A stretch of 61,019 nt of DNA from NCBI GenBank assembly GCA_049600935.1, contig JBMYQB010000006.1, forward strand, positions 1 through 61,019, given 5' to 3'. The translations under genes and the position numbers were made by a program. Below are positions 1-61,019 of this stretch, in pieces (within the stretch, counting starts at the first letter, position 1; each line of letters begins with the position of its first letter). Origin of the DNA: Poseidonia sp. Its GTDB lineage: Archaea; Thermoplasmatota; Poseidoniia; Poseidoniales; Poseidoniaceae. The notes beneath the pieces are model-generated. The model was not told the origin of the DNA. It ran no database searches and saw nothing but the letters and a program-made list of their open reading frames with translations.

Positions 1-156
1 ACGCTTTTTTCGAGCTGCACGTTTCATTGCAAGAACTTCAGGCTTGATTTTTTGAACTTCGTTCAGTTTGTCGTACCTGTAATCGCTTGGCTTGCGGCCA
101 GTTCGCTTGCTCCTTCCTTTTCGCTTGGTCTCCTCTTCTTTTTTGGTATTCCCCAT
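1..156 (-). CDS. Partial ORF running off the window start; Lys/Arg-rich N-terminus of an unidentified protein
   Basis: ATG at 156 preceded by a GGGGGA RBS-like tract. Open frame MGNTKKEEETKRKGRSKRTGRKPSDYRYDKLNEVQKIKPEVLAMKRAARKKR with no stop before position 1. Family not recognised. Confidence 0.6.
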   Translation of the reverse strand, partial: MGNTKKEEETKRKGRSKRTGRKPSDYRYDKLNEVQKIKPEVLAMKRAARKKR

Positions 157-297
157 GTATATTCCCCCATAATCCTGTGCAGAATCGTCTAGCGATTCCG
201 CCGTAGGGTAGCGGATGTGCTCCGAATTCGGGGGGGTTGGTTCAGTTCATGGGGCGGCCTCTGGAATGCAAGTCTGCAGAATATCTATTTCCCCGAG

Positions 298-309
298 TTC
301 ATATAAGGA
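298..309 (-). promoter_or_regulatory. Candidate TATA box (CCTTATATGAAC) for the partial ORF starting at 156
   Basis: TTATAT in the intergenic region just downstream of the upstream gene's U-tract. Implies a 5' leader of roughly 120 nt. Confidence 0.4.
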
Positions 310-324
310 ATGCACGCTAAAAGT

Positions 325-340
325 CCCAAAAAAAGGGGGC
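325..340 (-). terminator. Oligo-U terminator candidate after the 341..1279 gene
   Basis: Minus strand reads GCCCCCTTTTTTTGGG directly after the TGA stop. A 7-U tract is typical of archaeal intrinsic termination. Confidence 0.55.
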
Positions 341-1279
341 TCAATCGTTCATTTCTTCCCGTAAAGCATCCAGCGCACTGCTGGCTGCGGGAAGGGGTGG
401 AAGGGCCAATGGAGTGCCGTCCGGAGCGAGCAAAGGTGGCAATTCTTTGCCGTCGGGACCGATGAGAACGGGAAGTTCGGGTTCTGCTTGGGTTGAGCCT
501 ACGGATTCAAACCCAACATCCAGCGGAAGTCGGAGTTTGAGAATGCGTGCATCGTCAATTCGGACAAAGGTGGCACCGTAGACATGCCCCGGTTCGGGGT
601 GTTCAGGCTCGACCATGACCGTGTGGCCGTGGCCCGGTGTTTGCAAAAGGGCCACAAGGTCCTCGCCCGAAGCATGTTCTTCCCACATGCGAGCGGTCGA
701 TGCACGAATGTCAGCCATCTGCCCCATGCGGCGACGCTTGATGCGTTCTCGAATGGCTTCGTGGCGTTCACGACGGTCTCGAACCGTCAATTCGATGTCC
801 GCATCCTCGACCGATTCAGGGCTCACGTCCACGACGTATTCATCGGCGACATGAACGTCCTCAAGCTCAACTTCGACCACGACCTCCCCGTCGGTCTCGG
901 CCTGGGCCTCGGCTTCAACTGCAGCCTCTGCTTTGGCGGCTTCTGCCGCAGCGATTTTGGCCAATTTGCGTTCTCGTAAGGTTGCACCGTCAAGAGAATC
1001 GGCCGTAACTGGCGCTGGAAGGTCGTCTTCTTCGTCCTCTTCAATCGATACCTGCTCTTGGTCGACGGCGACCGCTTCGGGTTGCGCTGCACGAGTCCGA
1101 GGACGAGATGCGCGAGCGGGCTGAGACGTGGTTCCAAGGTGAATCCAGAGAAACGCCAGCACACCCATGGCACCAACGAACCCCCACTTGGCCTCATCCG
1201 TGAGTTGGCCGACGGTTGCGAGGTAGAACACCAAGACGGAGATGAACAACACACCGACGGCGGTCCTTGCGAATCCCAT
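341..1279 (-). CDS. Hypothetical membrane-anchored protein: 2 N-terminal TM helices, acidic linker, charged coiled coil
   Basis: Long ORF. Hydrophobic segments TAVGVLFISVLVFYL and WGFVGAMGVLAFLWI, then E/D-rich and R/E-rich helical regions. Start at 1279 chosen for the GAGGGA RBS. Confidence 0.75.
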   Translation of the reverse strand: MGFARTAVGVLFISVLVFYLATVGQLTDEAKWGFVGAMGVLAFLWIHLGTTSQPARASRPRTRAAQPEAVAVDQEQVSIEEDEEDDLPAPVTADSLDGATLRERKLAKIAAAEAAKAEAAVEAEAQAETDGEVVVEVELEDVHVADEYVVDVSPESVEDADIELTVRDRRERHEAIRERIKRRRMGQMADIRASTARMWEEHASGEDLVALLQTPGHGHTVMVEPEHPEPGHVYGATFVRIDDARILKLRLPLDVGFESVGSTQAEPELPVLIGPDGKELPPLLAPDGTPLALPPLPAASSALDALREEMND

Positions 1280-1332
1280 GTCCCTCGGCCCACCCAACTC
1301 TTGATTCTTTATGACGGTGATGGAAGCGTTGC

Positions 1333-2001
1333 TTATTGCTCATGTTCAGGTGCGGGGAGTTGCCGAAGCAAATCTTCCAGTGCTCGTCGACGATGACTGA
1401 ATTGATGCTTGGTGAACGGTCCAACGGTACCAAAGGTCTGGCCGTGTGTGCTCACCACGCCCAGCGTATCCGGGCTGACGGGTTCACCTTGATCGTCAAG
1501 GTCAGCGGGAACAAAAACAGGGTCAAAACCGAAACCAGCCTCACCTTGAACTTCGGTGGCGATGGACCCTTTGCAGATACCTCGCCCAATCAGGACCTCA
1601 TGACCGTCCCACAGGGCGGCAACGGCTTGGAAGGATGCAGAGCGGAGATTCTTGATGCGCACAGGGTCGTCATCGACAAGGTGAGAAAGCAATCGCAAGA
1701 CCCCTTGGTTGCCGACCGTAGAGAAGACGTAGGAGGAATAAACGCCGGGAAAACCATCGAGCGCATCCACGAAGAGCCCCGCATCCTCAACCATCACCAT
1801 CGCACCGTCGTGAGGAAGATGCTGCATGGCTTGCTGAAGTTTGGCTCTCGCGACCTCCTCCAAATCATCCGATTGGGGCTCAATGATGCTCCCTTCGGGC
1901 ACCTCCAGCGCCTTCACGTCCATGCCCAGAGGCTGAAAATGGTGCGTTGCCTCTTCCAACTTTCCGGCGTTGGAGGTGAGAAACCATACCGTGCTGCTCA
2001 T
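1333..2001 (-). CDS. rdgB: Non-canonical purine NTP pyrophosphatase (HAM1/RdgB/ITPase)
   Basis: Motifs TSNAGKLEE, EDAGLFVDALDGFPGVYS, GFGFDPVF, KHQFSHRRRAL. Confidence 0.93.
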   Translation of the reverse strand: MSSTVWFLTSNAGKLEEATHHFQPLGMDVKALEVPEGSIIEPQSDDLEEVARAKLQQAMQHLPHDGAMVMVEDAGLFVDALDGFPGVYSSYVFSTVGNQGVLRLLSHLVDDDPVRIKNLRSASFQAVAALWDGHEVLIGRGICKGSIATEVQGEAGFGFDPVFVPADLDDQGEPVSPDTLGVVSTHGQTFGTVGPFTKHQFSHRRRALEDLLRQLPAPEHEQ

Positions 2002-2101
2002 GGCGGTCGGTCCAACCGACAGCCTAAGACCATGCCCCAATCCTGTTTCTCTCTCTTCATACCAAAGGAGGTTCTTTAGCAAACCACGGGCTAAGCCATC
2101 C

Positions 2102-2473
2102 ATGCTCTCGCATTGGATGTTGGTCGCTGTAGGCGGAGCCGCCGGTGCGGTTCTTCGGTTCTATCTGAGCGAAACGATTCCATCTGATTCCTTTCCGTGG
2201 GCGACCTTGAGCGTCAACCTTCTCGGCTCCTTCTTGCTCGGCATCGTGGCCGCTGCTGGCTTGGTGCAGGTCTTGGGAGAAGCACAGACCTTGCTGCTCG
2301 GCGTCGGATTTTTGGGTGCCTTCACGACCATGTCCACCTTTTCGGTGGAAACCATCGCCATGATGGAAGAGGGGCGGTGGCAGAGCGCTGGCATCTACGT
2401 GATGGTGAGCGCTCTCGCTGGACCGCTTCTGGCGTTCATCGGTTGGAAAGGCGGCCATGCATGGCTTGGCTGA
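2102..2473 (+). CDS. crcB: Fluoride efflux channel FluC/CrcB
   Basis: Four TM helices; GGAAGAVLRF, PWATLSVNLLGSF, GFLGAFTTMSTF. Confidence 0.93.
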   Translation: MLSHWMLVAVGGAAGAVLRFYLSETIPSDSFPWATLSVNLLGSFLLGIVAAAGLVQVLGEAQTLLLGVGFLGAFTTMSTFSVETIAMMEEGRWQSAGIYVMVSALAGPLLAFIGWKGGHAWLG

Positions 2474-2474
2474 T

Positions 2475-3629
2475 TCACTTGAGAATCGCAAGCATGCGAT
2501 TCAACGCCAAGAGCGAGCCGGCCTGAACGGCCTCGGGCACGACGATCTGATTCGGGACTTCCCCGTCAACCAAGCGCTCCAAGACGTCCATCAGGTAGGC
2601 AGGGTGAATCATGTACATCGTTGAGCAGGGGCATATCTCCTCATCAAGGCACTCAATGTGCTTGTCTGGATGTTCTTGAGCCAGGCGGGCCACCATGTTG
2701 ATTTCGGTACCGATGGCGATGCTCGACCCTGCCGGCTGCTGCGCTACGAAGTTGCGAATGTATTGGGTGGAACCGTAGGCATCCGCCAACTCCACCGTCT
2801 CGCGAGGACACTCAGGATGGACCACGACAATGCCGTCGGGGTGTTGGGTACGGAAGTCCTCGATTTGCTGAGGCGTGAACCGCTTATGAACCGAACAAAA
2901 GCCATGCCAGAGAACGATGCGCGCCCCGTCAAGCGACCCCATGGCGCCAAAACCTGGCGTCCATGTTGGCATGCGATCAGCGGAAATGCCCATGGCGAGA
3001 CCTGTGTTTCGACCGAGATGCTGGTCCGGGAAAAACAGCACAGCACCGTTCGGTCCTGCCCGCTCAAAGGCCCAATTCAGCACGCCTTCTGCGTTCGATG
3101 ACGTACACACCACACCGCCATGTCGACCAACAAAGTCCTTCAGGTCGGCGCTCGAATTCATGTAGGTGACAGGCACGAGGTAAGCTTCGTTTTCACCTGC
3201 TGGCTCCTCGGGATATTCTCGGGTGATGGGGTCTGCGAGACCGGATTCTTTGAGCAGCTCATCCCACGCCACTTCCACTTCGCTCAAGGTGGCCATATCG
3301 GCCATGGAGCATCCGGCACGAAGGTTGGGCAAGATGACGCTCTGGTCCTCTGAAGTCAGAATATCAGCGGATTCTGCCATGAAATGAACGCCGCAGAACA
3401 CGATGTATTTGGCATCGGATTCGGCTGCTTTTTGGCTGAGCATGAAGGAATCACCGAGGAAATCGGCATGCATGACAATGCTGTCTCGCTGGTAATGGTG
3501 GCCGAGGATGAGCAGGTCATCACCAAGTTGCTCCTTGAGTTCCTGAATCCTGTCGGCAATGGCCTGTTCTTCGATGGACAAAGTGGTGTCCATGAAGTTG
3601 ACCGAGCACATTGGGAGGGTTACTGCCAT
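2475..3629 (-). CDS. nadA: Quinolinate synthase NadA (Bacillus/actinobacterial-like type)
   Basis: LGHHYQ, FCGVHFMAE, AGCSMADMA, YMNSSA, CTSSNA, FFPDQHLGRNT, GFCSVH, VHPEC, CPCSTM. Start position uncertain (3629 or 3593). Confidence 0.95.
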   Translation of the reverse strand: MAVTLPMCSVNFMDTTLSIEEQAIADRIQELKEQLGDDLLILGHHYQRDSIVMHADFLGDSFMLSQKAAESDAKYIVFCGVHFMAESADILTSEDQSVILPNLRAGCSMADMATLSEVEVAWDELLKESGLADPITREYPEEPAGENEAYLVPVTYMNSSADLKDFVGRHGGVVCTSSNAEGVLNWAFERAGPNGAVLFFPDQHLGRNTGLAMGISADRMPTWTPGFGAMGSLDGARIVLWHGFCSVHKRFTPQQIEDFRTQHPDGIVVVHPECPRETVELADAYGSTQYIRNFVAQQPAGSSIAIGTEINMVARLAQEHPDKHIECLDEEICPCSTMYMIHPAYLMDVLERLVDGEVPNQIVVPEAVQAGSLLALNRMLAILK

Positions 3630-3714
3630 GGGTCTCATGTAACCCAAGCAGCGACCCCTTTTCAAGGAACGGATGGGCATGAATGTTCAAAAAGAGGGGG
3701 TTGGTGAGCGAGCC

Positions 3715-4395
3715 ATGGTCTTCAAGCCAATCCAGCGCCTCCACCTCGGTGCAGAAGCCGAGGTTTGGAAGGGTGAATGGTTTGGTAAGCCAGCCGTGCG
3801 CAAACAACGCCGACCCCGTTCTTGGCGACACCCGAACCTTGACCATCGCCTTGGCGTTCGCCGAATGATCAGCGAAGCCCGCCTCTTGATCCGCACTCGA
3901 AAAGCAGGACTTTCCGTCCCATCTGTATGGGATTTGGATTACGAGGGTGGCCAACTCATCATCGAACATTTGGGCGGCAGACCGCTTATCGACGTGCTCA
4001 ATGACGAGGCCACCACCTCCACCACCGCCCAAGCCATCCTCCGACGCGTTGGCGCTGCCGTGCGGCGACTCCACCGAGAAGCAACCACCCACGGGGATCT
4101 TTCCAGCAACAACATCCTCATCGAGGGGGAACTGGTTCACCTCATCGATTTCGGACTGGCCTCCATCGAATACGACGTCGAGCGGTTCGGCATTGACCTG
4201 CACGTGCTGGATGAAATTCTCGGAGCCTCTCACCCACAATGGGAGGGCGCCATCGATTGGGTGGTGGACGGCTACATGGAGGCTGAAGAGGCGCTCGGTC
4301 CCGCACCGGCACTCCAAGGCGGTGCTGTACCGTCGGCTCGGGAAGTGCATGCTCGGCTTGAAGACATCCGCACCCGAGTTCGCTATCACGGTTGA
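3715..4395 (+). CDS. bud32: KEOPS complex kinase Bud32 (standalone)
   Basis: GAEA P-loop, AVRK, HGDLSSNNIL, IDFGL. GGTGA RBS before ATG 3715. Confidence 0.9.
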   Translation: MVFKPIQRLHLGAEAEVWKGEWFGKPAVRKQRRPRSWRHPNLDHRLGVRRMISEARLLIRTRKAGLSVPSVWDLDYEGGQLIIEHLGGRPLIDVLNDEATTSTTAQAILRRVGAAVRRLHREATTHGDLSSNNILIEGELVHLIDFGLASIEYDVERFGIDLHVLDEILGASHPQWEGAIDWVVDGYMEAEEALGPAPALQGGAVPSAREVHARLEDIRTRVRYHG

Positions 4396-6491
4396 CGCTG
4401 CATGCGACGTTCACTTTGGCGCTGCCACATGTTCCAAGCAACCACCACAAAGGCGGCCAGCACACCGATCTGGAGAACGATGCTGGAATAGAACCGGAGT
4501 TCGGGCTCCCAAGAATGAATTTCTACCGAAACCACATCCTCGTCCATCTCAAAATACACCAAATGGTGTTCCAAGACTTGAGGGCCCCACTGGTCCTTGG
4601 TGTCCGATGTCAACACGTGGGAGGTGTTGGTTTCCAATTCCGTGAAGTAGATTTCACGGTCGAGATACTTCTCTTGGGGGCTCAGTGGATTGAGGTGGTC
4701 TCGAACCGACCATGCCAAAATGCCGTGGTCAAGCGAAAGGTCCGAGACGTGATATTTCGGATTGCTTGCAAGCCACTGCTCAGCCGTTGTTCTGTTGTAG
4801 AGCACCAAGCGGTCGGTGGCCGAGACGTTGACCGTCACGGCCAAGTATTCACGATTGAACGCCATGGTTTGGATGCTGGCGTTGTCCATGTCAACCGGCG
4901 TCCCCCACGACGCAAGAAGGTCGTCCTCCTCGACCGGAGCGGTGGCGTTGATGGTGTAGCCGACTTCTCCACGAACACCCAACTGGAGGATGTTCACTTC
5001 CATGGGGTTTAATGAGGAGACGTAGGCGATTTCGGAGCCAGAACAGGTCATGGACCGGATGTTTCCAGGTTGCTCTTCGCCAAGCACCGAGACGCCCTGT
5101 AAATTCATCACGTCCAGGACACCGTCAACGGTGTAGGCAACGACGGCAGAGCCTGCTTGTTCACAGAGTAACAATTGTTCGTGAGTTGAAAAGGGCATGG
5201 TCATCAAGGCCGTTGTTGGGTCTTCAACGTCAAAAACGAACAAGGCGGTTGCGTTGGTGGCGACCAACCGGTCCTCCTTCAGAGCATAACTCGAATCAAG
5301 AGAGACATCTGGAATGTTCACCATTACCGAGGCAAAGTCTTCGGATGACAAATCATGGAGCATCATGTAGACGGCATCGCTCTGATTGTCCAGTGTCACC
5401 AACCAACCATCTGCAGCCGCCGCTGCTTCGGGCGCCTCCACGCCCCCTGCTGGTAGAGAGCGGTGAGTGAGGTCCCAGGTGATTACCGCCGCCACGACGA
5501 CCAAAATCACTACGGCGATATGACCCGTCTCTCGGCTTGTTGGTGAACGGTATTGCTTGAACAGCCTCACCGTACGACCACGAATCCACGCCCAAGCCTG
5601 GCCTGGTCGAGTAAGCACGGTCACAATCCGAGCGTTCATCGTGCGTTCGTCAAAGAATTTCCACCACGTGTTGGATGTCCGGTCGGCCATTGAAACGGCT
5701 GCGCCGGCAATGAGCATCCCCCCGATAATGTCCACAAACCAGTGGATACCGAGGTAGATGATGGTGAACGCCGTGAGCAAGGTGTAGGCAAACACGGTGT
5801 ACCGATACCGATTCCAACGTCGGTCGTCGTCGAACCGCGTGAGGCACAGCCACACAGCAAAGGGGATGCCGATGTGGAGGGAGGGCATGCCGTTGGTGAA
5901 CGGGTCAATCCGGCGGAACCAATCAGCGATTTCCGGCGTGAGGGTGTAAGCAAGCGTTTCCATTTCGGGGATGGTATCGCCCGTCACTCGAACGTTGAAG
6001 AAGAGGTAAAACGGTACGGCGAGAATGTAGACCCAAGCGATGGAGAGGGTGACTCGGTCAGCGAGCCAACGGTCATCGAAATAGGCAAAATAAAACACGG
6101 AAACATAGCAAATGAACATGAAACCTGCCACGTAGAAATGGGTCAGGGCCGTGGTCAACCAATCCGCCTCAAACGTTTGCTGAACCCACAGCACCAAATT
6201 TCCTTCAATCGCCCAAATGTACGGCGTCATGTCGAGGCCGGTGCTGGCCATGAGCAAACGATCGATCTGGTCAAGGCTGTCTTTGGCGTTGTAGATGGCG
6301 AAGACGATGAGAATGTGAACCCAGTAGCGTCGAAAAAAGTCAACAAAAGGTGGGAGTGACAACTTCGCCCACGGTGGTTTGAACACCGGAAGTAGGATGA
6401 CGCCCAAGGCGAGGGCGCTGATCATCCAAGTCAGATAGACGCTCTGCACGGCAACGCACTCCGGTTCTGTGTCATGCCTTTCCTTCATCAA
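4386..6491 (-). CDS. Aur1/IPC-synthase-like (PAP2 superfamily) membrane enzyme fused to a putative beta-propeller and C-terminal TM helix
   Basis: N-terminal multi-TM domain with FTNGMPSLHIG and YLGIHWFVDIIGG. C-terminal region of about 300 aa with repeated beta-rich blades and a terminal TM helix. Confidence 0.75.
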   Translation of the reverse strand: MMKERHDTEPECVAVQSVYLTWMISALALGVILLPVFKPPWAKLSLPPFVDFFRRYWVHILIVFAIYNAKDSLDQIDRLLMASTGLDMTPYIWAIEGNLVLWVQQTFEADWLTTALTHFYVAGFMFICYVSVFYFAYFDDRWLADRVTLSIAWVYILAVPFYLFFNVRVTGDTIPEMETLAYTLTPEIADWFRRIDPFTNGMPSLHIGIPFAVWLCLTRFDDDRRWNRYRYTVFAYTLLTAFTIIYLGIHWFVDIIGGMLIAGAAVSMADRTSNTWWKFFDERTMNARIVTVLTRPGQAWAWIRGRTVRLFKQYRSPTSRETGHIAVVILVVVAAVITWDLTHRSLPAGGVEAPEAAAAADGWLVTLDNQSDAVYMMLHDLSSEDFASVMVNIPDVSLDSSYALKEDRLVATNATALFVFDVEDPTTALMTMPFSTHEQLLLCEQAGSAVVAYTVDGVLDVMNLQGVSVLGEEQPGNIRSMTCSGSEIAYVSSLNPMEVNILQLGVRGEVGYTINATAPVEEDDLLASWGTPVDMDNASIQTMAFNREYLAVTVNVSATDRLVLYNRTTAEQWLASNPKYHVSDLSLDHGILAWSVRDHLNPLSPQEKYLDREIYFTELETNTSHVLTSDTKDQWGPQVLEHHLVYFEMDEDVVSVEIHSWEPELRFYSSIVLQIGVLAAFVVVAWNMWQRQSERRMQRQP

Positions 6492-6527
6492 AGCGTCGTC
6501 AACAGCCGGACGCAGCGAGCGTTCTTT

Positions 6528-6881
6528 CTACCATGCACCGTGAACGTAGGGTTTTCCTCGGTCAGGATCCCGTCGATTGGCCAGGTCAAAGATACGTTCG
6601 AAACGATAAATTCCACTTGAACACCCCTGCTGCCATTCGAAGGCCAAGGCGTACTTGCCAACGGTTCTCACCGTCGGTTTTTCTGCTGGCAAGGCCTCAA
6701 CCTGACGACGAAGGGTCCGACTGGTGTCGTCTTCGTTTCGCATGGGTGAACACTTCGCACACGGACAAGCATGGCGGAGGTCATCGTAGGAGACGGTATA
6801 TTCGGAGGCGTCGTCGTAGGTGAGCACCATGTCTTGCTGACGGCGTTCCAGTTTCTTGAGGGTGGGCAGGACGTCGCTCAT
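6528..6881 (-). CDS. DUF971 / GBBH-N-like protein
   Basis: LRHACPCAKC, VRTVGKYALAFEW, SSGIYRF match the DUF971 pattern. Lies 9 bp after mrp. Confidence 0.85.
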   Translation of the reverse strand: MSDVLPTLKKLERRQQDMVLTYDDASEYTVSYDDLRHACPCAKCSPMRNEDDTSRTLRRQVEALPAEKPTVRTVGKYALAFEWQQGCSSGIYRFERIFDLANRRDPDRGKPYVHGAW

Positions 6882-6890
6882 CGGACCACC

Positions 6891-7901
6891 TCAGATAATT
6901 TCGAGACCACCATCGGCGCCGTCCGAGAGTTGGTCTTGAATCGCAGCGACCACCTTGGAAAAGGCCTGAGCAGAGGGGCCGTCAGGTTCCGAAACGATGC
7001 GGTGAACACCATCATCGCCACCTCGGACAAAGCCCGGGTCAAACGGGAGCGCCCCAAGGAAGGGTACACCAAATTCCTCGGCCGTGTCTTTTCCTCCACC
7101 CTCCTTGAAGATGTCAAGGGTCACGGAGAACTTTCCTTCGCCATCGGCCTTCGCCGTGAGCGTTTTTCCACCGGGGGCGGCGATGCTGACCTCCGTGCCT
7201 GGTGCCGCTGTTCCGTTGACGGTGAAACCGCTCATGTTCTCGACCACACCCAAAACGGGTACTTTCAGCGATTCCGAGAAGGTGATGGATTTCCGGCTAT
7301 CGAGCAACGCAACTTGTTGCGGTGTCGTCACGATGACCATGCCGTCGATATCGGGAAGGGATTGGGCCACCGTTAGCGGTTCGTCCGAGGTGCCCGGGGG
7401 GAAATCGATGATGAGGTAGTCCAGCTCACCCCATTCCACATCACCAATGAACTGCTGAATGGCACCGAGTTTGATGGGGCCACGCCATACGACAGGCGTG
7501 TCTTCGTCCTCAAGCAAGAACGCCATGCTGATGACCTTCACGCCCAGATGGCCCTGAGCGGGGTGAATGCGCTTGTTTTCGACGTGAAGGCGTCGACCGT
7601 CGAGGCCCATCATCTTGGGGACGTTCGGCCCGGTGATGTCAATGTCGAGAATGCCCACGGCATGACCCTGTTGGGCAAGCGAGAGAGCGAGGCCCGTTGA
7701 AACGGTGGATTTGCCCACGCCGCCCTTGCCAGAAAGGACCATGATCTTGTGTTTGATTTTCCGGCCAATTTCCTCCATGGCCATTTTCCGCTTCATTTGA
7801 GCATAGGCCTGTTCCATCTGCTTCTGTTCCTGAGGAGATGGGCCCGCGGGAGCATCGTTTGAGCCACCGGGCGTGTTGATGGATACGGGAGAATCCGCCA
7901 T
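6891..7901 (-). CDS. mrp: Mrp/ApbC/NBP35-family P-loop ATPase, atypical (no Cys)
   Basis: SGKGGVGKST deviant Walker A, DIDITGPNVP, VVWRGP, DYLIIDFPPGTSD, VTTPQ, VVENMS. Confidence 0.93.
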   Translation of the reverse strand: MADSPVSINTPGGSNDAPAGPSPQEQKQMEQAYAQMKRKMAMEEIGRKIKHKIMVLSGKGGVGKSTVSTGLALSLAQQGHAVGILDIDITGPNVPKMMGLDGRRLHVENKRIHPAQGHLGVKVISMAFLLEDEDTPVVWRGPIKLGAIQQFIGDVEWGELDYLIIDFPPGTSDEPLTVAQSLPDIDGMVIVTTPQQVALLDSRKSITFSESLKVPVLGVVENMSGFTVNGTAAPGTEVSIAAPGGKTLTAKADGEGKFSVTLDIFKEGGGKDTAEEFGVPFLGALPFDPGFVRGGDDGVHRIVSEPDGPSAQAFSKVVAAIQDQLSDGADGGLEII

Positions 7902-7964
7902 AACCTCACCACCAAACTGGCCTACTTCAACCCACCCACGACCCCGCGTGCCCTCGATGTGGCG

Positions 7965-8306
7965 TCATGAAGCCAATTTGCGGTCCAACACCCCGTGAAC
8001 CATCACGGTCAAGCCGACAATGGCCACCGTATGGGGGGCCGACCACGCCATGCCGCCGTACGCCCACGCCAATCCGAAAGCGAGCGGGAATGCGACGAGG
8101 GTTGATGCACGATTTGTTTGCCGTCGCTTCGCCCTGCTCACCGGGCGTTCAAGCACGACCACCAGCGGGCCAAACGTGAGGACTTGGAGGCTAATGAGCA
8201 CAGCAACAATGGAGAACGCCAGTTCCATGCCTCCCGCCGCAAAGGCCACGTGCAAGGCGAACAGAACGGTGAAGCCGACGAGGTTGAGGCTCAGACCACG
8301 CCACAC
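7965..8306 (-). CDS. Small hypothetical membrane protein (about 4 TM)
   Basis: 113-aa ORF dominated by hydrophobic helices, filling the gap between mrp and arsC. GTG start. Confidence 0.6.
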   Translation of the reverse strand: MWRGLSLNLVGFTVLFALHVAFAAGGMELAFSIVAVLISLQVLTFGPLVVVLERPVSRAKRRQTNRASTLVAFPLAFGLAWAYGGMAWSAPHTVAIVGLTVMVHGVLDRKLAS

Positions 8307-8390
8307 ATACTCCCGAAGAAGTCGCCCTATGTGAAGTCATCAATACGCTATGGAGATAGGCTTCATAATGCGTCAAGTGTTCGTTAGACC

Positions 8391-8762
8391 ATGAAGGTCC
8401 TCTTCGTTTGTGTTGGCAATTCTTGCAGGTCCCAAATGGCCGAAGGGTTGGCGTCCTCAATGGGACTGGAAGCAGCATCGGCTGGAACTCATCCGGCTGA
8501 CTGCGTGGCAGAGCACGCCATCACGCTGCTTCAATCAAAAGGCATCTCCACCGAAGGGATGACGCCCAAAAGCTTGGACGAATTTGACCCAACTACGTTT
8601 GACAAAGTCATTTCGATGGGGTGTGGGGTGCACTGTCCGGCCATCAAGATTGACGAAGACTGGGGCCTTGAGGACCCTGTCGGGCATGATTTTGAGGTCT
8701 ACGAACGAACCGCTGAAGAAATTCAACGACGCCTCCGTCTGCTCGTTGATCAGTCGTCTTGA
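8391..8762 (+). CDS. arsC: LMW-PTP-family arsenate reductase / low-molecular-weight phosphatase
   Basis: CVGNSCRSQMAEG (CX5R loop), SAGT, MGCGVHCP, DWGLEDP. Confidence 0.85.
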   Translation: MKVLFVCVGNSCRSQMAEGLASSMGLEAASAGTHPADCVAEHAITLLQSKGISTEGMTPKSLDEFDPTTFDKVISMGCGVHCPAIKIDEDWGLEDPVGHDFEVYERTAEEIQRRLRLLVDQSS

Positions 8763-9070
8763 GGCGTCGGCATCTCGCCAACACCCTCGAGGTCAATACG
8801 CAGCACGCTCACCGTGCGCATGCCGTTTTCCCCCTCGACTTCTTCCGATTCACACATCAAATTCTGAATGTTGACCGTCTCAGGAAGGCCCTGAGCGATG
8901 TGCCCGTTGCGACGTCGACAGACCTCAGCGACGTCAACGGCTCGAGAGATGGTCGCCCCGCGTGCGACGAGTTGAAGGGAACGGTCGCCGTCTTCCATGG
9001 CTTTCACCACGGCGCGTACGTAGGCGTGAAGGGGTTTTTTTCCAACAAAGATGATGCGGCGGTCGGCCAT
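8750..9070 (-). CDS. albA: Alba DNA/RNA-binding protein
   Basis: IFVGKKPLHAYV, LVARGATISRAVDVAE, RTVSVLRIDL. Minus-strand TTTAT about 35 nt upstream. Confidence 0.88.
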   Translation of the reverse strand: MADRRIIFVGKKPLHAYVRAVVKAMEDGDRSLQLVARGATISRAVDVAEVCRRRNGHIAQGLPETVNIQNLMCESEEVEGENGMRTVSVLRIDLEGVGEMPTPQDD

Positions 9071-9141
9071 GGTTATCGGGCTATCTTGGTGTCGGACACC
9101 CCATAAACATTGACAATGAAAACACCAAAAATGGCTTGCAG

Positions 9142-9216
9142 TGGTGCGAGCGCCGGGACTCGAACCCGGGTTCAGGCGTTGGCAACGCCCGGTGATAACC
9201 ACTACACTACGCTCGC
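9142..9216 (-). tRNA. tRNA-Gly(GCC), intronless, CCA genomically encoded
   Basis: Reverse complement GCGAGCGTAGTGTAGTGGTTATCACCGGGCGTTGCCAACGCCTGAACCCGGGTTCGAGTCCCGGCGCTCGCACCA. Acceptor stem GCGAGCG/CGCTCGC, anticodon loop TTGCCAA, T-loop TTCGAGT. Confidence 0.97.
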
Positions 9217-9240
9217 TGGTACCCTCCGCATCTTGCAGGG

Positions 9241-9248
9241 GTTTAAAC
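9241..9248 (-). promoter_or_regulatory. TATA box candidate for tRNA-Gly (GTTTAAAC)
   Basis: TTTAAA about 25-30 nt upstream of the tRNA 5' end. Confidence 0.55.
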
Positions 9249-9298
9249 GGTTGTCGGCGGAGAATGACGAGGGATTAGGGAGAGGTTGTATCGGTGCA

Positions 9299-12200
9299 TT
9301 ACTGCATGCCAAAACGGTCGCCACCACCGCCATCACCGCGCCGCCACATCATCGTCATGACCGCCAGCGCCCCAAGAAGCACCACCAAGCCGAGGCCTCC
9401 AAGAACGGCCGTGCTCAAACCACCGGATACGACGGGAGGCTCATCGGCTTCAACGAGGGTGATGGCCACCGATGCCGTGTTGAGTTCTCCGTACGTATCA
9501 AAGGCTCGAAGGGACACTTCATGGGTGCCTAACGGGGTTCCATCTCGAATCGACAAGACCACGCTGTATACGCCGTCGCCGGCCACTTCATCTCCACCGT
9601 TCACACCGTCGTCATGCATGAAGGCCCACGTTTGGCCGCCAATGGGCGTGAACACACCGAGGTCGATTTGAACCCGTTCAATACCGTCCGGATCGTTGAC
9701 CTCAACGGTGTACGTGGTTGGATTCTGCGTGTCCTTCTCAACGGTGGTCGGCGCAGTTGTGAAGTTGGGTCGGTCGTTGAGGATGTTTACCTCAATCGGT
9801 AGACGAACGTCCGGACTGACATGATGCGGCCCAAACACAGCATCGCCAACGCCGTTTGGAGCAGGGGTGTAGATTCGTTGTTGGCTCGTGGCACCCAAGC
9901 CATCTTCAGCGATGACCAGCAGCGACTGGTCGCCCGGTGTCATGCCGGATGGCATCTGAACCATGGCCGCCCATGGGCTGTCACCGCCTTCGGAAGTGAG
10001 GTTCACCACCGCACCGCCGTAGGCCCGTAGGTCGATGGAAACCGAGGCGACACCATGGCCGTCGTAGGCCTTGATGTTGACCACCACGGATTGCCCTCGC
10101 TCCAGCGAATCGGGAACGATTTCGGCATCGATCAGCCTCGGAGGTTGGTTGGTTACCTCCAAACTGCCCTGCTCTACGGTTGAGGCTCCGAAGCTATCCG
10201 ATGCAGTGACAACGACATCAACAAGCCCGACCTCCAATCCCGTTACGATGATGGCTGCCGTGTAGACGTCATCACCAACCGCTTGGTCGCCGTGAAGTCC
10301 ACGGTCGTTCAATTCAACCGTTCCGAGTCCCAGAGAAGAAAGGTCGGCAAGCACGCTGACCACGTTCCATTCCGAATCTTCGACGGTTGCCTGAAGGTGG
10401 GCAACGCTTCCACCCTCTCCAACGGCGAGACCCTCTCGCCAGTCGATCTCGGAAACGACGGGAGGGTTGTTGTCATCTTCGCTGACAATTTCAGGCGAGA
10501 GAACACGCTCGAGAACCTGCGTCTCTTGCAACACCACGCTTTCGTTTTCCTCGCCGAAAGGAACGGTCAGGGAACGGTCAATCGTGGACAACAACCCGCT
10601 CAACGGGCCTGCCGAAACCACGGACCCGGTGGCAACACCGCTATCGCCCTCGCCTTCGTAAACGCCCGTCCAGTCGATGACGGTCAAATTGTGACCGTCC
10701 CGTGTGTCAACACGGGAATCGCCGGCACGCACGGTCAAGATGATGCCGTCCTGTCCGTTCAGACGAAGGTAATCGTCGGTTGCAAGAGGGATGGGCATCC
10801 AGCCCGTTTCCCGACCGACCGTTAAATCGCCGAGACCTTCCTCGGCGACCGGAGCCGTTGCATTGCGCTGTTGAGGACTTCGTTCGGGAAATTCTTCGCC
10901 TTCTGAGGCGTCCGGACCCGTTTCTCTCCAGACCAAACGCACGGTGCGATTTTCCCAATCGGACTGCACGGCCTGGTAGTCCCACGTTTGGTTATGGGTC
11001 GCTCCAACGCCCGCACCGTCGAAGAAATTTCCACCGTTAACGCCGGTGATGTTGAACCATGATTCTTGGAAGATAACGTTCACGAGGAACTCCTCCCCGG
11101 TAATGTTCGCCTGCATGCCGGTGGTTTCGATACCACGAACCACACCAAACGTGCCCTGAACGTCCCCCGTCAACGTCCCGTCAACATGGAGATCGTCGAT
11201 CATGGTCGTTCCGTTTTCCAGTTTGGTGTGAAGGTCGAGGATGGTGCCGTTGATTTGAACCGAGGCGTTTTCGTCCTGGTCGGCGAAGCCAAACGTACCG
11301 TCGCCGTAGAGTTCCTCGAGGTGCTGGGTTCGCACACCGTCCTCCCACCGTTCAACGGACGTAAATCCATTCAAGGACACGTCGAGGCGGGTCTCTTCAT
11401 CGATGAGCACGAAATCCGCCATCGCTTCAAATTGGGTGTGCTGAAGAATTCGTTCACCGTCCACGTCAGCGTATTCAAAGAAAAACACGGCCAACTCACC
11501 GTCGATGTTGAGCGAGTTGTTCTCGCCGTCATCCTCGGAAACATTGAGCAGGCCGGTGGCCTCAAGCGACAAGCGCTCGCCCACAACACCGTTGATAACC
11601 GAACGGTTGAGCATGGCATGCGAGACATCGGCGTCGATGACCGTGGTGGTGTCTCCGTCAACGAGGGTGGTTTTCAAACCACCAAAGCCCCGTGCGTCAA
11701 AGACCTGGCTGGTGAGCACGCCTGCGACGATGGTTTCGTTTTTCCACAATTGTGTTAACACCAAGTCGAGTTCGGTCACCCCATCGTCGGTGCTCTCAAC
11801 CGTCGCAAAGGTGCCGTTGCCCAATTCCCAAGACGAGAGGGTGTCGCCCACTCGTTCTTGCCAGCCTTGCCCGCTGAAGGCCAGCGAAAAATTCTGATCG
11901 CCTGCATCGGTCGCATAGCTCTGGTCGAGAGCCCATGTGGTGGAGAGAAGAATCTCATGGTCATCCATCGGTTGGTTCCACAAGCCAACGACAACATCGC
12001 GAACGGTCTCGATGTCAAGGTCGGTTGCATCGTCATGGTCGGTGATGGTGACGGTCAGTTGGATGGTGTCGCCCCAGGAAAGCGAGGTATTGAACGTCAG
12101 CAAGGCTGTTCGCACACCCTCCGCACTCCCCCAGACCACGGTATGACTGGTGTCGAGGAGGCTGCCGTTGTGCGTGTGCTCCATGTCAACCTCAATGCCG

Positions 12201-12382
12201 TAGGAGCCGTTGTCGGAAAACGTGAGCAAGTAGGCGTGGGGGGCATCGTTTGTACCCTGCCCAACCCAGTGCGTGGTGATGCGAACGGAAGGGTGCTCGT
12301 TCGCTTGAACATGCAAGGGGAGGACGCTGGCAAGCAGCATCACCACCATGCACAGTGAAACCAGCCTTCGGCGGGCCTTCAT
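9299..12382 (-). CDS. Large secreted acidic surface protein (1027 aa) with signal peptide, beta-rich repeats, two DxGxxGDxxxGDxVY motifs and C-terminal TM anchor
   Basis: N-terminal KARRR plus hydrophobic signal. Many NxT/S sequons. LNDRGLHGDQAVGDDVYT and HDDGVNGGDEVAGDGVYS. C-terminal TM helix followed by WRR. Confidence 0.8.
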   Translation of the reverse strand: MKARRRLVSLCMVVMLLASVLPLHVQANEHPSVRITTHWVGQGTNDAPHAYLLTFSDNGSYGIEVDMEHTHNGSLLDTSHTVVWGSAEGVRTALLTFNTSLSWGDTIQLTVTITDHDDATDLDIETVRDVVVGLWNQPMDDHEILLSTTWALDQSYATDAGDQNFSLAFSGQGWQERVGDTLSSWELGNGTFATVESTDDGVTELDLVLTQLWKNETIVAGVLTSQVFDARGFGGLKTTLVDGDTTTVIDADVSHAMLNRSVINGVVGERLSLEATGLLNVSEDDGENNSLNIDGELAVFFFEYADVDGERILQHTQFEAMADFVLIDEETRLDVSLNGFTSVERWEDGVRTQHLEELYGDGTFGFADQDENASVQINGTILDLHTKLENGTTMIDDLHVDGTLTGDVQGTFGVVRGIETTGMQANITGEEFLVNVIFQESWFNITGVNGGNFFDGAGVGATHNQTWDYQAVQSDWENRTVRLVWRETGPDASEGEEFPERSPQQRNATAPVAEEGLGDLTVGRETGWMPIPLATDDYLRLNGQDGIILTVRAGDSRVDTRDGHNLTVIDWTGVYEGEGDSGVATGSVVSAGPLSGLLSTIDRSLTVPFGEENESVVLQETQVLERVLSPEIVSEDDNNPPVVSEIDWREGLAVGEGGSVAHLQATVEDSEWNVVSVLADLSSLGLGTVELNDRGLHGDQAVGDDVYTAAIIVTGLEVGLVDVVVTASDSFGASTVEQGSLEVTNQPPRLIDAEIVPDSLERGQSVVVNIKAYDGHGVASVSIDLRAYGGAVVNLTSEGGDSPWAAMVQMPSGMTPGDQSLLVIAEDGLGATSQQRIYTPAPNGVGDAVFGPHHVSPDVRLPIEVNILNDRPNFTTAPTTVEKDTQNPTTYTVEVNDPDGIERVQIDLGVFTPIGGQTWAFMHDDGVNGGDEVAGDGVYSVVLSIRDGTPLGTHEVSLRAFDTYGELNTASVAITLVEADEPPVVSGGLSTAVLGGLGLVVLLGALAVMTMMWRRGDGGGGDRFGMQ

Positions 12383-12433
12383 GGATTGAATGTGGGACGG
12401 CTCCCCTTCAAGACTTTGGGTCCAACGCCTCGC

Positions 12434-13393
12434 TCAGAGGTCCAGAACGTACCCAAACATCAGAGGAAGAACAATGCTCGCATCGCTTTGGATATTGAAC
12501 CGTGGAGTGTCAACCCCAAGTTTTCCCCAGGTGATTTTTTCGTTGGGTGGAGCGCCCGAATACCCGCCGTACGAAGCGCTCGCATCGGTGATTTGACAAA
12601 ACCAAGACCACAGCGGGACATCGGTTTCTTCGAGGTCCTGATGAAGCAGGGGGACCACGCATATCGGGAAATCCCCGGCGATACCGCCACCCGACTGCAG
12701 GAACGCCAGTGGTGATTGGTGGCCTCGGTAGAAATCGATGAGGTGCGTCATGTAGTGCGTACCGCTCAACACGATATTTGGGCTTAATTTCCCTTCCGAG
12801 CACCGAGCAGCAAAGATGTTGCCCAGCGTGGAATCTTCCCAACCTGGAACGTACAACGGAAGGTTACACTCCGCTGCGGCCAAGAGCCAGGAATGTTGGG
12901 CTTCGCCTTGGTAGGAGCCTGCGAGTTCGCCTGAACGAAGGAGACGGTACAGAAACTGGTGAGGAAGGAGGGCTTGATCGCTGTGGTGAGCTTCCTTCCA
13001 CAGACGCATCAAAGCGTGCTCAATCGTCCGTATGGCCTCTTCCTCAGGAATACAAACATCGGTCACTCGGTTCAATTTCCGCTTGAGAAGGTCGTGCTCG
13101 TCCTCGGCCGTCAGGTCGTCGGGAGAAGGGATGTCAACATAGGCATCCCGAGCAACAAGATGGAAGAGGTCCTCCTCAAGGTTGGCACCCGTGCACGAAA
13201 TCGCAGCGATATGACCGGCGCGAATCATCTGGGCAAGGCTACGGCCAATCTCGGCCGTGCTCATGGCACCTGCGAGAGTGGCGAAGACGGTCCCGCCTTT
13301 TTCGATATGATCAACCAACGAGGAGGAGGCTCGGCGGAGCGTACCCGCATTGAAGTGGCGATAGTGTTCGTCCACGAAGGCTCGAACCGACAT
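12434..13393 (-). CDS. Deoxyhypusine-synthase-like protein (bacterial-type; putative homospermidine synthase)
   Basis: HFNAGTL, LAGAMSTAEIG, TGANLEED, GGGIAGDFPICVVP, QITDASASYGGYSGAPPNEKITWGK. Confidence 0.88.
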   Translation of the reverse strand: MSVRAFVDEHYRHFNAGTLRRASSSLVDHIEKGGTVFATLAGAMSTAEIGRSLAQMIRAGHIAAISCTGANLEEDLFHLVARDAYVDIPSPDDLTAEDEHDLLKRKLNRVTDVCIPEEEAIRTIEHALMRLWKEAHHSDQALLPHQFLYRLLRSGELAGSYQGEAQHSWLLAAAECNLPLYVPGWEDSTLGNIFAARCSEGKLSPNIVLSGTHYMTHLIDFYRGHQSPLAFLQSGGGIAGDFPICVVPLLHQDLEETDVPLWSWFCQITDASASYGGYSGAPPNEKITWGKLGVDTPRFNIQSDASIVLPLMFGYVLDL

Positions 13394-13396
13394 CGC

Positions 13397-13810
13397 TCAA
13401 ACCTCCGTAAGGAACCGGTCGACACGCTCTCTGCGTACACACTCAATGGCAGGCATTCGCTCGAGCAATCGGTCATGGAGGTAGGTAGCGATATCGTCAG
13501 GATCGGTCGCTCCACAGGTGAAACAATCGATGGCCAGCAGTCCTCGGTCGGCGTAGCAATGGGCCGTGATGTGGCTTTCGTCAATCAACACAACAGCGGC
13601 AAAGCCCGGAGGCGAGGTGCTCCCGTCAAAGGGAGCAAGGTGGGCGTGAACTTCGGTTGCGGGGCTCTTCCGAACGGCTTCCCTCATCTGCGAAAACAGC
13701 CATCGATAGGCTGCTTCATCCTCAAAGTTCGCGTTCACGTAGTCCAGAAAGACATGGGCACCTCGACTGGGGTTGACCGTCATGTGTTCACCTGCCGGCT
13801 GCCGGACCAT
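13397..13810 (-). CDS. speD: Pyruvoyl-dependent decarboxylase proenzyme of the SpeD/SpeH (AdoMetDC) fold
   Basis: GFAAVVLIDESHITAHCY (E-S autocleavage site), IDCFTCG. Substrate uncertain (see findings). Start could be 13810 or 13783. Confidence 0.85.
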   Translation of the reverse strand: MVRQPAGEHMTVNPSRGAHVFLDYVNANFEDEAAYRWLFSQMREAVRKSPATEVHAHLAPFDGSTSPPGFAAVVLIDESHITAHCYADRGLLAIDCFTCGATDPDDIATYLHDRLLERMPAIECVRRERVDRFLTEV

Positions 13811-13833
13811 TCTCTTTTTCAAACTACCGAAAT

Positions 13834-14835
13834 TTATTCTCCGTCAAATTCAGCAAAAAATGTTGCATTGAACGGCAACTGAGTAGTTTTTTTGGCTCGC
13901 ATCCAACGCCCATTCTGGCGCGCAAGAGCATGGCTTGCGATGATCTTCGTCGCCAGCATGGCGGCCGTAAACTGCGTCAAGACACCGTTTTCTTGGGCCA
14001 CAATTTCGTTCACGTCAGCGCTGATGACCACCACGTCGGGGTTCGCAAACAGCGTTTCAATGGTCTCAACCGCCTGCCAGAAGCTCAAACCTCCTGGAAC
14101 AGGTGTGCCCGTGGCAGGGACAAGAGAACCGTCGAGGCCGTCAATATCCAGCGTGAAATGCACGGGGCCACTGAGGGAGCGAAGTTCATTCAACCATCGC
14201 TGCCAAGCCTCATCGCCCGAGTGGGGGTGTTGGGTATCACGAGCGAAGAAGGTCGTGATGCGGTCGTCCGCTTCAATGCGCTCCAATTCTTCCTTGCTGT
14301 AAGCTCGAATGCCGGCCTGTAAGAGGCGTCCTGCCCCAACATCAAGACTACGTGAAGCCGCACAGGCATGTGAAAAAATCTCTCCGTCAAGGGATGAACG
14401 CAAGTCTGCATGAGCGTCAAGTTGGACCAAGGTCAACCTTGTGAGGTCCCCTGCCACGGCGGGATGGTGGCGAGCAGCGTGAACAAGCGGCGGAAGGATG
14501 CCGTGTTCCCCTCCCAAAAACACTGGAAACATGTCCCCGTTGTAGAAGGTGCGAGCATGGGCTGCAAGTTCATCAAGTTGGCCACGCAAGGTGGCGGCGG
14601 TTCCTTCCCAGACCGATTCGGTGGCAAGGACATTCCCTGCAGGAAGGTCGGCACCCAAACGGTCGTCAAAGAGTTCCACCTGCGCGCTGGCATCAATGCA
14701 GGCTTGTGGTCCATCACACGCTCCCGTGCCGTAGGAAGTGGTCAATTCGTAGGCGAGCGGCACGACGGCGATATCGGTCGGACCATCGGCTTTCGGGAGA
14801 CCGAGAAACGCGCCCTCCTCGAAGTCCACTGACAT
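13834..14835 (-). CDS. speB: Agmatinase (ureohydrolase family)
   Basis: ELTTSYGTG, GGEH, LDAHADLR, HACAA, LDIDGLDGSLVPATGTPVPGGL, DVNEI. Confidence 0.9.
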   Translation of the reverse strand: MSVDFEEGAFLGLPKADGPTDIAVVPLAYELTTSYGTGACDGPQACIDASAQVELFDDRLGADLPAGNVLATESVWEGTAATLRGQLDELAAHARTFYNGDMFPVFLGGEHGILPPLVHAARHHPAVAGDLTRLTLVQLDAHADLRSSLDGEIFSHACAASRSLDVGAGRLLQAGIRAYSKEELERIEADDRITTFFARDTQHPHSGDEAWQRWLNELRSLSGPVHFTLDIDGLDGSLVPATGTPVPGGLSFWQAVETIETLFANPDVVVISADVNEIVAQENGVLTQFTAAMLATKIIASHALARQNGRWMRAKKTTQLPFNATFFAEFDGE

Positions 14836-15014
14836 GCATATTGCGGGTCGCCGCCCCCTTCATCATCCTGCCGATGAGGAAGCACCCCCGATTTTAGGCG
14901 CCAAAGTGTCGGTTTCAAGAAAATACATGGAACACTTAATATGGGTCGGTGACCAATAAAATATAGCAACGGGAACCGATTATCGCCGGTTTCCGCCTGC
15001 ACGGAGGGAAAACG

Positions 15015-15434
15015 ATGGGAATGACACTTGCCGAGCTTACCAAAGCCATTCAGCAGCACATTGACTTGGACATGGACGCCGAAGTCGCTCAGGGCATGGC
15101 CGAGCACGCGCTCGGATTCTTTGGATTCTACAATCGAATCATTGACAATGCCCTTGAGCCAACCGACCGCAACCTGTTTTACATGTTCCAAGATTACGAC
15201 CTCCTCACCACGGAGTCCGAGGAAACCACGCTCTGGGATGGACGAGAATGGCGCATCCACTACTGGAAGTTCAAGCCCGACCTACGAGAGCGCGTAGAAG
15301 CCTACATGCAGCGAAACTTGCAGGAAGACGAAATTGACCCCTTTGCTGACATCTACGCCACGGACGGGCCAAGCATTTGGACCCGAGAGGGCGAAAAAGT
15401 GGCCAACCCCAATGCCTTCACCTCCGATTGGTGA
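15015..15434 (+). CDS. Conserved Thermoplasmatota hypothetical protein (DUF6015-like)
   Basis: LGFFGFYNRIIDNALEPTDRNLFY...GREWRIHYW recalled as the DUF6015 pattern. GGAGG RBS. Family name not verified. Confidence 0.6.
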   Translation: MGMTLAELTKAIQQHIDLDMDAEVAQGMAEHALGFFGFYNRIIDNALEPTDRNLFYMFQDYDLLTTESEETTLWDGREWRIHYWKFKPDLRERVEAYMQRNLQEDEIDPFADIYATDGPSIWTREGEKVANPNAFTSDW

Positions 15435-15482
15435 TGAACGCTCAATGCAAGCGTTTTTGATTCGCATCGGTGAGGGGAATCC

Positions 15483-16865
15483 ATGCGAGTTGCCGTCGGT
15501 CTGGTTCTCTGCATGCTGATGGCGTGCATACCTACCGCCTCCGCTCAATTCGACCCCGAGCACCTCTATGCTTGGCCCGGTGATCCCGTTGACAGCCATG
15601 TCCACCTAACGTGGGCCGCCTTGACCCTTGATGTCAACAACTGGGCTGATGACTATCCGGAAATCGTGGATTTGACAAGCGCTGGTGAATCTGAACTCGG
15701 CAAGACCCTGTGGGTGGTTCGGCTGTCCGACTGGTCCATGGACACCAAAGCCAACGGCTCGGCGAAAGAAATCATCTACATCGACGGCGGCCATCACGGG
15801 AACGAATACCTGGGTACGGCGCTTGCTTACCTCTCTGCAAAGTGGTACATCAACGGCTGGGCGGAAGGCAACGAAGAGGCCATCAACGTCCTCCAAAACA
15901 CGGAACTTCACATTCTCATCATGCTCAATCCGGACGGTAACGACATCGACACGCGCTGGAACATCAATCAGGTGGACCTGAACCGAAACTACGACCACTA
16001 CTGGAACACATGTCCAACGACCCAACCCGGCAGCGCCGCCTTCAGCGAGTCCGAAACCGCCGCCAATTCCGCTTACATGAACGCCTTCGTCACCGATGCT
16101 GACCTCTACGTGACCATGCACACCGGCGTGTGGATCATGCTCTACCCGTGGGGGAAGTGGCCCGAACAGCCACCCGATTGGGAATTGTTCTGGCGTATTC
16201 GAGAAGACGTGCAGGCCAACGTCTCGGAAATTCCCATCCAAAACGCCAACCAAGGCCTGTACCCGAACTGCGGCACCAGCCGAGATTACGGTTACGGCCA
16301 CATGGGATTCCCGACCTTCACCTTTGAAACCGACGACGAGCAATTTGTCCCTGGCAGTTTTGAGAACCTCAACGAGCGGTTGGGCGAAGAGATGGACGTG
16401 ATGCGTTTTCTCATCGATAACGTCTGGTACTGGCGGGCTCGACTTGATGTTCAATCCATCATCCTCGATGACGACCAACTGAGTCTCGAGATTGCAAACC
16501 ACGGCTTGTCATCAACCGCCAACGCCAGCTTGGAGTATCACAGCCTCGCAGGCGAAGTTCTCTGGGCATCGCCGCTGTTCGGCGTCAACGCCAGCAATGC
16601 AACCCAAGTGTCCTTTGAGGTGGACGATGATGTCTTCGAATCAGACGGGTTATGGAACCTGAATTACCAAAAGCGCGTCATCAACGCAGCCATTTGGGTC
16701 AACGAAACCGTGGACAGCAATGTTTCGTTCACGATGGTGGACGACGAGGAAGGCTTCCTCATCGGCTATGGATTGTTCAATCCCGTGACGGTCTTGCTCG
16801 CGTTCATTGGCGTGAGTACGCTCAGGCGAAACGACCTCGTGTCACGAGAGGAAGAGGCCGTTTGA
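15483..16865 (+). CDS. Secreted, membrane-anchored M14 zinc carboxypeptidase
   Basis: Signal peptide. GGHHGNE (HxxE), NPDG, RWN..VDLNRNY, VTMH, FTFE. C-terminal TM helix followed by RR. Confidence 0.88.
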   Translation: MRVAVGLVLCMLMACIPTASAQFDPEHLYAWPGDPVDSHVHLTWAALTLDVNNWADDYPEIVDLTSAGESELGKTLWVVRLSDWSMDTKANGSAKEIIYIDGGHHGNEYLGTALAYLSAKWYINGWAEGNEEAINVLQNTELHILIMLNPDGNDIDTRWNINQVDLNRNYDHYWNTCPTTQPGSAAFSESETAANSAYMNAFVTDADLYVTMHTGVWIMLYPWGKWPEQPPDWELFWRIREDVQANVSEIPIQNANQGLYPNCGTSRDYGYGHMGFPTFTFETDDEQFVPGSFENLNERLGEEMDVMRFLIDNVWYWRARLDVQSIILDDDQLSLEIANHGLSSTANASLEYHSLAGEVLWASPLFGVNASNATQVSFEVDDDVFESDGLWNLNYQKRVINAAIWVNETVDSNVSFTMVDDEEGFLIGYGLFNPVTVLLAFIGVSTLRRNDLVSREEEAV

Positions 16866-16946
16866 GACCAAGGTCGCTGTCTTTCGGCTGACCGAGGACT
16901 GCGAGGGTTGAAGTGTAAGAAATCGTTGGGCTAAATTGGTGAACCC

Positions 16947-18440
16947 ATGCAAGTGACCATCAGTTCAGGAAACAACATCAACGGAACCCTTGTTCTTCCT
17001 CTCTTCGAGGGTGAAGAAACCCTCCCAGAAATTGTCGAAGGCATTCCTTCAACGCTGAAAGGCCAAATCAATCGCGTTCTAGCTGACGGCGACTTCAAGG
17101 CCAAAGCCAACGCCACCATGACCCTGATGGGCACCGAAGGCGGCAAAGCCATGCTCGTTGGTGTGGGCAAGCCCGAAAAGGCCGACGTCCACGCTTACCG
17201 TGAGGCAGGCGCCACCGTGGTCGCTTCCTGTAAGAAAGTCCACGGCGACGAATTGACGGTGGTGTTCCACGATGCAGACCTTGCCTGCATGGCGTCCTTC
17301 GCCGAGGGCATGATGCTTCGAGACTACAGCTACGACCTCTACAAGAAGAAGGACGAAGACGACGAAGACATCACCCTCTCCGCTCGAATCAACTGCAACG
17401 AAGGCGACACGACGGCGCTCTCTGCGGCCATTGACCGGGCCGCTTCCATCGTGAGCGGGGTCCACCTCTCCCGAGACCTCGGTAACTGCCCTCCCAACGA
17501 CATGTACCCCATGGCGTTCGCCACGAAGGCAGAGAAGTGGGCCAAGGCATACGACAACGTCAAGGTTGAAGTCATTGATTACGAAGCCGCCAAGCGCTTC
17601 GGAATGGGCGGCCTCGTCGCTGTCGGCATGGGCTCGTCTCGCAAGCCCTGCATGGTCATTTTCACTCTCAACGGCGACCAGAAAGGCCGACACCCCATTC
17701 TGGTGGGTAAAGGGATCACCTTTGACACCGGTGGCATCTCACTCAAGCCAGGCGCGAACATGGACGAGATGAAGTACGATATGGGCGGGTCCGCCACGGT
17801 GTTTGGAACCATGGAAGCCCTTGCTTCCAGCGGCTATGCGGGCAAGGTCATCGGCATCACCTGCATGGCAGAAAACATGCCTGCCGCCAATGCGCAACGT
17901 CCTGGAGACGTCATCACAACCCTCTCGGGCAAGACCATTGAAGTCCTCAACACCGATGCCGAAGGCCGCCTTGTGCTCTCCGATGGACTTTGGAAGGCGG
18001 GCACGGACTACGACCCTGAATACATCGTCGACTTTGCCACCTTGACCGGTGCCTGCGTCGTTGCCCTCGGTCACGAAGCCACCGGATTGTGGTCCAATGA
18101 CGACGACTTCCGAACCCGTATTCACGAGGCTGGAAACGATGTCGGCGAACTCGCGTGGCCCATGCCTCTTCTCCCAGCGTTCGAGAAGGAAATGACCGAT
18201 TCCAAGATTGCCGATACCCGCAACTTGGGAGCCGGTCGCTGGGGCGGTGCCAACACCGCCGCTGCCTTCCTTAAGCAGTTCGTGCCCAACCGTGGCGAAG
18301 GCGACGACGCCGAGCAAATTACCTGGGCTCACATGGACATCGCTGGAACCTACTGGGGCGCTAAGACCAACAAGATGGTCGGACACGGTGCCACGGGCAT
18401 TCACGTACGAACCATGGTCCGCCTCATCACCGGCGAGTAA
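16947..18440 (+). CDS. pepA: Leucyl aminopeptidase (M17)
   Basis: VGKGITFDTGGISLK, MKYDMGG, NTDAEGRL, ATLTGA, WAHMDIAG. Confidence 0.96.
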   Translation: MQVTISSGNNINGTLVLPLFEGEETLPEIVEGIPSTLKGQINRVLADGDFKAKANATMTLMGTEGGKAMLVGVGKPEKADVHAYREAGATVVASCKKVHGDELTVVFHDADLACMASFAEGMMLRDYSYDLYKKKDEDDEDITLSARINCNEGDTTALSAAIDRAASIVSGVHLSRDLGNCPPNDMYPMAFATKAEKWAKAYDNVKVEVIDYEAAKRFGMGGLVAVGMGSSRKPCMVIFTLNGDQKGRHPILVGKGITFDTGGISLKPGANMDEMKYDMGGSATVFGTMEALASSGYAGKVIGITCMAENMPAANAQRPGDVITTLSGKTIEVLNTDAEGRLVLSDGLWKAGTDYDPEYIVDFATLTGACVVALGHEATGLWSNDDDFRTRIHEAGNDVGELAWPMPLLPAFEKEMTDSKIADTRNLGAGRWGGANTAAAFLKQFVPNRGEGDDAEQITWAHMDIAGTYWGAKTNKMVGHGATGIHVRTMVRLITGE

Positions 18441-18449
18441 AACCAACAT

Positions 18450-18470
18450 CGCCCGTTTCGGGTGCTTTTG
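18450..18470 (+). terminator. Hairpin plus U-tract after pepA
   Basis: CGCCCGTTTCGGGTGCTTTT starting about 10 nt after the TAA. Confidence 0.4.
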
Positions 18471-18563
18471 GCTTGATTTCGGGGCCTCTTCTTGATTCTC
18501 CCGTTGCATGGCAACGTTGAGTTTGCGCGTACGCATCTGTTTCAGTACGCCGTTTTCACTAGA

Positions 18564-18570
18564 TTTATAT
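18564..18570 (+). promoter_or_regulatory. TATA box upstream of the Hsp20-dnaK-thermosome cluster
   Basis: TTTATAT about 55 nt upstream of ATG 18623. Confidence 0.65.
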
Positions 18571-18622
18571 GGGGTAGCACACTCGCAACTACATAACCGA
18601 TGGTTTAGTAGTGGTGTTGACG

Positions 18623-19309
18623 ATGGCCGATGATTGGGAAGATGACCTGCTTGACAAGTTGGAAGAGATGCTCCGTAACATGGGCATGCCCATTACTCGA
18701 GAGCAACTCAAGGGCTTCATGAACCAGTTCAAAGACCAGTTTGACGCCCTCGGCATCAATCCCGAAAAAATCGCTAAAGGTGAGGTCAACTTCAATTTCG
18801 ACATCTCTGACATCTCGAAGATGTTCAACGCAGGCACGTCCGTTGAGGACCTGTTCAAGAATCTCGGCATGGACATTCGAGTGGACGCGGCACCCGTAGA
18901 AATTGACCCCTCAGCCCTCGAATCCAACGATGACGAGACGATGAAACTCCCTGCGGAAGACGTGTACCTCGACGGTTGGAACATGTCCGTCACCCTCGAT
19001 TTTGCCCTCAAAGGCGACATCGAATCCGAACACCTCGAAATTGAACTCATCAAGAACGGGTCCCAAATTGAGATCATGCGTTCAACGCAGCCCAAGCCCC
19101 TGGCGCTGGTTGAACTCCCTCATCCCTGCGACGACGTCGTAGAATGGACCCTGAACAACGGTATTCTCGACATCACCCTGAAACTGACGCCCCAAGGAAA
19201 AGCGTTGGACCCGGATGATGACGACACCCTCCCTGCCCCGGGGGAGGTAAGCATCGACCTCGGTGACGATGACGATGACGAAGACGACGGTGGCATCCCC
19301 ATCTTTTGA
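18623..19309 (+). CDS. Small heat-shock protein (Hsp20/alpha-crystallin domain) with long N-terminal region
   Basis: C-terminal ACD-like strands with VELP...[12 protein letters not shown]. Acidic tail ending in an IPI motif. Directly upstream of dnaK. Confidence 0.7.
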
Positions 19310-19323
19310 AGGACGTGAAAACA

Positions 19324-21207
<1,884 letters not shown>

Positions 21208-21266
21208 CGACGACCTGAAGCAAGGCCGAGCGCTTGGCTTATGGGGAAGTGGTCGGTGGACGAGGC

Positions 21267-22859
21267 ATGAGCGAAGTCCCTATTCTCAAGGAGACCACGC
21301 GCTCAACGGGTCGTGAAGCCCTTCGAAACAACATCACAGCCGCCATGGCGCTCGCTGGTGCCGTACGCAGTACCCTTGGGCCGCTTGGTCAAGACAAGTT
21401 GCTCATCGACGATGAAGGCCGCACCATGGTGACCAACGACGGCGTCACCGTGCTCGAGTCTGCCAAGGTGGAGCATCCAGTTGCCAACATGCTCATCAAC
21501 GCTTCAACCACACAGGATCGTATCGCTCGAGACGGCACCACGAGCGCCGTGTTGCTCTCGGCGGAATTGCTGCAGAACGCATGGGAACTTGTGCTCCAAG
21601 GCGTCCACCCTTCGGCGATCGCCCGAGGTTATCGCCACGCTGAGGAGGCTTGCCGAGACCATTTTGACGACCTCATCATCGAGGCCAACGAAGAACAGAT
21701 GCTGGCGGCAGCGACCACTTCGCTCTCAGGGAAGATCCACCAAGCCATGCAGCATCATTTGGCTGGGCTGGCCGTTCAAGCAGCCAAGGCCGTTGTGGAA
21801 GAACGCCCGTCGGGGGTGCTCGCCGACCCCACTCGTGTCAAAATCCTCACCCAAACGGGCGGTTCCATGAGCGATTCATCGTTGGTCACAGGCTTGGTGT
21901 TGGCCAAACAACGGGTTTCGGACCGCATGCCAAAGCACCTCAATTCGGGGAAAATCGCCCTCGTCGACGGTGGTCTCGAGCGAAGAGAGCTGATGAGCAA
22001 CGTCAAACTCAAGGTGTCAAACACCGGCGTGCTCGAGAGTTTTCGCCAACAGGAGAAGACGGTGCTCCTCCAACAAATCGAACACCTCGTCGAGCTCGGT
22101 GTCACGCTCTTGGCGTGCAAAGAAGGCATTGACGACGATGTTCATGCTGCGCTCACTGGGGCAGGTATCCAGGCTTATCGCAGGGTTTCCCGAGCTGACT
22201 TGGATTTGCTCGCCAGAGGAACCAATGCCACCCTCAACAACGACGTCAAAGGGTTGACAGCCTCAGATTTGGGCGTGTTCATCAGCAGCAAGAACGAGCG
22301 CTGGAACGGTGTCATGCACTGGATTGTTGAGACCGAAGAAGGCGGTGCGACCTTCATTGCCAAAGGTTCCACCAACGAGGTCGTTGGTGAGGTTGAACGC
22401 TGTTTTGCCGACGCCTTGGGCGTGGCGTGCCAACTGCTCGAAGAGCCCTATCTTCTCCCCGGTGGAGGCGCAACACAAATCGCCCTTGCTCGCCATCTGC
22501 GACGGTTCGCAGAAGGTTTCGCAGGACGTGAACAATTGGCCGTTGAAGCCTTTGCCGATGCCCTCGAGGTCATTCCCAGAACCCTCGCTCAAAACGCAGG
22601 ATTGGATCCTCTTGACACCTTGCTTCAGACGGTTGCCAAACAGACGACCTACGAAGGTCCTGAGGCTCATTTTATTGGCCTGAACGTCGAGAGCAAACAA
22701 CCGAGCAACATGGTCGCTGACGGCGTCGTTGAACCGCTTCGCATCACTCGCCAAGTGCTGGCTGGAGCCACGGAAGCAGCGCTTTCCGTGTTGCGGATTG
22801 ATGACGTGCTTTGGGCGAAGCAAGACCCAACGGTTCCCGAACTCCCTGACGAAGACTGA
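21267..22859 (+). CDS. Divergent thermosome (group II chaperonin) subunit
   Basis: STLGPLGQDK, VTNDGVTVL, RDGTTSA, ERCFADAL, LPGGGA, ALEVIPRTLAQNAGLD, GVVEP, LRIDD. Confidence 0.92.
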   Translation: MSEVPILKETTRSTGREALRNNITAAMALAGAVRSTLGPLGQDKLLIDDEGRTMVTNDGVTVLESAKVEHPVANMLINASTTQDRIARDGTTSAVLLSAELLQNAWELVLQGVHPSAIARGYRHAEEACRDHFDDLIIEANEEQMLAAATTSLSGKIHQAMQHHLAGLAVQAAKAVVEERPSGVLADPTRVKILTQTGGSMSDSSLVTGLVLAKQRVSDRMPKHLNSGKIALVDGGLERRELMSNVKLKVSNTGVLESFRQQEKTVLLQQIEHLVELGVTLLACKEGIDDDVHAALTGAGIQAYRRVSRADLDLLARGTNATLNNDVKGLTASDLGVFISSKNERWNGVMHWIVETEEGGATFIAKGSTNEVVGEVERCFADALGVACQLLEEPYLLPGGGATQIALARHLRRFAEGFAGREQLAVEAFADALEVIPRTLAQNAGLDPLDTLLQTVAKQTTYEGPEAHFIGLNVESKQPSNMVADGVVEPLRITRQVLAGATEAALSVLRIDDVLWAKQDPTVPELPDED

Positions 22860-22886
22860 GCGGGAAGGGTTGGATAAAACCAGCCC

Positions 22887-22894
22887 TATAAATA
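22887..22894 (+). promoter_or_regulatory. TATA box (TATAAATA) for a probably leaderless HMG-CoA synthase mRNA
   Basis: Starts 29 nt before the GTG at 22916. No RBS visible. Confidence 0.6.
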
Positions 22895-22915
22895 GCGGAC
22901 GGCCGAGGGCAGGCA

Positions 22916-24487
22916 GTGTCAGATACAACCGTTGCACCCGTTGGCATTGACGACATCGCCATCCATTTCCCCCGCCTTTACATGGACATGAAGGACTTTG
23001 CAGACCTTCGGGGAGCCGATTATGGAAAATTGAACAAGGGCCTGGGCCTTGAAGCCATGGCCATCCCAGACGTTCACGAAGACACCGCCACCATGGGCGC
23101 CATGGCCGTCATGCAACTCATCGACCGGAACGGCCTCGATCCTCGAACCATTGGTCGCATGTACCTCGGTACGGAATCTGCACTGGATGGTGCAAAACCA
23201 ACAGCGACCTACATTGTGGACATGCTCACGCAACGCTACGCCGAGCGATTTGGCGAAGATTGTTTCCAAACCTGTGATGTCGTTGACATGACCTTCGCAT
23301 GCATCGGTGCGGTGGACGCTCTGCACACGACCCTCGACTGGGTTGCACGCTCCAGCGAGAAAGACGAGCGACTCGGCATCGTCATTTTCTCAGACAACGC
23401 CAAGTATGCACTGGAATCTTCGGGCGAGTATACCCAAGGAGCCGGTGGCGGCGCTCTGTTGATTCGTCGAAATCCTCGTCTCCTGGAAATTCCCGACTGC
23501 ATCGGTGTATCGACCACACCCGTGCACGATTTCTTCAAACCCCGACGAGAGGTGTCGATTCGTTCGGTGATTTCCAACGTGATGCAACTCGCCCAAGAAG
23601 CCGGTCAAACTGTCAAGAAAGGCATCATTGAGCGCATGATTCGTCACCTCCCGAAATCAACGGTTCGGAAACTCGGTATTTTCGCCCACGGCGAGGAAAA
23701 GGTGAGCGTTCACCGCGACGACCCTGTCTTCGACGGCCAGTTTTCCAACCGTTGCTACCAAAACGCTGTCCGTCAGGCCTTCTACGACTTCAGTCAAAAA
23801 GCCGAGCGAGATGGAAGAATCAATTCGGAAACCGATGAGCCGTTTACCGAACAGTGGTCTCGCATCATCATGCACTTGCCGTATGCCTATCAGGCCAAGC
23901 GCATGTTCCCCGATGTGTTCCGACACGACCGAGAACACACGGCCATGTGGGAAGATGTCGTTGCGAGCATTGGCCATATGCCGGAACAACCCGAGACCAA
24001 CGACAGCGAGGTGTTGGAGGCGTGGGAGAAGGAGAAGGACGCCTATCGACGTCAAATTTCCAAGACACCGCAGTACGCTGAATTCCATGCCAGCCGCATC
24101 GAAAAAGGGCAACGTGCCAGCAGCCTGATCGGCAACCAATACACCGGCTCTATTTTCTTGGCCCTGATGTCAACCTTTGAATCCGACCTCGAAGACAACA
24201 GCAACCTCGACAACGTCATGTTCGGCATGTGCGGGTACGGCTCAGGAGCGAAGGCCAAGGTCTTCGAAGGCAAAGTCAACCCCCGCTGGCGAGAAGTCGT
24301 GGCCACGTGGCGACTCTTTGAACGCCTCGCTGGCCGCATGGCCATCGACCACGTGACCTACGAGAACCTGCACAAGGGGACCCAAGACAACAGCGTCATC
24401 GAGCCAAAAGGCGAGTTTGCGCTGGTCGATATCGGGGATGAGGGCGTCGACGAAGGTGCCCGCCGTTACCGATGGATCAAGGCGTGA
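22916..24487 (+). CDS. mvaS: Hydroxymethylglutaryl-CoA synthase (bacterial MvaS-like type)
   Basis: GTESALDGAKP (Glu), FACIGA (Cys), EYTQGAGG, HLPY (His), GNQYTGS, YGSGAKA. Confidence 0.9.
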   Translation: MSDTTVAPVGIDDIAIHFPRLYMDMKDFADLRGADYGKLNKGLGLEAMAIPDVHEDTATMGAMAVMQLIDRNGLDPRTIGRMYLGTESALDGAKPTATYIVDMLTQRYAERFGEDCFQTCDVVDMTFACIGAVDALHTTLDWVARSSEKDERLGIVIFSDNAKYALESSGEYTQGAGGGALLIRRNPRLLEIPDCIGVSTTPVHDFFKPRREVSIRSVISNVMQLAQEAGQTVKKGIIERMIRHLPKSTVRKLGIFAHGEEKVSVHRDDPVFDGQFSNRCYQNAVRQAFYDFSQKAERDGRINSETDEPFTEQWSRIIMHLPYAYQAKRMFPDVFRHDREHTAMWEDVVASIGHMPEQPETNDSEVLEAWEKEKDAYRRQISKTPQYAEFHASRIEKGQRASSLIGNQYTGSIFLALMSTFESDLEDNSNLDNVMFGMCGYGSGAKAKVFEGKVNPRWREVVATWRLFERLAGRMAIDHVTYENLHKGTQDNSVIEPKGEFALVDIGDEGVDEGARRYRWIKA

Positions 24488-24490
24488 GGC

Positions 24491-25543
24491 TCAAAAGTCC
24501 AAGACGACTTTACCGCACTCGCCCTCCATCGCCAACTGCATCGCTGATTCAAAGTCGGCGATGCCCATCCGATGGGTGAGCACTTTGTCCACATCAATGG
24601 CACCTTTTGCAAGCAGGGCGTGCATGGTATCCCAAGTGGACCACATTTTCCGGCCGTTGATGCCTTTGAGATGGAGATAACGGAACACGACCTCGTTCAT
24701 GGGCACTTCTGGCATGGACTGGCCGTACACCGAGAGGATGTTGACATAACCGCCCATGCGGGTGGAGTGAATCGCATTGGACAAGGCTGAGGCTGCGCCA
24801 GAAAATTCGCAACTGTTGTCAACACCTCGGCCATCGGTCGCCTCCAAGATTGAGGCAACAACATCGTCGTCTTTGCCAAGGACGATGTCAGCCCCCAACT
24901 CCCTTGCCAGATTCATGCGATAGGTGTTGTCCCAGTCCACCGCAATCACGGTGGTTGCACCCATCGCCTTGGCAGCGTTAACCGCAAACAGACCGATGGG
25001 TCCCAAACCGTGAACGGCCACCGTCGCTCCCTTGACGGGACCGCCGGTTAAGGTGTGAATGGCGTTGCCCAAGGGATCCTGAATGGAAGCGTGTCCTGGG
25101 TCGAGGCCCTCGGGTACGTGTCGAGCGTTGATGGCGGGGACGGTGAAGAACGGGGCAAAAGCTCCGTGCCCGTGGACACCAAAAATTGAGCCATTTTCAC
25201 AAACATGGGCGTTGCCTTCGTCGCAACGAGGGCAATTCCAACATGCGAGATGGCACTCGATGGCGACCACATCCCCGATGGCATGGCTTGACACACCTTC
25301 GCCAAGCGCAACGATGCTACCGCTGGTTTCGTGGCCGGTCACGGTGCCCAAGGGGACGTTTTCGCGACTCCAATCGTCCCATTTCCAAATATGGATGTCC
25401 GTACCGCACACCGAAGTTGATTGGGTTTTGACGAGCACTTCTCCGGGGCCGGGTTGAGGAACGGGGTGTTCCTCGAGGCTGAACCCCCCGACCTCAGAGC
25501 GTGTTTTTGTCCACGCCTTCATGGTCGTTGGTATCGCACCCAT
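24491..25543 (-). CDS. tdh: L-threonine 3-dehydrogenase (Zn-dependent MDR family)
   Basis: CGTDIHI, GHE, CWNCPRCDEGNAHVC, QDPLGNAIH, GLGPIG, GINGRKMWSTW, CGKVVL. Confidence 0.85.
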   Translation of the reverse strand: MGAIPTTMKAWTKTRSEVGGFSLEEHPVPQPGPGEVLVKTQSTSVCGTDIHIWKWDDWSRENVPLGTVTGHETSGSIVALGEGVSSHAIGDVVAIECHLACWNCPRCDEGNAHVCENGSIFGVHGHGAFAPFFTVPAINARHVPEGLDPGHASIQDPLGNAIHTLTGGPVKGATVAVHGLGPIGLFAVNAAKAMGATTVIAVDWDNTYRMNLARELGADIVLGKDDDVVASILEATDGRGVDNSCEFSGAASALSNAIHSTRMGGYVNILSVYGQSMPEVPMNEVVFRYLHLKGINGRKMWSTWDTMHALLAKGAIDVDKVLTHRMGIADFESAMQLAMEGECGKVVLDF

Positions 25544-25676
25544 GCTTCGCCCTCGAGTTGGTCTTGCTCGGGCACCTTTTCATCCTTCGGTCATGAGGAG
25601 TTGGAGGTCTTGACCGTCGGTTCTTCGGTATGTTGATTAGGGAGGCGCGACGGCCTCAAATCCCGTTGATGTTGCA

Positions 25677-27305
25677 ATGAAGTACGTCGTGGTCAGCGGA
25701 GGAGTCCTCTCTGGACTCGGCAAAGGTGTCACTGCAAGTAGCATTGGCGTCCTGCTCAAAAGCGCTGGACTGCGGGTCACATCCATCAAAATTGACCCGT
25801 ATCTCAACAGCGACGCTGGGACCATGTCACCCTTCGAACACGGCGAAGTCTTCGTTCTGGATGATGGAGGAGAAGTCGACCTCGACCTGGGAAATTACGA
25901 ACGCTTCCTCGACATCAACCTCTCCAAAGACAACAATTTGACCACGGGGAAAATCTACGCCAAGGTGATTGAAGCAGAACGACGTGGAGACTACCTCGGA
26001 AAGACCGTTCAGGTAATTCCTCACATCACCGATGCGATTCAGGACTGGATAGAAGACGTTGCACAACGACCCGCCGACGGGACCGAAGACGTACCCGATG
26101 CGTGCATCATCGAACTGGGCGGCACGGTGGGCGACATCGAATCGGCCCCGTATGTTGAGGCTCTTAGGCAATTTCAGTTTCGCGTGGGCCGAGAGAACGT
26201 CACCTTTGTCCACGTCTCTTTGGTCCCGGTCCTCGGACCTGTGGGTGAACAGAAAACAAAACCAACCCAGCACACGGTGAAGGAGCTTCGAGGTCTTGGC
26301 ATCAGCCCTGACATCCTGGTGTGCCGGTCGTCCGCTCCTCTCAACGATGAAACGAGGAACAAGTTGGCCGCCTTCTGTCATGTCAAACCAGAGGCCGTAA
26401 TGTCAACCCACGATGTACCCAACATCTACCACGTTCCGTTGATGTTGCAAGAACAAGGCTTGTGCGACATTCTGAACGTTGATTGCTCGGCCACGTCGCT
26501 GCTTCAAGACTGGAAAGCCATGGCGCACCACCTCGACACGCTCACCGAAGAAGTGCACATCGCCATGGTGGGCAAATACACCGACCTGTCGGACGCTTAC
26601 CTCTCGGTCATCAAGAGCCTCCAACATGCGGCAATGGCGGTTGACAGAAAGCTCGTCATCGACTGGATTGAAGCCAGCCATCTCGAGGAAGGTTGGGATG
26701 CACAAGAACACGCCACGGCGTGGGCGCTCCTCCGAGCGGCTGACGGGGTGCTCGTTCCGGGCGGCTTTGGCGATCGGGGCATTGAAGGAAAAATCCTCGC
26801 CGCTCATCACGCCCGCACCGAAAACGTGCCCTACCTGGGCATCTGCCTCGGGCTCCAAATCGCCACCATTGAATTCTGTCGCAATGTGCTCGGAATGACC
26901 GGCGCCAACTCCACGGAATTTGAAGACAACCCAGAACACGCTGCGGTCGTCTTCATGCCTGAAATTTCGAAAACACACCTTGGAGGCACGATGCGGTTGG
27001 GAAGCAGACCAACGCTCTGGCAGGCTGACGGCTCCACGATTCGGGCACTTTACGGCGACGGTGACGCCGTTGACGAGCGACACCGCCATCGCTATGAGGT
27101 CAATCCGGATTTGATTGAATCCATTGAAACCGCAGGGCTGGTCTTTGTGGGCAAGGACGAATCGGGACAACGTTGCGAAATTTTTGAGCTCGAAGGGCAT
27201 CCATATTTCGTTGGCGTGCAGTTCCACCCCGAATTCAAATCGCGCCCCGGTCGCCCGAGCCCGCCGTTCCTCGGATTGCTCAAGGCTGCGTCAGGCCAAC
27301 TTTGA
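25677..27305 (+). CDS. pyrG: CTP synthase
   Basis: [62 protein letters not shown]. Confidence 0.98.
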
Positions 27306-27356
27306 GACGAGGGCTGATGCCCAAGACTCAATGTTTGTCATGAAGGACAATCACGG

Positions 27357-28109
27357 GTGAACATTGAAGCGCTTGAGGTGGTTGTGGAATTCATGGCCCT
27401 ACGAGAGCGCATGGGGACGGGACTCTTTGTCGCCCTTGGCATCGTATGGTACCTCATTGCTCCAGAATCGCTTGACTGTACGGACATGGAAACCGGTGAG
27501 ACCCTCGAGGGTTGCGTGGAGTTTTTTTCGCCATTGTTGACGTATTTTTGTGCACTGCCGCCGCTCGTTCTTGCGGTGTTCTTCCATACAGTGAGCAGAG
27601 GAGGTGAGCACAAACCATCCCTTCAGTACATCCCGGTTGATGAACAGGGCCGGACAGTCATTCCTGAACATGACACCGTCCAGACACAACAAGAATCGAC
27701 AGCGTCGCTCCTCCGCAAGGGCATGAATCTTGGAGGGTTTACGTTTGCAGGAGCCTATGCATTCATTTTCCTCGTCGGAATGCTTGCCATCCCGTTTTTG
27801 ATAATGTGCGGCATGATGGGTTCCAATTGCAGCGACAGTGATTTTCTGTGGGCTGAAAACAGCATACGCTTTGGCTATACAGCGATGATGATCAGCTTTT
27901 GGGTGTTCTTGATTTCCTCAGTTGGAACCTACGCACTTCGAAGCATGAGCGAGTACGATGAAGGGTCATCCTCCAGCCTCCCCCGGCAGGAAGAAAAAAT
28001 CGTCATTCCGTGCCCATCCTGCAACAAGAAATTGAGATTCCCAGCAGCGTATGAGGGCGAGGTACAATGCCCCAACTGCGAGCACACGTTTCCCGTTGTG
28101 AAGAAGTGA
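27357..28109 (+). CDS. Hypothetical membrane protein (about 4 TM) with C-terminal zinc ribbon
   Basis: Hydrophobic helices; terminal CPSC-x16-CPNC. Confidence 0.75.
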   Translation: MNIEALEVVVEFMALRERMGTGLFVALGIVWYLIAPESLDCTDMETGETLEGCVEFFSPLLTYFCALPPLVLAVFFHTVSRGGEHKPSLQYIPVDEQGRTVIPEHDTVQTQQESTASLLRKGMNLGGFTFAGAYAFIFLVGMLAIPFLIMCGMMGSNCSDSDFLWAENSIRFGYTAMMISFWVFLISSVGTYALRSMSEYDEGSSSSLPRQEEKIVIPCPSCNKKLRFPAAYEGEVQCPNCEHTFPVVKK

Positions 28110-28116
28110 ATACGCC

Positions 28117-28830
28117 TCACGCTTCTACTGCAAGCCAGGCCTTCACCAAATCGGGAAGAAGTTCCCCCGCATTACCAAGATGAACCTCATCAAAGGCTTC
28201 CACGTTCATCGGTGCTTCTGCATTGACGAGGACGGTGCGTGCCCCGTTGGCACGAGCAATATGAACCAAGTCAGCCGCAGGATAGACGTGGCCTGAACTC
28301 CCCACGACAATGAACACCTCACACGCATCAACGGCAGCGTAAATGTCCTCCATGTGCATGGGCATTTCGCCAAACCAAACGATGTCGGGCCTCAGCCGAC
28401 TTTGTTCAACACAGCACGAGCATGTGAGAAATTCATCCACCAGATCGGCTTCTGCCATGCGGGGCTCGCTACGGCCACTGCGTTCACATCGAAGGGTCTG
28501 GAGTTGCCCGTGCATGTGAATGATGTCCTTGCTTCCACCTCGTTCATGTAAATCGTCCACGTTTTGGGTGATGAGCGTCATGTGGGCGAGACCGTCTGCC
28601 AAGGTCGCAAGGGCGGTGTGGGCTGGATTGGGTTCCACTTCGGCGAGTTGGCGTCGTCGAGCCTGATAGAATCCCCACACGAGTTCAGGGTTCGCCCTCC
28701 ACGCTTCGGGCGTCGCCACGTCTTCGATGCGATTGTTCTCCCAAAGTCCATCGTTGTCCCGAAACGTCCGAATACCGGACTCTGCCGAAACGCCTGCTCC
28801 TGTCAACACCACCACTCGTTGTTCTTTCAT
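28117..28830 (-). CDS. cobB: Sir2-family NAD-dependent protein deacylase (class III, CobB-like)
   Basis: GAGVSAESGIRTFR, FYQARR (YxxR), TQNVDDLHERGG, HMHG, LRPDIVWFGE, VGSSG.VYPAA. Confidence 0.93.
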   Translation of the reverse strand: MKEQRVVVLTGAGVSAESGIRTFRDNDGLWENNRIEDVATPEAWRANPELVWGFYQARRRQLAEVEPNPAHTALATLADGLAHMTLITQNVDDLHERGGSKDIIHMHGQLQTLRCERSGRSEPRMAEADLVDEFLTCSCCVEQSRLRPDIVWFGEMPMHMEDIYAAVDACEVFIVVGSSGHVYPAADLVHIARANGARTVLVNAEAPMNVEAFDEVHLGNAGELLPDLVKAWLAVEA

Positions 28831-28925
28831 ACCATCACGACGCGTTGAGAATATATGAACAAAACATGAGGATTTCTTGTTCGCACTTTTTCACAAAATC
28901 GGTCCGCAACTTCGCTTGTTGAAGG

Positions 28926-30110
28926 CTACAATTCGGCGACGCGAAGAAGTCGGGTGGTTCTGAAACCTTGGAGGATTTTGATGAATCGCTTCGCTTGGAA
29001 TTCGGCATCAAGCGATTCGTCGCTCGTGTCGATGCGAACGGCTTCGAGTCCAATGAGTTTCGACGGCGTGGCCACCCCGAGGATGTTGCTGTGCCCAATG
29101 AGCCGAAGCACGTCCGGGGAGAGTTGCAGATTCCCGCGCCCGATGAGGAAGCCTTGGCCGCCCATGGGCGAGAGAAGCAGGAGAAGAGGGCGCGGGCTGT
29201 CTTCATTGACGTGGGCACCGATGATGTTGATGAGCGATGCTTCGTTGAGGTCGTTGTGAACGGTTGTGCCGTGTTGGACGTCGATACCCAGCAACGTGAG
29301 GTTGAGATCGAGATGCTCTCCCATTCGCCGCAACGTACCGCCGCTGCCCCAGACCACCATCAAATCGGGTTCGTCTTCCAGAAGGCTGGCCACATGGTGG
29401 GCCAATCCCTCGATGGTATCTTCCTCACTGACCCGCTCAACCTGTTCTTTTGCCCCTTGCATGAAACGTGGTGAAGAGGGCGTCCACGCCTCGCCGTACA
29501 TGCGCACCTTCCATTCGCCTTTGGCGTAAACCGTCTCGTCCAAATCCATGACCTCAGTTATGGCGGTTCGTAAATCACCGAGCGCAAAAGCAAGGGCCAC
29601 TTCTGCGGCCGCTTTTGGCGTGGTTGCGAAACAGCCCGAATGCATTTTCACGCCTCCCGGGACACCGATGAGGGCCGTTTTTTGGGCTTCTTCACCCATG
29701 GCCTCCAAGGCGTTAACGATGTCTCGGGTGGTGCCGTCTCCGCCAGCGTAAAGCAACGCATCGACGCCTGCCTTCACGAGTTCCTCCACGAGTCGTGCGG
29801 TGTCGGCCTGTGCTGTATGCGAAGGTGTTTCGCCCATCAACTCAACACCAACGTGGCCGTTCTCAGGCAAGGAGGGCAACCACGTTCCACCCATGCGACC
29901 TTCCCAGGTGAGTAACTCCAAGTTCACGTCGCTTCGGTTCAAGGACGACGAGGCCAGTGCAACGAGATGGTTGAGGCATTGATGCATTCGTGGCCCTGCG
30001 CGATCTTCTGCTCCGGCCGCCCGGGCTTCTTCGGCTCGGCCATCGCTGCCCTTGAACCCCAACTTGCCACCCAGGCCAGCATCAGGATTCACCACGATGC
30101 CCAGGCGCAT
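28926..30110 (-). CDS. ATP-NAD kinase family protein
   Basis: VVNPDAGLGG, GGDGTTRD, GVPGGVKMHSGCFA, LSPMGGQGFLIGRGN. Confidence 0.82.
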   Translation of the reverse strand: MRLGIVVNPDAGLGGKLGFKGSDGRAEEARAAGAEDRAGPRMHQCLNHLVALASSSLNRSDVNLELLTWEGRMGGTWLPSLPENGHVGVELMGETPSHTAQADTARLVEELVKAGVDALLYAGGDGTTRDIVNALEAMGEEAQKTALIGVPGGVKMHSGCFATTPKAAAEVALAFALGDLRTAITEVMDLDETVYAKGEWKVRMYGEAWTPSSPRFMQGAKEQVERVSEEDTIEGLAHHVASLLEDEPDLMVVWGSGGTLRRMGEHLDLNLTLLGIDVQHGTTVHNDLNEASLINIIGAHVNEDSPRPLLLLLSPMGGQGFLIGRGNLQLSPDVLRLIGHSNILGVATPSKLIGLEAVRIDTSDESLDAEFQAKRFIKILQGFRTTRLLRVAEL

Positions 30111-30218
30111 GACCTACGCTCTCGCTGCTCCCTCAAATAGGCGCGCTTGTCGTCATTTCTCCTCGTTGCGTAGAATAAACACCCGAGCCTTCTTGAGGAA
30201 GACCGGAAATGGCACCTC

Positions 30219-30530
30219 ATGAAACGGGCACCGTCGGACACACCGAACCTCGACGACATTCTCCAACGTGATTTCGCAGAACTCAAGGTTGGCGAGCAAC
30301 ACTTGCCCGAAACTGCGCCTCCAAAGAAAGCGGAAGAACAACCAGCAGAATCACCACAACGTCCCAAGGTCTACAACCAGCGCATCAACGCCGTCGAGGA
30401 CCGAGAGGTGTTTGCGGTAAAGCCGCCCCAGGCAGCGAAAACAGAGGAAACCTCCGAACAAACCTCCACACCCACGGTGCTGAAAACCCCATCAGCCCAA
30501 CCGGGTGACGACTTCGATGTTGAGTGGTAG
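30219..30530 (+). CDS. Small, largely disordered hypothetical protein
   Basis: 103-aa ORF rich in P/E/Q/T, ending DDFDVEW, between NAD kinase and thrS. Confidence 0.55.
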   Translation: MKRAPSDTPNLDDILQRDFAELKVGEQHLPETAPPKKAEEQPAESPQRPKVYNQRINAVEDREVFAVKPPQAAKTEETSEQTSTPTVLKTPSAQPGDDFDVEW

Positions 30531-30600
30531 AACGCAAGAATGCGCTAAAATCCAGGCGCGGGATTCATAGCAAGGATTCAACCCCATAGGGGTTGAGGGA

Positions 30601-32637
30601 GTGGCGACAAGCATGACCATGATTCACATCACCTTGCCCGACGGAACCGTCAACGAGTACGCCTCGGGCATCACCTGTGGTGAGGTCATCGTGGATGCTT
30701 TGGGCAAAAAACACGGTTGCCTTGCGGCCCGAGTAGACGGCCAGGAATGCGACCTTTCAACCGTTTTGGACGTCAACTGTTCCGTCGAAGGCATTGCGGC
30801 CGATTCCGATGAGGGCATCCACATCCTTCGCCACTCTGCAGCCCACCTGCTGGCGCAGGCCGTAATGGAACTTTACCCTGGTGCGTTGCCCACCATCGGA
30901 CCTGCCATTGACCGCGGCTTTTACTACGACTTTGCGATGGAACCCATTGCTCAGGGCGACCTGAAGAAAATTGAGAAAAAAATGCAGGAGCTCGCTCGGC
31001 GCAATCTGACGGTCGAACGGGTTGAACTCGACCAAACCAGTCTGCGAGAGCACTTTGAAAGCAACCCGTACAAACTCGAAATCATCGACGACAAACTCGA
31101 GGCTGGCGATGGCTCTACGATTTACAAACAGGGCGAATGGTACGACCTCTGCCTTGGTCCGCACGTGCCCAGCACCTCAAAACTGATGTTCGTTCGATTG
31201 ACGTCGGTATCAACGGCCTACTGGCGAGGTGATCAGGACCGTGAACAACTGGTTCGGATTTACGGCTTGGTTGAGCCAACCAAAGAAGCCCTCAAAGCCA
31301 CGCTCACTCGCATGGAAGAGGCCAAAAAGCGAGACCATCGGAAACTGGGCAAGGATTTGCAACTGTTCCACATTGACGAAGAAGTGGGCCAGGGCCTCAT
31401 CCTTTGGACGCCCCGAGGTGCCGTCGTTCGCCAAGAGTTGCAAGATTTCATTTCCCATCATCTTCGCCGACAAGGCTACGCCCAGGTCTTTACTCCACAC
31501 ATCGGAAAACTGGACTTGTACCGAACATCAGGACATTTCCCTTACTACCAGGAGTCGCAATACCCGCCGCTTGTTGAACGAGAACTGATGAAGAAATTGG
31601 CCGACGAAGGCTGCACGTGCGGCGACCTTTCCAACATGATGAAATCGGGTGAAATCGATGGCTACATGCTCAAGCCGATGAACTGCCCTCATCACGTCAA
31701 GATCTACGCCAGTCAACCTCGCTCCTACCGAAACTTACCCCTTCGATTGGCTGAATTTGGAACGGTGTACCGTTGGGAACAATCCGGTGAAATCTCAGGC
31801 ATGACCCGCGTTCGCGGATTCACGCAAGACGATGCTCATCTCTTCGTGACCGAGGACCAACTTGCCGAGGAAGTGTTGGGCTGCATTGAACTCGTGCAGA
31901 TTATTTTTGACAAACTTGGCATGAAAGACTACCGCGTTCGTGTCGGTCTGCGAGACCCGGATTCAACCAAATACGTCGGCGACCCAAAGCGATGGGACAA
32001 AGCAGAGGAAGCCTGCCGTGCGGCAGCCGAATCGCTCGGTGTGCCGTGGTCGGAAGAGGAAGGGGAAGCAGCCTTTTACGGACCGAAAATTGACTTCGTG
32101 GTCAAGGATGTCATCGGACGTGAATGGCAATTGGGGACCGTCCAAGTCGACTACAACCTTCCTGAGCGCTTTGACCTGAACTACAAGGGAAGTGACGGCG
32201 AACTGCACCGACCCGTTATGATTCATCGCGCCCCGTTCGGATCCATGGAACGGTTCTGTGGCGTGTTGATCGAACACTTTGCTGGCCGCTTCCCCACCTG
32301 GTTGACGCCAACACAGTGTCATCTCATCACGATTCGAGAAGAGCACACAGCGTACGCCGGACGTGTGGCGGATGCTCTTCGGGCCGAAGGCGTTCGGGTC
32401 GAGGTTGACGATTCATCCAACAACATCATGAAGAAAATTCGCAATCATCGAAAACTTCAGCCCGCCTACCTCGTCATTCTTGGGGATGACGAGATGAAGA
32501 ACGAAACCGTAAGTTTGCGTGCAAGAAACGGCGACCAAATTGCGGGCATCCCGCTCACCACCTTCGTTGCCGACCTCATGAGCGAAATTGAGGAAAAAAT
32601 CCCTCAACCTTCGCTGGTTCCGCCTTCAACCGAGTGA
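30601..32637 (+). CDS. thrS: Threonyl-tRNA synthetase, bacterial type (TGS plus SAD editing domain)
   Basis: ITLPDG, HSAAHLLAQA, DLCLGPH, RDHRKLG, KPMNCPH, RVRGFTQDDAH, FYGPKID, HRAPFGSMERF. Start 30601 (GTG) or 30613. Confidence 0.98.
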   Translation: MATSMTMIHITLPDGTVNEYASGITCGEVIVDALGKKHGCLAARVDGQECDLSTVLDVNCSVEGIAADSDEGIHILRHSAAHLLAQAVMELYPGALPTIGPAIDRGFYYDFAMEPIAQGDLKKIEKKMQELARRNLTVERVELDQTSLREHFESNPYKLEIIDDKLEAGDGSTIYKQGEWYDLCLGPHVPSTSKLMFVRLTSVSTAYWRGDQDREQLVRIYGLVEPTKEALKATLTRMEEAKKRDHRKLGKDLQLFHIDEEVGQGLILWTPRGAVVRQELQDFISHHLRRQGYAQVFTPHIGKLDLYRTSGHFPYYQESQYPPLVERELMKKLADEGCTCGDLSNMMKSGEIDGYMLKPMNCPHHVKIYASQPRSYRNLPLRLAEFGTVYRWEQSGEISGMTRVRGFTQDDAHLFVTEDQLAEEVLGCIELVQIIFDKLGMKDYRVRVGLRDPDSTKYVGDPKRWDKAEEACRAAAESLGVPWSEEEGEAAFYGPKIDFVVKDVIGREWQLGTVQVDYNLPERFDLNYKGSDGELHRPVMIHRAPFGSMERFCGVLIEHFAGRFPTWLTPTQCHLITIREEHTAYAGRVADALRAEGVRVEVDDSSNNIMKKIRNHRKLQPAYLVILGDDEMKNETVSLRARNGDQIAGIPLTTFVADLMSEIEEKIPQPSLVPPSTE

Positions 32638-32643
32638 TCAACA

Positions 32644-35169
32644 ATGAGCTCTCCGTCCATCATCCAAGGTTTCTCTTTGGACATGGTCGCACCGCTCTTG
32701 TTCGCTTTTTTGACGGCATGGTTTTTTTGGCGAAACGTCGTCCCCAGGCAACTCAAAGGGTTGCAAGTCGCCTTCCCCACCGGTCAGAAAACCTACGAAG
32801 TCCACAAGGTGACCTCCAGCGTCGACGATGTTCGTCGCCTGCTCGCACGGCGAGGCACACGGCTGGGCGTCACCTCCTACCTGATGGCGCTGATGGGCAG
32901 TCTGGTGTTGTTGTTTGAATTCTTCAACTTCCGCAGCGGCGGGTCAGCGGGGTATCATTCGCCATCGGTTGCCTTTGCTCTGATTCTTATCGTGATTCCT
33001 GCTGTTGTCTCAAGTGGCACATCACTGGGCGCCCAAGTCATCAAACCCTTAGGGGTGAGTCGAGCGACCCTGCAAAGCAATTCCAATACCCGAAACGCCT
33101 CGTATGTCGCCCTGACGTTCGCTTGGTTGCTCTTGGCGCTGGCTATTGGAGAGGTCTTGGACAGCATGGGCACGTCAAAAACCACCCGCTACAGTGCCGT
33201 GGCCATGGTGGCCTTCAGCCCCGCCGTGTTGGCGTATGGACGTATTTTGGGTTCGTCGTGGAATGCCCTCAAGCAATCCTCTTCACAAATCGCCAAAGGT
33301 GGTGCGTCGCCGTTCCACAATCATCTTCCAAACGCACGTCAACAATTCATCGCTCAGGTCGTTCATCTCAACTTGGTCGCCATGCCCTACGTCGCCGTCA
33401 ATACCCTGATTTCGCTGATGGTTCTGGCGTACAATCCTGACATGTTCGTTCATTCCGACCGGGTGCTTGAGCTCCCTGAATACCGCATTCAGTCCACGTA
33501 CATGGAGGAAGGAGGCTTGCTTGGGTTTGGGTTGATTGAACTCTTTTCTCACATCCCCCAATCAGGCATCAGGGTTCCCATCGTGACCACCCTCTTGCTG
33601 TTCTTGCTGTTGAACGTCGCTGCCATTGGCTTCCTCTTCGTGTATGAAGTCGCCCGAATTCTGTTCCTCGACATTCAAGATATCTCAGGCTGGGGTGGCA
33701 TTCGTTTGGCCGACAGTCGCTTGTTGCGAGCCGAACCCATTCAACAAGCCAACGTCCTGAACTTTTGTTTCACAGGCTTTGCCGGTCAATCCATGCTCTT
33801 GCTGGCCCTGGCGATGGTCACTTTCTGGGATTCCAGTTTCCTTCCACAGGGTGATGCATGCGGCGCATGGGAAACCAGTGTGTGTTCCGTGCTCGAGAAA
33901 GACATGCTCGAACAGTTGACCTGGATGCTGGCTTCGGGAGGTCAGGTGGCCTTTTTGGTGGTCTGGGCCTTCTCGAGAAGAGGCTCGACACAGTTGAGTG
34001 AAATCACGTTTGACGCCACCATGGACGAAGACCGAACCCGCCTTCGAGGCATGAGCGACATGATCTACCTCAAACAGCGACCTGTCAACGAGTTACTCGG
34101 AAAAGACGACTGGAGTACGGCGATTGAGCGCTTTGACGACGCCACCATGAACAGAGAAGCCACGCTGGTGGGTCTGGACATGATTCGCCACACGCAAGCC
34201 AAGATGCTGCTCTTCATCGGACTTGGTCGATGGGACGAAGCAGAAGAATTGGCCGTTGACCTTCTCGCCCTTCAAGGCGGACGAGATTCACAAATCGCAA
34301 GGCTTGTGTTGTGCGCATCCAGTTTGGCCCAACGGGATTATCGGGAAGCGATTCCACGCCTCGAGGTGCTTGACAACCAGGACATCGAAGCCGTGCGCCT
34401 GCGCTGGGCCGCCAGCATTCTAAGCGGACAGAGAAAAGTGGATGAGCAAGCCTCGTCGATGCTGAGTGTCGACCCGCTACGAAAGGATAACATTCGCATG
34501 CTGACGGCGTTTGAGAACGGCGAAATGGACCTTCGAACCACACCGCCCCGACAACCTGCACAGCGAAGCATGTACCTCTCCCAACTCGCCCGCTTGCGCA
34601 TGAACGGTGAAAGCGAACGAGCACTCAACCACCTTGAACGCACGCTCGCTGGTATGGAAGGCGAACCTTGGGTTCACGGGGAACTGGTAGCGGCTCTTCT
34701 CAACCATGACGACGGGCGCCACCTCACGGCCATCAACAAGGTGAAGGCCTTGGCAAAACAACACCCTCGCCATCCACACGTCCGGGCCGTTTTGCATCAG
34801 TTCGCCGCCCTCGGAAAGGCTGAGCGCCCCGCCTCTGAACCAACAAAAATTCACTGGATATTGGAGGAAGAAACCGATTGGAAGCGTTCCTGGCCGCTTC
34901 ACAACGTTGTCATTCCACCCGTCATGGACACAACAGAACTCAAGCAACACGCTGTCAACGGGAATGCTTGGGTGATGATGCTGGGCGGTGACCTGTCCAA
35001 ACACGCCAAGAAAGGGGCGCACAACTCGCTGGACGACGAGGTCCCTATCGGGCTGTTCACTCATCTCAAAGGCATCATCATCACCATCGGCGGCATGCCT
35101 GTTGATCTTGGTCTCCCCGCCGACATCAATCTGAAAGCCGCTCGAAAGAACGGCCTGCTCGATGTTTGA
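32644..35169 (+). CDS. Large hypothetical protein: polytopic membrane N-half, TPR-like helical C-half
   Basis: 841-aa ORF with about 8-9 hydrophobic helices in residues 1-445, then helix pairs (LGRWDEAEEL, RDYREAIPRLE, GESERALNHLE). Confidence 0.75.
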   Translation: MSSPSIIQGFSLDMVAPLLFAFLTAWFFWRNVVPRQLKGLQVAFPTGQKTYEVHKVTSSVDDVRRLLARRGTRLGVTSYLMALMGSLVLLFEFFNFRSGGSAGYHSPSVAFALILIVIPAVVSSGTSLGAQVIKPLGVSRATLQSNSNTRNASYVALTFAWLLLALAIGEVLDSMGTSKTTRYSAVAMVAFSPAVLAYGRILGSSWNALKQSSSQIAKGGASPFHNHLPNARQQFIAQVVHLNLVAMPYVAVNTLISLMVLAYNPDMFVHSDRVLELPEYRIQSTYMEEGGLLGFGLIELFSHIPQSGIRVPIVTTLLLFLLLNVAAIGFLFVYEVARILFLDIQDISGWGGIRLADSRLLRAEPIQQANVLNFCFTGFAGQSMLLLALAMVTFWDSSFLPQGDACGAWETSVCSVLEKDMLEQLTWMLASGGQVAFLVVWAFSRRGSTQLSEITFDATMDEDRTRLRGMSDMIYLKQRPVNELLGKDDWSTAIERFDDATMNREATLVGLDMIRHTQAKMLLFIGLGRWDEAEELAVDLLALQGGRDSQIARLVLCASSLAQRDYREAIPRLEVLDNQDIEAVRLRWAASILSGQRKVDEQASSMLSVDPLRKDNIRMLTAFENGEMDLRTTPPRQPAQRSMYLSQLARLRMNGESERALNHLERTLAGMEGEPWVHGELVAALLNHDDGRHLTAINKVKALAKQHPRHPHVRAVLHQFAALGKAERPASEPTKIHWILEEETDWKRSWPLHNVVIPPVMDTTELKQHAVNGNAWVMMLGGDLSKHAKKGAHNSLDDEVPIGLFTHLKGIIITIGGMPVDLGLPADINLKAARKNGLLDV

Positions 35170-36954
35170 TCAAATCCTGCGGCGAAGGCGTTCCATGGCG
35201 CCGTCCGCTTGACCAAGAGCATCGAGCGTCTCCTCGATGCGGCCAACGCCAAGCATGCTTTCGGCCTCAGCGATAGCGGCTTCGCAGGCACGACGGTCGT
35301 CATCGGTAACCTTGATGCTGGCCGCTTCGCATTGATTTCTGAGGACTTTCCACTGGTCGACCACAAAGTCGTAGAGTTCCGTTGCTTCATCGCTTGCGTG
35401 TCCTTCTTTATCCAAGGCAGAGGTCATTCGCTCAAGCAACATGCCTGCGTGGGACCAGGAACGCTCATCGGCCGCTTGCGTGATTTCTTCGAGCATCGCA
35501 TCCCATTTTTCTCGGTCGTCTCGTTCAGCATATCGCTTCGTCAGCTGTTTTTTCTGTTTGAGTGCACGCAGGACATCGTCCATGGCTGCCCGTTCTCGCT
35601 CGACCGTACGGACCACGCCGTCCGCCAATCCAATGGCTTGACTCGCATTCCCTGCCTCAAGTGCCTCTTCGGCTTGCCTCAGACGTTCTTCAATATCGGT
35701 CGTATCCAGACCATCGCTCTGGTCGACCGTTCTTTTTGCTTCAGCCAAGGAGGACACCGCTCGTTCAAGGGCGCCCTCGTCGGCTTCAAGTTGTGGCAGA
35801 ATGGCCATCGCAAACTCAAAGGCTTCTTTCGGTTGTTCCTGATTCAGTTTTGCTTTGGCATCAGCGAGCAATTCACGCAATTGCGTGACTCCGGCACCCT
35901 TCTTTCCATCAAGGGCTCGGGTCGCTTCAAGGATGACATCCTCGGCTTTTGACCACCATGAAATCACCTCTGAGGCTCGCTTCTTGGCTTGGCGGTAGAG
36001 TTGTTCCCCCTCCCGCAGGGAGCCAAGTTTCACCTCTCGCTCGCCCATTTCGTAGGCCTTTCTCGGGCGTTTGACGGTAGGAGCAATGTCTTCGGCGGAT
36101 TGAACGGCTTGAAGAGCGTCCTTTCGGATGATTTCGACATCATCGGCAAAGGAAAGGGCTCGGTCCATGTCCTCCTCGCTTTCATCGAGCAGCCGCATGC
36201 CGTAATCGGGGTCGAGGTGCCCTTCCTCTTTGGCCGTGGTCAGCAAACTCGCGGCTTGGGCCACAGCTGCACCTTGGGATTTGAGTTCCAGAAGGCGGGT
36301 TTCGAGGACATCAAGGCGCTTCTTGAATCGCTTTCGCTCGGCTTTCTGATCGTCCCCAACCGTCCAGGTGTACACCGTATCAACGATGGCAGCCACGGAC
36401 ACCAAGGCGGCAACACCACCGGACACCGTCAGGAAATCGGAGGCTTGTGTCACCGTCAACACTGCGGCAGAGGCCGACCCAATACCGGTCAGAATCGCAC
36501 GAAACCTGAGAACGCCAAAATGGCCTCGCATGGTGCGATGGGAAAAGCGGTAACACGTGAACCCTGCAAGCATGATCATCAGGCTGCCGACCTGTTGCAC
36601 AGCGCCGTCATCAAGCCCCAAAGCACCCAAGCAGAGAAGAATTGGCCAGGCAACGGTGGAGGCCGATGCGACCCGCGAACGTGCGACGGCGTCATCCAGG
36701 GTCACGTCTTGAACAAAGATCCCCCAAATCAACAGCAGCAGAGGCGCTCCAAAACTGGTCAACACGACACCGTCGCCGTTCATCAGGCCCTTGATGGAAG
36801 GCCATGCGAGCCATACAGCACACACCAAGAGGGAAAGAGCCGTCAGCAGGGTCGTGTTTTCCACCCTTCGAAGGCGTTGAGCACGCTCGGCTTCAACGGC
36901 TGCATCCGCATCCGCCCATGTGACCATGCCAACGCCCTTCCCGCTGTTGCCCAT
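35170..36954 (-). CDS. Hypothetical protein: about 6 TM helices followed by tandem three-helix repeats
   Basis: GGAGTGA RBS before ATG 36954. Hydrophobic N-terminal third, then repeated A..L..A...L..G...A helices. Confidence 0.75.
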   Translation of the reverse strand: MGNSGKGVGMVTWADADAAVEAERAQRLRRVENTTLLTALSLLVCAVWLAWPSIKGLMNGDGVVLTSFGAPLLLLIWGIFVQDVTLDDAVARSRVASASTVAWPILLCLGALGLDDGAVQQVGSLMIMLAGFTCYRFSHRTMRGHFGVLRFRAILTGIGSASAAVLTVTQASDFLTVSGGVAALVSVAAIVDTVYTWTVGDDQKAERKRFKKRLDVLETRLLELKSQGAAVAQAASLLTTAKEEGHLDPDYGMRLLDESEEDMDRALSFADDVEIIRKDALQAVQSAEDIAPTVKRPRKAYEMGEREVKLGSLREGEQLYRQAKKRASEVISWWSKAEDVILEATRALDGKKGAGVTQLRELLADAKAKLNQEQPKEAFEFAMAILPQLEADEGALERAVSSLAEAKRTVDQSDGLDTTDIEERLRQAEEALEAGNASQAIGLADGVVRTVERERAAMDDVLRALKQKKQLTKRYAERDDREKWDAMLEEITQAADERSWSHAGMLLERMTSALDKEGHASDEATELYDFVVDQWKVLRNQCEAASIKVTDDDRRACEAAIAEAESMLGVGRIEETLDALGQADGAMERLRRRI

Positions 36955-37055
36955 AATCACTCCGATGAAATGAGCCCAGCCCGCTGGAGAGTGAACCGTT
37001 CCAGCGGCAATGTTCATGTGTGGTATCGGGGTGTAAAGCGTTACGAGGGAACATC

Positions 37056-37997
37056 ATGTCCGGACTCATCACCATGGATGACTTATCCAACGAAGAAATC
37101 TTGAGTATTCTGGACGATGCTCGACGCCTGTTACCCGTGGCGAAAGGCCATCTCTACCTCCCTCTTCTTCAAGGAAAAATTCTGGGCAACCTCTTCTTCG
37201 AGCCCAGCACGAGGACCCGTATGTCGTTCGAAACCGCCATGAAACGGCTTGGTGGTGATGTGGTCAACCTGGGCGATGTCAAAACATCCTCGGTGGTCAA
37301 AGGGGAAACGTTGTTTGACACCATTCAGATGGTCGACGGTTACACCGACATCATCGCCATGCGACATCCGCGTCAGGGTGCAGCTCAATACGCCCAAGAC
37401 GCAGCGCAGGTTCCCATTCTCAACGGCGGCGACGGCGCAGGCCATCACCCGACGCAAACCATGCTGGACCTCTTCACCATCCAACAGGCCCACGGACGTC
37501 TTGACGGACTCAAGGTTGTCCTCGCCGGTGATTTACGATACGGGCGTACCGTGCACTCTCTGAGCCACGCCTTGACACGATTTGGCTGTGAACTTATCTT
37601 GGCCAGTCCAAGCCTGCTCAAAATGCCACAAGAAATCGTGGCAGACCTGAACAAGCACGGTGGAAACGTAACCGAAACCGAAGATTTACTCGGCTCCATT
37701 GAATCCGCTGATGTCGTGTACATGACGCGTATTCAGAAGGAGCGATTCGCCGATGAAGATGAGTATGCGAAGGTAGCCGGCGCCTACAAACTCCACGCCT
37801 CAAACCTTGACGGCGCCAAGGAGAACATGATCATCATGCACCCCCTTCCAAGGGTTGACGAGATTCATCCTTCGGTCGACAAAACCCGCCATGCTCGGTA
37901 CTTTGAACAGGCCTTCAATGGCGTCGTTGCCCGAATGGCCTTACTCTGCAGACTCCTGAATGTTGAGGTCCCAGCAGATATTGGAGGTGATGCCTGA
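37056..37997 (+). CDS. pyrB: Aspartate carbamoyltransferase catalytic subunit
   Basis: FFEPSTRTRMSF, KGETLFDT, HPTQTMLD, GDLRYGRTVHSL, YMTRIQKERF, MHPLPRVDEI. Confidence 0.98.
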   Translation: MSGLITMDDLSNEEILSILDDARRLLPVAKGHLYLPLLQGKILGNLFFEPSTRTRMSFETAMKRLGGDVVNLGDVKTSSVVKGETLFDTIQMVDGYTDIIAMRHPRQGAAQYAQDAAQVPILNGGDGAGHHPTQTMLDLFTIQQAHGRLDGLKVVLAGDLRYGRTVHSLSHALTRFGCELILASPSLLKMPQEIVADLNKHGGNVTETEDLLGSIESADVVYMTRIQKERFADEDEYAKVAGAYKLHASNLDGAKENMIIMHPLPRVDEIHPSVDKTRHARYFEQAFNGVVARMALLCRLLNVEVPADIGGDA

Positions 37998-38473
37998 TGT
38001 CTCAAGAACACAACATGCGCCGAGTCACCGCCATTCGAAACGGTACCGTCATCGACCACATTCCCGCTGGACACGCCATGCGGGTGCTGGAGATGCTCGG
38101 CATCAACAAGAGTTCGTCCGTCCCTGTTTCCATGGTCATGAACGTTCCTTCGAAGAAGATGGGAACAAAGGACATCATCAAGGTTGAAGACCGCGAATTG
38201 AACCAAGACGAGTTGAATCGCCTTGCCTTGGTTGCGCCCGATGCGCACGTGGCCATCATCCGTGCTTACAGCGTCGCTGAGAAAATGACCATTGAGTTGG
38301 GCGATGAAATCGAAAACGTGGTGCGCTGCACCTTTTCCAACTGCATCACGACCAATCCGCGGGAGCCGTTGGCACACCGTTTGAAAATCATATCAAGGGT
38401 CCCGCTCGAGTTGCGATGTCACTATTGTGGACGGCCCCAAGACCTCGATGAACTGGTCGGGAACGTGCTCTAA
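37997..38473 (+). CDS. pyrI: Aspartate carbamoyltransferase regulatory subunit
   Basis: IRNGTVIDHIPAG, KDIIKVE, Zn ligands CTFSNC and CHYC. ATGA overlap with pyrB. Confidence 0.96.
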   Translation: MSQEHNMRRVTAIRNGTVIDHIPAGHAMRVLEMLGINKSSSVPVSMVMNVPSKKMGTKDIIKVEDRELNQDELNRLALVAPDAHVAIIRAYSVAEKMTIELGDEIENVVRCTFSNCITTNPREPLAHRLKIISRVPLELRCHYCGRPQDLDELVGNVL

Positions 38474-39483
38474 TCCTGCCCTACGCCGAGTAAATCTCGC
38501 ATGTCGCAGGCCTTGCATTGCGCACCTGAACTTGGACTTCCACATCGTGGGCACGGTGTCGGCGGAGCAGGGCGCTGCTCTTGGCCACCAAGGTCGACGA
38601 TTTGGTCTCGTAGGCCTTTGATTTGGTCCGCCATTCGCACCAAACCGTGTCGCGTTCCGGGGACATCCGCTTCCATCTTAGCGACCATTTCTCGATGCCG
38701 CCAGCGCAGAGCACCTCGAGCGTTTGGGCACTCTTCATGATGAAGAGGAAGGTCTCGGTGGAGAGCATAGAGATGCACCTCTTGTTCAGGAACCCAGCGC
38801 AACGGAACGATACGAGGGGAGAGTCCGTCAACGGGCGTGGCGGTGTGGGGCGCCAAGCGGAGGGTGCGTTCGATGTCGGCGTTGGCCATGTTCATCAGTA
38901 CGGTTTGTGCCATATCGTCGAGGTTGTGGCCCAAAGCGATGACGTCGGCGCCAACACGCTCTGCAAGATGATTGATTCCCTGACGGCGGAAGACACCGCA
39001 ATACGAACAAGCCATTCGAGGTGCATCGTTATCTTTCTGAATGACCATGGGAAGGCGCTGCACCACTTCGTCCATCTCAATGAAGGACAATTCAGGATAG
39101 GAAACAACGTGGTGCTCAACACCAAGGCGTTCGCAAAGTGCCGCAGCGCATTCAATTGAAGGTGGACGATAGCCCTCAATCCCCTCGTCGACGGTTCCGG
39201 CGACAATCGTGACGTCCTTTCGTTTTCCAACAAGGTCGACCAAGGCGTCCAGAAGAACAGCGGAATCCTTCCCGCCAGAAACCGCCACCAGCACCGTGGT
39301 GTGCTCCCCCTTCTTCAGCGGAAGCTGAAGCCGAAGTTCCCGGCTGATCTTCTTTCGAACGGACTTCGCAAGGTGTTTGCCACACAGGATGCGACCCGAA
39401 TAAGCCTGTTCCACCACAGCGGGTTTATCGCAGGAGTCACAGGTCGGGACGGAGAAGAGCATCTCCGCCTCCTTGCCGCCCAT
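38470..39483 (-). CDS. ncsA: tRNA 2-thiolation protein NcsA/Ctu1/TtuA family
   Basis: N-terminal CDSC..CGKH, PP-loop SGGKDS, CSYC, GHNLDD, EECP, C-terminal CPRC..CKAC. Confidence 0.9.
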   Translation of the reverse strand: MGGKEAEMLFSVPTCDSCDKPAVVEQAYSGRILCGKHLAKSVRKKISRELRLQLPLKKGEHTTVLVAVSGGKDSAVLLDALVDLVGKRKDVTIVAGTVDEGIEGYRPPSIECAAALCERLGVEHHVVSYPELSFIEMDEVVQRLPMVIQKDNDAPRMACSYCGVFRRQGINHLAERVGADVIALGHNLDDMAQTVLMNMANADIERTLRLAPHTATPVDGLSPRIVPLRWVPEQEVHLYALHRDLPLHHEECPNARGALRWRHREMVAKMEADVPGTRHGLVRMADQIKGLRDQIVDLGGQEQRPAPPTPCPRCGSPSSGAQCKACDMRDLLGVGQD

Positions 39484-39554
39484 GATTGCCGCTCGCAGGG
39501 CGTTGGGTTTCAAATGAGCGGCGGAACGGTTGTCAGTCGAGGAAAAGAGAGGTC

Positions 39555-39727
39555 AATATTTTCAATTGTAAATTCAAATATTCAATTGAAAAATCAAACC
39601 GATTCTCCCGCCGTACTCTGGAAAAAATGCCGACGGATTGTTGGTCATTTCAACGGACTGATATGGATTTGATGAGGTAGAATTCACTGTGCTGAAACCT
39701 AATTTTCAGTTGGAAAATGACAAAGGG
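39555..39727. promoter_or_regulatory. AT-rich intergenic array of palindromes and inverted repeats (origin-like or operator sites)
   Basis: TTTTCAATTG (39559-39568) and CAATTGAAAA (39583-39592); GTCATTTCAAC (39644-39654) versus GTTGGAAAATGAC (39709-39721); ATTTTC-AGTTG-GAAAAT (39702-39718). Confidence 0.5.
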
Positions 39728-39805
39728 TGCCCAAACAGGCAATTTTGCCCGTTGTGGCGCAAAACTTCTTGAAGGCTACAGCGGTGTCGCAAGGGTTGAG
39801 CAACC

Positions 39806-40147
39806 ATGCTGCAACGTCTCCTGAGTGAATTTCTCAAAGTGGACGGCGTGGTGCAAGCCATGATGATGGACGACCGTGGATCGTTGCTGTCAAGCGTTGG
39901 AATGGAGGGTCAAACGCCACCAATTCAGCAAACCGTCAACCTCACGATTGCTGCCTTGGATGCCGTGCAGCACCACGACCAAGGCGATTTGCACGAAGTT
40001 TGGATTGAAGGGGAGCAACAGATGCTCATCGACATCATCACGCCGTACAGAATCATGTTGCTTCGTGGAACCAAAGGGAACATTGCCCGCTGGAGGCATT
40101 CCATGGACCACTTCCGTCCTCAACTTGCGACAACCCAAGAAATGTAG
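39806..40147 (+). CDS. Roadblock/LC7 (MglB-like) domain protein
   Basis: 113 aa with the roadblock pattern: helix (LLSEFLKVDGV), hairpin (QAMMMDDRGSLLS), helix, strands (EVWIEG, MLIDII, MLLRG), final helix (NIARWRHSMD). Confidence 0.72.
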   Translation: MLQRLLSEFLKVDGVVQAMMMDDRGSLLSSVGMEGQTPPIQQTVNLTIAALDAVQHHDQGDLHEVWIEGEQQMLIDIITPYRIMLLRGTKGNIARWRHSMDHFRPQLATTQEM

Positions 40148-40157
40148 GTGAACAACC

Positions 40158-43100
40158 ATGTTTGAATTGCCATTAGGAAAGCCCGTCAGCGAACCCATCA
40201 AGCTCGAAGAAGGGGTGTTGCAACCCTTTGCCCACGGTTCAATCTCAACCTACATCGGTCGACGGAAAGCGCCAGTTGGACATCGCCTTGTTCGTGGTGG
40301 CCGCGTCGTTGGCTACCTCGCCGAGGGAACTGAGAAAAATGTCATGCTCGGTGGAACGGATGCCAAACACATGCTTGAATCGCTCGAGGCTGAAAAGAAG
40401 CCGCGTCTTCTCGCCACGGCCTACACCATTTCCGAACTCGGGGGTCTTGCCGAACTTGTTCCTGAAGCCTTCATTCACCAGGCCGACCGTCAGGGCCTCA
40501 AATCTTCCACCAATGCCGTGGAGCGATTGCTTTCCCGCGACCTCTCGACCGTCATTCGCACCTTGGAGGCGAACGATACGGTTCGTGGAGCCATGGCCAT
40601 TGACAGCGGGATGCTCATCGACCATGTCGGCGACCTGCCGGGGCTTGGAGAAGAGGAACGTTTGGCGAGCGAGTTGCACGAGATGATGGCCGCCATGGGC
40701 AGTCAGAAGATGCACGGAGAATGGGGGATGAAGGGGCAAAGCCACTGGACCCTCCACACCGATACCGGTGCGCTTTTGTTGGCGCAAAGTGGTGAAATCT
40801 CACTGGCGGTATGGACGGAAAAAGATGCCAACCACGGCCGCCTCCTTTCCTCTGCTTCAATTGCACTTGATGGCGACATCGTCGCAGCAGGCGCCCACGG
40901 TTCAAAGATGCCGGAAGGGTTCACGCTGAGAGACGGGCGAGGCGGTCCGGATGCTGTTGTTTCCATGCTGAAGGCTGCCATGGAAGAAGAGGTGACCGGC
41001 CACATTCAATCCGGTTCCTCGAGCAAGGCGGTCTCGTTGGTGCTGTCCCGTGGTGTGCCTGTGGCCTTGTGGGCTCCCTCGTTTGAGACCGAAGAAGCGG
41101 CGATGTTGGGTCTGACCGAGTCAAAACGGAAGGTCAAACTCATCCGATTTCCAGCCGGGACCATCGTCTCGTCCACTTCGGGAACGATTGACGCCTTTAC
41201 GCTCAACGGATTCATCAACGCCCTGGCGACCGTCCGAACGCGTTCGGAAGCAAGGCAAGCCTCGCTCAAGGCCTTGCTCGATGATTTACTTGGTTTCGAT
41301 GCGGGGCTGGAAGCCCTGCACAAGGCACGTGCTAAGTTGACGTTCAAGTCCGACGGCGCCGATATCGCCGAACCTCTCCCCGTGATGCGAGACGAAGCCG
41401 TCAGCGCAGTGGATGCCGGCCTACGACGAAAATTGGAGAAAGCCGAACAGACCATCGATGAACTCAACAAGGGCAAGGCCGTTTTGGAAAGCCAAATCAA
41501 AGCCCTCGAAAAGAAGAAAGATGCTGCGCAAATCGTTGCGAGAGAAGCCACTGAATCGCGTCAAGAAAACACCACGGCACTGGAAGACGCCCATGCCCAA
41601 CTCAACACGATGCAGGTCGACCTTGCCCAGGCTCGTGGACAGTTTGAGGAAGCAGAAACTCGCGCCGAGCGCCTGGTTCGCCGTGTCAACGAGTTGGAGC
41701 ACCAAGTCAGCGAGCGAGCAGCCGAATTGGCCAAAGCCATCGGCGATGCCGGAAGCAGTGCGGAATTGAAGACGATGATCGAAGAACTCTCGTTGAAAGA
41801 AGCCACCTTGCAAGCCAACCTCGCTGAAGGAAGCGAACGCCTCAACACCATTCGGCAGCAAAGCGAGGATGAAGAGCGACGCCTTCGCGTGCTCAGCGAG
41901 CAGGTGAACACCAGCCGCGAACGCCACGCACGCATTCAATCGGATTTGATTGCCGCCCAAGAGCAGGTTCATGTGAGCAACTTGGAACTCGATGCCGCAC
42001 GCACCGAGGAAAAGCATGCTCGGCAACGCACGGAAGAAGACCGAGTGAGAAGGGCCGAAGAAGAATCTCGCAGGGCGAACATCCAGGCTGAATTACGAGA
42101 ACTGATGGACGAGCGACGCCAAGTGCTGCGAGAACTCGGTGATTTGGGGGCTCGACGAGGTCATGCTGAAGCAGAACTCGCCACGCTCGTTGACAAAGCC
42201 ACCTCACTCGCCGAAGCCCATGAAGAGGCCCTCGCTGACATTCAGGAAGCAGAACGGCTGCGTGCACGCCTGGCTGAAGAGCCCTTGGCTCAAGCCTTGC
42301 TGGACGACAACAACACCTTCCAGGGCCTTGGTCCGGTGCTTGAGCGGCTGGAACACGCACGTGGCTTGGGCTACTCCGTGACGATGCTCGACCGTGCGGT
42401 GGAACGTGCGCTTCAGGTGATTCAGGGCACCGTCGACCATGTCGCTGCGACACCCCGTCATTTGCTCTCCTCGGAGGTCATGACGTTGCTTGAGCGGCAA
42501 GTGCCGCAAACAGCAGGAGCCGTACGCGGCCTCGCTCGCTGGTCGGTCCAGCAACGCTTGGAGCAGCAACTCGGCGAAACGGTCAACCACGTTGTGGTGG
42601 ACCTCGAGCACCTGCTCGAAGACTTTGACAGGTCGATTACGATGCTGCGACGGATTCGAAACGTGCTTGAGCAAGTGGAACGTCTTGGTGCGCCATCGCA
42701 CGAGGTTCACGCTCTTCTCGCCAATTGTCAACGACCAGAAGCCCTTCCGAGCCTCGCGCAAGGCACGAGAAAACTGATCCAGGTGGCTCTTGATGACATC
42801 TACTTGGAGGCCGACCAGCGGGATGCTGGAGAAGCCATTGGATTGGAGGAAACGGCCCGGGTGCTCGAGGAACTCATCACCCAGTTGGACGCCTCGGGAT
42901 TGACCGACGGTCGACCACGAGGCATGATGTGGGACTTCCAACGGGACGGTTTGCTGCCGTTTGAGCGAGAATCCATCCCGGCCGAACAACGCATTCCGGT
43001 CAACGAGAACATGTTGAGCGACCTTGAATCCCATCTTGTCCATGCCGAACAGGTTTCGGTGGTGGAAACGGCCAGCGAGGCGATTGACGAGGACGGCTGG

Positions 43101-43331
43101 TCACCCCTGCCTCCACCGACGGATGAGGCGGCCGAGGACGTTCATGAATCGACGGTGTCCGTTTCAGCGGCATCGATGGACCTTGATGATGAACGCGCTC
43201 AACTCGAGGCCGAACTCGCACGCTTGGATGCAGAGCGAAGCCATCGGATCAGCCACGACCCCGCCCCTGCAACACCGAAGGACACGGCGCTTGCTGACCT
43301 TGAATCACGGCTCTCTGAACTTGAATTCTGA
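40158..43331 (+). CDS. 1057-aa multidomain protein: DUF2226/PATAN-like, Roadblock, DUF2226/PATAN-like, long coiled coil, helical domain, acidic tail
   Basis: LPLGKPV..G.I..GHRLVRGGRVVG..Y.ISEL...PEAFI (aa 1-106); roadblock pattern at aa about 128-238; MPEG..MLKAAMEEEVTGHI..LVLSRGVPVA at aa 251-330; heptad E/K/R/Q/A-rich region at aa about 420-715. No Walker A. GGTGA RBS. Confidence 0.7.
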   Translation: MFELPLGKPVSEPIKLEEGVLQPFAHGSISTYIGRRKAPVGHRLVRGGRVVGYLAEGTEKNVMLGGTDAKHMLESLEAEKKPRLLATAYTISELGGLAELVPEAFIHQADRQGLKSSTNAVERLLSRDLSTVIRTLEANDTVRGAMAIDSGMLIDHVGDLPGLGEEERLASELHEMMAAMGSQKMHGEWGMKGQSHWTLHTDTGALLLAQSGEISLAVWTEKDANHGRLLSSASIALDGDIVAAGAHGSKMPEGFTLRDGRGGPDAVVSMLKAAMEEEVTGHIQSGSSSKAVSLVLSRGVPVALWAPSFETEEAAMLGLTESKRKVKLIRFPAGTIVSSTSGTIDAFTLNGFINALATVRTRSEARQASLKALLDDLLGFDAGLEALHKARAKLTFKSDGADIAEPLPVMRDEAVSAVDAGLRRKLEKAEQTIDELNKGKAVLESQIKALEKKKDAAQIVAREATESRQENTTALEDAHAQLNTMQVDLAQARGQFEEAETRAERLVRRVNELEHQVSERAAELAKAIGDAGSSAELKTMIEELSLKEATLQANLAEGSERLNTIRQQSEDEERRLRVLSEQVNTSRERHARIQSDLIAAQEQVHVSNLELDAARTEEKHARQRTEEDRVRRAEEESRRANIQAELRELMDERRQVLRELGDLGARRGHAEAELATLVDKATSLAEAHEEALADIQEAERLRARLAEEPLAQALLDDNNTFQGLGPVLERLEHARGLGYSVTMLDRAVERALQVIQGTVDHVAATPRHLLSSEVMTLLERQVPQTAGAVRGLARWSVQQRLEQQLGETVNHVVVDLEHLLEDFDRSITMLRRIRNVLEQVERLGAPSHEVHALLANCQRPEALPSLAQGTRKLIQVALDDIYLEADQRDAGEAIGLEETARVLEELITQLDASGLTDGRPRGMMWDFQRDGLLPFERESIPAEQRIPVNENMLSDLESHLVHAEQVSVVETASEAIDEDGWSPLPPPTDEAAEDVHESTVSVSAASMDLDDERAQLEAELARLDAERSHRISHDPAPATPKDTALADLESRLSELEF

Positions 43332-43339
43332 AGATTGAC

Positions 43340-43585
43340 ATGTCGGAAGAAGCCACCACGTTGATGGCCCGTGAAGAGGTCCCCGGCAAGGCGTATCCCT
43401 TGTGGTTAGAGCGCCTTTTTCTCTTGGCGGCCGTGATGATCTTCGTGTTCTTCAGCCCCGAGGTATCCCAGGCCGTTGACCACGCCTTGCTCGGACCGCT
43501 CGTGGCTTTCGTCGCCTTCCCACTCGCACTCTTGGCTCTGGTGGAAATCGCAGGTCGCTTGCTCCAGGCCAACCTGACCTCATAG
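43340..43585 (+). CDS. Small 2-TM membrane protein
   Basis: 81 aa, 8 bp after the previous stop; two hydrophobic helices. Confidence 0.65.
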   Translation: MSEEATTLMAREEVPGKAYPLWLERLFLLAAVMIFVFFSPEVSQAVDHALLGPLVAFVAFPLALLALVEIAGRLLQANLTS

Positions 43586-44797
43586 CTGGGTGAAGTCCTT
43601 GCTCTCCGGCTCAGGGGGAAGTCGGCTGGTTCTTGATTGGATGAAGCCGATAACTCGCTGCCAGGGAATGAAGAACCGAAGCACGGCCATGATGCTCAGG
43701 AAAAGCAGGGCGGAAATGACCAACCCGTAGGTCAGCGTGAGTTCAATCGATTCTGAGACTTGTCCGGCCCACTGACTCCCGGTCGTGTCGGACACGATGG
43801 TCAACAGCACCTTGTGGAAACCCAGCGCAACCATCGTGGCAACAGCGGTCAGCCCAAGGAAAAGGAAGGTATGGCGCAGATGGGTGTTGAGGACGTTGTC
43901 CATCTGACGCACGTATTCAGGGTCGCGCTTGCAGGACTCGGGAAGACGGAAGGCGTATTCGAGGTTGCGAATGACGCCGTAGCTGGCCTCTTGGAAGACC
44001 ATGATCAAGACAGCGATGAGAATGAGATTGAACTGTTCTTGTGTTACGAGTTTCAAACCGAACAAACCGATGGTCGGGTCCGATGTTTGGCTTTCCAGTG
44101 TGGCAAGAGCACCACCGTACGCACCCAGTTGGGATTTGATGAGCGGGAAGGTGAGGATAGCGTGAATGCCCAAGAACAGAAGCGTGAACCCAATGGCCCA
44201 TGCAATGGAACGCCGAGAGAGCCCCCAGATGCCTCGAGTACCCATGATAACGGGAAGGAGATAGATGAAGAGAATCATGAGCGACATGATCATCAACAAC
44301 GGCCATTGCAGTGTTTCCAATTCATCGTTGGTTGGCAAACGCAGGTCAAACGAGAAGAGCATGCCAGCAAACCAGGAAAGGACAAGGCGCCCTACGAGAA
44401 GCACGATGAGACCGACAATGAAGCCGAGTTTGATTCGCTGCTGAACCTTCGGAGACTGGAAGGCAATGAACGCCATGACACCGCCAAAGGACAAACCCAG
44501 TACCAACGGAACGAAAAAGCGAGCCATGCCCGTTCGCCCTTCGCCCGTAAGCCAATCACCCAACGGCAATTGGTCAGAGATGAGCAATTCGATGGAGTCG
44601 AAGAGGATGGTGTGGTCGATTGAACCAACGACGTAGGTGGAAACAACCTCGAGGTACATCCCCACCAGCGCCACGGTGGCGATGATTTGAAGGGCGAGAA
44701 TCTGCCACTGGCGTCGCAGGTTCTTCAAGTGAAGCGTTCGAGGCTTTGCCGCACCGTCGAGGTAGACGTCCGATTGAAGACCGACTTCACCCGCCAT
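43580..44797 (-). CDS. Hypothetical polytopic membrane protein (about 8 TM)
   Basis: 405-aa hydrophobic ORF starting 1 bp after the DUF58 gene stop. Confidence 0.75.
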   Translation of the reverse strand: MAGEVGLQSDVYLDGAAKPRTLHLKNLRRQWQILALQIIATVALVGMYLEVVSTYVVGSIDHTILFDSIELLISDQLPLGDWLTGEGRTGMARFFVPLVLGLSFGGVMAFIAFQSPKVQQRIKLGFIVGLIVLLVGRLVLSWFAGMLFSFDLRLPTNDELETLQWPLLMIMSLMILFIYLLPVIMGTRGIWGLSRRSIAWAIGFTLLFLGIHAILTFPLIKSQLGAYGGALATLESQTSDPTIGLFGLKLVTQEQFNLILIAVLIMVFQEASYGVIRNLEYAFRLPESCKRDPEYVRQMDNVLNTHLRHTFLFLGLTAVATMVALGFHKVLLTIVSDTTGSQWAGQVSESIELTLTYGLVISALLFLSIMAVLRFFIPWQRVIGFIQSRTSRLPPEPESKDFTQL

Positions 44798-44798
44798 T

Positions 44799-46058
44799 TC
44801 AGTACCCCCTTACCTGCATCAAGGCCTGCGACAAATCCATGTCGGGCATCCAATCAATAACTTGCGCACCCGAACCTGCAAGAGTCGTCAGGCGGTTTTG
44901 TCGCTCCAACTTGAGAACTTCATAGGACATCCGTGGAATACGGCTCACCAATCGCTCAAAGTCAACGCTTGATGGCGATAGGACGGTGACCTCGTGTCCA
45001 CGTCCAACGAGGTCTCGAACGGCTGCAGGCACCGTTCCGTCACCCTCGCATGAGGAGATGATGAAGACCGGGCTTCCACGGCTGAACCGTCCGCTCAAGG
45101 AGTTGGTCACCGCTTGCAGGGGCATGGCGCCTTGGGGGCGTACACCTGCAAGGGCGCTCAGGATTTTGAAGTACTGCTTGTCGCCCGTATCGGGAGGCAA
45201 GTAGGACAGTTTCTCGTCGTAAATCGCCAGCGCCACGGAATCTCGGCGTTTGAGGAAGAACGCAGCAAGGCTCGCTGCGGAGACCGTTCCCATTTCAAGG
45301 GGATTCTTCAGCACCGTTCCGATACGGGCAAGGTCTCGGCTGTCAAGGATGAGGTAGAGGTCGGTCACGGCGTCGCGGCACTTTTCGTTGACCATCAGGT
45401 CGCCGGTCCGTGCAAAGGCCTTCCAGTTGATGTTCTTGAACGGGTCTCCCGGAACATATTCTCGAAGCGAGTAGAACTCGGAGCCTTGACCGGGGGTGCG
45501 CAAGGTGGTGGCTCCAGTGTACATTTTTGGCGTTCGACTTCGCAAGAAGGCTTCTTCGATGTCCTTGATTTGTGGGAAAATGACGATGTCGCTGTGGTGA
45601 TCAACATACATCTCCTCAACACCGAGGTTGAAGGTGTTGCGAGCTCGCAGTGAAACGGGCCCGATGGAATAGTGTCCGCGCAGCGGGCATCGCAAAACAT
45701 AGCGGATTCGAGCACTTTCACCCGGACGGAGATTAAGTTGCATTTGATTCAGCCCACTACGTAGCTTCATCTCGTGCGGAATGTTATCGTAGATGTCCAG
45801 CATCTGCGTCTTCCGATTGCTGCGGTTGGTGACGAGAAGTTCAACGTACAGGTCGTCGCCCTTGTAGAGGTTGTCGGCAGAGAGCGTGCGTTGAACCTCA
45901 ACGTCGCCGTGGCCCGAAATCCACGAGTTCACGACGATGAACGCGATGAGGCTCAACCCGAGAATCATCATTTGTTGATTGGAAATCATCATCCCGATCA
46001 AGACCAGCGCAATTCCGCCGGTGAACGTGAAGGCTGCCTTACGTGTCCACATGTTCAC
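44799..46058 (-). CDS. DUF58 family protein (MoxR-associated type) with N-terminal TM helices
   Basis: RGHYSIGP, GSEFYSLREYVPGDPFKNINWKAFAR..LMVNE, LILDSR, DSVALAIY, VFIIS. Confidence 0.9.
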   Translation of the reverse strand: MNMWTRKAAFTFTGGIALVLIGMMISNQQMMILGLSLIAFIVVNSWISGHGDVEVQRTLSADNLYKGDDLYVELLVTNRSNRKTQMLDIYDNIPHEMKLRSGLNQMQLNLRPGESARIRYVLRCPLRGHYSIGPVSLRARNTFNLGVEEMYVDHHSDIVIFPQIKDIEEAFLRSRTPKMYTGATTLRTPGQGSEFYSLREYVPGDPFKNINWKAFARTGDLMVNEKCRDAVTDLYLILDSRDLARIGTVLKNPLEMGTVSAASLAAFFLKRRDSVALAIYDEKLSYLPPDTGDKQYFKILSALAGVRPQGAMPLQAVTNSLSGRFSRGSPVFIISSCEGDGTVPAAVRDLVGRGHEVTVLSPSSVDFERLVSRIPRMSYEVLKLERQNRLTTLAGSGAQVIDWMPDMDLSQALMQVRGY

Positions 46059-46061
46059 ACC

Positions 46062-47684
46062 TCACTGACGCCCCCACGCTTTGATGCGTTTCACCAGCGC
46101 AACGGTCTGTTCAAGCGTGTATTTATTGCTGGATTCAACGGCAAATTTCGCCAAAACAGGGTCGTTGATCATCGATACCAGTTCGTTGGCTTTCATCGCC
46201 TGGAATTCTTCTCGGTTCAATCCGTTTTGATTGCGAACCTTGGAAAGGAAGACCTGTCGGATTTTTTCCACTTTGGAGTAGTATGCGTAGCGATTCGCAT
46301 CACCAAAGCCGTAGTAGATGATGCTGAACACGTGTCGCCAAGGCTCTGGGTCTCGTTTCTTGATGAGCACGGCTTCGAAGGTGATGAACAGAATGAGGAA
46401 CAGAAGCAGCATCGCCAATCCTTCGCCCGTGAAATACACGAGAAGGAAGTAGACGGTGTTGTAAGAATCAGCGGCCAGAGCGCTCTGTGGATGGCGGGAC
46501 TCGTCGAAGATGACCATGGCGTTCTCGGCCGGTTCGCCAACTTCATCAATACGCTCGCTCATCAACGCTTCAGCGATAAAATCGAGTGCCCACTTCCGAT
46601 TGTCGTTGCTGGGCATCATCGTGTCGGTCGGTCCGTACTTTCCTTCGTTGAAGCCCTCGTAATCGTACATGGCGTTGATGAGAGCAGAACCATCGGCGAC
46701 GAACACAACCCGTCCACCATCCGTGGGTGAGCAACTGGCTCGGGCGCAGGCCTCGATGCTGAGGTTGAATTGGCCCCATCGGTCGGGGGTTTCAGGTGTG
46801 ATTTCGTTGCCAACCCAAATCTCACCGTCGCCGTTGACGTCGACCGTTGCCTCGTTGCTGGTTAGCGCACGGACGGCGACCTCGGAAAGCGGACCACGGA
46901 CACCTGGAATGATTTCCAACCCCGTGATGTTGTTGAGCAGGAGTTGGTAGGTGCCGTTGTAATCAACACGCCCGTTGATCATGTGTTGTTCGCACAACGG
47001 TGCCTCGCCAGACACGAAATTCTGTTCGTCAAGTTTGGAGCAGGGGTGCTCGCCGGGCCCGCCTACCTGCGCCCAACGCTCGTGCGTTGAGAGCGTGGAG
47101 GGGTCAAGCTGAGTGCCGTTCATGCCGCAGGGATTGCTCTGAACGCACATCCAGACATAGTTGAAATCCAATTCAGCAGCGTATGTGGTGTCGAAGACTT
47201 GCTCACCCGTGTAGCGTATGCCGAAGGCTTCAGCAATGGTGTTCGCATAGCCGTAGTCTTCGAAGATCATGGCCGTGCCGCCGGCTTCGACAAACTCAAC
47301 GATGGCGTTGATTTCTGAGGGAGAATACCCTGCACCCGAGGCGATGGTGATGAATCCATCATCGTCAAACTGAGGCAGCGAAAGGGTGTCGCGCTCCACA
47401 CCCGCCAACACGTAGGTGGTGTTTCGTGGGTCTTCGATGTCGGCGAGCAGGAGCGGGCTGCTTACGAGGGAGCGTGTTTCAATCCCCATATCCTTGATGT
47501 CTTCACGGAAAGCGGACATGTCGTTCCAGTCATCGTCGTAGGCAGAGAGTTGATTGGTGGCACTGAGGTTGATGAAATTGAGAAGAATCGTCATCAATAA
47601 AATCAGCATAACCGCCCAAAACGACGCTTGGAGAGCCAACCTCCGAGCGTTGAAATTGGAAGGAAGGCCAAGCATACGAATCAC
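46062..47684 (-). CDS. DUF4350-like membrane-anchored extracellular protein
   Basis: N-terminal TM, SAYDDDWNDMSAF, EINAIVEFVEAGGTAMIFEDYG.AN, GGRVVFVADGSALIN.M, VIFDESRH, TM near the C-terminus. Confidence 0.65.
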   Translation of the reverse strand: MIRMLGLPSNFNARRLALQASFWAVMLILLMTILLNFINLSATNQLSAYDDDWNDMSAFREDIKDMGIETRSLVSSPLLLADIEDPRNTTYVLAGVERDTLSLPQFDDDGFITIASGAGYSPSEINAIVEFVEAGGTAMIFEDYGYANTIAEAFGIRYTGEQVFDTTYAAELDFNYVWMCVQSNPCGMNGTQLDPSTLSTHERWAQVGGPGEHPCSKLDEQNFVSGEAPLCEQHMINGRVDYNGTYQLLLNNITGLEIIPGVRGPLSEVAVRALTSNEATVDVNGDGEIWVGNEITPETPDRWGQFNLSIEACARASCSPTDGGRVVFVADGSALINAMYDYEGFNEGKYGPTDTMMPSNDNRKWALDFIAEALMSERIDEVGEPAENAMVIFDESRHPQSALAADSYNTVYFLLVYFTGEGLAMLLLFLILFITFEAVLIKKRDPEPWRHVFSIIYYGFGDANRYAYYSKVEKIRQVFLSKVRNQNGLNREEFQAMKANELVSMINDPVLAKFAVESSNKYTLEQTVALVKRIKAWGRQ

Positions 47685-47777
47685 AGGGAGAGGATTCCCA
47701 CCCGAATACGGCTCACACTGACTTTAGAAGGTTGTCCACCCAAGTGGGAAAAATGCTCATCGGCGCATCCCAGACCA

Positions 47778-48017
47778 TCAGGTGTTCAAATGGATTTTTT
47801 CTGCGATACGAGCCACGGCATTTCCGGGTATTTTGACGGTGTTTCCAACATTATCAAACGGGAGGGCATCGGCGTTCAATCCTGCGTCCACCTCGACCAG
47901 CAACTCACTGATGAGCCCGGTGTTGAGGTCAACGTGCATGTCGGCCAACACACCCATCACGGCCCCGGTTCGGTCAACCACGGCGTTTCCGAGTATTTCA
48001 CGACCAAAAATCGCCAT
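47778..48017 (-). CDS. Small PRC-barrel domain protein
   Basis: EILGNAVVDRTGAVMGVLADMHVDLNTGLISELLVE...KIPGNAVARIAEKI. GGTGA/GGAG RBS. Confidence 0.85.
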   Translation of the reverse strand: MAIFGREILGNAVVDRTGAVMGVLADMHVDLNTGLISELLVEVDAGLNADALPFDNVGNTVKIPGNAVARIAEKIHLNT

Positions 48018-48084
48018 GCAGTCCGACTCCTTGCTCACCTTGGAGGGGCGGAATCACATCAATGCGTCGGTGATTGATTCACCC

Positions 48085-50313
48085 TCACATGGTTTCCATG
48101 CCGCGGCTGAAGTCTCGGTTTCGCTTAATGTTGGTCAGTCCCGAAGTCAGGCGAGTTTCCATCTTTTGGTAGTACTCGAGCATGTCAGGAGTGACCGTCG
48201 GTCGAACCCGTGAAATAGCCTCTTCAAAGTGAGACTTTGTGACCTTTTTCTTTCCAGCACGCATACAGATGAGCGCCGCTTCACGGCACACCGCTTCAAT
48301 GTCCGCACCGGTGAAGCCGTCCATGCCAGTCAAAATGTCCCTAAAGGAGAATTTGCTGAGTGGCATGCCTTCGCTGTGGATGCCAAAGATGGATTCGCGA
48401 GCACCTGCATCGGGCGGTGGGACGTGGAGGACGCGCTCAAAGCGACCGCTTCGCAGCAGGGCAGGGTCTATCATTTCGGGACGGTTGGTGGCCGCCACAA
48501 TGATGACCCCGTCGAGAGATTCAACACCGTCCATGCTCGCAAGCAGTTGATTCACGACACGGTTGCCAACATCGCTGCCTTCCGACGCGCTGCCACCGCT
48601 TCTCATGGAGGCAATGGATTCGAACTCGTCGAGGAAGATGATCGATGGAGCAGATTGCTTGGCCTTCTTGAAAATCTCACGGATGGCGCGCTCCGATTCA
48701 CCAACCCACTTTGAGATGAGTTCAGGACCTTTGATACTGATGAAATTGGCCTGAGCCTCGTTGGCAATGGCTTTCGCAAGCAGCGTTTTTCCCGTTCCTG
48801 GGGCACCAAACAAGACGATACCCCGAGGTGGTTTTATGCCAAAGTGCTCAAAGAGTTCAGGCTTGGTAAGTGGCCATTCCACCGATTCCTTGAGGCGGTC
48901 TTTGACTTCCTGGAGGCCGCCGACTTCGTCCCAGCCTACTTCGGGAACTTCAACGTAAATCTCACGGAGAGCTGAGGGTTCAATGTCTCGGATGGCTTCT
49001 TTGAAGTCGTCCATGCAGACCTCCATTTTCTCCAGTACTTCCGGCGGAAGGGTCTCTTCATCAAGGTCGATTTCAGGGAGATACCTTCGTAGGGCTCGCA
49101 TGGCGGCTTCACGCACGAGAGCAGCGAGGTCGGCACCCACGAAGCCGTAGGTGTTGTCAAGCACCCAGGCGATGTCAAAATCATCAGCGATGGGCATTTG
49201 CCGCGTGTGAACGTCCATGATTTCGCTGCGGCCTTCTCGGTCGGGAACGCCAATTTCGATTTCACGGTCGAAGCGACCCGGTCGACGGAGAGCAGGGTCG
49301 AGGGCATCGCGCCGATTGGTAGCTCCAATCACCACGACGTTGTCCCGTCCCTGCATACCGTCCATGAGCGTGAGCATTTGAGCAACGACGCGGCGTTCCA
49401 CTTCGCCCGTGACGTCTTCACGCTTGGGGCAAATGGAATCAATTTCGTCAATGAAGACGATAGCGGGTGCGTTGTCCGCAGCCTCATCGAAAATTTCTCG
49501 CAGTTGCTTCTCGGATTCACCGTAGTACTTCGAGATGATTTCTGGACCGTTGATGCTCTTGAAGTGGGCGTTGACCTCGGTAGCCACCGCCTTTGCAATC
49601 ATCGTTTTTCCAGTGCCAGGAGGGCCGTGGAGCAGCACGCCTTTGGGAGGGTCAATGCCGAGACGCCGGAACAATTCCGGGTGTTTGAGCGGCAGTTCGA
49701 TCATCTCACGAACCTTCTGAAGTTGTTGGCCAATGCCACCGACGTCCTCGTAGGTGATGCCTTCGGACTGGCCAACGTCCTCTTCGGCCACGGCCTCGTC
49801 TTTGATGACAATCTCGGTATCGGTGGTAACGACGACGATGCCTTTGGGCACGGTTTGAACGACGGCAAAGGGTAAGGCTTCGGCAAAGAGGGTCATGCCG
49901 GGAATAAAGATGCGGTCGCCGGCCACCACGGGCCGCTTGGCAAGACCTCGCTTGGCAAAGCCCTCAATCCCAGGTCCAAACTTCACCTTCTGCTTGTTGG
50001 CCATGACCGGCGAGATGGTCAATTTCTTGCATTCCTCAGCCTTTGCCTTGCGAACCGTAACCCTGTCTCCAAGGCTCACGCCTGCGTTTTTCCTGATGAT
50101 GCCGTCCATTCGAATGATGTCCATCTTGGCGTCTTCGGGTCGGCTTCGCCAGTAAATGGCGGCCGTGGAACGTTCTTCGCCGCTGATTTCAACGAAATCG
50201 CCAGGCTTGAGGTCAAGTCCCATTTCCGAAGAGATGCGCGCCCTGCCGAAGCCAACATCGGAGGGGATGGCTTTGGAAACGCGGAGTTCGATGCTGTCGT
50301 CTTTATCTGCCAT
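48085..50313 (-). CDS. cdc48: Cdc48/VCP/VAT AAA+ ATPase
   Basis: N domain ([24 protein letters not shown]). D1 [22 protein letters not shown]2 [20 protein letters not shown]. Confidence 0.97.
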
Positions 50314-50347
50314 GATGCTCCCTCTCAACTTCAATGAACAATCTACG

Positions 50348-50356
50348 GTATATAAT
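50348..50356 (-). promoter_or_regulatory. TATA box candidate for cdc48
   Basis: Minus strand reads CATTATATAC about 35 nt upstream of ATG 50313. Confidence 0.5.
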
Positions 50357-50429
50357 GAAATTCAACCGGGTCCTTGACCTGCTCACGATGAAACTTCGTG
50401 CAGGGGCGATATAAACCCCAGCCCGTAGA

Positions 50430-52133
50430 TTGATGAATGACGAAAACAACCGTCCAACCTCACCTTCCATCACATTGAAGAGACGGGTTCAATTCGCCAA
50501 AACCATGACTCATGTTCTTGAAACGGGCTTGGAATACATGCAAATTGACAATCCCACGGGCAAACCAGCCGTGCGTGGCTACAACATCATCAACGGGCAA
50601 TTGACCGGCGCAAGCGACGGCGGCACCTTCCGTTCCACCAATCCTGCTCACCTGGCCGACTGCCTGGGTGAATTTCCGCTCTCAACCCGTGACGATGTAC
50701 GAGAAGCACTTCACGCCGCTCACGCTGCCTTCCCAGCATGGGCCGCCACGCCCGCCCCAACCCGTGGTCAAATCATTGGCAACATGGGCCGTCTCTTGAT
50801 GGAACACAAGGATGCCCTCGTGGCCCTCGAAACCAGGGAAATTGGCAAGACGCTCAAGGAATCCGGCGGAGAAATTCAGGAAGCCATTGACACCTGTCTG
50901 TTCTTCCAGTCCGAGGGGCGCCGTCTCTACGGACAGACCGTGAACTCCGAATTGCCGGATAAAGAACTCTTCACCTACCGACGCCCGCTCGGGGTTTGCG
51001 GCATCATCAACGCCTGCAACTTCCCGTCAGCCGTTCCATTTTGGAAGATGATCCCCGCCATCATGTGCGGCAACACCTGCGTGTGGAAGAGTCCACAAGA
51101 CGCCCCGCTCCTCTCGTTTGCACTGGCCCGCATCATGCACGAAGCAGGGCTACCGGACGGTGTTATCAACCTCGTTCACGGCAAGGGAAGCGGCGCAGGC
51201 CAGTACCTCGTTGACGCCGTCGATGAGGGACTCGTCAACAAAATCTCCTTCACCGGTTCGACCGGTGTTGGCAAGATGATCGGCGAAGTATGTGGACGTA
51301 ACCTCGTCTCCTGTTCGCTTGAATTGGGCGGAAAGAACCCGCTGGTCGTCATGCCCTCGGCCGACATCAACAACGCCGTGGAAGGCGCCTATTGGGGGGC
51401 CTTTGGTACGGCTGGACAACGTTGCACCAGCCTTGGCAACCTCATCGTCCACGAAAGCATCTACGACGAATTCATGGAGAAATTCATGGCCAAGGTCAAG
51501 TCAACACGCATCGGCAACTCGCTGGTTCACAAGGACGTGCTCTACGGACCCATGCTTTCCGAAAAGTACGCTGAGGATTTCCTCAAAGGACTCGAGATGG
51601 CCAAATCCAGCGGCGCCACCCAGATTTGGGGAGAAGGCCCCATCACCGCTGAGAGTGCCCCTGAGAACTTCATGGGCGATGCCTCGGAAGGCGTGTTCAT
51701 GTGGCCCCACGTCTTTGTCGATGTCACCGAGGACATGGAATGCTTCCACGAGGAAATTTTCGGCCCGGTGGTCACCGTGGTGAAGGCGAAGGATTTCGAC
51801 CACGCACTCCACCTCGCCAACGCCAGCCCCTACGGACTTTCTTCGGCCATTTACACCAACGACCGTCTTGAAGCCTATCGCTACAAGACCGGCATCAAGG
51901 CCGGCATGACGGGCATCAACAACTCCACCACCGGTGCTGAGGCTCACCTGCCGTTTGGTGGTGTGAAGGGCTCAGGAAACGGAACCCGTGAATCCGGTAT
52001 TTGGGTCATTGAAGCCTACTCCTACTGGCACGCCGTCAACGACGAACTGTCGGGCAAACTCCAGCTCGCTCAGATGGACGTCGATGAAATCGAAATGGTC
52101 GAGGCCGAGGTCAATTGGTCGGAATTGGCTTGA
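50430..52133 (+). CDS. NAD(P)-dependent aldehyde dehydrogenase (substrate unresolved)
   Basis: NFPSAVPFWK, WKS, FTGSTGVG, LELGGKNP (Glu), GQRCT (Cys), EEIFGPV, YGLSS, PFGGVKGSG. ATATAA at about 50409; true start uncertain. Confidence 0.93.
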   Translation: MMNDENNRPTSPSITLKRRVQFAKTMTHVLETGLEYMQIDNPTGKPAVRGYNIINGQLTGASDGGTFRSTNPAHLADCLGEFPLSTRDDVREALHAAHAAFPAWAATPAPTRGQIIGNMGRLLMEHKDALVALETREIGKTLKESGGEIQEAIDTCLFFQSEGRRLYGQTVNSELPDKELFTYRRPLGVCGIINACNFPSAVPFWKMIPAIMCGNTCVWKSPQDAPLLSFALARIMHEAGLPDGVINLVHGKGSGAGQYLVDAVDEGLVNKISFTGSTGVGKMIGEVCGRNLVSCSLELGGKNPLVVMPSADINNAVEGAYWGAFGTAGQRCTSLGNLIVHESIYDEFMEKFMAKVKSTRIGNSLVHKDVLYGPMLSEKYAEDFLKGLEMAKSSGATQIWGEGPITAESAPENFMGDASEGVFMWPHVFVDVTEDMECFHEEIFGPVVTVVKAKDFDHALHLANASPYGLSSAIYTNDRLEAYRYKTGIKAGMTGINNSTTGAEAHLPFGGVKGSGNGTRESGIWVIEAYSYWHAVNDELSGKLQLAQMDVDEIEMVEAEVNWSELA

Positions 52134-52228
52134 ATTTCTTTCATAAACGGCATGCGGCTCAATGGTGAACCTCAAAGACCCTGCGCTGCTGGAGTGGATT
52201 GTTCCCGTAGGGAACAGGGGGACTTTGA

Positions 52229-53047
52229 ATGGGTGAAGGCATCAAACTCCCGGTCCTGAACGGACTGGGGCGCACCAATCGAATCGATAATTGGTGGAGC
52301 CAACCATTGGCCATGGGTGTCGGCCTCACCGCCGCTCTCATCTACACCTTTTGGCGACTGTTTCTCTATGACGCTGACATTTCCTATGCCCTGCACGGCA
52401 GTACGGTCATGTCGCCCATCTTCTCGCCTAACGTCCTCGAATGGAGTCTGTTTGGCCTGAACGAATGGAACCATCCCGAATGGGTCAACGCCGCCATCCT
52501 TGTTCTCTGGATTCCCTTTGGCTTCCGTGGAACCTGCTACTACATGCGACGCGTCTACTACCGCACGTTCTTCGCCAGCCCTACCGCTTGTTGGGTGGAC
52601 GAACCTGACATCAACAAAGCGATCGGCTACAAAGGCGAGAAGCGCTTGTTCATCTTCAACAACTTGCACCGCTACTTCCTCTACGCCGCCATGATCATTC
52701 TCGTCATCAAGTGGTGGGACGTCACCCACACCATGCATTTCCACTCCGCAAGCTACGACGGCTACGGCGTTTCCATCGGAACCTTCGTGATGGGGATTGA
52801 AGCCTTCCTGCTCACGATGTACGTCACGTCCTGCCACGCCCTGCGGCACCTCGCCGGAGGCATGCTGGACCGCTGGACCACCGGTATCAGTCGAGTCCGA
52901 GGCGTGCTGTTTGGCAAGATCAGCATCCTCAACCGTTCTCACGGGTTTTGGTTCTGGACCTCGTTGATTTTCGTATTCCTTGGCGACCTTTGGGTGCTGG
53001 CCGTGGCCGATGGCCGCTTGAGCGACATGGTGCTCTTCGTGGTGTGA
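52229..53047 (+). CDS. sdhC: Succinate dehydrogenase membrane anchor, mycobacterial Sdh1 (Rv0249c-like) type
   Basis: PFGFRGTCYYMRRVYYR, NNLHRYFLY, TSCHALRH, NRSHGFWFW. First gene of the sdh operon. Confidence 0.8.
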   Translation: MGEGIKLPVLNGLGRTNRIDNWWSQPLAMGVGLTAALIYTFWRLFLYDADISYALHGSTVMSPIFSPNVLEWSLFGLNEWNHPEWVNAAILVLWIPFGFRGTCYYMRRVYYRTFFASPTACWVDEPDINKAIGYKGEKRLFIFNNLHRYFLYAAMIILVIKWWDVTHTMHFHSASYDGYGVSIGTFVMGIEAFLLTMYVTSCHALRHLAGGMLDRWTTGISRVRGVLFGKISILNRSHGFWFWTSLIFVFLGDLWVLAVADGRLSDMVLFVV

Positions 53048-53056
53048 GGTGAGACG

Positions 53057-54910
53057 ATGAGTGAACACATTACGAAACATGAATACGATGTCATCGTCAT
53101 CGGCGCAGGTGGAGCAGGTCTCCGCGCCGCCATTGAAGCGGCTCGAAGCGGCGCCAAGACCGCCATCATCACCAAGTCCCTGCTCGGAAAAGCACACACC
53201 GTCATGGCCGAGGGTGGATGCGCTGCTGCGCTCCAAAACGCCGACCCTCGAGACGGTTGGAAAGTGCACTTCCACGACACGATGAAAGGCAGCAAGTGGC
53301 TTGCCAACTGGCGCATGGCAGAATTCCACGCTAAAGAAGCCCCGGACCGTGTTCGAGAGCTCGAACAGTGGGGCGCTGTGTTTGACCGCACGCCAAAGAA
53401 CCTCATCAATCAGCGAAACTTTGGCGGCCACACCTTCCCTCGCCTCGCTCACGTCGGCGACGCTACGGGCCTGGAAATCATTCGAACCCTGCAAGAACGG
53501 GGCATCCACGAAGGCATTGACATTTTCATGGAATACACCGTTCGAAGCCTCCTGAAAGAAGGCGACCGTGTCACGGGTTGCGTCGCCTACACCCGTGTTG
53601 ACGGTGAATTCCACGCCTTCTCCGCCAAATCCGTCGTCCTTGCGACCGGCGGCATCACGCGTTGCTGGTCGGTGTGCTCGGGCTCCTGGGAATACACCGG
53701 CGACGGTCATGCCCTTGCCCTGTGGGCTGGCGCAGAACTTCGCGACATGGAATTCGTTCAATTCCACCCTACCGGCATGGTGTGGCCACCGTCCGTTCGC
53801 GGCATCCTGGTCACCGAAGGCGTGCGTGGTGAAGGTGGGCGCTTAACCAACAGCGAAGGCAGCCGATTCATGTTCGATTACGTGCCGGAGATGTTCGCAG
53901 GCGACCACGCCGACACCATCGAAGAAGCCGACCAGTGGGTCGAAGAAGTGGTGAGCGGGAAACTCGCCACCGTTCGCCGACCGCCAGAATTGCTCACCCG
54001 AGACGTGGTGGCCAAGGCGATCAACGAAGAGGTCAAAGCCGGTCGTGGCTCCCCCCACGGCGGTGCCTTCCTCGATATTTCTCATCGCGGTGAGGAAGCC
54101 ATCATGAAGAAACTGCCCTCCATGCACCACCAGTTCAAGGAACTTGCAGGCGTCGACATCAGCAAAGAACCGATGGAAGTCGGTCCTACGGCCCACTACG
54201 TGATGGGCGGTGTTGTCGTCGATGCTGAATCCCAAGAGACCACGGTTCCCGGATTGTTCGCTTGCGGCGAGGTGGCCTCTGGCCTGCACGGCGCAAACCG
54301 ATTAGGCGGAAACTCCCTCTCCGACCTCATCGTGTTTGGTAAGCGGGCGGGTGAATTTGCCGCCAACCGTGCTCAGGACCTCGCTCAGCCATCGATTGAC
54401 GACGCTCAGGTGGAGCAAGCCATCAGCGACATGCTCGCACCGCTTCAGCGAGAAGGTGGCGAAAACCCCGGCCGAATCTACGACGAAATGCGAGACATGA
54501 TGCAAGCCAAGGTCGGCATCATTCGAACCAAAGCCGAACTTGAAGAAGCGCTTGACGACATCAAGTCGTTCAAGGAACGAGCCTTGGCCTGTTCGTCGGG
54601 TACATCACGCAAGTACAATTCCGGTTGGCACCAAGCCCTCGACCTCCTGAACATGGCCGATGTGTCCCATGCCGCCACGCTGGCCGCCATCACGCGAGAG
54701 GAAAGCCGTGGCGGCCACACGAGGGACGATTTTCCCACACCCGAAGACGACTATTGGGGCAAGACCATCAACATCATTTGGATGAAAGACGGTGAAATGA
54801 ACATTCGACAGGAACCGGTTGAGGAAATCCGCGACGACCTCAAAGACGCCCTCAAGGAAGTGAAGGCGATGATCGCTGACCGCGCAGCAGAAGCAGGAGG
54901 TGGAAACTGA
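53057..54910 (+). CDS. sdhA: Succinate dehydrogenase/fumarate reductase flavoprotein (Rv0248c-like)
   Basis: GAGGAG, KAHTVMAEGG (covalent FAD His), QRNFGGH, QFHPTG, TEGVRGEGG, HYVMGG, LHGANRLGGNSL, ESRGGH. Confidence 0.96.
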   Translation: MSEHITKHEYDVIVIGAGGAGLRAAIEAARSGAKTAIITKSLLGKAHTVMAEGGCAAALQNADPRDGWKVHFHDTMKGSKWLANWRMAEFHAKEAPDRVRELEQWGAVFDRTPKNLINQRNFGGHTFPRLAHVGDATGLEIIRTLQERGIHEGIDIFMEYTVRSLLKEGDRVTGCVAYTRVDGEFHAFSAKSVVLATGGITRCWSVCSGSWEYTGDGHALALWAGAELRDMEFVQFHPTGMVWPPSVRGILVTEGVRGEGGRLTNSEGSRFMFDYVPEMFAGDHADTIEEADQWVEEVVSGKLATVRRPPELLTRDVVAKAINEEVKAGRGSPHGGAFLDISHRGEEAIMKKLPSMHHQFKELAGVDISKEPMEVGPTAHYVMGGVVVDAESQETTVPGLFACGEVASGLHGANRLGGNSLSDLIVFGKRAGEFAANRAQDLAQPSIDDAQVEQAISDMLAPLQREGGENPGRIYDEMRDMMQAKVGIIRTKAELEEALDDIKSFKERALACSSGTSRKYNSGWHQALDLLNMADVSHAATLAAITREESRGGHTRDDFPTPEDDYWGKTINIIWMKDGEMNIRQEPVEEIRDDLKDALKEVKAMIADRAAEAGGGN

Positions 54911-55677
54911 TGTCCCTCAAAGGTACCAAACAATCGTTCAACATTCTACGAGGCGAAGGCGACGAAGCCAAACTTCAACCCTACGAACTGGAACTCGACG
55001 AGGGCATGGTGGTGCTCGATTGTCTCCATCGAATCCAACACGACCAAGAGCCAGACATGGCCGTCCGCTGGAACTGCAAAGCCGGCAAGTGCGGCTCATG
55101 CTCTGCAGAAATTAACGGACGGCCCCGCCTGATGTGCATGACACGAATGAGCGACGTTGTCGCAGAAACACCAGCTGGCCAACCCATCGAAATCCGCCCA
55201 ATGAAGACCTTCCCTCACGTGAAGGACCTCGTCACCGACGTGAGCTGGAACTACGATGTGGCCCAGCGGATTGCCCCCATCAACGGCCCGGAGAGCATGG
55301 ATTGGGAATTCAATCAGATGGAAGCCGACCGCGTGCAACACTTCCGTGAGTGCATTGAATGCTTCCTGTGCGTCAACACCTGCCACGTCCTGCGAGACCA
55401 CGAGCTCTTCGATGACTTTGCAGGACCGCGAAACCTTGTTCGCTTGGCTCAGTACGAAATGCACCCGCTCGACACCGAGGACCGTGTTCCTGAAATCAAG
55501 AAGGAGTTCGGTGTTGAATACTGCAACATCACCCGATGCTGCACCGAGGTCTGCCCTGCCGGCATCGAAATCACCGACGATGCCATCATCCAACTCAAGG
55601 AACGTGTGGTTGACCGGTATTATGACCCGCTGCAGCGCATTTGGCGAACCCTCACCCGTCAGAAGGTTCGCTACTGA
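54910..55677 (+). CDS. sdhB: Succinate dehydrogenase iron-sulfur subunit (Rv0247c-like)
   Basis: NCKAGKCGSC...LMC, CIECFLCVNTC, CNITRCCTEVC. Confidence 0.95.
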   Translation: MSLKGTKQSFNILRGEGDEAKLQPYELELDEGMVVLDCLHRIQHDQEPDMAVRWNCKAGKCGSCSAEINGRPRLMCMTRMSDVVAETPAGQPIEIRPMKTFPHVKDLVTDVSWNYDVAQRIAPINGPESMDWEFNQMEADRVQHFRECIECFLCVNTCHVLRDHELFDDFAGPRNLVRLAQYEMHPLDTEDRVPEIKKEFGVEYCNITRCCTEVCPAGIEITDDAIIQLKERVVDRYYDPLQRIWRTLTRQKVRY

Positions 55678-55706
55678 ACATCAAACGAGATTGCGGTGAT
55701 GAGGCC

Positions 55707-56606
55707 TCATCTTCGAGCGATGAGCCAATCCCGAATCCACTGCTCGCCGATGCCATCGTAGTCCACGTTGGGTGGTGGAAGCGGTCGAACGATGACCAGA
55801 ATGTCCAACTGGCCGCCCCACGAGGCTCTAGCAACCATGGAGACCTCACCGACCTTCGTCCCTTGCGGGTCGGAACCAAACGCCGTGGTGTTGATGTCGT
55901 AGGCTCTGTACACCACGGTCTCAACGTCGCCAGAGTCCCAACTGCCGATGATGATGTCGAGGGTGGACGGTGCCAGAACGGGTTTCAGGGTGATCTCTTC
56001 GGGGTTGAGGCGAACGAAAGGCACCTCCTCGTCAATCAACTCAATCGCTTGATGGAGTCGACCCGTTTCCATGTTCATCAGCGAGGCCAAGGTCAGCGCC
56101 ACCGTCTCAGCCCCCATGACGCCTGGTTGGTGCGGAAGGCGCAGGGTGAGGGACTGCAGCACCACCACGTCCGTGGTGACCCATGTGTATTGCTCGCTGG
56201 CGGGATACATCGATGCATGCGGGTTTTCGGTGAACAAGGGCTGGCCCCAGTCATCGGGTGCGACGGGTTGGGAAACTGGAAGAAAACCGGTCGCTCCCAT
56301 GCAAAGAACGGCAACACTCAGCGCCACCAATCGAGGCGTTCGCTCCTCGGACCATTCCTGGCGCCCTGCTGGACTGAGAACAGAGAGTAGCAACAGCAGA
56401 GGGAGGGTCAACAGCGCGCCCGCTGGGACAATCCAGATGAGGGCAGCGAAGGCAAAGGCCATCCGCACCCCGTTGCTCCCAATGGCGCCTGTCCAGTGGC
56501 CTTCCTCTGATTCGTTGGTTCGCCGGTGGTAGATGTAGAGCGCAAACCCACCCCCAACAAGCGGCGCCAAGGACTGAACCACGCCCTGCCACATCGTCGA
56601 TACCAA
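55707..56606 (-). CDS. Hypothetical membrane protein (about 3-4 TM plus soluble domain)
   Basis: 299-aa ORF with hydrophobic N-terminal third, divergent from the ABC genes. Confidence 0.65.
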   Translation of the reverse strand: MVSTMWQGVVQSLAPLVGGGFALYIYHRRTNESEEGHWTGAIGSNGVRMAFAFAALIWIVPAGALLTLPLLLLLSVLSPAGRQEWSEERTPRLVALSVAVLCMGATGFLPVSQPVAPDDWGQPLFTENPHASMYPASEQYTWVTTDVVVLQSLTLRLPHQPGVMGAETVALTLASLMNMETGRLHQAIELIDEEVPFVRLNPEEITLKPVLAPSTLDIIIGSWDSGDVETVVYRAYDINTTAFGSDPQGTKVGEVSMVARASWGGQLDILVIVRPLPPPNVDYDGIGEQWIRDWLIARR

Positions 56607-56683
56607 GACTCAACAGAAACTTGCCCGCCATAGAGGTTCGCCTCTCGCCAAGGTTGATGCTGGGGTTTCCCGTCCCAGCAAGC

Positions 56684-57706
56684 ATGGCGGAAGCAATCCT
56701 TTCCTTCAAGTCGGTTCAACACCGACACGCCATTCCGGCTCCTCGGCTGCTCAAGCCGTGGGCTACACGAGAAGGGCCGGGCATCGTTGGTCTGTCCCTT
56801 GACCTGTACGAAGGCGCTGTTTTGGGACTTATCGGACCGAACGGAGCGGGAAAAACCACCCTCCTCAGGATGATGGCCGGGATTCTTCCCGTACAGAAAG
56901 GACAGATCAAGGCACGGTTTGAGTCCAAGGAATCACATCCCGTAAGCGACTTGCGAAAATGGGTCGGACACATGCCCGAGCAAGTTCGCTGGCAGGGGCG
57001 CACGACGGTGTATGAGGCGCTCAAGCAACTGGGCGAAATGCGAGGAACCGCTGAAAAAAAGGTCGAGCGGTTGTTGGCCCTGGTCGGGCTGCGAACTCGT
57101 CGGGACGAGGCGCTCGACAACCTCAGCCAAGGCATGAGACAGCGATTATCGATTGCGGCAGCGCTCTTGGGCTCTCCGAAGGTCCTCCTTCTTGATGAAC
57201 CGTTCAACGGTCTTGACCCCGTTGCTGCAGAAGCCTTTGCTGCCTTGGTTCGCACGCTGGCGTCCAAGGGCGTGAGCATCGTAATCTCCTCACACATGGT
57301 CGCTCAACTTGAGGGGCTCATCGACCGCATCGCCTTACTGCATCGAGGTCAGTTGCTTGACGAGGGACCGCTTAGCGACGTCGAACAAAGGCTTGGTCTT
57401 GAGGGACGCTACACCATCACGGGAACCGGTGAAGTGGACGGAATGACATTGGCCGCCGCGGAGGATATCGTGGCCTTTGAACAGGAAGACGGGCAGTGGT
57501 CGTTAACGGTCAACAACCGTCCAAAGGCAGCGCTTGATACGGCCTTGGAGGCGGGTGCGAACATTACCTCATGGGCTCCTGTACGACCAAACCTTGTCGA
57601 ATGGTTGTGTGCAGCAACGGGGATGAGCGTGGACGATGTTTCGTTGGAGGTGGCTTCCTCTGCCCTCTTACCCATGCGGTCAATGGAGGTGAAAGAAGAT
57701 GAGTGA
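56684..57706 (+). CDS. ABC exporter ATP-binding subunit
   Basis: GPNGAGKTT, LSQGMRQR, LLLDEP, SSH. Confidence 0.93.
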   Translation: MAEAILSFKSVQHRHAIPAPRLLKPWATREGPGIVGLSLDLYEGAVLGLIGPNGAGKTTLLRMMAGILPVQKGQIKARFESKESHPVSDLRKWVGHMPEQVRWQGRTTVYEALKQLGEMRGTAEKKVERLLALVGLRTRRDEALDNLSQGMRQRLSIAAALLGSPKVLLLDEPFNGLDPVAAEAFAALVRTLASKGVSIVISSHMVAQLEGLIDRIALLHRGQLLDEGPLSDVEQRLGLEGRYTITGTGEVDGMTLAAAEDIVAFEQEDGQWSLTVNNRPKAALDTALEAGANITSWAPVRPNLVEWLCAATGMSVDDVSLEVASSALLPMRSMEVKEDE

Positions 57707-58529
57707 CCTCTCGCGAATCCTCAACGTGGCGGCACGAATTCGAAGGGAGCGGTTGGCCGGTATTCGGTTGAAGATCATGCTCCCGATTCTCCTCCTCTTC
57801 CTCCCGGGAATGGCGTGGGGATTTTCCGACCCCAACATCGTGCTTCCCGGCGGTCATCAACCCGATACGGCGATGGAAATCCTGTTCTACGCCTCGCTTG
57901 GCGTGGTGTTTGGCGCTACGATGTGTGCCGTATTGATGGCGTTTGACGGCGTGAGCAAAGACCGTGCAAGTGGGATGCTTGAGGTGCGGCTCGCCCAACC
58001 CATGCCCCGTCAACATCAAGCCTCCGCACTTATCCTCGGTCACGCTCAAAGCATTCTCATTCCCGTCTATGTTCTTCTTGCAGCTTCGGTGTTGGTGGTA
58101 CGGTTCCGTTTGGGGGAATGGCCGACACTCACGGAGACGGCGGTCTACGCCCTTTCAACCGGCTTGGTGGTCCTTTGGTACACCCTCTTTGCTCTTCTTG
58201 CTTCAACATCGGCGAAGGAACAGGGCACAGCCATCGCCTTTGGTATCGGCGTCTGGTTCTTCTTCACCTTCCTCTGGGCGCTGGTGACCTCCATGGTCGC
58301 TTACGCCTCCGGTGTGGCCGTCGGTGAAGCCAACGACCCGGCATGGGTGGCGCTTGAAGGCATGCTGGACCTGCTTTCACCCAACGGCGTCTACCACCAC
58401 CTCCTCGAAACGCAACTCCCGACGGTCGACCGTGGTGTTGCAGCCTGGCAATCGTGGTTCGCCGCCGTTCTCTGGACGGTCGTGCCGTGGTGGGCACTCC
58501 ACCGCCGCATGGAACGGCTCGTTCCTTGA
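57699..58529 (+). CDS. ABC-2 type exporter permease (NosY-like)
   Basis: About 6 TM; DGVSKDRASGMLEVRLAQPMPR, LLSPNGVY. Overlaps the ATPase stop. Confidence 0.85.
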   Translation: MSDLSRILNVAARIRRERLAGIRLKIMLPILLLFLPGMAWGFSDPNIVLPGGHQPDTAMEILFYASLGVVFGATMCAVLMAFDGVSKDRASGMLEVRLAQPMPRQHQASALILGHAQSILIPVYVLLAASVLVVRFRLGEWPTLTETAVYALSTGLVVLWYTLFALLASTSAKEQGTAIAFGIGVWFFFTFLWALVTSMVAYASGVAVGEANDPAWVALEGMLDLLSPNGVYHHLLETQLPTVDRGVAAWQSWFAAVLWTVVPWWALHRRMERLVP

Positions 58530-58574
58530 CGGTTTCAACCAATTCTTCATGAAGGCGAAAGTCAACCGGCCCCT

Positions 58575-60527
58575 ATGACACACCGACTGTCTGCACCTTT
58601 CCTCGCCGTCCTGCTTGCGCTCCTGATGGTGGGAATTACCTCTGCGCCCGTGTTCACAGCCTTCCATGATGCCCCGCTGGTATCCTCTGCGGAAGGTCGC
58701 CAAGAAACCTTGGACGTCGATTGCAGCGGCTACTCGTTTGAAGACCTGTTTGAATACGATTTTGCCCTGTTTGAACTCAACATTCTCGACGACTGGGCGA
58801 CGGGCGACATGTACGCCAATGCTTGGGTGAACGGTTCCAATTCGGCCATCGTTCGAGACAACCTTGACGGCTTGTTCGAGGGGCTGCCGGGCGGCGATAA
58901 CGAGTGGATCAGCACCGATGAACGAGATGCTGTTCGCAGCATCGGACCGAAGTGCATCGCCGACATGGAAACCCGACTTGGCATGCGAGAAGGCATTCCC
59001 CATTCTGGAAGCGTGGACTGGAACGACTTCGAATTCGTTGAGGATGGAATTGCACTCGATGAGGTCAATCTGGTTCCTGATGGTCACCAAGACGCCCGCT
59101 CCTGCACCAACTTTGGTGCCGACCAGGACTGCAAAGAAGTGCCCACGTCAACCACCGACGATATGGAAATCAGCCTCTTCGTAGCCGACGGTCAAACCAA
59201 CAACGTTCGATGGGACCAGCTCCCGAACAGCGGCGTTTCCAATTTCACGCTCGCCATGAACATCAGCAACATGAGCGATGCTGCTTTGGTGGTCACCTTC
59301 CCGGTGCTGTCCGGTCTGCGGATGTACGACTTCAGAGTGGTTGACAATCAACCCGAAAGCGGCCAGACGTGCGACCACATCGGTGAGCCGTCCTTTGTTT
59401 ACCTGCCCGACGGCGCCTTGAAAGTCACGCAATTGGTCTCGTTTGACCGAACGCAGTGGGATTTGGTGTGCAACATGTTCATGGATTTCACGACCCAAGA
59501 ACCCGAAACCAACGATGCACCCGCATGGACGGCTCAAGCACCGGAGAACGGTACGAAGATTCCGACCTCGGGAGCAGGTACTTGGCGCTTTGCCACGGCA
59601 GAAACCGGAAATGCTTGGGCCCTTGACAACGATGGATGGTCCCTACAATGCGCCTTTGACGACAACGGATGGGGCGTCTCCACGAACGTCCTGGGTGATT
59701 TCTTCATCACACAGCCCGAAGGAGCGACACAAACCTCAGCCACCTGTCATGCCGTTGACCCGTTGGGTGCCGTGGATGAAAACGACTCGAGAACCTGGAC
59801 CTTTGGTACGCTCTACACCGCCACGGGTACGGTGGATGAGGACGGTAAGAACGCAAGGCTCACCATCACTTCGTCCGGCCTCGTGAGTGAATTTTTGTTC
59901 TCGGCAAAGGCACTTCAAAACGGCCAGTTGGGAGGTACCGGTGATACGATCACCGTCGCATCGACCCCCGTCACCACGGCCGTAAGCCTGACCAGCATCC
60001 GCCCGGGTTCCTTTGAATTCAGCGTGATGGCCGAAGCCACCAACATGCTCGACCATGCTGCAGAAATCTCACTGGGCTTGACCAAACCAAACTCACCTCC
60101 CGTCGTTTCCGTAGCGGTGAACTTCGACGGAGAAAACGCCACCTGGGACGAAAGCCAACTGAAGTTTGAGATGTTCGGCTTGGTATCCGACCCCGATTTG
60201 GAAGCCGTTACCATGAGCCTCACCATCTGCGGTGCTGACTATCAGGGCTTCACCATCGACGGCATCAATTGGGTGGTTGAAGTCTCAACGGCCATCTGCA
60301 TGGCCAACGGCTTGACCGACTACGACGTCGTCATCACGGCCGTAGACGAGTCGGGTGCGACCACACAACTCGCTGTGGCGATTCCTGCGCCTCTGGTCGA
60401 AGATGCGACCACCATTGCCCCCAGTCCTTCGGACGTGGAGGACGGTGCCTTGCCTTCCATCTCTTTCCTCACCACGGTGTGCATGCTCGGTGCCGCTGTC
60501 GCACTTCGTCGGAAAGACGATGATTAA
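58575..60527 (+). CDS. Secreted acidic surface glycoprotein with PGF-CTERM-like C-terminal anchor
   Basis: Signal peptide; D/T-rich beta domains; many NxS/T sequons; C-terminus P/T/D linker, GALPSISF, TM helix, RRK. Confidence 0.75.
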   Translation: MTHRLSAPFLAVLLALLMVGITSAPVFTAFHDAPLVSSAEGRQETLDVDCSGYSFEDLFEYDFALFELNILDDWATGDMYANAWVNGSNSAIVRDNLDGLFEGLPGGDNEWISTDERDAVRSIGPKCIADMETRLGMREGIPHSGSVDWNDFEFVEDGIALDEVNLVPDGHQDARSCTNFGADQDCKEVPTSTTDDMEISLFVADGQTNNVRWDQLPNSGVSNFTLAMNISNMSDAALVVTFPVLSGLRMYDFRVVDNQPESGQTCDHIGEPSFVYLPDGALKVTQLVSFDRTQWDLVCNMFMDFTTQEPETNDAPAWTAQAPENGTKIPTSGAGTWRFATAETGNAWALDNDGWSLQCAFDDNGWGVSTNVLGDFFITQPEGATQTSATCHAVDPLGAVDENDSRTWTFGTLYTATGTVDEDGKNARLTITSSGLVSEFLFSAKALQNGQLGGTGDTITVASTPVTTAVSLTSIRPGSFEFSVMAEATNMLDHAAEISLGLTKPNSPPVVSVAVNFDGENATWDESQLKFEMFGLVSDPDLEAVTMSLTICGADYQGFTIDGINWVVEVSTAICMANGLTDYDVVITAVDESGATTQLAVAIPAPLVEDATTIAPSPSDVEDGALPSISFLTTVCMLGAAVALRRKDDD

Positions 60528-60575
60528 ACCGACAACACCAAAAAGCGATGGTCGCAGGCCGAATTGGGTCTTGGG

Positions 60576-61019
60576 ATGTTTACTGGCACCGTTGAAGCAC
60601 GCAGTCACGAAGGTGGCTTGCTCGTGCATTTTGAGGGGTCATCCCCCGCACTGAACGCCATTATGATCCGCTCTGACGATGGAACCTACATCGGAAAGGT
60701 GGACGGCGTCATTGGAAATACGGACCATCCTCTCGCTCACATTGCCCACATTGACCGGTCACTCGACATGGACGCCTTGATTGGCGTGGACGTCACCGTC
60801 CGACCAAAGAAAAAGCGTGAGGAACGAACGGATTCACGCCGCCAAGACGATCGTAGAGGCGAACGGGACAACAACCGAGGCTATCGAAACGACCGTGGTG
60901 GCCGAGACAACAACCGTGGCTATCAAAACGACCGTGGTGGCCGAGACAACAACCGTGGCTATCGAAACGACCGTGGTGGCCGAGACAACAACCGTGGCTA
61001 TCGAAACGACCGTGGTGGC
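60576..61019 (+). CDS. gar1: Partial Gar1/Naf1-like H/ACA RNP protein with RGG tandem-repeat tail (runs off the window end)
   Basis: MFTGTVEARSHEGGLLVHF...YIGKVDGVIGNTDHPLAHI...LIGVDVTV, then (RDNNRGYRNDRGG)n. Absent from the ORF track because there is no stop inside the window. Confidence 0.65.
   Translation, partial: MFTGTVEARSHEGGLLVHFEGSSPALNAIMIRSDDGTYIGKVDGVIGNTDHPLAHIAHIDRSLDMDALIGVDVTVRPKKKREERTDSRRQDDRRGERDNNRGYRNDRGGRDNNRGYQNDRGGRDNNRGYRNDRGGRDNNRGYRNDRGG
60864..61019 (+). repeat. Coding tandem repeat, 39-bp unit, at least 4 copies, truncated by the window end
   Basis: Unit CGAGACAACAACCGTGGCTATCGAAACGACCGTGGTGGC. Differences are synonymous except one CGA to CAA (R to Q). Confidence 0.97.

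Follow-up and report, generated by a model that had tools for sequence, protein, structure and literature searches.

The DNA window considered here (the whole stretch analysed, 61,019 nt from Poseidonia sp.) encodes an Mrp-type ATPase devoid of cysteine, immediately followed by a small DUF971 protein with four cysteines. The reading considered most probable, at a rough probability of 0.45 and thus slightly short of even, is that both form a two-protein module of the HCF101/Mrp type for the maturation of Fe-S proteins, in which Mrp would be the ATP-driven partner and DUF971 a metal-stabilised adaptor. The Poseidoniales pair is a real, testable variant of the known Mrp-DUF971 partnership. That both proteins physically interact, that they take part in maturing Fe-S proteins, and which metal is bound, are points that we infer. 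The following features were considered.

6528..6881 (-): standalone DUF971 protein (PF06155, GBBH-like_N), 117 aa, four Cys, single genomic copy; profile match
6621..6623 (-): Cys87, putative fourth ligand, at the His position of DGHxxG (His to Cys); alignment
6750..6767 (-): CPCAKC (Cys39, Cys41 and Cys44), conserved CxCxxC metal-site motif; alignment
6882..6893 (-): junction, with the TGA stop of Mrp and the 9-nt spacer GGTGGTCCG; TGAGGTG resembles a Shine-Dalgarno site for DUF971; sequence
6891..7901 (-): Mrp/NBP35-family P-loop ATPase, 336 aa, zero Cys; PF10609 profile match
7104..7229 (-): Ig-like beta insert of ~40 residues (~225-266) between ENMS and FKEGGG; weak Big_6 and Ca_tandemer matches, AF2
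7704..7733 (-): intact deviant Walker A at residues 57-66, SGKGGVGKST; sequence, invariant in homologue alignments

An Mrp ATPase without cysteines

Judged by its profile scores, Mrp belonged firmly in family Mrp/NBP35. It matched PF10609 with 303 bits (cut-off 27.1), the beta insert dividing this match in two, and its best NCBIfam match was MrpORP (NF041136, 323.8 bits). The score against ApbC (NF008669) was 201.7 bits; the equivalog cut-offs of 450 and 348 bits, respectively, were not reached. The AF2 model (pLDDT 75.8) had its best Foldseek matches in AF2382, Cfd1, ApbC and ATPase-type HypB. HypB/HypA complexes were also among the matches, with TM-scores of 0.86-0.88 on the target.

Family Mrp/NBP35 has two stated signatures, a CxxC motif and a deviant Walker A (GKGGhGK[ST]), and the CXXC of its carriers, which is indispensable in vivo, bridges a [4Fe-4S] cluster (PMC6345978). 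The Walker A and the Mrp signature WGELDYLIIDFPPGTSDE were both intact. The CxxC was absent and the ENMS strand ran into GFTVNG. Residues 1-47, read directly from the sequence, contained zero Cys, hence no N-terminal ferredoxin-like motif. The original prediction had described a Cys-free Mrp of 336 aa with ENMSGFTVNG in place of the CPxC motif and without an N-terminal ferredoxin-like motif, and every part of this description was confirmed here.

Absence of cysteine was in itself only mildly unusual, since the mean Cys content of the long ORFs of the window (1.08 %) yields a probability of ~0.026 for a 336-aa protein without Cys, and since a second Cys-free ORF of at least 250 aa was present in the window. 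The loss in Mrp is significant because it is conserved across homologues, 113 out of 120 close ones displaying zero Cys, and because the family signature is gone.

A search of the whole genome with profile PF10609 for a second canonical Mrp gave none above the cut-off besides ORF 6891-7901, which supports the original prediction. Three further matches were limited to 23 bits, under the cut-off, and covered only the first 41-61 profile positions.

Mrp thus lacks one of the features that define the carrier family, both NCBIfam scores are under their equivalog cut-offs and the closest folds include HypB/HypA complexes. These observations would suit an Mrp that left Fe-S trafficking for another ATP-dependent task of the Mrp/MinD type, such as the insertion of another metal (as in ATPase-type HypB) or the positioning or assembly of complexes, with DUF971 as a zinc-finger-like partner. 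The gene neighbourhood would suit it too: the order-conserved neighbours of Mrp encode an LMW phosphatase and a membrane protein of the PAP2-propeller type, and no Fe-S gene is among them. This LMW-PTP / Mrp / PAP2-propeller synteny was common to two families, and DUF971 was found in between only in Poseidoniaceae. Such a departure from Fe-S metabolism is nevertheless held to be quite improbable. It is opposed by the PF10609 score and the MrpORP match, by the nearest relatives, which are CxxC-bearing carriers, by the known links of DUF971, all of which point to Fe-S maintenance or to Mrp, and by relatives of the same class that use an HCF101-like fusion as sole Mrp.

A beta insert in place of the CxxC loop

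The four strands of the insert were modelled by AF2 with pLDDT values of 81-93. Its identity to the repeat unit of a protein of 6084 aa, which bears 34 such repeats, was 40-44 %. The insert was found in the Mrp of all 20 genera sampled across Poseidoniales, and a CxxC in the Mrp of none of these 20. Since this module replaced the interface CxxC loop and no Cys remains, Mrp would be unable to hold the usual subunit-bridging [4Fe-4S] cluster.

The DUF971 protein and its four-cysteine site

The smaller ORF matched PF06155 with 58.8 bits (cut-off 22.8) and, in sequence, PDB entries 2L6N and 3LUU. A DUF971 protein with CPCAKC and one further Cys, 9 nt downstream of Mrp, had been predicted; it was recovered as such, the further residue being Cys87. 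The CxCxxC motif was invariant across Poseidoniales and fusion proteins, was displayed by 80 out of 80 metagenome DUF971 loci and was also found in 3LUU. The Shewanella protein (2L6N) was devoid of it.

PF06155 usually displays a four-ligand pattern of Cys3 plus His. This pattern was not encountered here, as the fourth position is Cys87, and GCSSG aligned opposite DGH(N/D/S)(S/T)G of other DUF971 proteins. Cys occupied this position in 51 out of 51 Poseidoniaceae loci and in 16 out of 16 loci from the other two Poseidoniales families. His was found there in all 80 metagenome loci and in 2L6N, 3LUU and 2L6P.

In the favoured two-protein module, the invariant Cys4 would be a mononuclear structural site of the Zn type and not a transferable cluster. 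A CxCxxC with one more ligand resembles a compact mononuclear site, and the PF06155 site of gamma-butyrobetaine hydroxylase is taken here to bind structural Zn. A structural Zn does not explain why Poseidoniales display Cys where 80 out of 80 other loci display His.

Gene junction and coupling

Mrp was followed directly by DUF971 in all 53 Poseidoniaceae species loci, among which identity to the present Mrp fell to ~72 %. The Mrp stop was TGA in 51 out of 51 Poseidoniaceae loci. The spacer was nine nt long in 41 of these and eight nt in six; the rest measured 1, 6, 65 or 76 nt. Spacers mostly started with GGTG, so that the TGA stop overlapped a Shine-Dalgarno-like GGTG(A/G), here GGTGA. On these sequence features, translational coupling of the pair in Poseidoniaceae appears supported.

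DUF971 was in frame with Mrp in the window (TGA plus nine nt). Stop-codon readthrough to an HCF101-like fusion was considered and rejected, as spacer length varies and the spacer reads as a Shine-Dalgarno site; because six loci have eight-nt spacers, a single readthrough chain is not a conserved feature. An AF2 model of the joined chain had a mean pLDDT of 48 and a pTM of 0.46, values too low to read docking.

Distribution in Poseidoniales and other Thermoplasmatota

Exactly one Mrp match was found in 117 out of 121 Poseidoniales genomes and none in the other four. Exactly one DUF971 was found in 120 of the 121, always with four Cys. Poseidoniaceae genome G038 was without Mrp and without DUF971 and was the sole sampled genome of that family without Mrp; such a joint absence is expected if both genes lay on one missing contig. 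A Cys-less Mrp and a four-Cys DUF971 therefore co-occur in essentially every Poseidoniales genome, as an order-wide trait. The original prediction had raised the question whether Cys loss in Mrp goes along with an adjacent Cys-bearing DUF971 across Poseidoniales. Co-occurrence held essentially throughout the order and adjacency did not, being confined to Poseidoniaceae.

Linkage of the two genes was absent from the remaining two families, in which DUF971 was found upstream of pus10-rpl21e-rpoF-DUF655. The latter is a housekeeping cluster and offers no Fe-S clue on DUF971.

DUF971 was present in only three of ~165 other Thermoplasmatota genomes, each time fused to Mrp. These DUF59-Mrp-DUF971 fusions came from two genomes of the same class outside Poseidoniales and from one other Thermoplasmatota genome. 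In the same-class relatives a single HCF101-like fusion, DUF59-Mrp(CPxC)-DUF971, was the only Mrp.

Unlinked genes in two families, together with the absence of Mrp within 2.5 kb of 34 out of 44 metagenome DUF971 loci, could be taken as evidence that no specific partnership exists, that adjacency in Poseidoniaceae is a neutral accident of gene order and that the proteins act independently. This is thought very improbable. The 53 adjacent loci and their conserved 8-9 nt coupling junction persisted over the range of Mrp identities given above, and members of these two protein families are fused or side by side in many other lineages, unrelated to one another. Both families are moreover cofit in bacteria. 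Within the phylum, DUF971 was nearly confined to Poseidoniia and was always either fused to Mrp or accompanied by a Cys-less Mrp in the genome.

CxxC-less Mrps elsewhere

The original prediction had proposed that cluster ligands are supplied to Mrp in trans by DUF971. In this model, the transferable Fe-S cluster would have moved to DUF971, held by four Cys of one monomer or of two, with the Cys-free Mrp dimer as an ATP-driven chaperone for its loading or release. Such a displacement of the cluster is regarded as rather unlikely; the following observations speak for it. Mrp is left without any thiolate ligand and is still conserved as sole Mrp. The Cys4 site is invariant in Poseidoniales, and the replacement of His by Cys coincides with the loss of CxxC in the partner. 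Plant HCF101, whose ATPase is without CXXC, still holds a [4Fe-4S] cluster via other Cys.

The pairing also recurred outside the order, in two unrelated lineages. Cys-free Mrp P0179 had DUF971 one nt downstream, and in P0258, likewise Cys-free, the CxxC loop was deleted and the start of DUF971 overlapped the Mrp stop. The gene contexts of their CxxC-bearing sisters P0181 and P0193 displayed no adjoining DUF971; this comparison comprises two sister pairs, and gene contexts were examined for about a dozen Mrps. A structural Zn site does not explain three independent Cys-free Mrps with DUF971 directly behind them.

Other observations speak against a cluster on DUF971. The DUF971 paired with P0179 kept Cys3-His, as did all six fusions examined, and these six also kept the CxxC of Mrp; DUF971 is for this reason not generally a substitute set of ligands. 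CxxC was further kept by nine out of ten DUF971-linked Mrps of the metagenome sample, and because linkage is mostly to CxxC-bearing Mrps, DUF971 would be an accessory rather than a replacement. The resemblance of its motif to a mononuclear site counts in the same direction. Shewanella-type DUF971, devoid of the Cys motif, still tracks genetically with Mrp (cofitness), so that the partnership would be independent of the motif.

Cys-less Mrps standing without DUF971, named beforehand as evidence against ligands in trans, were encountered to some extent. CxxC was missing in 26 out of 106 Mrp representatives, and several of these, including the fully Cys-free P0217 and P0230, had no DUF971 nearby. 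One genome with an insert-bearing, CxxC-less Mrp displayed zero PF06155 genome-wide. The proposal of ligands in trans was thus upheld in part, by coupling in Poseidoniaceae, order-wide co-occurrence and two further Cys-free lineages, and is weakened by the association of DUF971 mostly with CxxC-bearing Mrps.

A bolder and still less likely proposal is that DUF971 itself is an Fe-S cluster-binding module whose Cys3-His or Cys4 site was mistaken for a zinc site. It would be the true carrier in lineages with a fully Cys-free Mrp (Poseidoniales and two or more others), and Mrp would be its ATP-driven loader or releaser.

Proposed mechanism

In the preferred two-protein maturation module, Mrp would keep a working nucleotide switch, its deviant Walker A and WGELDYLIIDFPPGTSDE being intact, and the Mrp dimer would be an ATP-driven device for docking and release. 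DUF971 would be its dedicated partner, a small adaptor stabilised by its own metal site. Probable location on the same transcript and probable translational coupling in Poseidoniaceae imply that both would be produced together. Clusters built by SufBCD/SufSE would reach apoproteins with the help of SufA-type and SufT/DUF59 carriers. NadA, NcsA and SdhB, named in the original prediction as possible clients encoded in the window, would be purely conjectural clients. A sufCBDSE-sufT operon and a SufA-type protein provide other Fe-S carriers in this genome; its DUF59/SufT is a 108-aa gene inside the suf operon, on another contig (C12) than Mrp.

Origin of the pair

In the free Mrp tree, Poseidoniales and the HCF101-like fusions fell into different main clades (98 SH-aLRT). 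A tree constrained to unite Poseidoniales with the same-class fusions was worse by 50.6 lnL (p-AU 0.089), and common ancestry was not rejected. Between simple in-place fission of a same-class HCF101-like fusion and a secondary recruitment by which DUF971 joined the Mrp operon, we tend to prefer the latter.

Significance

Papers on HCF101 and on bacterial fitness screens explicitly call the function of DUF971 unknown. Its contribution is hard to isolate in plants, apicomplexans and most prokaryotes, because it is there fused to, or accompanies, an Mrp with cluster ligands of its own. In Poseidoniales this dissection is provided by nature, since their ATPase is thiol-free, DUF971 holds the only candidate ligands, and both are separate small soluble proteins that are probably produced together. 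The same arrangement of Cys-free Mrp and DUF971 was found in at least two other lineages, and the role of a CxxC-less Mrp ATPase is a question for roughly one in four of the Mrp representatives sampled.

Marine Group II archaea, the group whose single Mrp is considered here, are among the most abundant archaea of the surface ocean, which makes their handling of Fe-S cofactors under iron scarcity ecologically interesting. If DUF971 were a cluster carrier, the order-wide change from His to Cys could be a cluster-stabilising adaptation to the oxic, iron-poor surface ocean, and the C-terminal domain of HCF101, so far unexplained, would gain a function.

Comparison with known systems

HCF101 is a DUF59-Mrp-DUF971 protein, and most non-green HCF101s display CxCxxC in DUF971, in contrast to those of Viridiplantae, which lack the Cys motif there (PMC7980591). 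The background invoked in the original prediction, a fusion of Mrp and DUF971 with a plant form lacking CXXC, agrees with the literature. As in HCF101 of Arabidopsis chloroplasts and of Toxoplasma, DUF59/SufT, Mrp ATPase and DUF971 are all encoded in the present genome. Its DUF971 displays the CxCxxC of the non-green type, and CXXC is absent from the ATPase as in plant HCF101. Three separate genes are involved here instead of one polypeptide, with DUF59 in the suf operon of another contig; the ATPase is fully Cys-free and carries an Ig-like insert, and the fourth ligand position of DUF971 is Cys and not His.

With ApbC, Nbp35, Cfd1, Ind1 and MrpORP, the present Mrp shares the fold, the deviant Walker A, the Mrp signature and the ENMS strand. 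It differs from Mrp/NBP35 carriers in the beta insert that replaces the cluster-bridging CXXC and in scores under equivalog cut-offs.

Standalone DUF971 proteins of Shewanella and Pseudomonas are cofit with Mrp, BolA and YggX (Price et al., 'FeS cluster maintenance protein'). Pseudomonas protein PP_5002 is associated with cobalt sensitivity. The likeness lies in a small PF06155 protein functionally tied to an Mrp/ApbC ATPase. The Shewanella protein (2L6N) lacks the Cys motif, unlike the present Cys4 DUF971 next to a Cys-free Mrp, and the Mrp partner in Shewanella and Pseudomonas presumably carries CxxC.

The N-terminal domain of gamma-butyrobetaine hydroxylase as well as of trimethyllysine dioxygenase is also a PF06155 domain and the family's namesake, with a Cys3 plus His site. 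It belongs to eukaryotic enzymes and has no Mrp partner, whereas the present protein is standalone and displays Cys4.

In HypB-HypA of Thermococcus kodakarensis, too, an ATPase of Mrp/MinD fold is joined by a small metal-binding protein that is a separate chain. The system inserts nickel into hydrogenase, and HypA and DUF971 are unrelated in sequence. By analogy only, HypB-HypA may be seen as a structural example of how an ATPase of the Mrp/MinD type and a small metal-binding protein could work as a pair.

The Mrp and DUF971 genes

The two genes lie in the following frame:

4386-6491, minus strand: 701-aa PAP2 and propeller-like membrane protein; frame conserved in Poseidoniaceae and f3
6528-6881, minus strand: DUF971, 117 aa, with Cys39, Cys41 and Cys44 (CPCAKC) and Cys87
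6891-7901, minus strand: Mrp, 336 aa, zero cysteine
7965-8306, minus strand: 113-aa membrane protein just upstream of Mrp; no Pfam match; Poseidoniaceae only
8391-8762, plus strand: divergent LMW phosphotyrosine phosphatase; frame conserved in Poseidoniaceae and f3

Here f2 and f3 are the two other families of the order. Reading of the ORFs bore out that Mrp is devoid of cysteine, lacks a CxxC after ENMS and is directly followed by a DUF971 protein with CPCAKC and one further cysteine. Mrp matched PF10609 (Mrp/NUBPL P-loop family) with 303 bits, the match being interrupted by an insert and thus split into two stretches; its top NCBIfam models were MrpORP (323.8 bits, cut-off 450) and ApbC (201.7 bits, cut-off 348). 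DUF971 matched PF06155 (GBBH-like_N) with 58.8 bits. Mrp retained an intact deviant Walker A (SGKGGVGKST) as well as the Mrp signature WGELDYLIIDFPPGTSDE; at the CxxC site following the ENMS strand it read GFTVNGTAAPGTEVSIAAPGGKTLTAKADGEGKFSVTLDIFKEGGG, without any CxxC. Of the two signatures stated for Mrp/NBP35 proteins, CXXC is one, and it is essential in vivo (PMC6345978). Since a cysteine-free protein of 336 aa is only mildly unlikely from composition (P about 0.026; the window contains one other such ORF of at least 250 aa), weight was given to the missing signature and to its conserved loss.

Distribution and gene order in Poseidoniales

Close homologues of Mrp belonged, by database names, to Poseidonia/Poseidoniaceae, that is, Marine Group II, and 113 out of 120 lacked cysteine. 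Exactly one full-length Mrp match was found in 117 of the 121 genomes of the order, and no second, canonical Mrp accompanied that of the window's genome (85 % complete), which held no other PF10609 match above cut-off. Among 20 loci from 20 other genera, no Mrp displayed a CxxC (0/20) and all carried the insert (20/20); cysteines were sporadic and single only. The co-occurrence with DUF971 anticipated in the original prediction held across the order (exactly one PF06155 match in 120 of 121 genomes), while adjacency was confined to Poseidoniaceae and failed in f2 and f3. Genome G038 was the sole sampled Poseidoniaceae genome without Mrp and the sole genome without DUF971, a double absence expected if both share one missing contig.

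DUF971 followed Mrp in 6/6 other Poseidoniaceae genera sampled and in 53/53 species-level loci of this family with enough upstream sequence. In the window, 9 nt (GGTGGTCCG) lie between the TGA stop of Mrp and DUF971. TGA was the Mrp stop in 51/51 Poseidoniaceae loci, and spacers were 9 nt (41 loci) or 8 nt (six loci) long and mostly started with GGTG(A/G), which makes TGAGGTGA look like a Shine-Dalgarno site partly coincident with the stop; the overlap is taken as translational coupling of the pair in this family. Readthrough into DUF971 was rejected, as the six 8-nt spacers show.

In f2 and f3 the two genes were unlinked, DUF971 being located directly upstream of pus10, followed by rpl21e, rpoF (Rpb4-like) and DUF655 (loci L036-L051). 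In several of these genomes it lay downstream of a gene for an MMPL/RND-type transporter of about 970 aa. The LMW-phosphatase/Mrp/PAP2-propeller frame was common to Poseidoniaceae and f3, and DUF971 was intercalated between Mrp and the PAP2 gene in Poseidoniaceae only. Because DUF971 of f2 combined the C-terminal DPDxGxPYVHG(A/P)W tail of Poseidoniaceae with the pus10 position of f3, relocation beside Mrp looks, on these few characters, like a derived state. That the two proteins have no partnership at all is considered very improbable.

Conserved C-terminal tails were seen in both proteins (L007-L026, L061-L115): that of Mrp (window 6891-6905) was LEI(I/V) in Poseidoniaceae and hydrophobic-x-I-x in the other families, and that of DUF971 (window 6528-6542) was shared by Poseidoniaceae and f2, not f3; both may be docking peptides. 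The Mrp gene of L007 (genome G003) and L065, and likewise DUF971 of L115, showed apparent frameshifts; since normal sequence resumes in the downstream frame, assembly errors are the probable cause. Locus L078 (NZEQ01000019.1), labelled 'Verrucomicrobiales bacterium', displayed a Poseidoniaceae-type pair 95 % and 89 % identical to that of the window and probably stems from a mis-binned or mislabelled MAG.

Fusion proteins and phylogeny of Mrp

Across 201 genomes sampled from the phylum, PF06155 was present in 35 out of 36 Poseidoniales versus three of about 165 other genomes. All three of the latter proteins were DUF59-Mrp-DUF971 fusions of 469-481 aa, the architecture of HCF101, with ENMSHYxCP(E/D)CGH, CPCAxC and DGHxxG motifs; two came from the window's own class, where the fusion was the only Mrp. 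A maximum-likelihood tree of 77 Mrps displayed two clades (split at 98 SH-aLRT), Poseidoniales grouping with short CxxC-bearing forms (e.g. from Methanothrix) and the fusions falling in the other clade. Constraining Poseidoniales with the same-class fusions was not rejected by the AU test (p = 0.089), which neither establishes nor rules out descent from such a fusion.

A beta insert at the CxxC site

An AlphaFold2 model of Mrp, built from a 51-sequence alignment, was Mrp-like (mean pLDDT 75.8), its extra segment forming four beta strands (pLDDT 81-93). The nearest solved folds were A. fulgidus AF2382, Cfd1 and ApbC, together with Thermococcus HypB of the ATPase type, in part as complexes with HypA. 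The nucleotide switch is intact without any thiol, and a confidently predicted beta module stands where the cluster loop is expected. The two CxxC loops of canonical Mrps lie opposite each other across the dimer, with the cluster bridged 'at their interface'; the insert should therefore occupy the dimer axis.

The insert gave weak Big_6 and Ca_tandemer profile matches. Taken with the preceding strand, it showed 40-44 % identity to the TVSGTAEPGSTVTI..PDG..TA.AD.SGNYS repeat unit found in library protein P0169, a resemblance suggesting descent of the insert from a Big-type adhesin repeat, or convergence on one. P0169 is a giant cysteine-free protein of 6084 aa, 34 repeats of which match Mrp residues ~205-269. 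Similar beta inserts occupied the same site in P0174 and P0183, from one main Mrp clade, and in Poseidoniales and P0128, from the other, with the common pattern G-h-x-h-x-G ... D-x-x-G-x-F ... D-h-F; this implies either repeated insertion or misplacement of these proteins in the tree.

The four-cysteine site of DUF971

When DUF971 was aligned with the fusion proteins and PDB 3LUU, all three cysteines of CxCxxC were invariant and Cys87 coincided exactly with the histidine of DGHxxG. Cysteine was found at this position in 16/16 loci of f2 and f3 and in 51/51 Poseidoniaceae loci. When metagenomes were scanned with DUF971 from outside Poseidoniales as seed, 80/80 loci showed C.CA.C plus DGH; the sample is not free of bias, because the search pattern demanded SDG just before that position. 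The homologous site in gamma-butyrobetaine hydroxylase is a Zn site. The order-wide switch from histidine to cysteine speaks for the stronger model of the original prediction, namely that DUF971 itself ligates the cluster and supplies the ligands in trans, Mrp being the ATPase chaperone. DUF971s lacking the cysteine motif altogether speak against it: structure 2L6N from Shewanella (LRVYSPSAEVHG) and HCF101 of the green lineage. Shewanella and Pseudomonas DUF971 genes are nevertheless cofit with Mrp, BolA and YggX (Price et al.).

Pairing outside the order

Of the 150 representatives (50 % identity) that matched best, 106 were scorable; CxxC was absent in 26 and any cysteine in eight, so CxxC-less Mrps are not rare. 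Gene context on the contig was read for ten representatives lacking CxxC and for two sisters that have it. P0179 (no cysteine) was followed 1 nt past its stop by a DUF971 (CRCAIC, DGH). P0258 (no cysteine, CxxC loop deleted) had a stand-alone DUF59 gene on one side and, on the other, a DUF971 whose start overlapped its stop, making up a fully split HCF101. The CxxC-bearing tree sisters P0181 (99 SH-aLRT) and P0193 (84) had no adjoining DUF971. This recurrent pairing with cysteine-free Mrps again favours cluster ligation by DUF971, but cysteine-free Mrps also occurred alone: P0217 and P0230 (no cysteine) had no DUF971 on their contigs, nor had P0316 and P0244 (one cysteine each), and none was found near P0183 or within the 428 nt downstream of P0128 (no cysteine), both with insert.

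The three consecutive DUF59, Mrp and DUF971 genes of the fully split HCF101 lie on metagenome contig ERZ27286469 k141_1139975 (L122): the usual cysteine of DUF59 was replaced by tyrosine (TTPAYPVKD), Mrp was cysteine-free with the CxxC loop deleted (ENMSGSVFGAGGG), and DUF971, inside which the contig runs out, started overlapping the Mrp stop.

P0271, a DUF59-Mrp from a bacterial MAG (L030 3464-4839, GCA_024228395.1), displayed a similar Ig-like insert in place of CxxC and was followed, stop and start overlapping, by a 72-aa zinc-ribbon DUF6487 protein (CxxC...CxxC); its 5.4-Mb genome held no PF06155. DUF6487 could be a different small cysteine partner, or a coincidence.

Of 44 metagenomic DUF971 loci with enough upstream sequence, seven were fusions to Mrp (six with CxxC), in three an Mrp, always CxxC-bearing, ended 14-17 nt ahead of DUF971 or overlapped it, and 34 had no Mrp within 2.5 kb. 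DUF971 is thus a frequent companion of Mrp regardless of CxxC state, and total cysteine loss in Mrp occurred at least three times with DUF971 adjacent and also without it. Both the prevalence of CxxC-bearing partners and the cysteine-free Mrps without DUF971 speak against cluster ligation by DUF971, which is kept as a serious alternative of fairly low probability.

Proposed function and comparison with known systems

The window's genome encodes further Fe-S machinery:

Contig C12 1-6603 (L059): complete operon sufC-sufB-sufD-sufS-sufE-sufT(DUF59)

SufT/DUF59 (108 aa) kept its conserved cysteine, a SufA-type carrier was encoded on contig C31 and NifU-like matches were weak; Mrp is hence not the sole possible late-acting carrier. 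We tentatively favour (probability roughly 0.45) that Mrp and DUF971 form a two-protein HCF101-like module, in which the Mrp dimer would be a device for docking and release driven by ATP, with DUF971 as an adaptor stabilised by its metal. The two would bind each other and act in Fe-S protein maturation. An AlphaFold2 model of the joined Mrp-DUF971 chain had too low a confidence to be informative (pLDDT 48). A role of the pair outside Fe-S metabolism appears improbable.

The link between Mrp and DUF971 was already known from HCF101 and the cofitness data of Price et al., and CXXC-less Mrps from plant HCF101. Three points are new: throughout the order, an Mrp that is the only copy and has no cysteine at all bears an Ig-like insert in place of the CxxC loop; DUF971 occurs in a Cys4 form; and the succession of a cysteine-free Mrp and a DUF971 recurs in independent lineages. 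The three modules of HCF101 (DUF59, Mrp and DUF971) are all present in the window's genome, as separate genes.

Follow-up and report, generated by a model that had tools for sequence, protein, structure and literature searches.

Three co-oriented genes on the minus strand of the window, by which we mean the whole 61,019-nt stretch of a Poseidonia sp. contig that was analysed, are, contrary to their public labels, most likely the genes for arginine decarboxylase, diagmatine synthase and diagmatine ureohydrolase. We read them as the speB-like/speDA/speY operon of the Poseidoniales, which would probably make sym-homospermidine from arginine via two coupled agmatine molecules, without SAM or PLP, and the pathway probably bypasses putrescine. 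The operon is an ordinary member of a known system. A speB-speDA-speY cluster has been described in MGII/III and Ca. Poseidoniales (Li, Liang, Phillips and Michael, JBC 2023, PMC10407285), so that the operon, to which an earlier note on this DNA had drawn attention, is not new. Since the biology was published between 2023 and 2026, the window adds a member to the system and not a discovery.

Gene layout, translation signals and conservation of the cluster

The three genes were taken from the list of open reading frames of the window, and two translation signals were read from the sequence:

13834..14835, minus strand: arginase-fold ureohydrolase, 333 aa, first gene of the operon; PF00491 (Arginase family), 148 bits
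13397..13783, minus strand: SpeDA, SpeD/AdoMetDC-fold proenzyme, 128 aa; PF02675 (AdoMet_dc), 58 bits on ORF 13397-13822
12434..13393, minus strand: SpeY-like deoxyhypusine-synthase-fold protein, 319 aa; PF01916 (DS), 133 bits
13788..13793, minus strand: Shine-Dalgarno-like AGGTGA, 5' of the SpeDA ATG at 13783
13401..13406, minus strand: Shine-Dalgarno GGAGGT for SpeY, within the 3' end of SpeDA

The ureohydrolase gene ends in a TAA stop codon at position 13834, and the SpeD-fold gene has three candidate starts: TTG 13822 (gap of 11 nt), ATG 13810 (23 nt) and ATG 13783 (50 nt). The last of these is the best supported, because AGGTGA lies upstream of it, most of the best 120 SpeD-fold homologues listed are 128 aa long and the public gene call on the source contig is also of 128 aa. 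The ATG of the SpeY-like gene (13393) lies 3 nt past the SpeD-fold TGA, and this spacing, together with the internal Shine-Dalgarno sequence, suggests that translation of SpeDA and SpeY is coupled. The layout of three co-oriented genes given in the earlier note is thus confirmed, with gaps of 50 nt (for the best start) and 3 nt.

The SpeD-fold and DHS-like genes adjoin in all 80 species-level loci, and all three genes occur in the same order in 69 of the 80; the arrangement is therefore not due to chance. In the 11 genomes with no ureohydrolase gene next to the pair, there is one arginase-fold match elsewhere in each. The speDA-speY adjacency persists to about 50% identity, with upstream genes that differ, and the two proteins are fused in P0153 and P0173. 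Among close Poseidoniaceae the synteny reaches unrelated neighbouring genes too, and the weight of the linkage is carried only by the distant loci and the fusions.

A probable arginine decarboxylase with the fold of AdoMetDC

The SpeD-fold protein is publicly annotated as S-adenosylmethionine decarboxylase and its best Pfam and NCBIfam matches are AdoMetDC models, yet it scores 69.2 bits against the TIGR03330 AdoMetDC equivalog, under the cut-off of 75.65. In an alignment to T. maritima AdoMetDC (1tlu: S63, H68, C83), E69-S70, which includes the pyruvoyl Ser, H75 and C90 are conserved, and S70, H75 and C90 are invariant in 80 of 80 SpeDA orthologues. The HTWPE motif of the T. maritima enzyme aligns to HCYAD, with Ala78 in place of Pro, and this position is A, S or L in all 80 orthologues. 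From the text of the 2023 paper, we infer that this is the AdoMetDC-invariant proline marked in its Fig. 8; a lost proline is the one sequence feature given there to discriminate SpeDA from AdoMetDC (Li, 2023; PMC10407285). Two proteins described in that study, AIF02979 (MGII/III) and DAC51064 (Ca. Poseidoniales), each encoded in a speB-speDA-speY cluster, proved in purified form to decarboxylate arginine and not AdoMet, ornithine or lysine, and E. coli speD did not regain spermidine synthesis with either of them (Li, 2023; PMC10407285).

The rest of the genome is in keeping with this picture. Profile searches of the 1.87-Mb assembly, which is 85% complete and includes the window, showed SpeDA to be its sole AdoMet_dc gene and found no Spermine_synth domain (PF01564, SpeE), no PvlArgDC/pdaD (PF01862) and no alanine-racemase-fold decarboxylase (PF02784), which leaves the assembly with no second arginine decarboxylase and no ornithine decarboxylase. 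A survey of 101 genomes from the order, 55 being of high quality, found no SpeE (PF01564) either. The lack of SpeE that the earlier note had observed in the window thus extends to the whole assembly and to the order, and the genome searches for speE and pdaD that it proposed returned neither gene, as it had predicted. A carboxyspermidine route was set aside, with NspC absent from the genome. A truncated ORF of the saccharopine-dehydrogenase family lies at a contig end; it matches no NCBIfam model.

With the conserved proline gone, the equivalog cut-off missed, SpeE absent from 101 genomes, and two orthologues of the same order lacking AdoMetDC function in vivo and acting on arginine alone in vitro, we give almost no credence to a genuine AdoMet decarboxylase feeding an unrecognised aminopropyltransferase, even if the model matches and the public name are those of AdoMetDC. 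The same observations make an arginine decarboxylase neofunctionalised from SpeD, as the earlier note had suggested, the best reading of the protein. Its precedent from the Crenarchaeota fits less well, as the MGII enzyme is a different, independent emergence from SpeD in the published tree, which joins the MGII proteins to those of Gimesia, Solirubrobacter and stramenopile algae (Li, 2023; PMC10407285). The window protein (by inference) and the Saccharolobus solfataricus arginine decarboxylase are both AdoMetDC-fold pyruvoyl enzymes that decarboxylate arginine, but in Crenarchaeota bona fide SpeD and SpeE are kept alongside, as seen in the Sulfolobus controls of our profile searches.

The SpeY-like protein and the arginase-fold ureohydrolase

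The SpeY-like protein shares with canonical DHS (human 6XXJ and the copy on contig C81 of this genome) the fold, the T-x-A/G-x-x-E-E motif of the NAD site and the catalytic Lys in WGK. It keeps K291 (human K329), E285 (E323) and W289 (W327), K291 and E285 each being present in 80 of 81 SpeY-like sequences. It departs from canonical DHS at human H288, D243 and D316, which are D241, N192 and Y278 here, both spermidine-binding Asp (D243 and D316) being replaced by uncharged residues, and in the position of its gene within a polyamine operon. Retention of the catalytic Lys and Glu, loss of both spermidine-binding Asp, and clustering with an arginine decarboxylase and an arginase-fold hydrolase are all features in common with CdmS/SpeY, although the residues at the D243 and D316 positions differ, being N and Y in the window protein and F and L in CdmS (PMC10981699).

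The protein reaches no NCBIfam equivalog cut-off. Of these models it matches NF001980 best (homospermidine biosynthesis protein; 128.9 against a cut-off of 450), it scores 71.2 bits on NF002699 (G44G synthase; cut-off 500) and 102.9 on the best DHS model (cut-off 434), and 10 of 10 representatives of its lineage fail every NCBIfam equivalog cut-off. Proteins of Sphingomonas and Trichormus that pass NF002699 (564-592 bits) are only 22-23% identical to it; they have F and C or L at the D243/D316 positions, and GGGVPKNF where the window protein has GGGIAGDF. The latter motif belongs to a signature that is invariant in the lineage, with WEDST, YSGA and NEKITW. The window-type lineage is large, occurring in bacteria and archaea and abundantly in the former, and related genes carry the public label deoxyhypusine synthase; a phage search with SpeY gave no match. 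The window gene shares its cluster with those of an arginine decarboxylase and a guanidino-group hydrolase, and two of three bacterial members examined lie beside a SpeA-type arginine decarboxylase and AguA/AguB, or an arginine decarboxylase and SpeB. In one protein of the lineage, P0154, three parts are fused: SpeDA, a methyltransferase of the NNMT/PNMT type and a DS domain.

The ureohydrolase gene is annotated by homology as agmatinase/SpeB, and its product scores 142.6 bits against the TIGR01230 agmatinase equivalog, not reaching the cut-off of 174.3. Its GGEH, DAHAD, DIDGLD and DVNE motifs are invariant or nearly so in 68 orthologues, and the first three are the binuclear-Mn ligand motifs familiar from arginase structures. 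The best PDB match is 3pzl (agmatine ureohydrolase, 82 bits), and the gene is the only one with an arginase fold in the 85% complete assembly. Diagmatine ureohydrolases (DUH), whose genes likewise accompany speY, act on G44G and leave agmatine intact (Li, 2026; PMC13625781). By analogy, the probable identity of the window 'agmatinase' is that of a diagmatine (G44G) ureohydrolase.

The proposed route to homospermidine

In the pathway that we propose, the SpeD-fold proenzyme would cleave itself between Glu69 and Ser70 to generate the pyruvoyl cofactor, and SpeDA would then decarboxylate L-arginine to agmatine, as its two assayed orthologues of the order do. SpeY, with NAD and Lys291, would transfer the 4-guanidinobutyl group of one agmatine to a second, as expected from the assays of bacterial SpeY, and the product would be N1,N9-bis(guanidino)homospermidine (G44G, 'diagmatine'). 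The arginase-fold enzyme would finally strip both guanidino groups as urea, leaving homospermidine. The genome also encodes TiaS, which needs agmatine to make agmatidine in tRNA-Ile2, and since no second arginine decarboxylase was detected in the assembly, the agmatine for TiaS would come from SpeDA as well. A ureohydrolase that spares agmatine would fit this second use of SpeDA.

The precedent for such a route comes from bacteria. The diagmatine pathway, consisting of CdmS/SpeY and a ureohydrolase, was described in Thermus thermophilus (Kobayashi, 2024; PMC10981699), and a later study added seven other SpeY of bacteria with DUH/DIH partners (Li, 2026; PMC13625781). All eight bacterial SpeY assayed couple two agmatines to G44G and give homospermidine only when a ureohydrolase is present; assayed SpeY include those of Capsulimonas corticalis, Ca. 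Sericytochromatia, Winogradskyella algicola, Caldilinea aerophila, Ca. Fonsibacter and Anabaena. Two SpeY-associated 'agmatinases' hydrolyse G44G but, as far as could be detected, not agmatine (PMC10981699, PMC13625781). Since the tested SpeY couple agmatine and two of their partner ureohydrolases are inactive on it, putrescine is probably not an intermediate; as has been argued, a canonical agmatinase would remove the substrate of SpeY (Li, 2026; PMC13625781). The SAM-independent homospermidine pathway in a marine archaeon that the earlier note proposed is supported as a reading of the operon. The note's premise of a SpeY that turns putrescine into homospermidine has been superseded by the eight tested enzymes, and its order of steps is probably wrong in the light of the bacterial SpeY and ureohydrolase assays.

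The order of steps that it had put forward, in which the arginase-fold enzyme, as a true agmatinase, converts the agmatine made by SpeDA to putrescine, from which the DHS-like enzyme forms homospermidine by condensation, is nevertheless the most serious competitor, although we consider it unlikely. Gene content alone suits the agmatine and putrescine routes equally, the solved structure that the ureohydrolase matches best, 3pzl, carries an agmatine ureohydrolase annotation, and the DHS-like lineage is far from the two compared proteins that pass the G44G-synthase model, so that its substrate could differ. The 2023 study, in which SpeDA was assayed and the archaeal SpeY and SpeB were not, also draws the pathway through putrescine (Li, 2023; PMC10407285), and our literature search found no assay of an archaeal SpeY or of its ureohydrolase. 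Against this, agmatine is the substrate of every SpeY that has been assayed, the ureohydrolase falls short of the TIGR01230 agmatinase cut-off, and a true agmatinase would draw on the same sole supply of agmatine as TiaS. Bacterial DHS-like genes of the window type have been found beside arginine decarboxylases and guanidino hydrolases. The company that speY keeps argues in the same direction, as it accompanies the arginine form, speDA, and not the ornithine form, speDC, which is found with speD/speE, casdh/casdc or hss (Li, 2023; PMC10407285). It is also conceivable, if improbable, that the DHS-like lineage makes another product (another guanidino-polyamine, or one of an asymmetric coupling) that the ureohydrolase then trims. 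The failure of 10 of 10 representatives at every equivalog cut-off and the lineage's own invariant signature would suit such a product, and the P0154 fusion hints at further chemistry in some members, but the catalytic Lys, Glu and Trp are all retained, the gene contexts show the arginine decarboxylase plus guanidino hydrolase pattern of the SpeY pathway, and the MGII gene was itself named speY (Li, 2023; PMC10407285).

Relation to aIF5A and canonical DHS

Besides the SpeY-like gene, the genome carries a separate canonical DHS on contig C81, which passes the DHS equivalog cut-off (367 against 350) and is 24% identical to the SpeY-like protein. It also encodes an aIF5A with an SKPGKHGSAK site, which came to light when the six-frame translation was scanned for the motif; Pfam model PF01287 (eIF-5a) had no match in the genome and also missed the Haloferax control. 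A model for aIF5A modification in Haloferax volcanii was reportedly put forward by Prunetti et al. in 2016. By gene content this genome makes no spermidine and yet has an aIF5A to modify, which might be taken to mean that the cluster acts on aIF5A directly, as in the Haloferax model, the DHS-like enzyme transferring an agmatine-derived group and the ureohydrolase trimming it to deoxyhypusine. We regard this as very unlikely: the canonical DHS is there alongside, the SpeY-like protein has little identity to it, and the same DHS-like lineage is abundant in bacteria, which have EF-P instead of aIF5A.

We suggest, tentatively, that the operon might have a second, essential role: homospermidine, or else an intermediate derived from agmatine, might provide the 4-aminobutyl group that the canonical DHS transfers to aIF5A in deoxyhypusination. 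If true, one archaeon would encode both agmatine-dependent and polyamine-dependent DHS homologues, which would answer a question left by the 2026 study of SpeY (Li, 2026; PMC13625781).

Upstream non-coding elements

Two conserved elements lie upstream of the operon:

14929..14970, minus strand: conserved intergenic block GTTGCTATATTTTATTGGTCACCGACCCATATTAAGTGTTCC with two TATA-like elements, from 24 aligned loci
14857..14875, minus strand: conserved leader element ATCGGCAGGATGATGAAGG, with the ureohydrolase ATG 22-40 nt downstream

Within the 24 aligned loci, CCGACCCATATTAA is invariant but for one substitution in one sequence, while the proteins flanking the 14929-14970 block are only 65-90% identical. 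From its sequence, the block probably holds divergent promoters, one serving the operon and the other the DUF6015 gene. In the leader element, ATCGG and GA.GG show little or no variation across the 24 loci. The idea of a riboswitch or leader RNA ahead of the operon was dropped, as there was no Rfam match and RNAalifold supported no structure, giving -0.4 kcal/mol without covariation. A regulatory uORF starting from a conserved ATGATG is also unlikely: the ATGs do not persist in the more distant loci, nor is the peptide that would follow them conserved.

Relation to known systems and meaning

The closest described relatives are the clusters of the uncultured marine group II/III euryarchaeote KM3_15_H06 (SpeDA AIF02979) and of the Ca. 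Poseidoniales archaeon isolate 70165 (DAC51064), which belong to the same archaeal order and have the same three genes, and whose genomes likewise have neither SpeE nor a canonical ADC/ODC (PMC10407285). The published MGII SpeDA and that of the window both keep the processing Ser, His and Cys and have both lost the AdoMetDC proline. Compared by the published description of the assayed proteins, the window cluster showed no difference of substance from those of 2023. It differs from the bacterial diagmatine systems in its host, an archaeon that also carries a canonical DHS.

The value of re-examining this locus is corrective, for public annotation. The proposed route would bear no SAM or PLP cost and would release two urea per homospermidine, and its first enzyme would also provide agmatine for tRNA-Ile2 decoding. 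Marine Group II is among the most abundant groups of surface-ocean microbes and, to our knowledge, has no cultured member, so that its polyamine is known only by inference. If the operon does furnish the donor for deoxyhypusination, homospermidine would be needed for the modification of a translation factor in one of the ocean's most abundant archaea.

Organization of the operon

The earlier note described three co-oriented genes with short junctions, and our examination of the ORF list, Pfam matches and the sequence itself confirmed this arrangement and placed the genes on the minus strand.

Genes of the operon
12434-13393 (-): DHS-like protein (SpeY), 319 aa; deoxyhypusine synthase (DS) family, 133 bits
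13397-13822 (-), longest ORF: SpeD-fold protein (SpeDA); AdoMet_dc, 58 bits
13834-14835 (-): arginase-fold ureohydrolase, 333 aa; Arginase family, 148 bits

Against the NCBI curated models, the ureohydrolase scores 142.6 for the agmatinase equivalog TIGR01230 (cut-off 174.3), the SpeD-fold protein 69.2 for the AdoMetDC equivalog TIGR03330 (cut-off 75.65) and the DHS-like protein 128.9 for its top model, NF001980 'homospermidine biosynthesis protein' (cut-off 450), each below the cut-off. The SpeD-fold gene has three candidate starts, TTG 13822, ATG 13810 and ATG 13783, the last of which is preceded by an AGGTGA ribosome-binding site and gives a protein of 128 aa, the length of most homologues and of the public gene call on the same contig. 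With ATG 13783 taken as the start, the gap to the ureohydrolase gene is 50 nt. The SpeD-fold stop and the DHS-like ATG are 3 nt apart and the GGAGGT motif for the DHS-like gene sits within the 3' part of the SpeD-fold gene, which together look like a layout typical of translational coupling. Downstream, only 51 nt (12383-12433), without a T-run, separate the SpeY stop from the same-strand gene for a 1027-aa surface protein, and read-through transcription from the operon into this gene is possible.

The SpeD-fold protein as a probable arginine decarboxylase

Aligned to the T. maritima AdoMetDC (1tlu), the SpeD-fold protein keeps the Glu-Ser site of cleavage and the catalytic His and Cys, and has Ala in place of the Pro of HTWPE; the same residues are kept and the same Pro is lost in 80 of 80 orthologues. 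Loss of a conserved Pro, probably this one, is given as the chief difference between arginine decarboxylase (ADC)-type and genuine AdoMetDC proteins (Li et al., 2023; PMC10407285). In the same study, two tested genes, one of them from a Poseidoniales MAG, failed to rescue spermidine synthesis in E. coli speD, and both purified SpeD homologues were active on arginine (Km 2.1-2.8 mM) and inactive on ornithine and lysine. Since two proteins of the clade act on arginine and do not restore E. coli speD, the central proposal of the earlier note, that the SpeD-like protein is an arginine decarboxylase, is very probably right. The possibility that it is a genuine AdoMetDC is effectively excluded. The novelty claimed for this activity is not borne out, as it was already established experimentally for the clade.

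The names carried by near-identical proteins in public records put the window in Ca. Poseidoniales / Poseidonia (Marine Group II). The rest of the genome was surveyed for polyamine genes (assembly of 1.87 Mb in 125 contigs, 85% complete). The operon's SpeD-fold gene is its one AdoMet_dc gene and the operon's ureohydrolase its one arginase-fold gene. Neither speE nor pdaD, for which a genome search had been suggested, is present in this assembly, as judged by the spermidine synthase domain PF01564 and the pyruvoyl PdaD-type arginine decarboxylase PF01862; matches to the alanine-racemase-fold Orn/Arg decarboxylase PF02784 and the carboxynorspermidine decarboxylase TIGR01047 are likewise nil. SpeE was found in none of 101 genomes sampled across Poseidoniales, 55 of them at least 90% complete, so its absence is not an artefact of incompleteness. 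The lack of any PF02784 match in the assembly means that a recognisable diaminopimelate decarboxylase (LysA) is also missing. A loose end of this inventory is a truncated ORF at a contig end (C58:3-875), matched by no NCBIfam model, of the saccharopine-dehydrogenase family (Sacchrp_dh_C, 62 bits), which takes in bacterial homospermidine synthase and carboxyspermidine dehydrogenase.

Order of the steps: agmatine or putrescine

The earlier note had SpeY making homospermidine from putrescine, a view that has been superseded. T. thermophilus CdmS joins two agmatines to form bis-guanidino homospermidine, which is then trimmed by a ureohydrolase (Kobayashi et al., 2024; PMC10981699), and seven further SpeY proteins, from diverse phyla and from genomes carrying three non-homologous kinds of ADC, all accumulate G44G ('diagmatine', N1,N9-bis(guanidino)homospermidine) in agmatinase-null E. 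coli, with homospermidine appearing only when a ureohydrolase is present (Li et al., 2026; PMC13625781). Two SpeY-associated 'SpeB' enzymes had no detectable activity on agmatine, and the authors argued that SpeY would be left short of substrate if a true agmatinase were present (Li et al., 2026). By analogy, the route encoded in the window is likely to run from arginine to agmatine, G44G and finally homospermidine plus two urea. The enzyme reassignment and the homospermidine end product proposed earlier would be retained, and the putrescine intermediate would give way to G44G, on the strength of the bacterial SpeY assays. The score of the ureohydrolase below the agmatinase equivalog cut-off would fit the G44G route, as would the physiological sense of an agmatine-sparing hydrolase, since TiaS, a tRNA-Ile2 enzyme that uses agmatine, is encoded in this genome (C20:16302-16643) and no agmatine source other than SpeDA is visible. 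Gene content does not separate the two orders of steps, and we consider the putrescine route rather unlikely.

A profile of the window's DHS-like lineage was also aligned to human DHS. Residues K291, E285 and W289 correspond to human K329, E323 and W327 and all three are conserved; human H288, D243 and D316 are replaced by Asp241, Asn192 and Tyr278, residues kept in at least 79 of 81 Poseidoniales sequences. The two Asp of human DHS are missing from CdmS too, which has Phe and Leu at these positions (PMC10981699). Two bacterial proteins, from Sphingomonas and Trichormus, pass the G44G-synthase model NF002699 (564-592 bits, cut-off 500), and the Sphingomonas gene directly follows a type III PLP decarboxylase gene, the arrangement reported for the tested Rhizorhabdus (Li et al., 2026). 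In contrast, the window protein is 22-23% identical to these two and has GGGIAGDF where they have GGGVPKNF, and none of ten representatives of its lineage passes any NCBIfam model. This lineage is very large: 217 representatives (50% clustering) score below 1e-30, and a search seeded with one representative gave at least 8000 candidates, all below 1e-20, with Nitrospira, Gammaproteobacteria, Bryobacterales, Phycisphaerales and others named among the best 120. Of three bacterial members whose contexts were examined, one lies in an AguA-DS-SpeA(ADC)-AguB cluster, one adjoins SpeA and SpeB, and one has uninformative neighbours; both informative contexts match the SpeY pathway. That the lineage makes a different product seems to us improbable.

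Conservation of the gene cluster

Relatives of the SpeD-fold protein are encoded in 355 of the species-representative genomes scanned, and the loci of the best 80 were analysed. The SpeD-fold and DHS-like genes adjoin in all 80 loci, and the window's three-gene order is kept in 69. The other 11 (L062, L064, L066-L068, L070-L072, L074, L078 and L083) lack an adjoining ureohydrolase and form a more distant Poseidoniales sub-lineage; an aminotransferase (class I/II, seen in L064) lies upstream of speDA-speY, and the one arginase-fold match of each genome is at another site. In close Poseidoniaceae synteny extends over the whole neighbourhood, taking in the genes for an M14 peptidase, the DUF6015 protein and the surface protein of 1027 aa, and says little about function. 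Evidence for functional linkage is carried by the speDA-speY pairing in distant loci (~50% identity) and by gene fusions: among public protein representatives, P0153 and P0173 are single-chain SpeDA-DS fusions and P0154 (756 aa) joins SpeDA, a methyltransferase of the NNMT/PNMT/TEMT type and SpeY (DS) in one chain, a hint that some organisms, possibly eukaryotes, make N-methylated products.

The labels of the best 80 are Poseidoniales or euryarchaeote MAG, with the single exception of contig NZEQ01000019.1, labelled Verrucomicrobiales bacterium ARS100. It carries the entire operon with 81-83% protein identity to the window; most likely it belongs to Poseidoniales and was mis-binned into a bacterial MAG.

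The divergent intergenic region

The operon is preceded by a divergent intergenic region of 179 nt, which was compared across 24 loci with flanking proteins 65-90% identical.

Conserved elements of the intergenic region (24 loci)
14857-14875 (-): second conserved element, ATCGGCAGGATGATGAAGG
14929-14970 (-): conserved block with two TATA-like elements; core CCGACCCATATTAA

The core is invariant save for one substitution in one sequence, and the block is read as predicted divergent promoters. Neither an RNA family nor a conserved fold was found in the region (Rfam; 24 loci compared). The divergently transcribed gene (15015-15434, plus strand) encodes a DUF6015 protein of 139 aa that is 92-100% identical in the first 30 Poseidoniales loci of 64 with the gene, where the neighbouring proteins are only 63-93% identical; it is thus a small protein under unusual constraint.

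Two DHS-family proteins in one genome

Elsewhere in the genome lies another DS-family gene (C81:318-1334), whose product passes the DHS equivalog (367, cut-off 350) and is only 24% identical to the window's DHS-like protein. The genome also encodes aIF5A with the modification site SKPGKHGSAK, full length on contig C55; an incomplete but near-identical copy at the end of contig C46 points to strain heterogeneity in the MAG. With a separate canonical DHS in the same genome, and with the DHS-like lineage abundant in bacteria, it is very unlikely that the window cluster acts directly in aIF5A modification. No route to spermidine was detected in this genome, though canonical DHS, aIF5A and TiaS are encoded, and the canonical DHS therefore needs another aminobutyl donor. 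In Paramecium, spermidine is replaced by homospermidine (Li et al., 2026), and homospermidine might feed deoxyhypusination in this archaeon as well.

The system is already known, and the window is an ordinary member of it. Li et al. (2026) raised the question of whether agmatine-dependent and spermidine-dependent DHS proteins are both found in archaea; this Poseidonia genome is predicted to carry one of each type.

What the first reader, a model, noticed from the sequence alone, without database searches (positions are those of the whole stretch)
52229..55677. Mycobacterial Sdh1-like (type F) succinate dehydrogenase in an archaeon, with candidate membrane Rieske ligands
Seen: a single 272-aa anchor with C103 (GTCYY), H147 (LHRY), C202/H203/H207 (SCHALRH) and H238 (RSHG). 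No SdhD and no Cys-rich CCG anchor. SdhA and SdhB motifs (KAHTVMAEGG, SWEYTGDG, WNCKAGKCGSCSAEING) match my recollection of Rv0248c and Rv0247c. Established: M. smegmatis Sdh1 is heme-less, with a membrane-embedded Rieske-type [2Fe-2S] ligated by 2 Cys and 2 His. Inference: the same architecture here, acquired horizontally. The second Cys of the mycobacterial SCHSCRH motif is replaced (SCHALRH).
Basis: partly seen in the sequence, partly recalled or inferred. Interest (0 to 1): 0.62.

Follow-up and report, generated by a model that had tools for sequence, protein, structure and literature searches.

The report
Heme-free succinate dehydrogenase of marine archaea
These three genes of a Marine Group II (Poseidoniales) archaeon encode a succinate dehydrogenase of the 'type F' kind first solved in Mycobacterium, whose single membrane anchor most likely holds an iron-sulfur cluster instead of heme; this is the normal, inherited enzyme of the whole archaeal group, not a recent import.

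Summary
The window holds sdhC (52229-53047, 272 aa), sdhA (53057-54910, 617 aa) and sdhB (54910-55677, 255 aa), with every quoted motif at the stated residue. All three proteins have M. smegmatis Sdh1 (PDB 7D6V) as their best solved relative by far (E 7e-36, 1e-209, 9e-86). An AlphaFold model of the anchor matches only 7D6V chain C (TM 0.78-0.80). The two published histidine ligands of the membrane Rieske-type cluster (His155, His240) align to H147 and H238. The anchor has only three cysteines (C103, C121, C202), and all are invariant across the family. The 'missing' second Cys of SCHSCRH lies in a variable column, so it is very unlikely to be a ligand.

The horizontal-transfer inference is not supported as a recent event. 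The anchor occurs in 104 of 105 sampled genomes of the class, in 46 of 296 other Thermoplasmatota, in a marine Halobacteriales lineage and in many bacterial phyla. In an SdhA+SdhB tree the window's enzyme sits inside an all-archaeal clade, and mycobacterial Sdh1 sits inside an all-bacterial one. It is the genome's only complex II, and the genome carries futalosine-pathway (menaquinone) genes.

Verdict: a real, ordinary member of a known enzyme class, under-described in the Marine Group II literature.

The parts
52229..53047 (+). sdhC: single 272-aa membrane anchor of type F complex II. Candidate Rieske-type [2Fe-2S] ligands are C103, C202 (or C121), H147 and H238. H203 and H207 are also conserved.
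   Evidence: phmmer against PDB finds only 7d6v_C (E 7.1e-36), and the family profile gives E 1.4e-88. The AF2 model has pLDDT 89.2 and pTM 0.84. Foldseek gives 7d6v_C at E 1.1e-13 and TM 0.78/0.80, with nothing else significant.
53057..54910 (+). sdhA: flavoprotein subunit (617 aa). It carries the covalent-FAD histidine motif KAHTVMAEGG (H47) and the catalytic motifs QFHPTG, TEGVRGEGG, HYVMGG and GANRLGGNS.
   Evidence: NF005866 scores 903 bits against a cut-off of 819. 7d6v_A gives E 1.1e-209 and 56% identity; the next PDB hits are near 1e-109.
54910..55677 (+). sdhB: iron-sulfur subunit (255 aa). It has the ligand motifs for [2Fe-2S] (C56, C61, C64, C76), [4Fe-4S] and [3Fe-4S] (CIECFLCVNTC 148-158; CNITRCCTEVCP 205-216). 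Y238 is equivalent to the quinone-site Tyr-B236 of M. smegmatis.
   Evidence: NF009052 scores 349 bits against a cut-off of 256. 7d6v_B gives E 8.7e-86 and 54% identity; the next PDB hit is 4e-24.
52134..52228 (+). 95-nt intergenic leader upstream of sdhC, with an A/T-rich TTTCATAAA element (52139-52147) and a G-rich stretch (GGGGGA, 52217-52222) just before the ATG. Candidate archaeal promoter and ribosome-binding site.
   Evidence: Read directly from the sequence.

Best explanation
The three genes form one sdhC-sdhA-sdhB operon. It encodes the cell's only respiratory complex II, a succinate:quinone oxidoreductase of type F, the class defined by M. smegmatis Sdh1. Shown by homology: succinate is oxidised at a covalently bound FAD in SdhA, and electrons pass through the [2Fe-2S], [4Fe-4S] and [3Fe-4S] clusters of SdhB. 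Inferred from conserved ligands and fold: electrons then reach a Rieske-type [2Fe-2S] cluster buried at the cytoplasmic face of the single anchor SdhC. This cluster takes the place that heme b occupies in other complex II types. It would be held by H147 and H238 and by two of the three invariant cysteines, most likely C103 and C202, which sit at helix breaks. Inferred: the acceptor is a quinone bound near H147 and SdhB Y238, probably menaquinone made by the futalosine pathway. The operon is the vertically inherited standard enzyme of Poseidoniales (Marine Group II) and of much of Thermoplasmatota. It belongs to a very large family shared with many bacterial phyla, and it was not recently taken from mycobacteria.
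For: Homology to 7D6V chains C, A and B: E 7e-36, 1e-209 and 9e-86, with 35%, 56% and 54% identity. Curated equivalogs NF005866 and NF009052 are passed, and NF005866 is passed in 0 of 14 control genomes. The fold matches 7d6v_C only, TM 0.78-0.80. His-C155 and His-C240 are the published ligands, and their double Ala mutant is inactive (PMC8054011); they align to H147 and H238. C103, C121, H147 and C202 are invariant, and H203, H207 and H238 are at least 90% conserved, in 70 full-length sequences down to 30% identity. The anchor has only these three Cys. SdhA and SdhB cofactor motifs are intact. It is the only complex II: there is no other true SdhB and no Sdh_cyt, and the second flavoprotein looks like NadB with no SdhB next to it. 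Quinone: an MqnE/MqnC-like radical-SAM gene lies next to two VitK2_biosynth (MqnA/MqnD) genes at G000:C11:16396-19356, and no MenA or MenB passes its cut-off. Distribution: 59/59 genomes of the family, 35/36 of the sister family, 10/10 of the rest of the class and 46/296 of the rest of the phylum, with adjacent sdhA and sdhB in all 14 loci checked. Tree: the window plus MGIIb are sisters (100/100) inside an archaeal clade (96/93), and M. smegmatis lies in a bacterial clade (100/99).
Against: No cofactor was observed; everything about the membrane cluster is inferred from a 35%-identical homologue. The source paper's main text does not name the two Cys ligands. With three invariant Cys, the ligand pair is not settled. 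H238 is replaced in a few family members (Gln in P0067). Menaquinone is inferred from three genes only, and the MqnE-like protein scores just below its cut-off (412.6 against 434.55). The genome is 85% complete, so a second complex II on missing DNA cannot be excluded. No transcript evidence was obtained.
Confidence: 0.85

Rival explanations
1. One reading: the operon was acquired horizontally by this archaeon, or its recent ancestors, from a mycobacterium-like actinobacterial donor.
For: The only characterised members are mycobacterial. SdhA and SdhB are 54-56% identical to M. smegmatis Sdh1. The family spans both domains, and a single archaea/bacteria split is rejected (AU p 1e-4 to 5e-4), so transfers between domains did happen at some time.
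Against: Operon GC (0.57-0.58) matches the window. The operon is present in 104/105 sampled genomes of the class and is widespread in the phylum. The window's sequence lies in an all-archaeal clade (96/93), and M. smegmatis lies in a separate all-bacterial clade (100/99). Identity to Acidobacteria, Chloroflexota and other Thermoplasmatota (58-63%) is as high as or higher than to Mycobacterium (56%).
Confidence: 0.03
2. Same fold, different cofactor: the archaeal anchor binds no Fe-S cluster, or binds heme b through conserved histidines such as H203 and H207, and electrons go directly from [3Fe-4S] to quinone.
For: No cofactor was observed. Four His are conserved although only two are needed as cluster ligands. 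The Zhou et al. paper itself notes that [3Fe-4S] could in principle reduce quinone directly.
Against: Both published His ligands and all three Cys are conserved across sequences down to 30% identity in both domains, which argues for a conserved metal site. The solved homologue has no heme. The anchor matches no heme-anchor family.
Confidence: 0.07
3. Same enzyme, opposite physiological direction: it works mainly as a menaquinol:fumarate reductase.
For: The direction of complex II cannot be read from sequence (PMC4145680). The likely quinone is low-potential menaquinone, which favours fumarate reduction thermodynamically.
Against: It is the only complex II of an organism described as an aerobic heterotroph with cytochrome c oxidase (PMC6336850). 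Mycobacterial Sdh1 works as the aerobic succinate dehydrogenase (PMC8054011; PMC4145680). In bacteria the family's operons sit beside TCA-cycle genes.
Confidence: 0.08

Closest known systems
Mycobacterium smegmatis Sdh1 (PDB 7D6V/7D6X; M. tuberculosis Rv0249c-Rv0247c), type F complex II
   Same: Three genes in the order anchor-flavoprotein-FeS protein. All three subunits are homologous (35%, 56% and 54% identity). The anchor has the same unique fold (TM 0.78-0.80). The His ligands of the membrane Rieske-type [2Fe-2S] are conserved (H155/H240 = H147/H238). The Cys equivalent to C114, C132 and C206 are conserved, as are the quinone-site Tyr-B236 (= Y238) and the CNIT(K/R)CCTEVCP motif of SdhB.
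   Different: The host is archaeal. It is the sole complex II of the genome, whereas mycobacteria also have Sdh2 and sometimes Frd. The second Cys of SCHSCRH is Leu, in a column that varies across the family. The outer-face loop lacks the mycobacterial CVSTAC pair of cysteines. The sequence belongs to a separate, archaeal clade of the family. Menaquinone here would come from the futalosine pathway.
Type F operons of other Thermoplasmatota, of the marine Halobacteriales 'Candidatus Hikarchaeum yamanae' and of bacteria (Acidobacteria, Chloroflexota, Methylomirabilia, Acidimicrobiales, Vampirovibrionales)
   Same: The same three-gene cluster and the same invariant Cys/His set. Several members are already named 'succinate dehydrogenase' in NCBI records.
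   Different: One family of small Thermoplasmatota genomes (f34) has the order sdhA-sdhB-sdhC, a shorter anchor and a 59-aa two-helix ORF after sdhC. The window's operon has neither feature.
Heme-b anchored complex II (types A-D; Sdh_cyt PF01127), the usual 'canonical' form, found for example in Haloferax volcanii
   Same: The SdhA and SdhB chemistry and cofactor motifs.
   Different: The anchor is unrelated in sequence and fold, and there is no Sdh_cyt match in the operon or the genome. The Marine Group II literature nevertheless calls the enzyme 'canonical' (PMC6336850).
Type E complex II (Sulfolobus-type, CCG-domain SdhE/SdhF)
   Same: It is another heme-free archaeal solution with an extra Fe-S centre in the anchor module.
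   Different: The type E anchor is an amphipathic CCG-domain protein (PF02754). The window's anchor is an integral membrane protein of about five helices with no CCG match. A bacterial contig carries a type E and a type F operon side by side as clearly distinct systems (L121).

Membership tests
Type F complex II (Sdh1-type succinate:quinone oxidoreductase) | A single integral-membrane anchor homologous to M. smegmatis SdhC (7D6V chain C) | tested here: met
   phmmer E 7.1e-36 over residues 15-267. Family profile E 1.4e-88, the only PDB hit. Foldseek E 1.1e-13, TM 0.78/0.80, the only significant hit.
Type F complex II (Sdh1-type succinate:quinone oxidoreductase) | The two histidine ligands of the membrane Rieske-type [2Fe-2S] (His-C155, His-C240) | tested here: met
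   They align to H147 (NLHRY) and H238 (RSHG). The ligands are named in PMC8054011. H147 is invariant and H238 at least 90% conserved.
Type F complex II (Sdh1-type succinate:quinone oxidoreductase) | The two cysteine ligands of the same cluster | tested here: inconclusive
   C103, C121 and C202 (M. smegmatis C114, C132, C206) are the anchor's only Cys, and all are invariant, so two ligands are available. Which two is not named in the accessible text, and geometry could not be measured. M. smegmatis C209 (window L205) lies in a variable column.
Type F complex II (Sdh1-type succinate:quinone oxidoreductase) | SdhA and SdhB of the Sdh1 subfamily | tested here: met
   NF005866 scores 903.2 bits (cut-off 819) and NF009052 scores 348.6 bits (cut-off 256). 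NF005866 is over its cut-off in 0 of 14 control genomes. The best PDB hits are 7d6v_A and 7d6v_B by about 100 and 60 orders of magnitude.
Type F complex II (Sdh1-type succinate:quinone oxidoreductase) | A three-gene operon, anchor-sdhA-sdhB, with no second anchor subunit | tested here: met
   The same order is seen in bacterial and most archaeal members.
Type F complex II (Sdh1-type succinate:quinone oxidoreductase) | The physical presence of a fourth Fe-S cluster in the membrane domain and the absence of heme b | not testable with these tools
   This needs EPR, heme assay or a structure of the archaeal enzyme.
Heme-b anchored complex II (types A-D) | An anchor subunit or subunits of the Sdh_cyt / di-heme cytochrome b kind | tested here: not met
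   The anchor has no Pfam hit, and PF01127 has no match in the whole genome.
Type E complex II | A CCG-domain (PF02754) anchor protein encoded with sdhA and sdhB | tested here: not met
   The anchor has no CCG match, and the operon has no further ORF. CCG proteins elsewhere in the genome were not searched for.

The most novel reading that the evidence does not exclude
The transfer went the other way, or is far older than assumed. In this reading the type F anchor was fixed early in Thermoplasmatota, and bacterial Sdh1, mycobacterial included, descends from one or more archaeal donors. A heme-free, Rieske-cluster complex II working with futalosine-derived menaquinone would then be the ancestral and main route of succinate oxidation in the ocean's most abundant planktonic euryarchaea, and those archaea would be a natural system for the unsolved problem of how type F enzymes drive the uphill succinate-to-menaquinone reaction without a di-heme, proton-motive-force-coupled anchor.
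Probability: 0.15. Interest if true: 0.5.

Novelty: new member of a known kind. Interest (0 to 1): 0.3.

Why it matters
Marine Group II archaea are among the most abundant microbes of the surface ocean, and none has been cultured. Genome papers list their complex II as 'canonical' (PMC6336850). This analysis indicates that their only complex II belongs to the type F class, which has been studied only in mycobacteria, where it is of interest as a drug target. That corrects the picture of their respiratory chain. It also shows that type F is a large, cross-domain family (at least 8000 protein clusters) and not a mycobacterial curiosity. Finally, it provides hundreds of natural sequence variants that pin down the conserved metal-site residues: three Cys and four His. 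It does not reveal a new kind of system.

Tried and rejected
1. I looked for the names of the two Cys ligands in Zhou et al. 2021. The main text and legends do not give them, and no supplement is held. A further literature search found nothing.
2. I hoped to measure ligand geometry on the AF2 model, but the tool gives no coordinates.
It was redone with A2.
4. The genome-contig scan returned only close Poseidoniales relatives, so bacterial members had to be reached through the representative search, a profile search and contig look-ups.
5. The SdhC-only tree was too weakly resolved at depth to use for transfer questions.
6. Rooting with a type E outgroup gave a branch of length 10 and an unresolved backbone, so I make no claim about direction.
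7. I considered a second complex II in the genome and rejected it. The C24 flavoprotein looks like NadB and has no SdhB next to it. The C41 Fer2_3 hit is a ferredoxin-flavodoxin fusion that lacks the cluster Cys. The C28 hit looks like a 2Fe-2S subunit of another oxidoreductase type.
8. It is present in L101 but has no room and no homologue here.
9. The classical menaquinone genes MenA and MenB are absent or below cut-off.
11. Karavaeva & Sousa 2023, the large survey of complex II types, is not held, so I could not check whether it already lists archaeal type F.
Full report
WHAT IS THERE. The window carries three tightly packed genes on the + strand: 52229-53047 (272 aa), 53057-54910 (617 aa) and 54910-55677 (255 aa). 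The first two are 9 nt apart, and the stop of the second overlaps the start of the third. No other ORF fits inside or directly after the cluster, and the next gene is convergent. The contig is 100% identical to a MAG record titled 'Candidatus Poseidoniales archaeon', and the nearest relatives are 'Poseidonia sp.', that is, Marine Group IIa. GC content of the operon (0.57-0.58) does not differ from the rest of the window.

WHAT IT IS. Pfam and NCBIfam identify the second and third proteins as SdhA and SdhB. SdhA and SdhB pass the curated cut-offs of the equivalogs NF005866 (903 bits; cut-off 819) and NF009052 (349 bits; cut-off 256). NF005866 is passed in none of 14 named control genomes, which include Haloferax, Sulfolobus and Corynebacterium. 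The 272-aa protein matches no curated family. Against all PDB sequences, each of the three proteins has M. smegmatis Sdh1 (7D6V/7D6X) as its best hit: anchor E 7e-36 (the only real hit), SdhA 1e-209 (next best about 1e-109) and SdhB 9e-86 (next best 4e-24). Identities are 35%, 56% and 54%. A profile of 70 family members finds only 7d6v_C (E 1.4e-88). An AlphaFold2 model of the anchor (pLDDT 89, pTM 0.84) has a single significant structural match in the PDB, 7d6v_C (E 1e-13, TM 0.78-0.80). This is a type F complex II.

THE METAL SITE. Zhou et al. 2021 (PMC8054011) describe a Rieske-type [2Fe-2S] cluster embedded in SdhC. It is held by two His and two Cys and occupies the place of heme b. They name His-C155 and His-C240, and the double Ala mutant is inactive. 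In the HMMER alignment these are the window's H147 (NLHRY) and H238 (RSHG). The Cys ligands are not named in the accessible text, so I used conservation.

In 70 full-length sequences, down to 30% identity and from both domains, C103, C121, H147 and C202 are invariant, and H203, H207 and H238 are at least 90% conserved. The window's anchor contains only these three cysteines. It is never Cys in the Poseidoniales sequences aligned, so it is very unlikely to be a ligand.

In the model, C103, C202 and H238 sit at helix breaks or helix starts, and H147 sits near the start of the third long helix. C103+C202 with H147+H238 is the most likely ligand set, and C121 is the alternative. This step is inference, because I could not measure geometry.

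THE SOLUBLE SUBUNITS are intact. SdhA has the covalent-FAD His motif (KAHTVMAEGG) and the motifs QFHPTG, TEGVRGEGG, HYVMGG and GANRLGGNS. SdhB has the Cys sets for [2Fe-2S], [4Fe-4S] and [3Fe-4S], including the Sdh1-typical CNITRCCTEVCP. Y238 is at the position of the quinone-site Tyr-B236.

GENOME CONTEXT. The assembly is 1.87 Mb and 85% complete. It has no Sdh_cyt-type anchor and no second true SdhB. The second strong FAD_binding_2 protein looks like L-aspartate oxidase and has no SdhB next to it. The operon is therefore the only complex II found.

For the quinone, the genome has an MqnE/MqnC-like radical-SAM gene followed by two VitK2_biosynth (MqnA/MqnD-type) genes at C11:16396-19356. No MenA or MenB passes its cut-off. 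Menaquinone made by the futalosine pathway is the likely acceptor (inference).

DISTRIBUTION AND HISTORY. I searched 401 genomes of the phylum with the anchor profile. It was found in 59/59 genomes of the window's family, 35/36 of the sister family, 10/10 of the rest of the class and 46/296 of the other classes, 48 of 161 genera in all. The sister family contains 'Ca. Thalassarchaeum betae', that is, MGIIb. In all 14 loci fetched from different families, sdhA and sdhB lie next to the anchor. All 50 full-length Poseidoniaceae loci keep the trio.

Outside the phylum, the family is in the marine Halobacteriales 'Ca. Hikarchaeum yamanae'. Among bacteria it appears in Vampirovibrionales, Acidobacteria, Methylomirabilia, Chloroflexota, Acidimicrobiales, Binatota and 'Deltaproteobacteria'. 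There are 973 clusters at 50% identity and at least 8000 clusters at 90% identity.

In a concatenated SdhA+SdhB tree, the window's enzyme is sister to MGIIb (100/100) inside an all-archaeal clade of nine (96/93). M. smegmatis Sdh1 lies inside an all-bacterial clade (100/99). A single archaea/bacteria split is rejected (AU p 1e-4 to 5e-4), so several ancient exchanges between domains took place. The backbone is unresolved and the only outgroup is too distant, so direction is open. Here the operon is old and vertically inherited.

MECHANISM (most likely). Succinate is oxidised at FAD. Electrons pass through the three SdhB clusters to the membrane [2Fe-2S], which acts as the second electron store in place of heme b, as proposed for M. 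smegmatis. Two electrons then reduce a quinone bound between the start of the third anchor helix (H147 region) and the SdhB C-terminus (Y238). Homology, fold and ligand conservation are shown. The cluster itself, the choice of Cys pair, the quinone and the direction of catalysis are inferred. If the quinone is menaquinone, the reaction is uphill by about 100 mV (PMC4145680). These archaea then share the unsolved energetic question of mycobacterial Sdh1.

KNOWN OR NEW. The enzyme class is known and solved. NCBI already names several archaeal members 'succinate dehydrogenase'. The Marine Group II papers I could read call complex II 'canonical' and do not mention the anchor type. My searches found no paper that links Sdh1 or type F with archaea. 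The one large survey of complex II types (Karavaeva & Sousa 2023) is not held and may already list this. Other readers in this scan have flagged the same architecture in at least 21 genomes. I rate it a new member of a known kind, of modest interest.

LIMITS. Two 'bacterial' tree rows are labelled from their neighbouring genes only.

Noticed in passing
window 50430-52133 (+): A 567-aa aldehyde dehydrogenase lies directly upstream of sdhC. Its best matches are 2,5-dioxovalerate, alpha-ketoglutarate-semialdehyde and succinate-semialdehyde dehydrogenases, all far below their cut-offs, so its product is probably a TCA-cycle acid. It keeps this position in 32 of 50 full-length Poseidoniaceae loci. 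The listed TTG start gives about 50 extra N-terminal residues and may be wrong.
   Followed up: partly
window 55707-56606 (-): A 299-aa predicted membrane protein, convergent on sdhB, has no Pfam or NCBIfam match. It is conserved in this position in 29 of 50 full-length loci.
   Followed up: partly
G000:C41:644-2620 (-), own genome, outside the window: A 659-aa open frame joins a ferredoxin-like N-terminus, a flavodoxin-like domain and an SdhB-N-terminal-like (Fer2_3) domain that has lost the cluster cysteines. It may be the gene that a Marine Group II paper annotates as 'sulfite reductase flavoprotein' or 'succinate dehydrogenase cytochrome b' near the rRNA operon (PMC6741140). Function unknown.
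   Followed up: no
L083 (G000:C29:15705-17378, -): A divergent 558-aa SdhA/FrdA/NadB-like flavoprotein (98 bits to FAD_binding_2) has no covalent-FAD His motif and no SdhB next to it.
   Followed up: no
L101:6312-6491 (+): In a family of small Thermoplasmatota genomes, the type F operon runs sdhA-sdhB-sdhC with a shorter anchor. It is followed by a 59-aa two-helix ORF that overlaps the sdhC stop. No homologue is found in the window's genome.
   Followed up: partly
L121:1248-6607: A contig labelled Deltaproteobacteria carries a type E operon (sdhA, sdhB, CCG-domain protein) immediately followed by a type F operon (anchor, sdhA).
   Followed up: no
L116:5001-10591: In a Vampirovibrionales MAG, the type F genes are interrupted by several small unannotated genes: 177 aa between sdhC and sdhA, and 166, 43, 136 and 131 aa between sdhA and sdhB.
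   Followed up: no
L007 (NZEQ01000032.1): A 10-kb contig filed under 'Verrucomicrobiales bacterium' encodes an anchor 97% identical to the window's. It is most likely a Poseidoniales contig placed in the wrong bin.
   Followed up: no
G029 (C5:12573-13298, C50:84061-84813, C101:17142-17873): One 3.1-Mb Thermoplasmatota genome from another class holds three copies of the type F anchor. One copy has an in-frame TGA.
   Followed up: no
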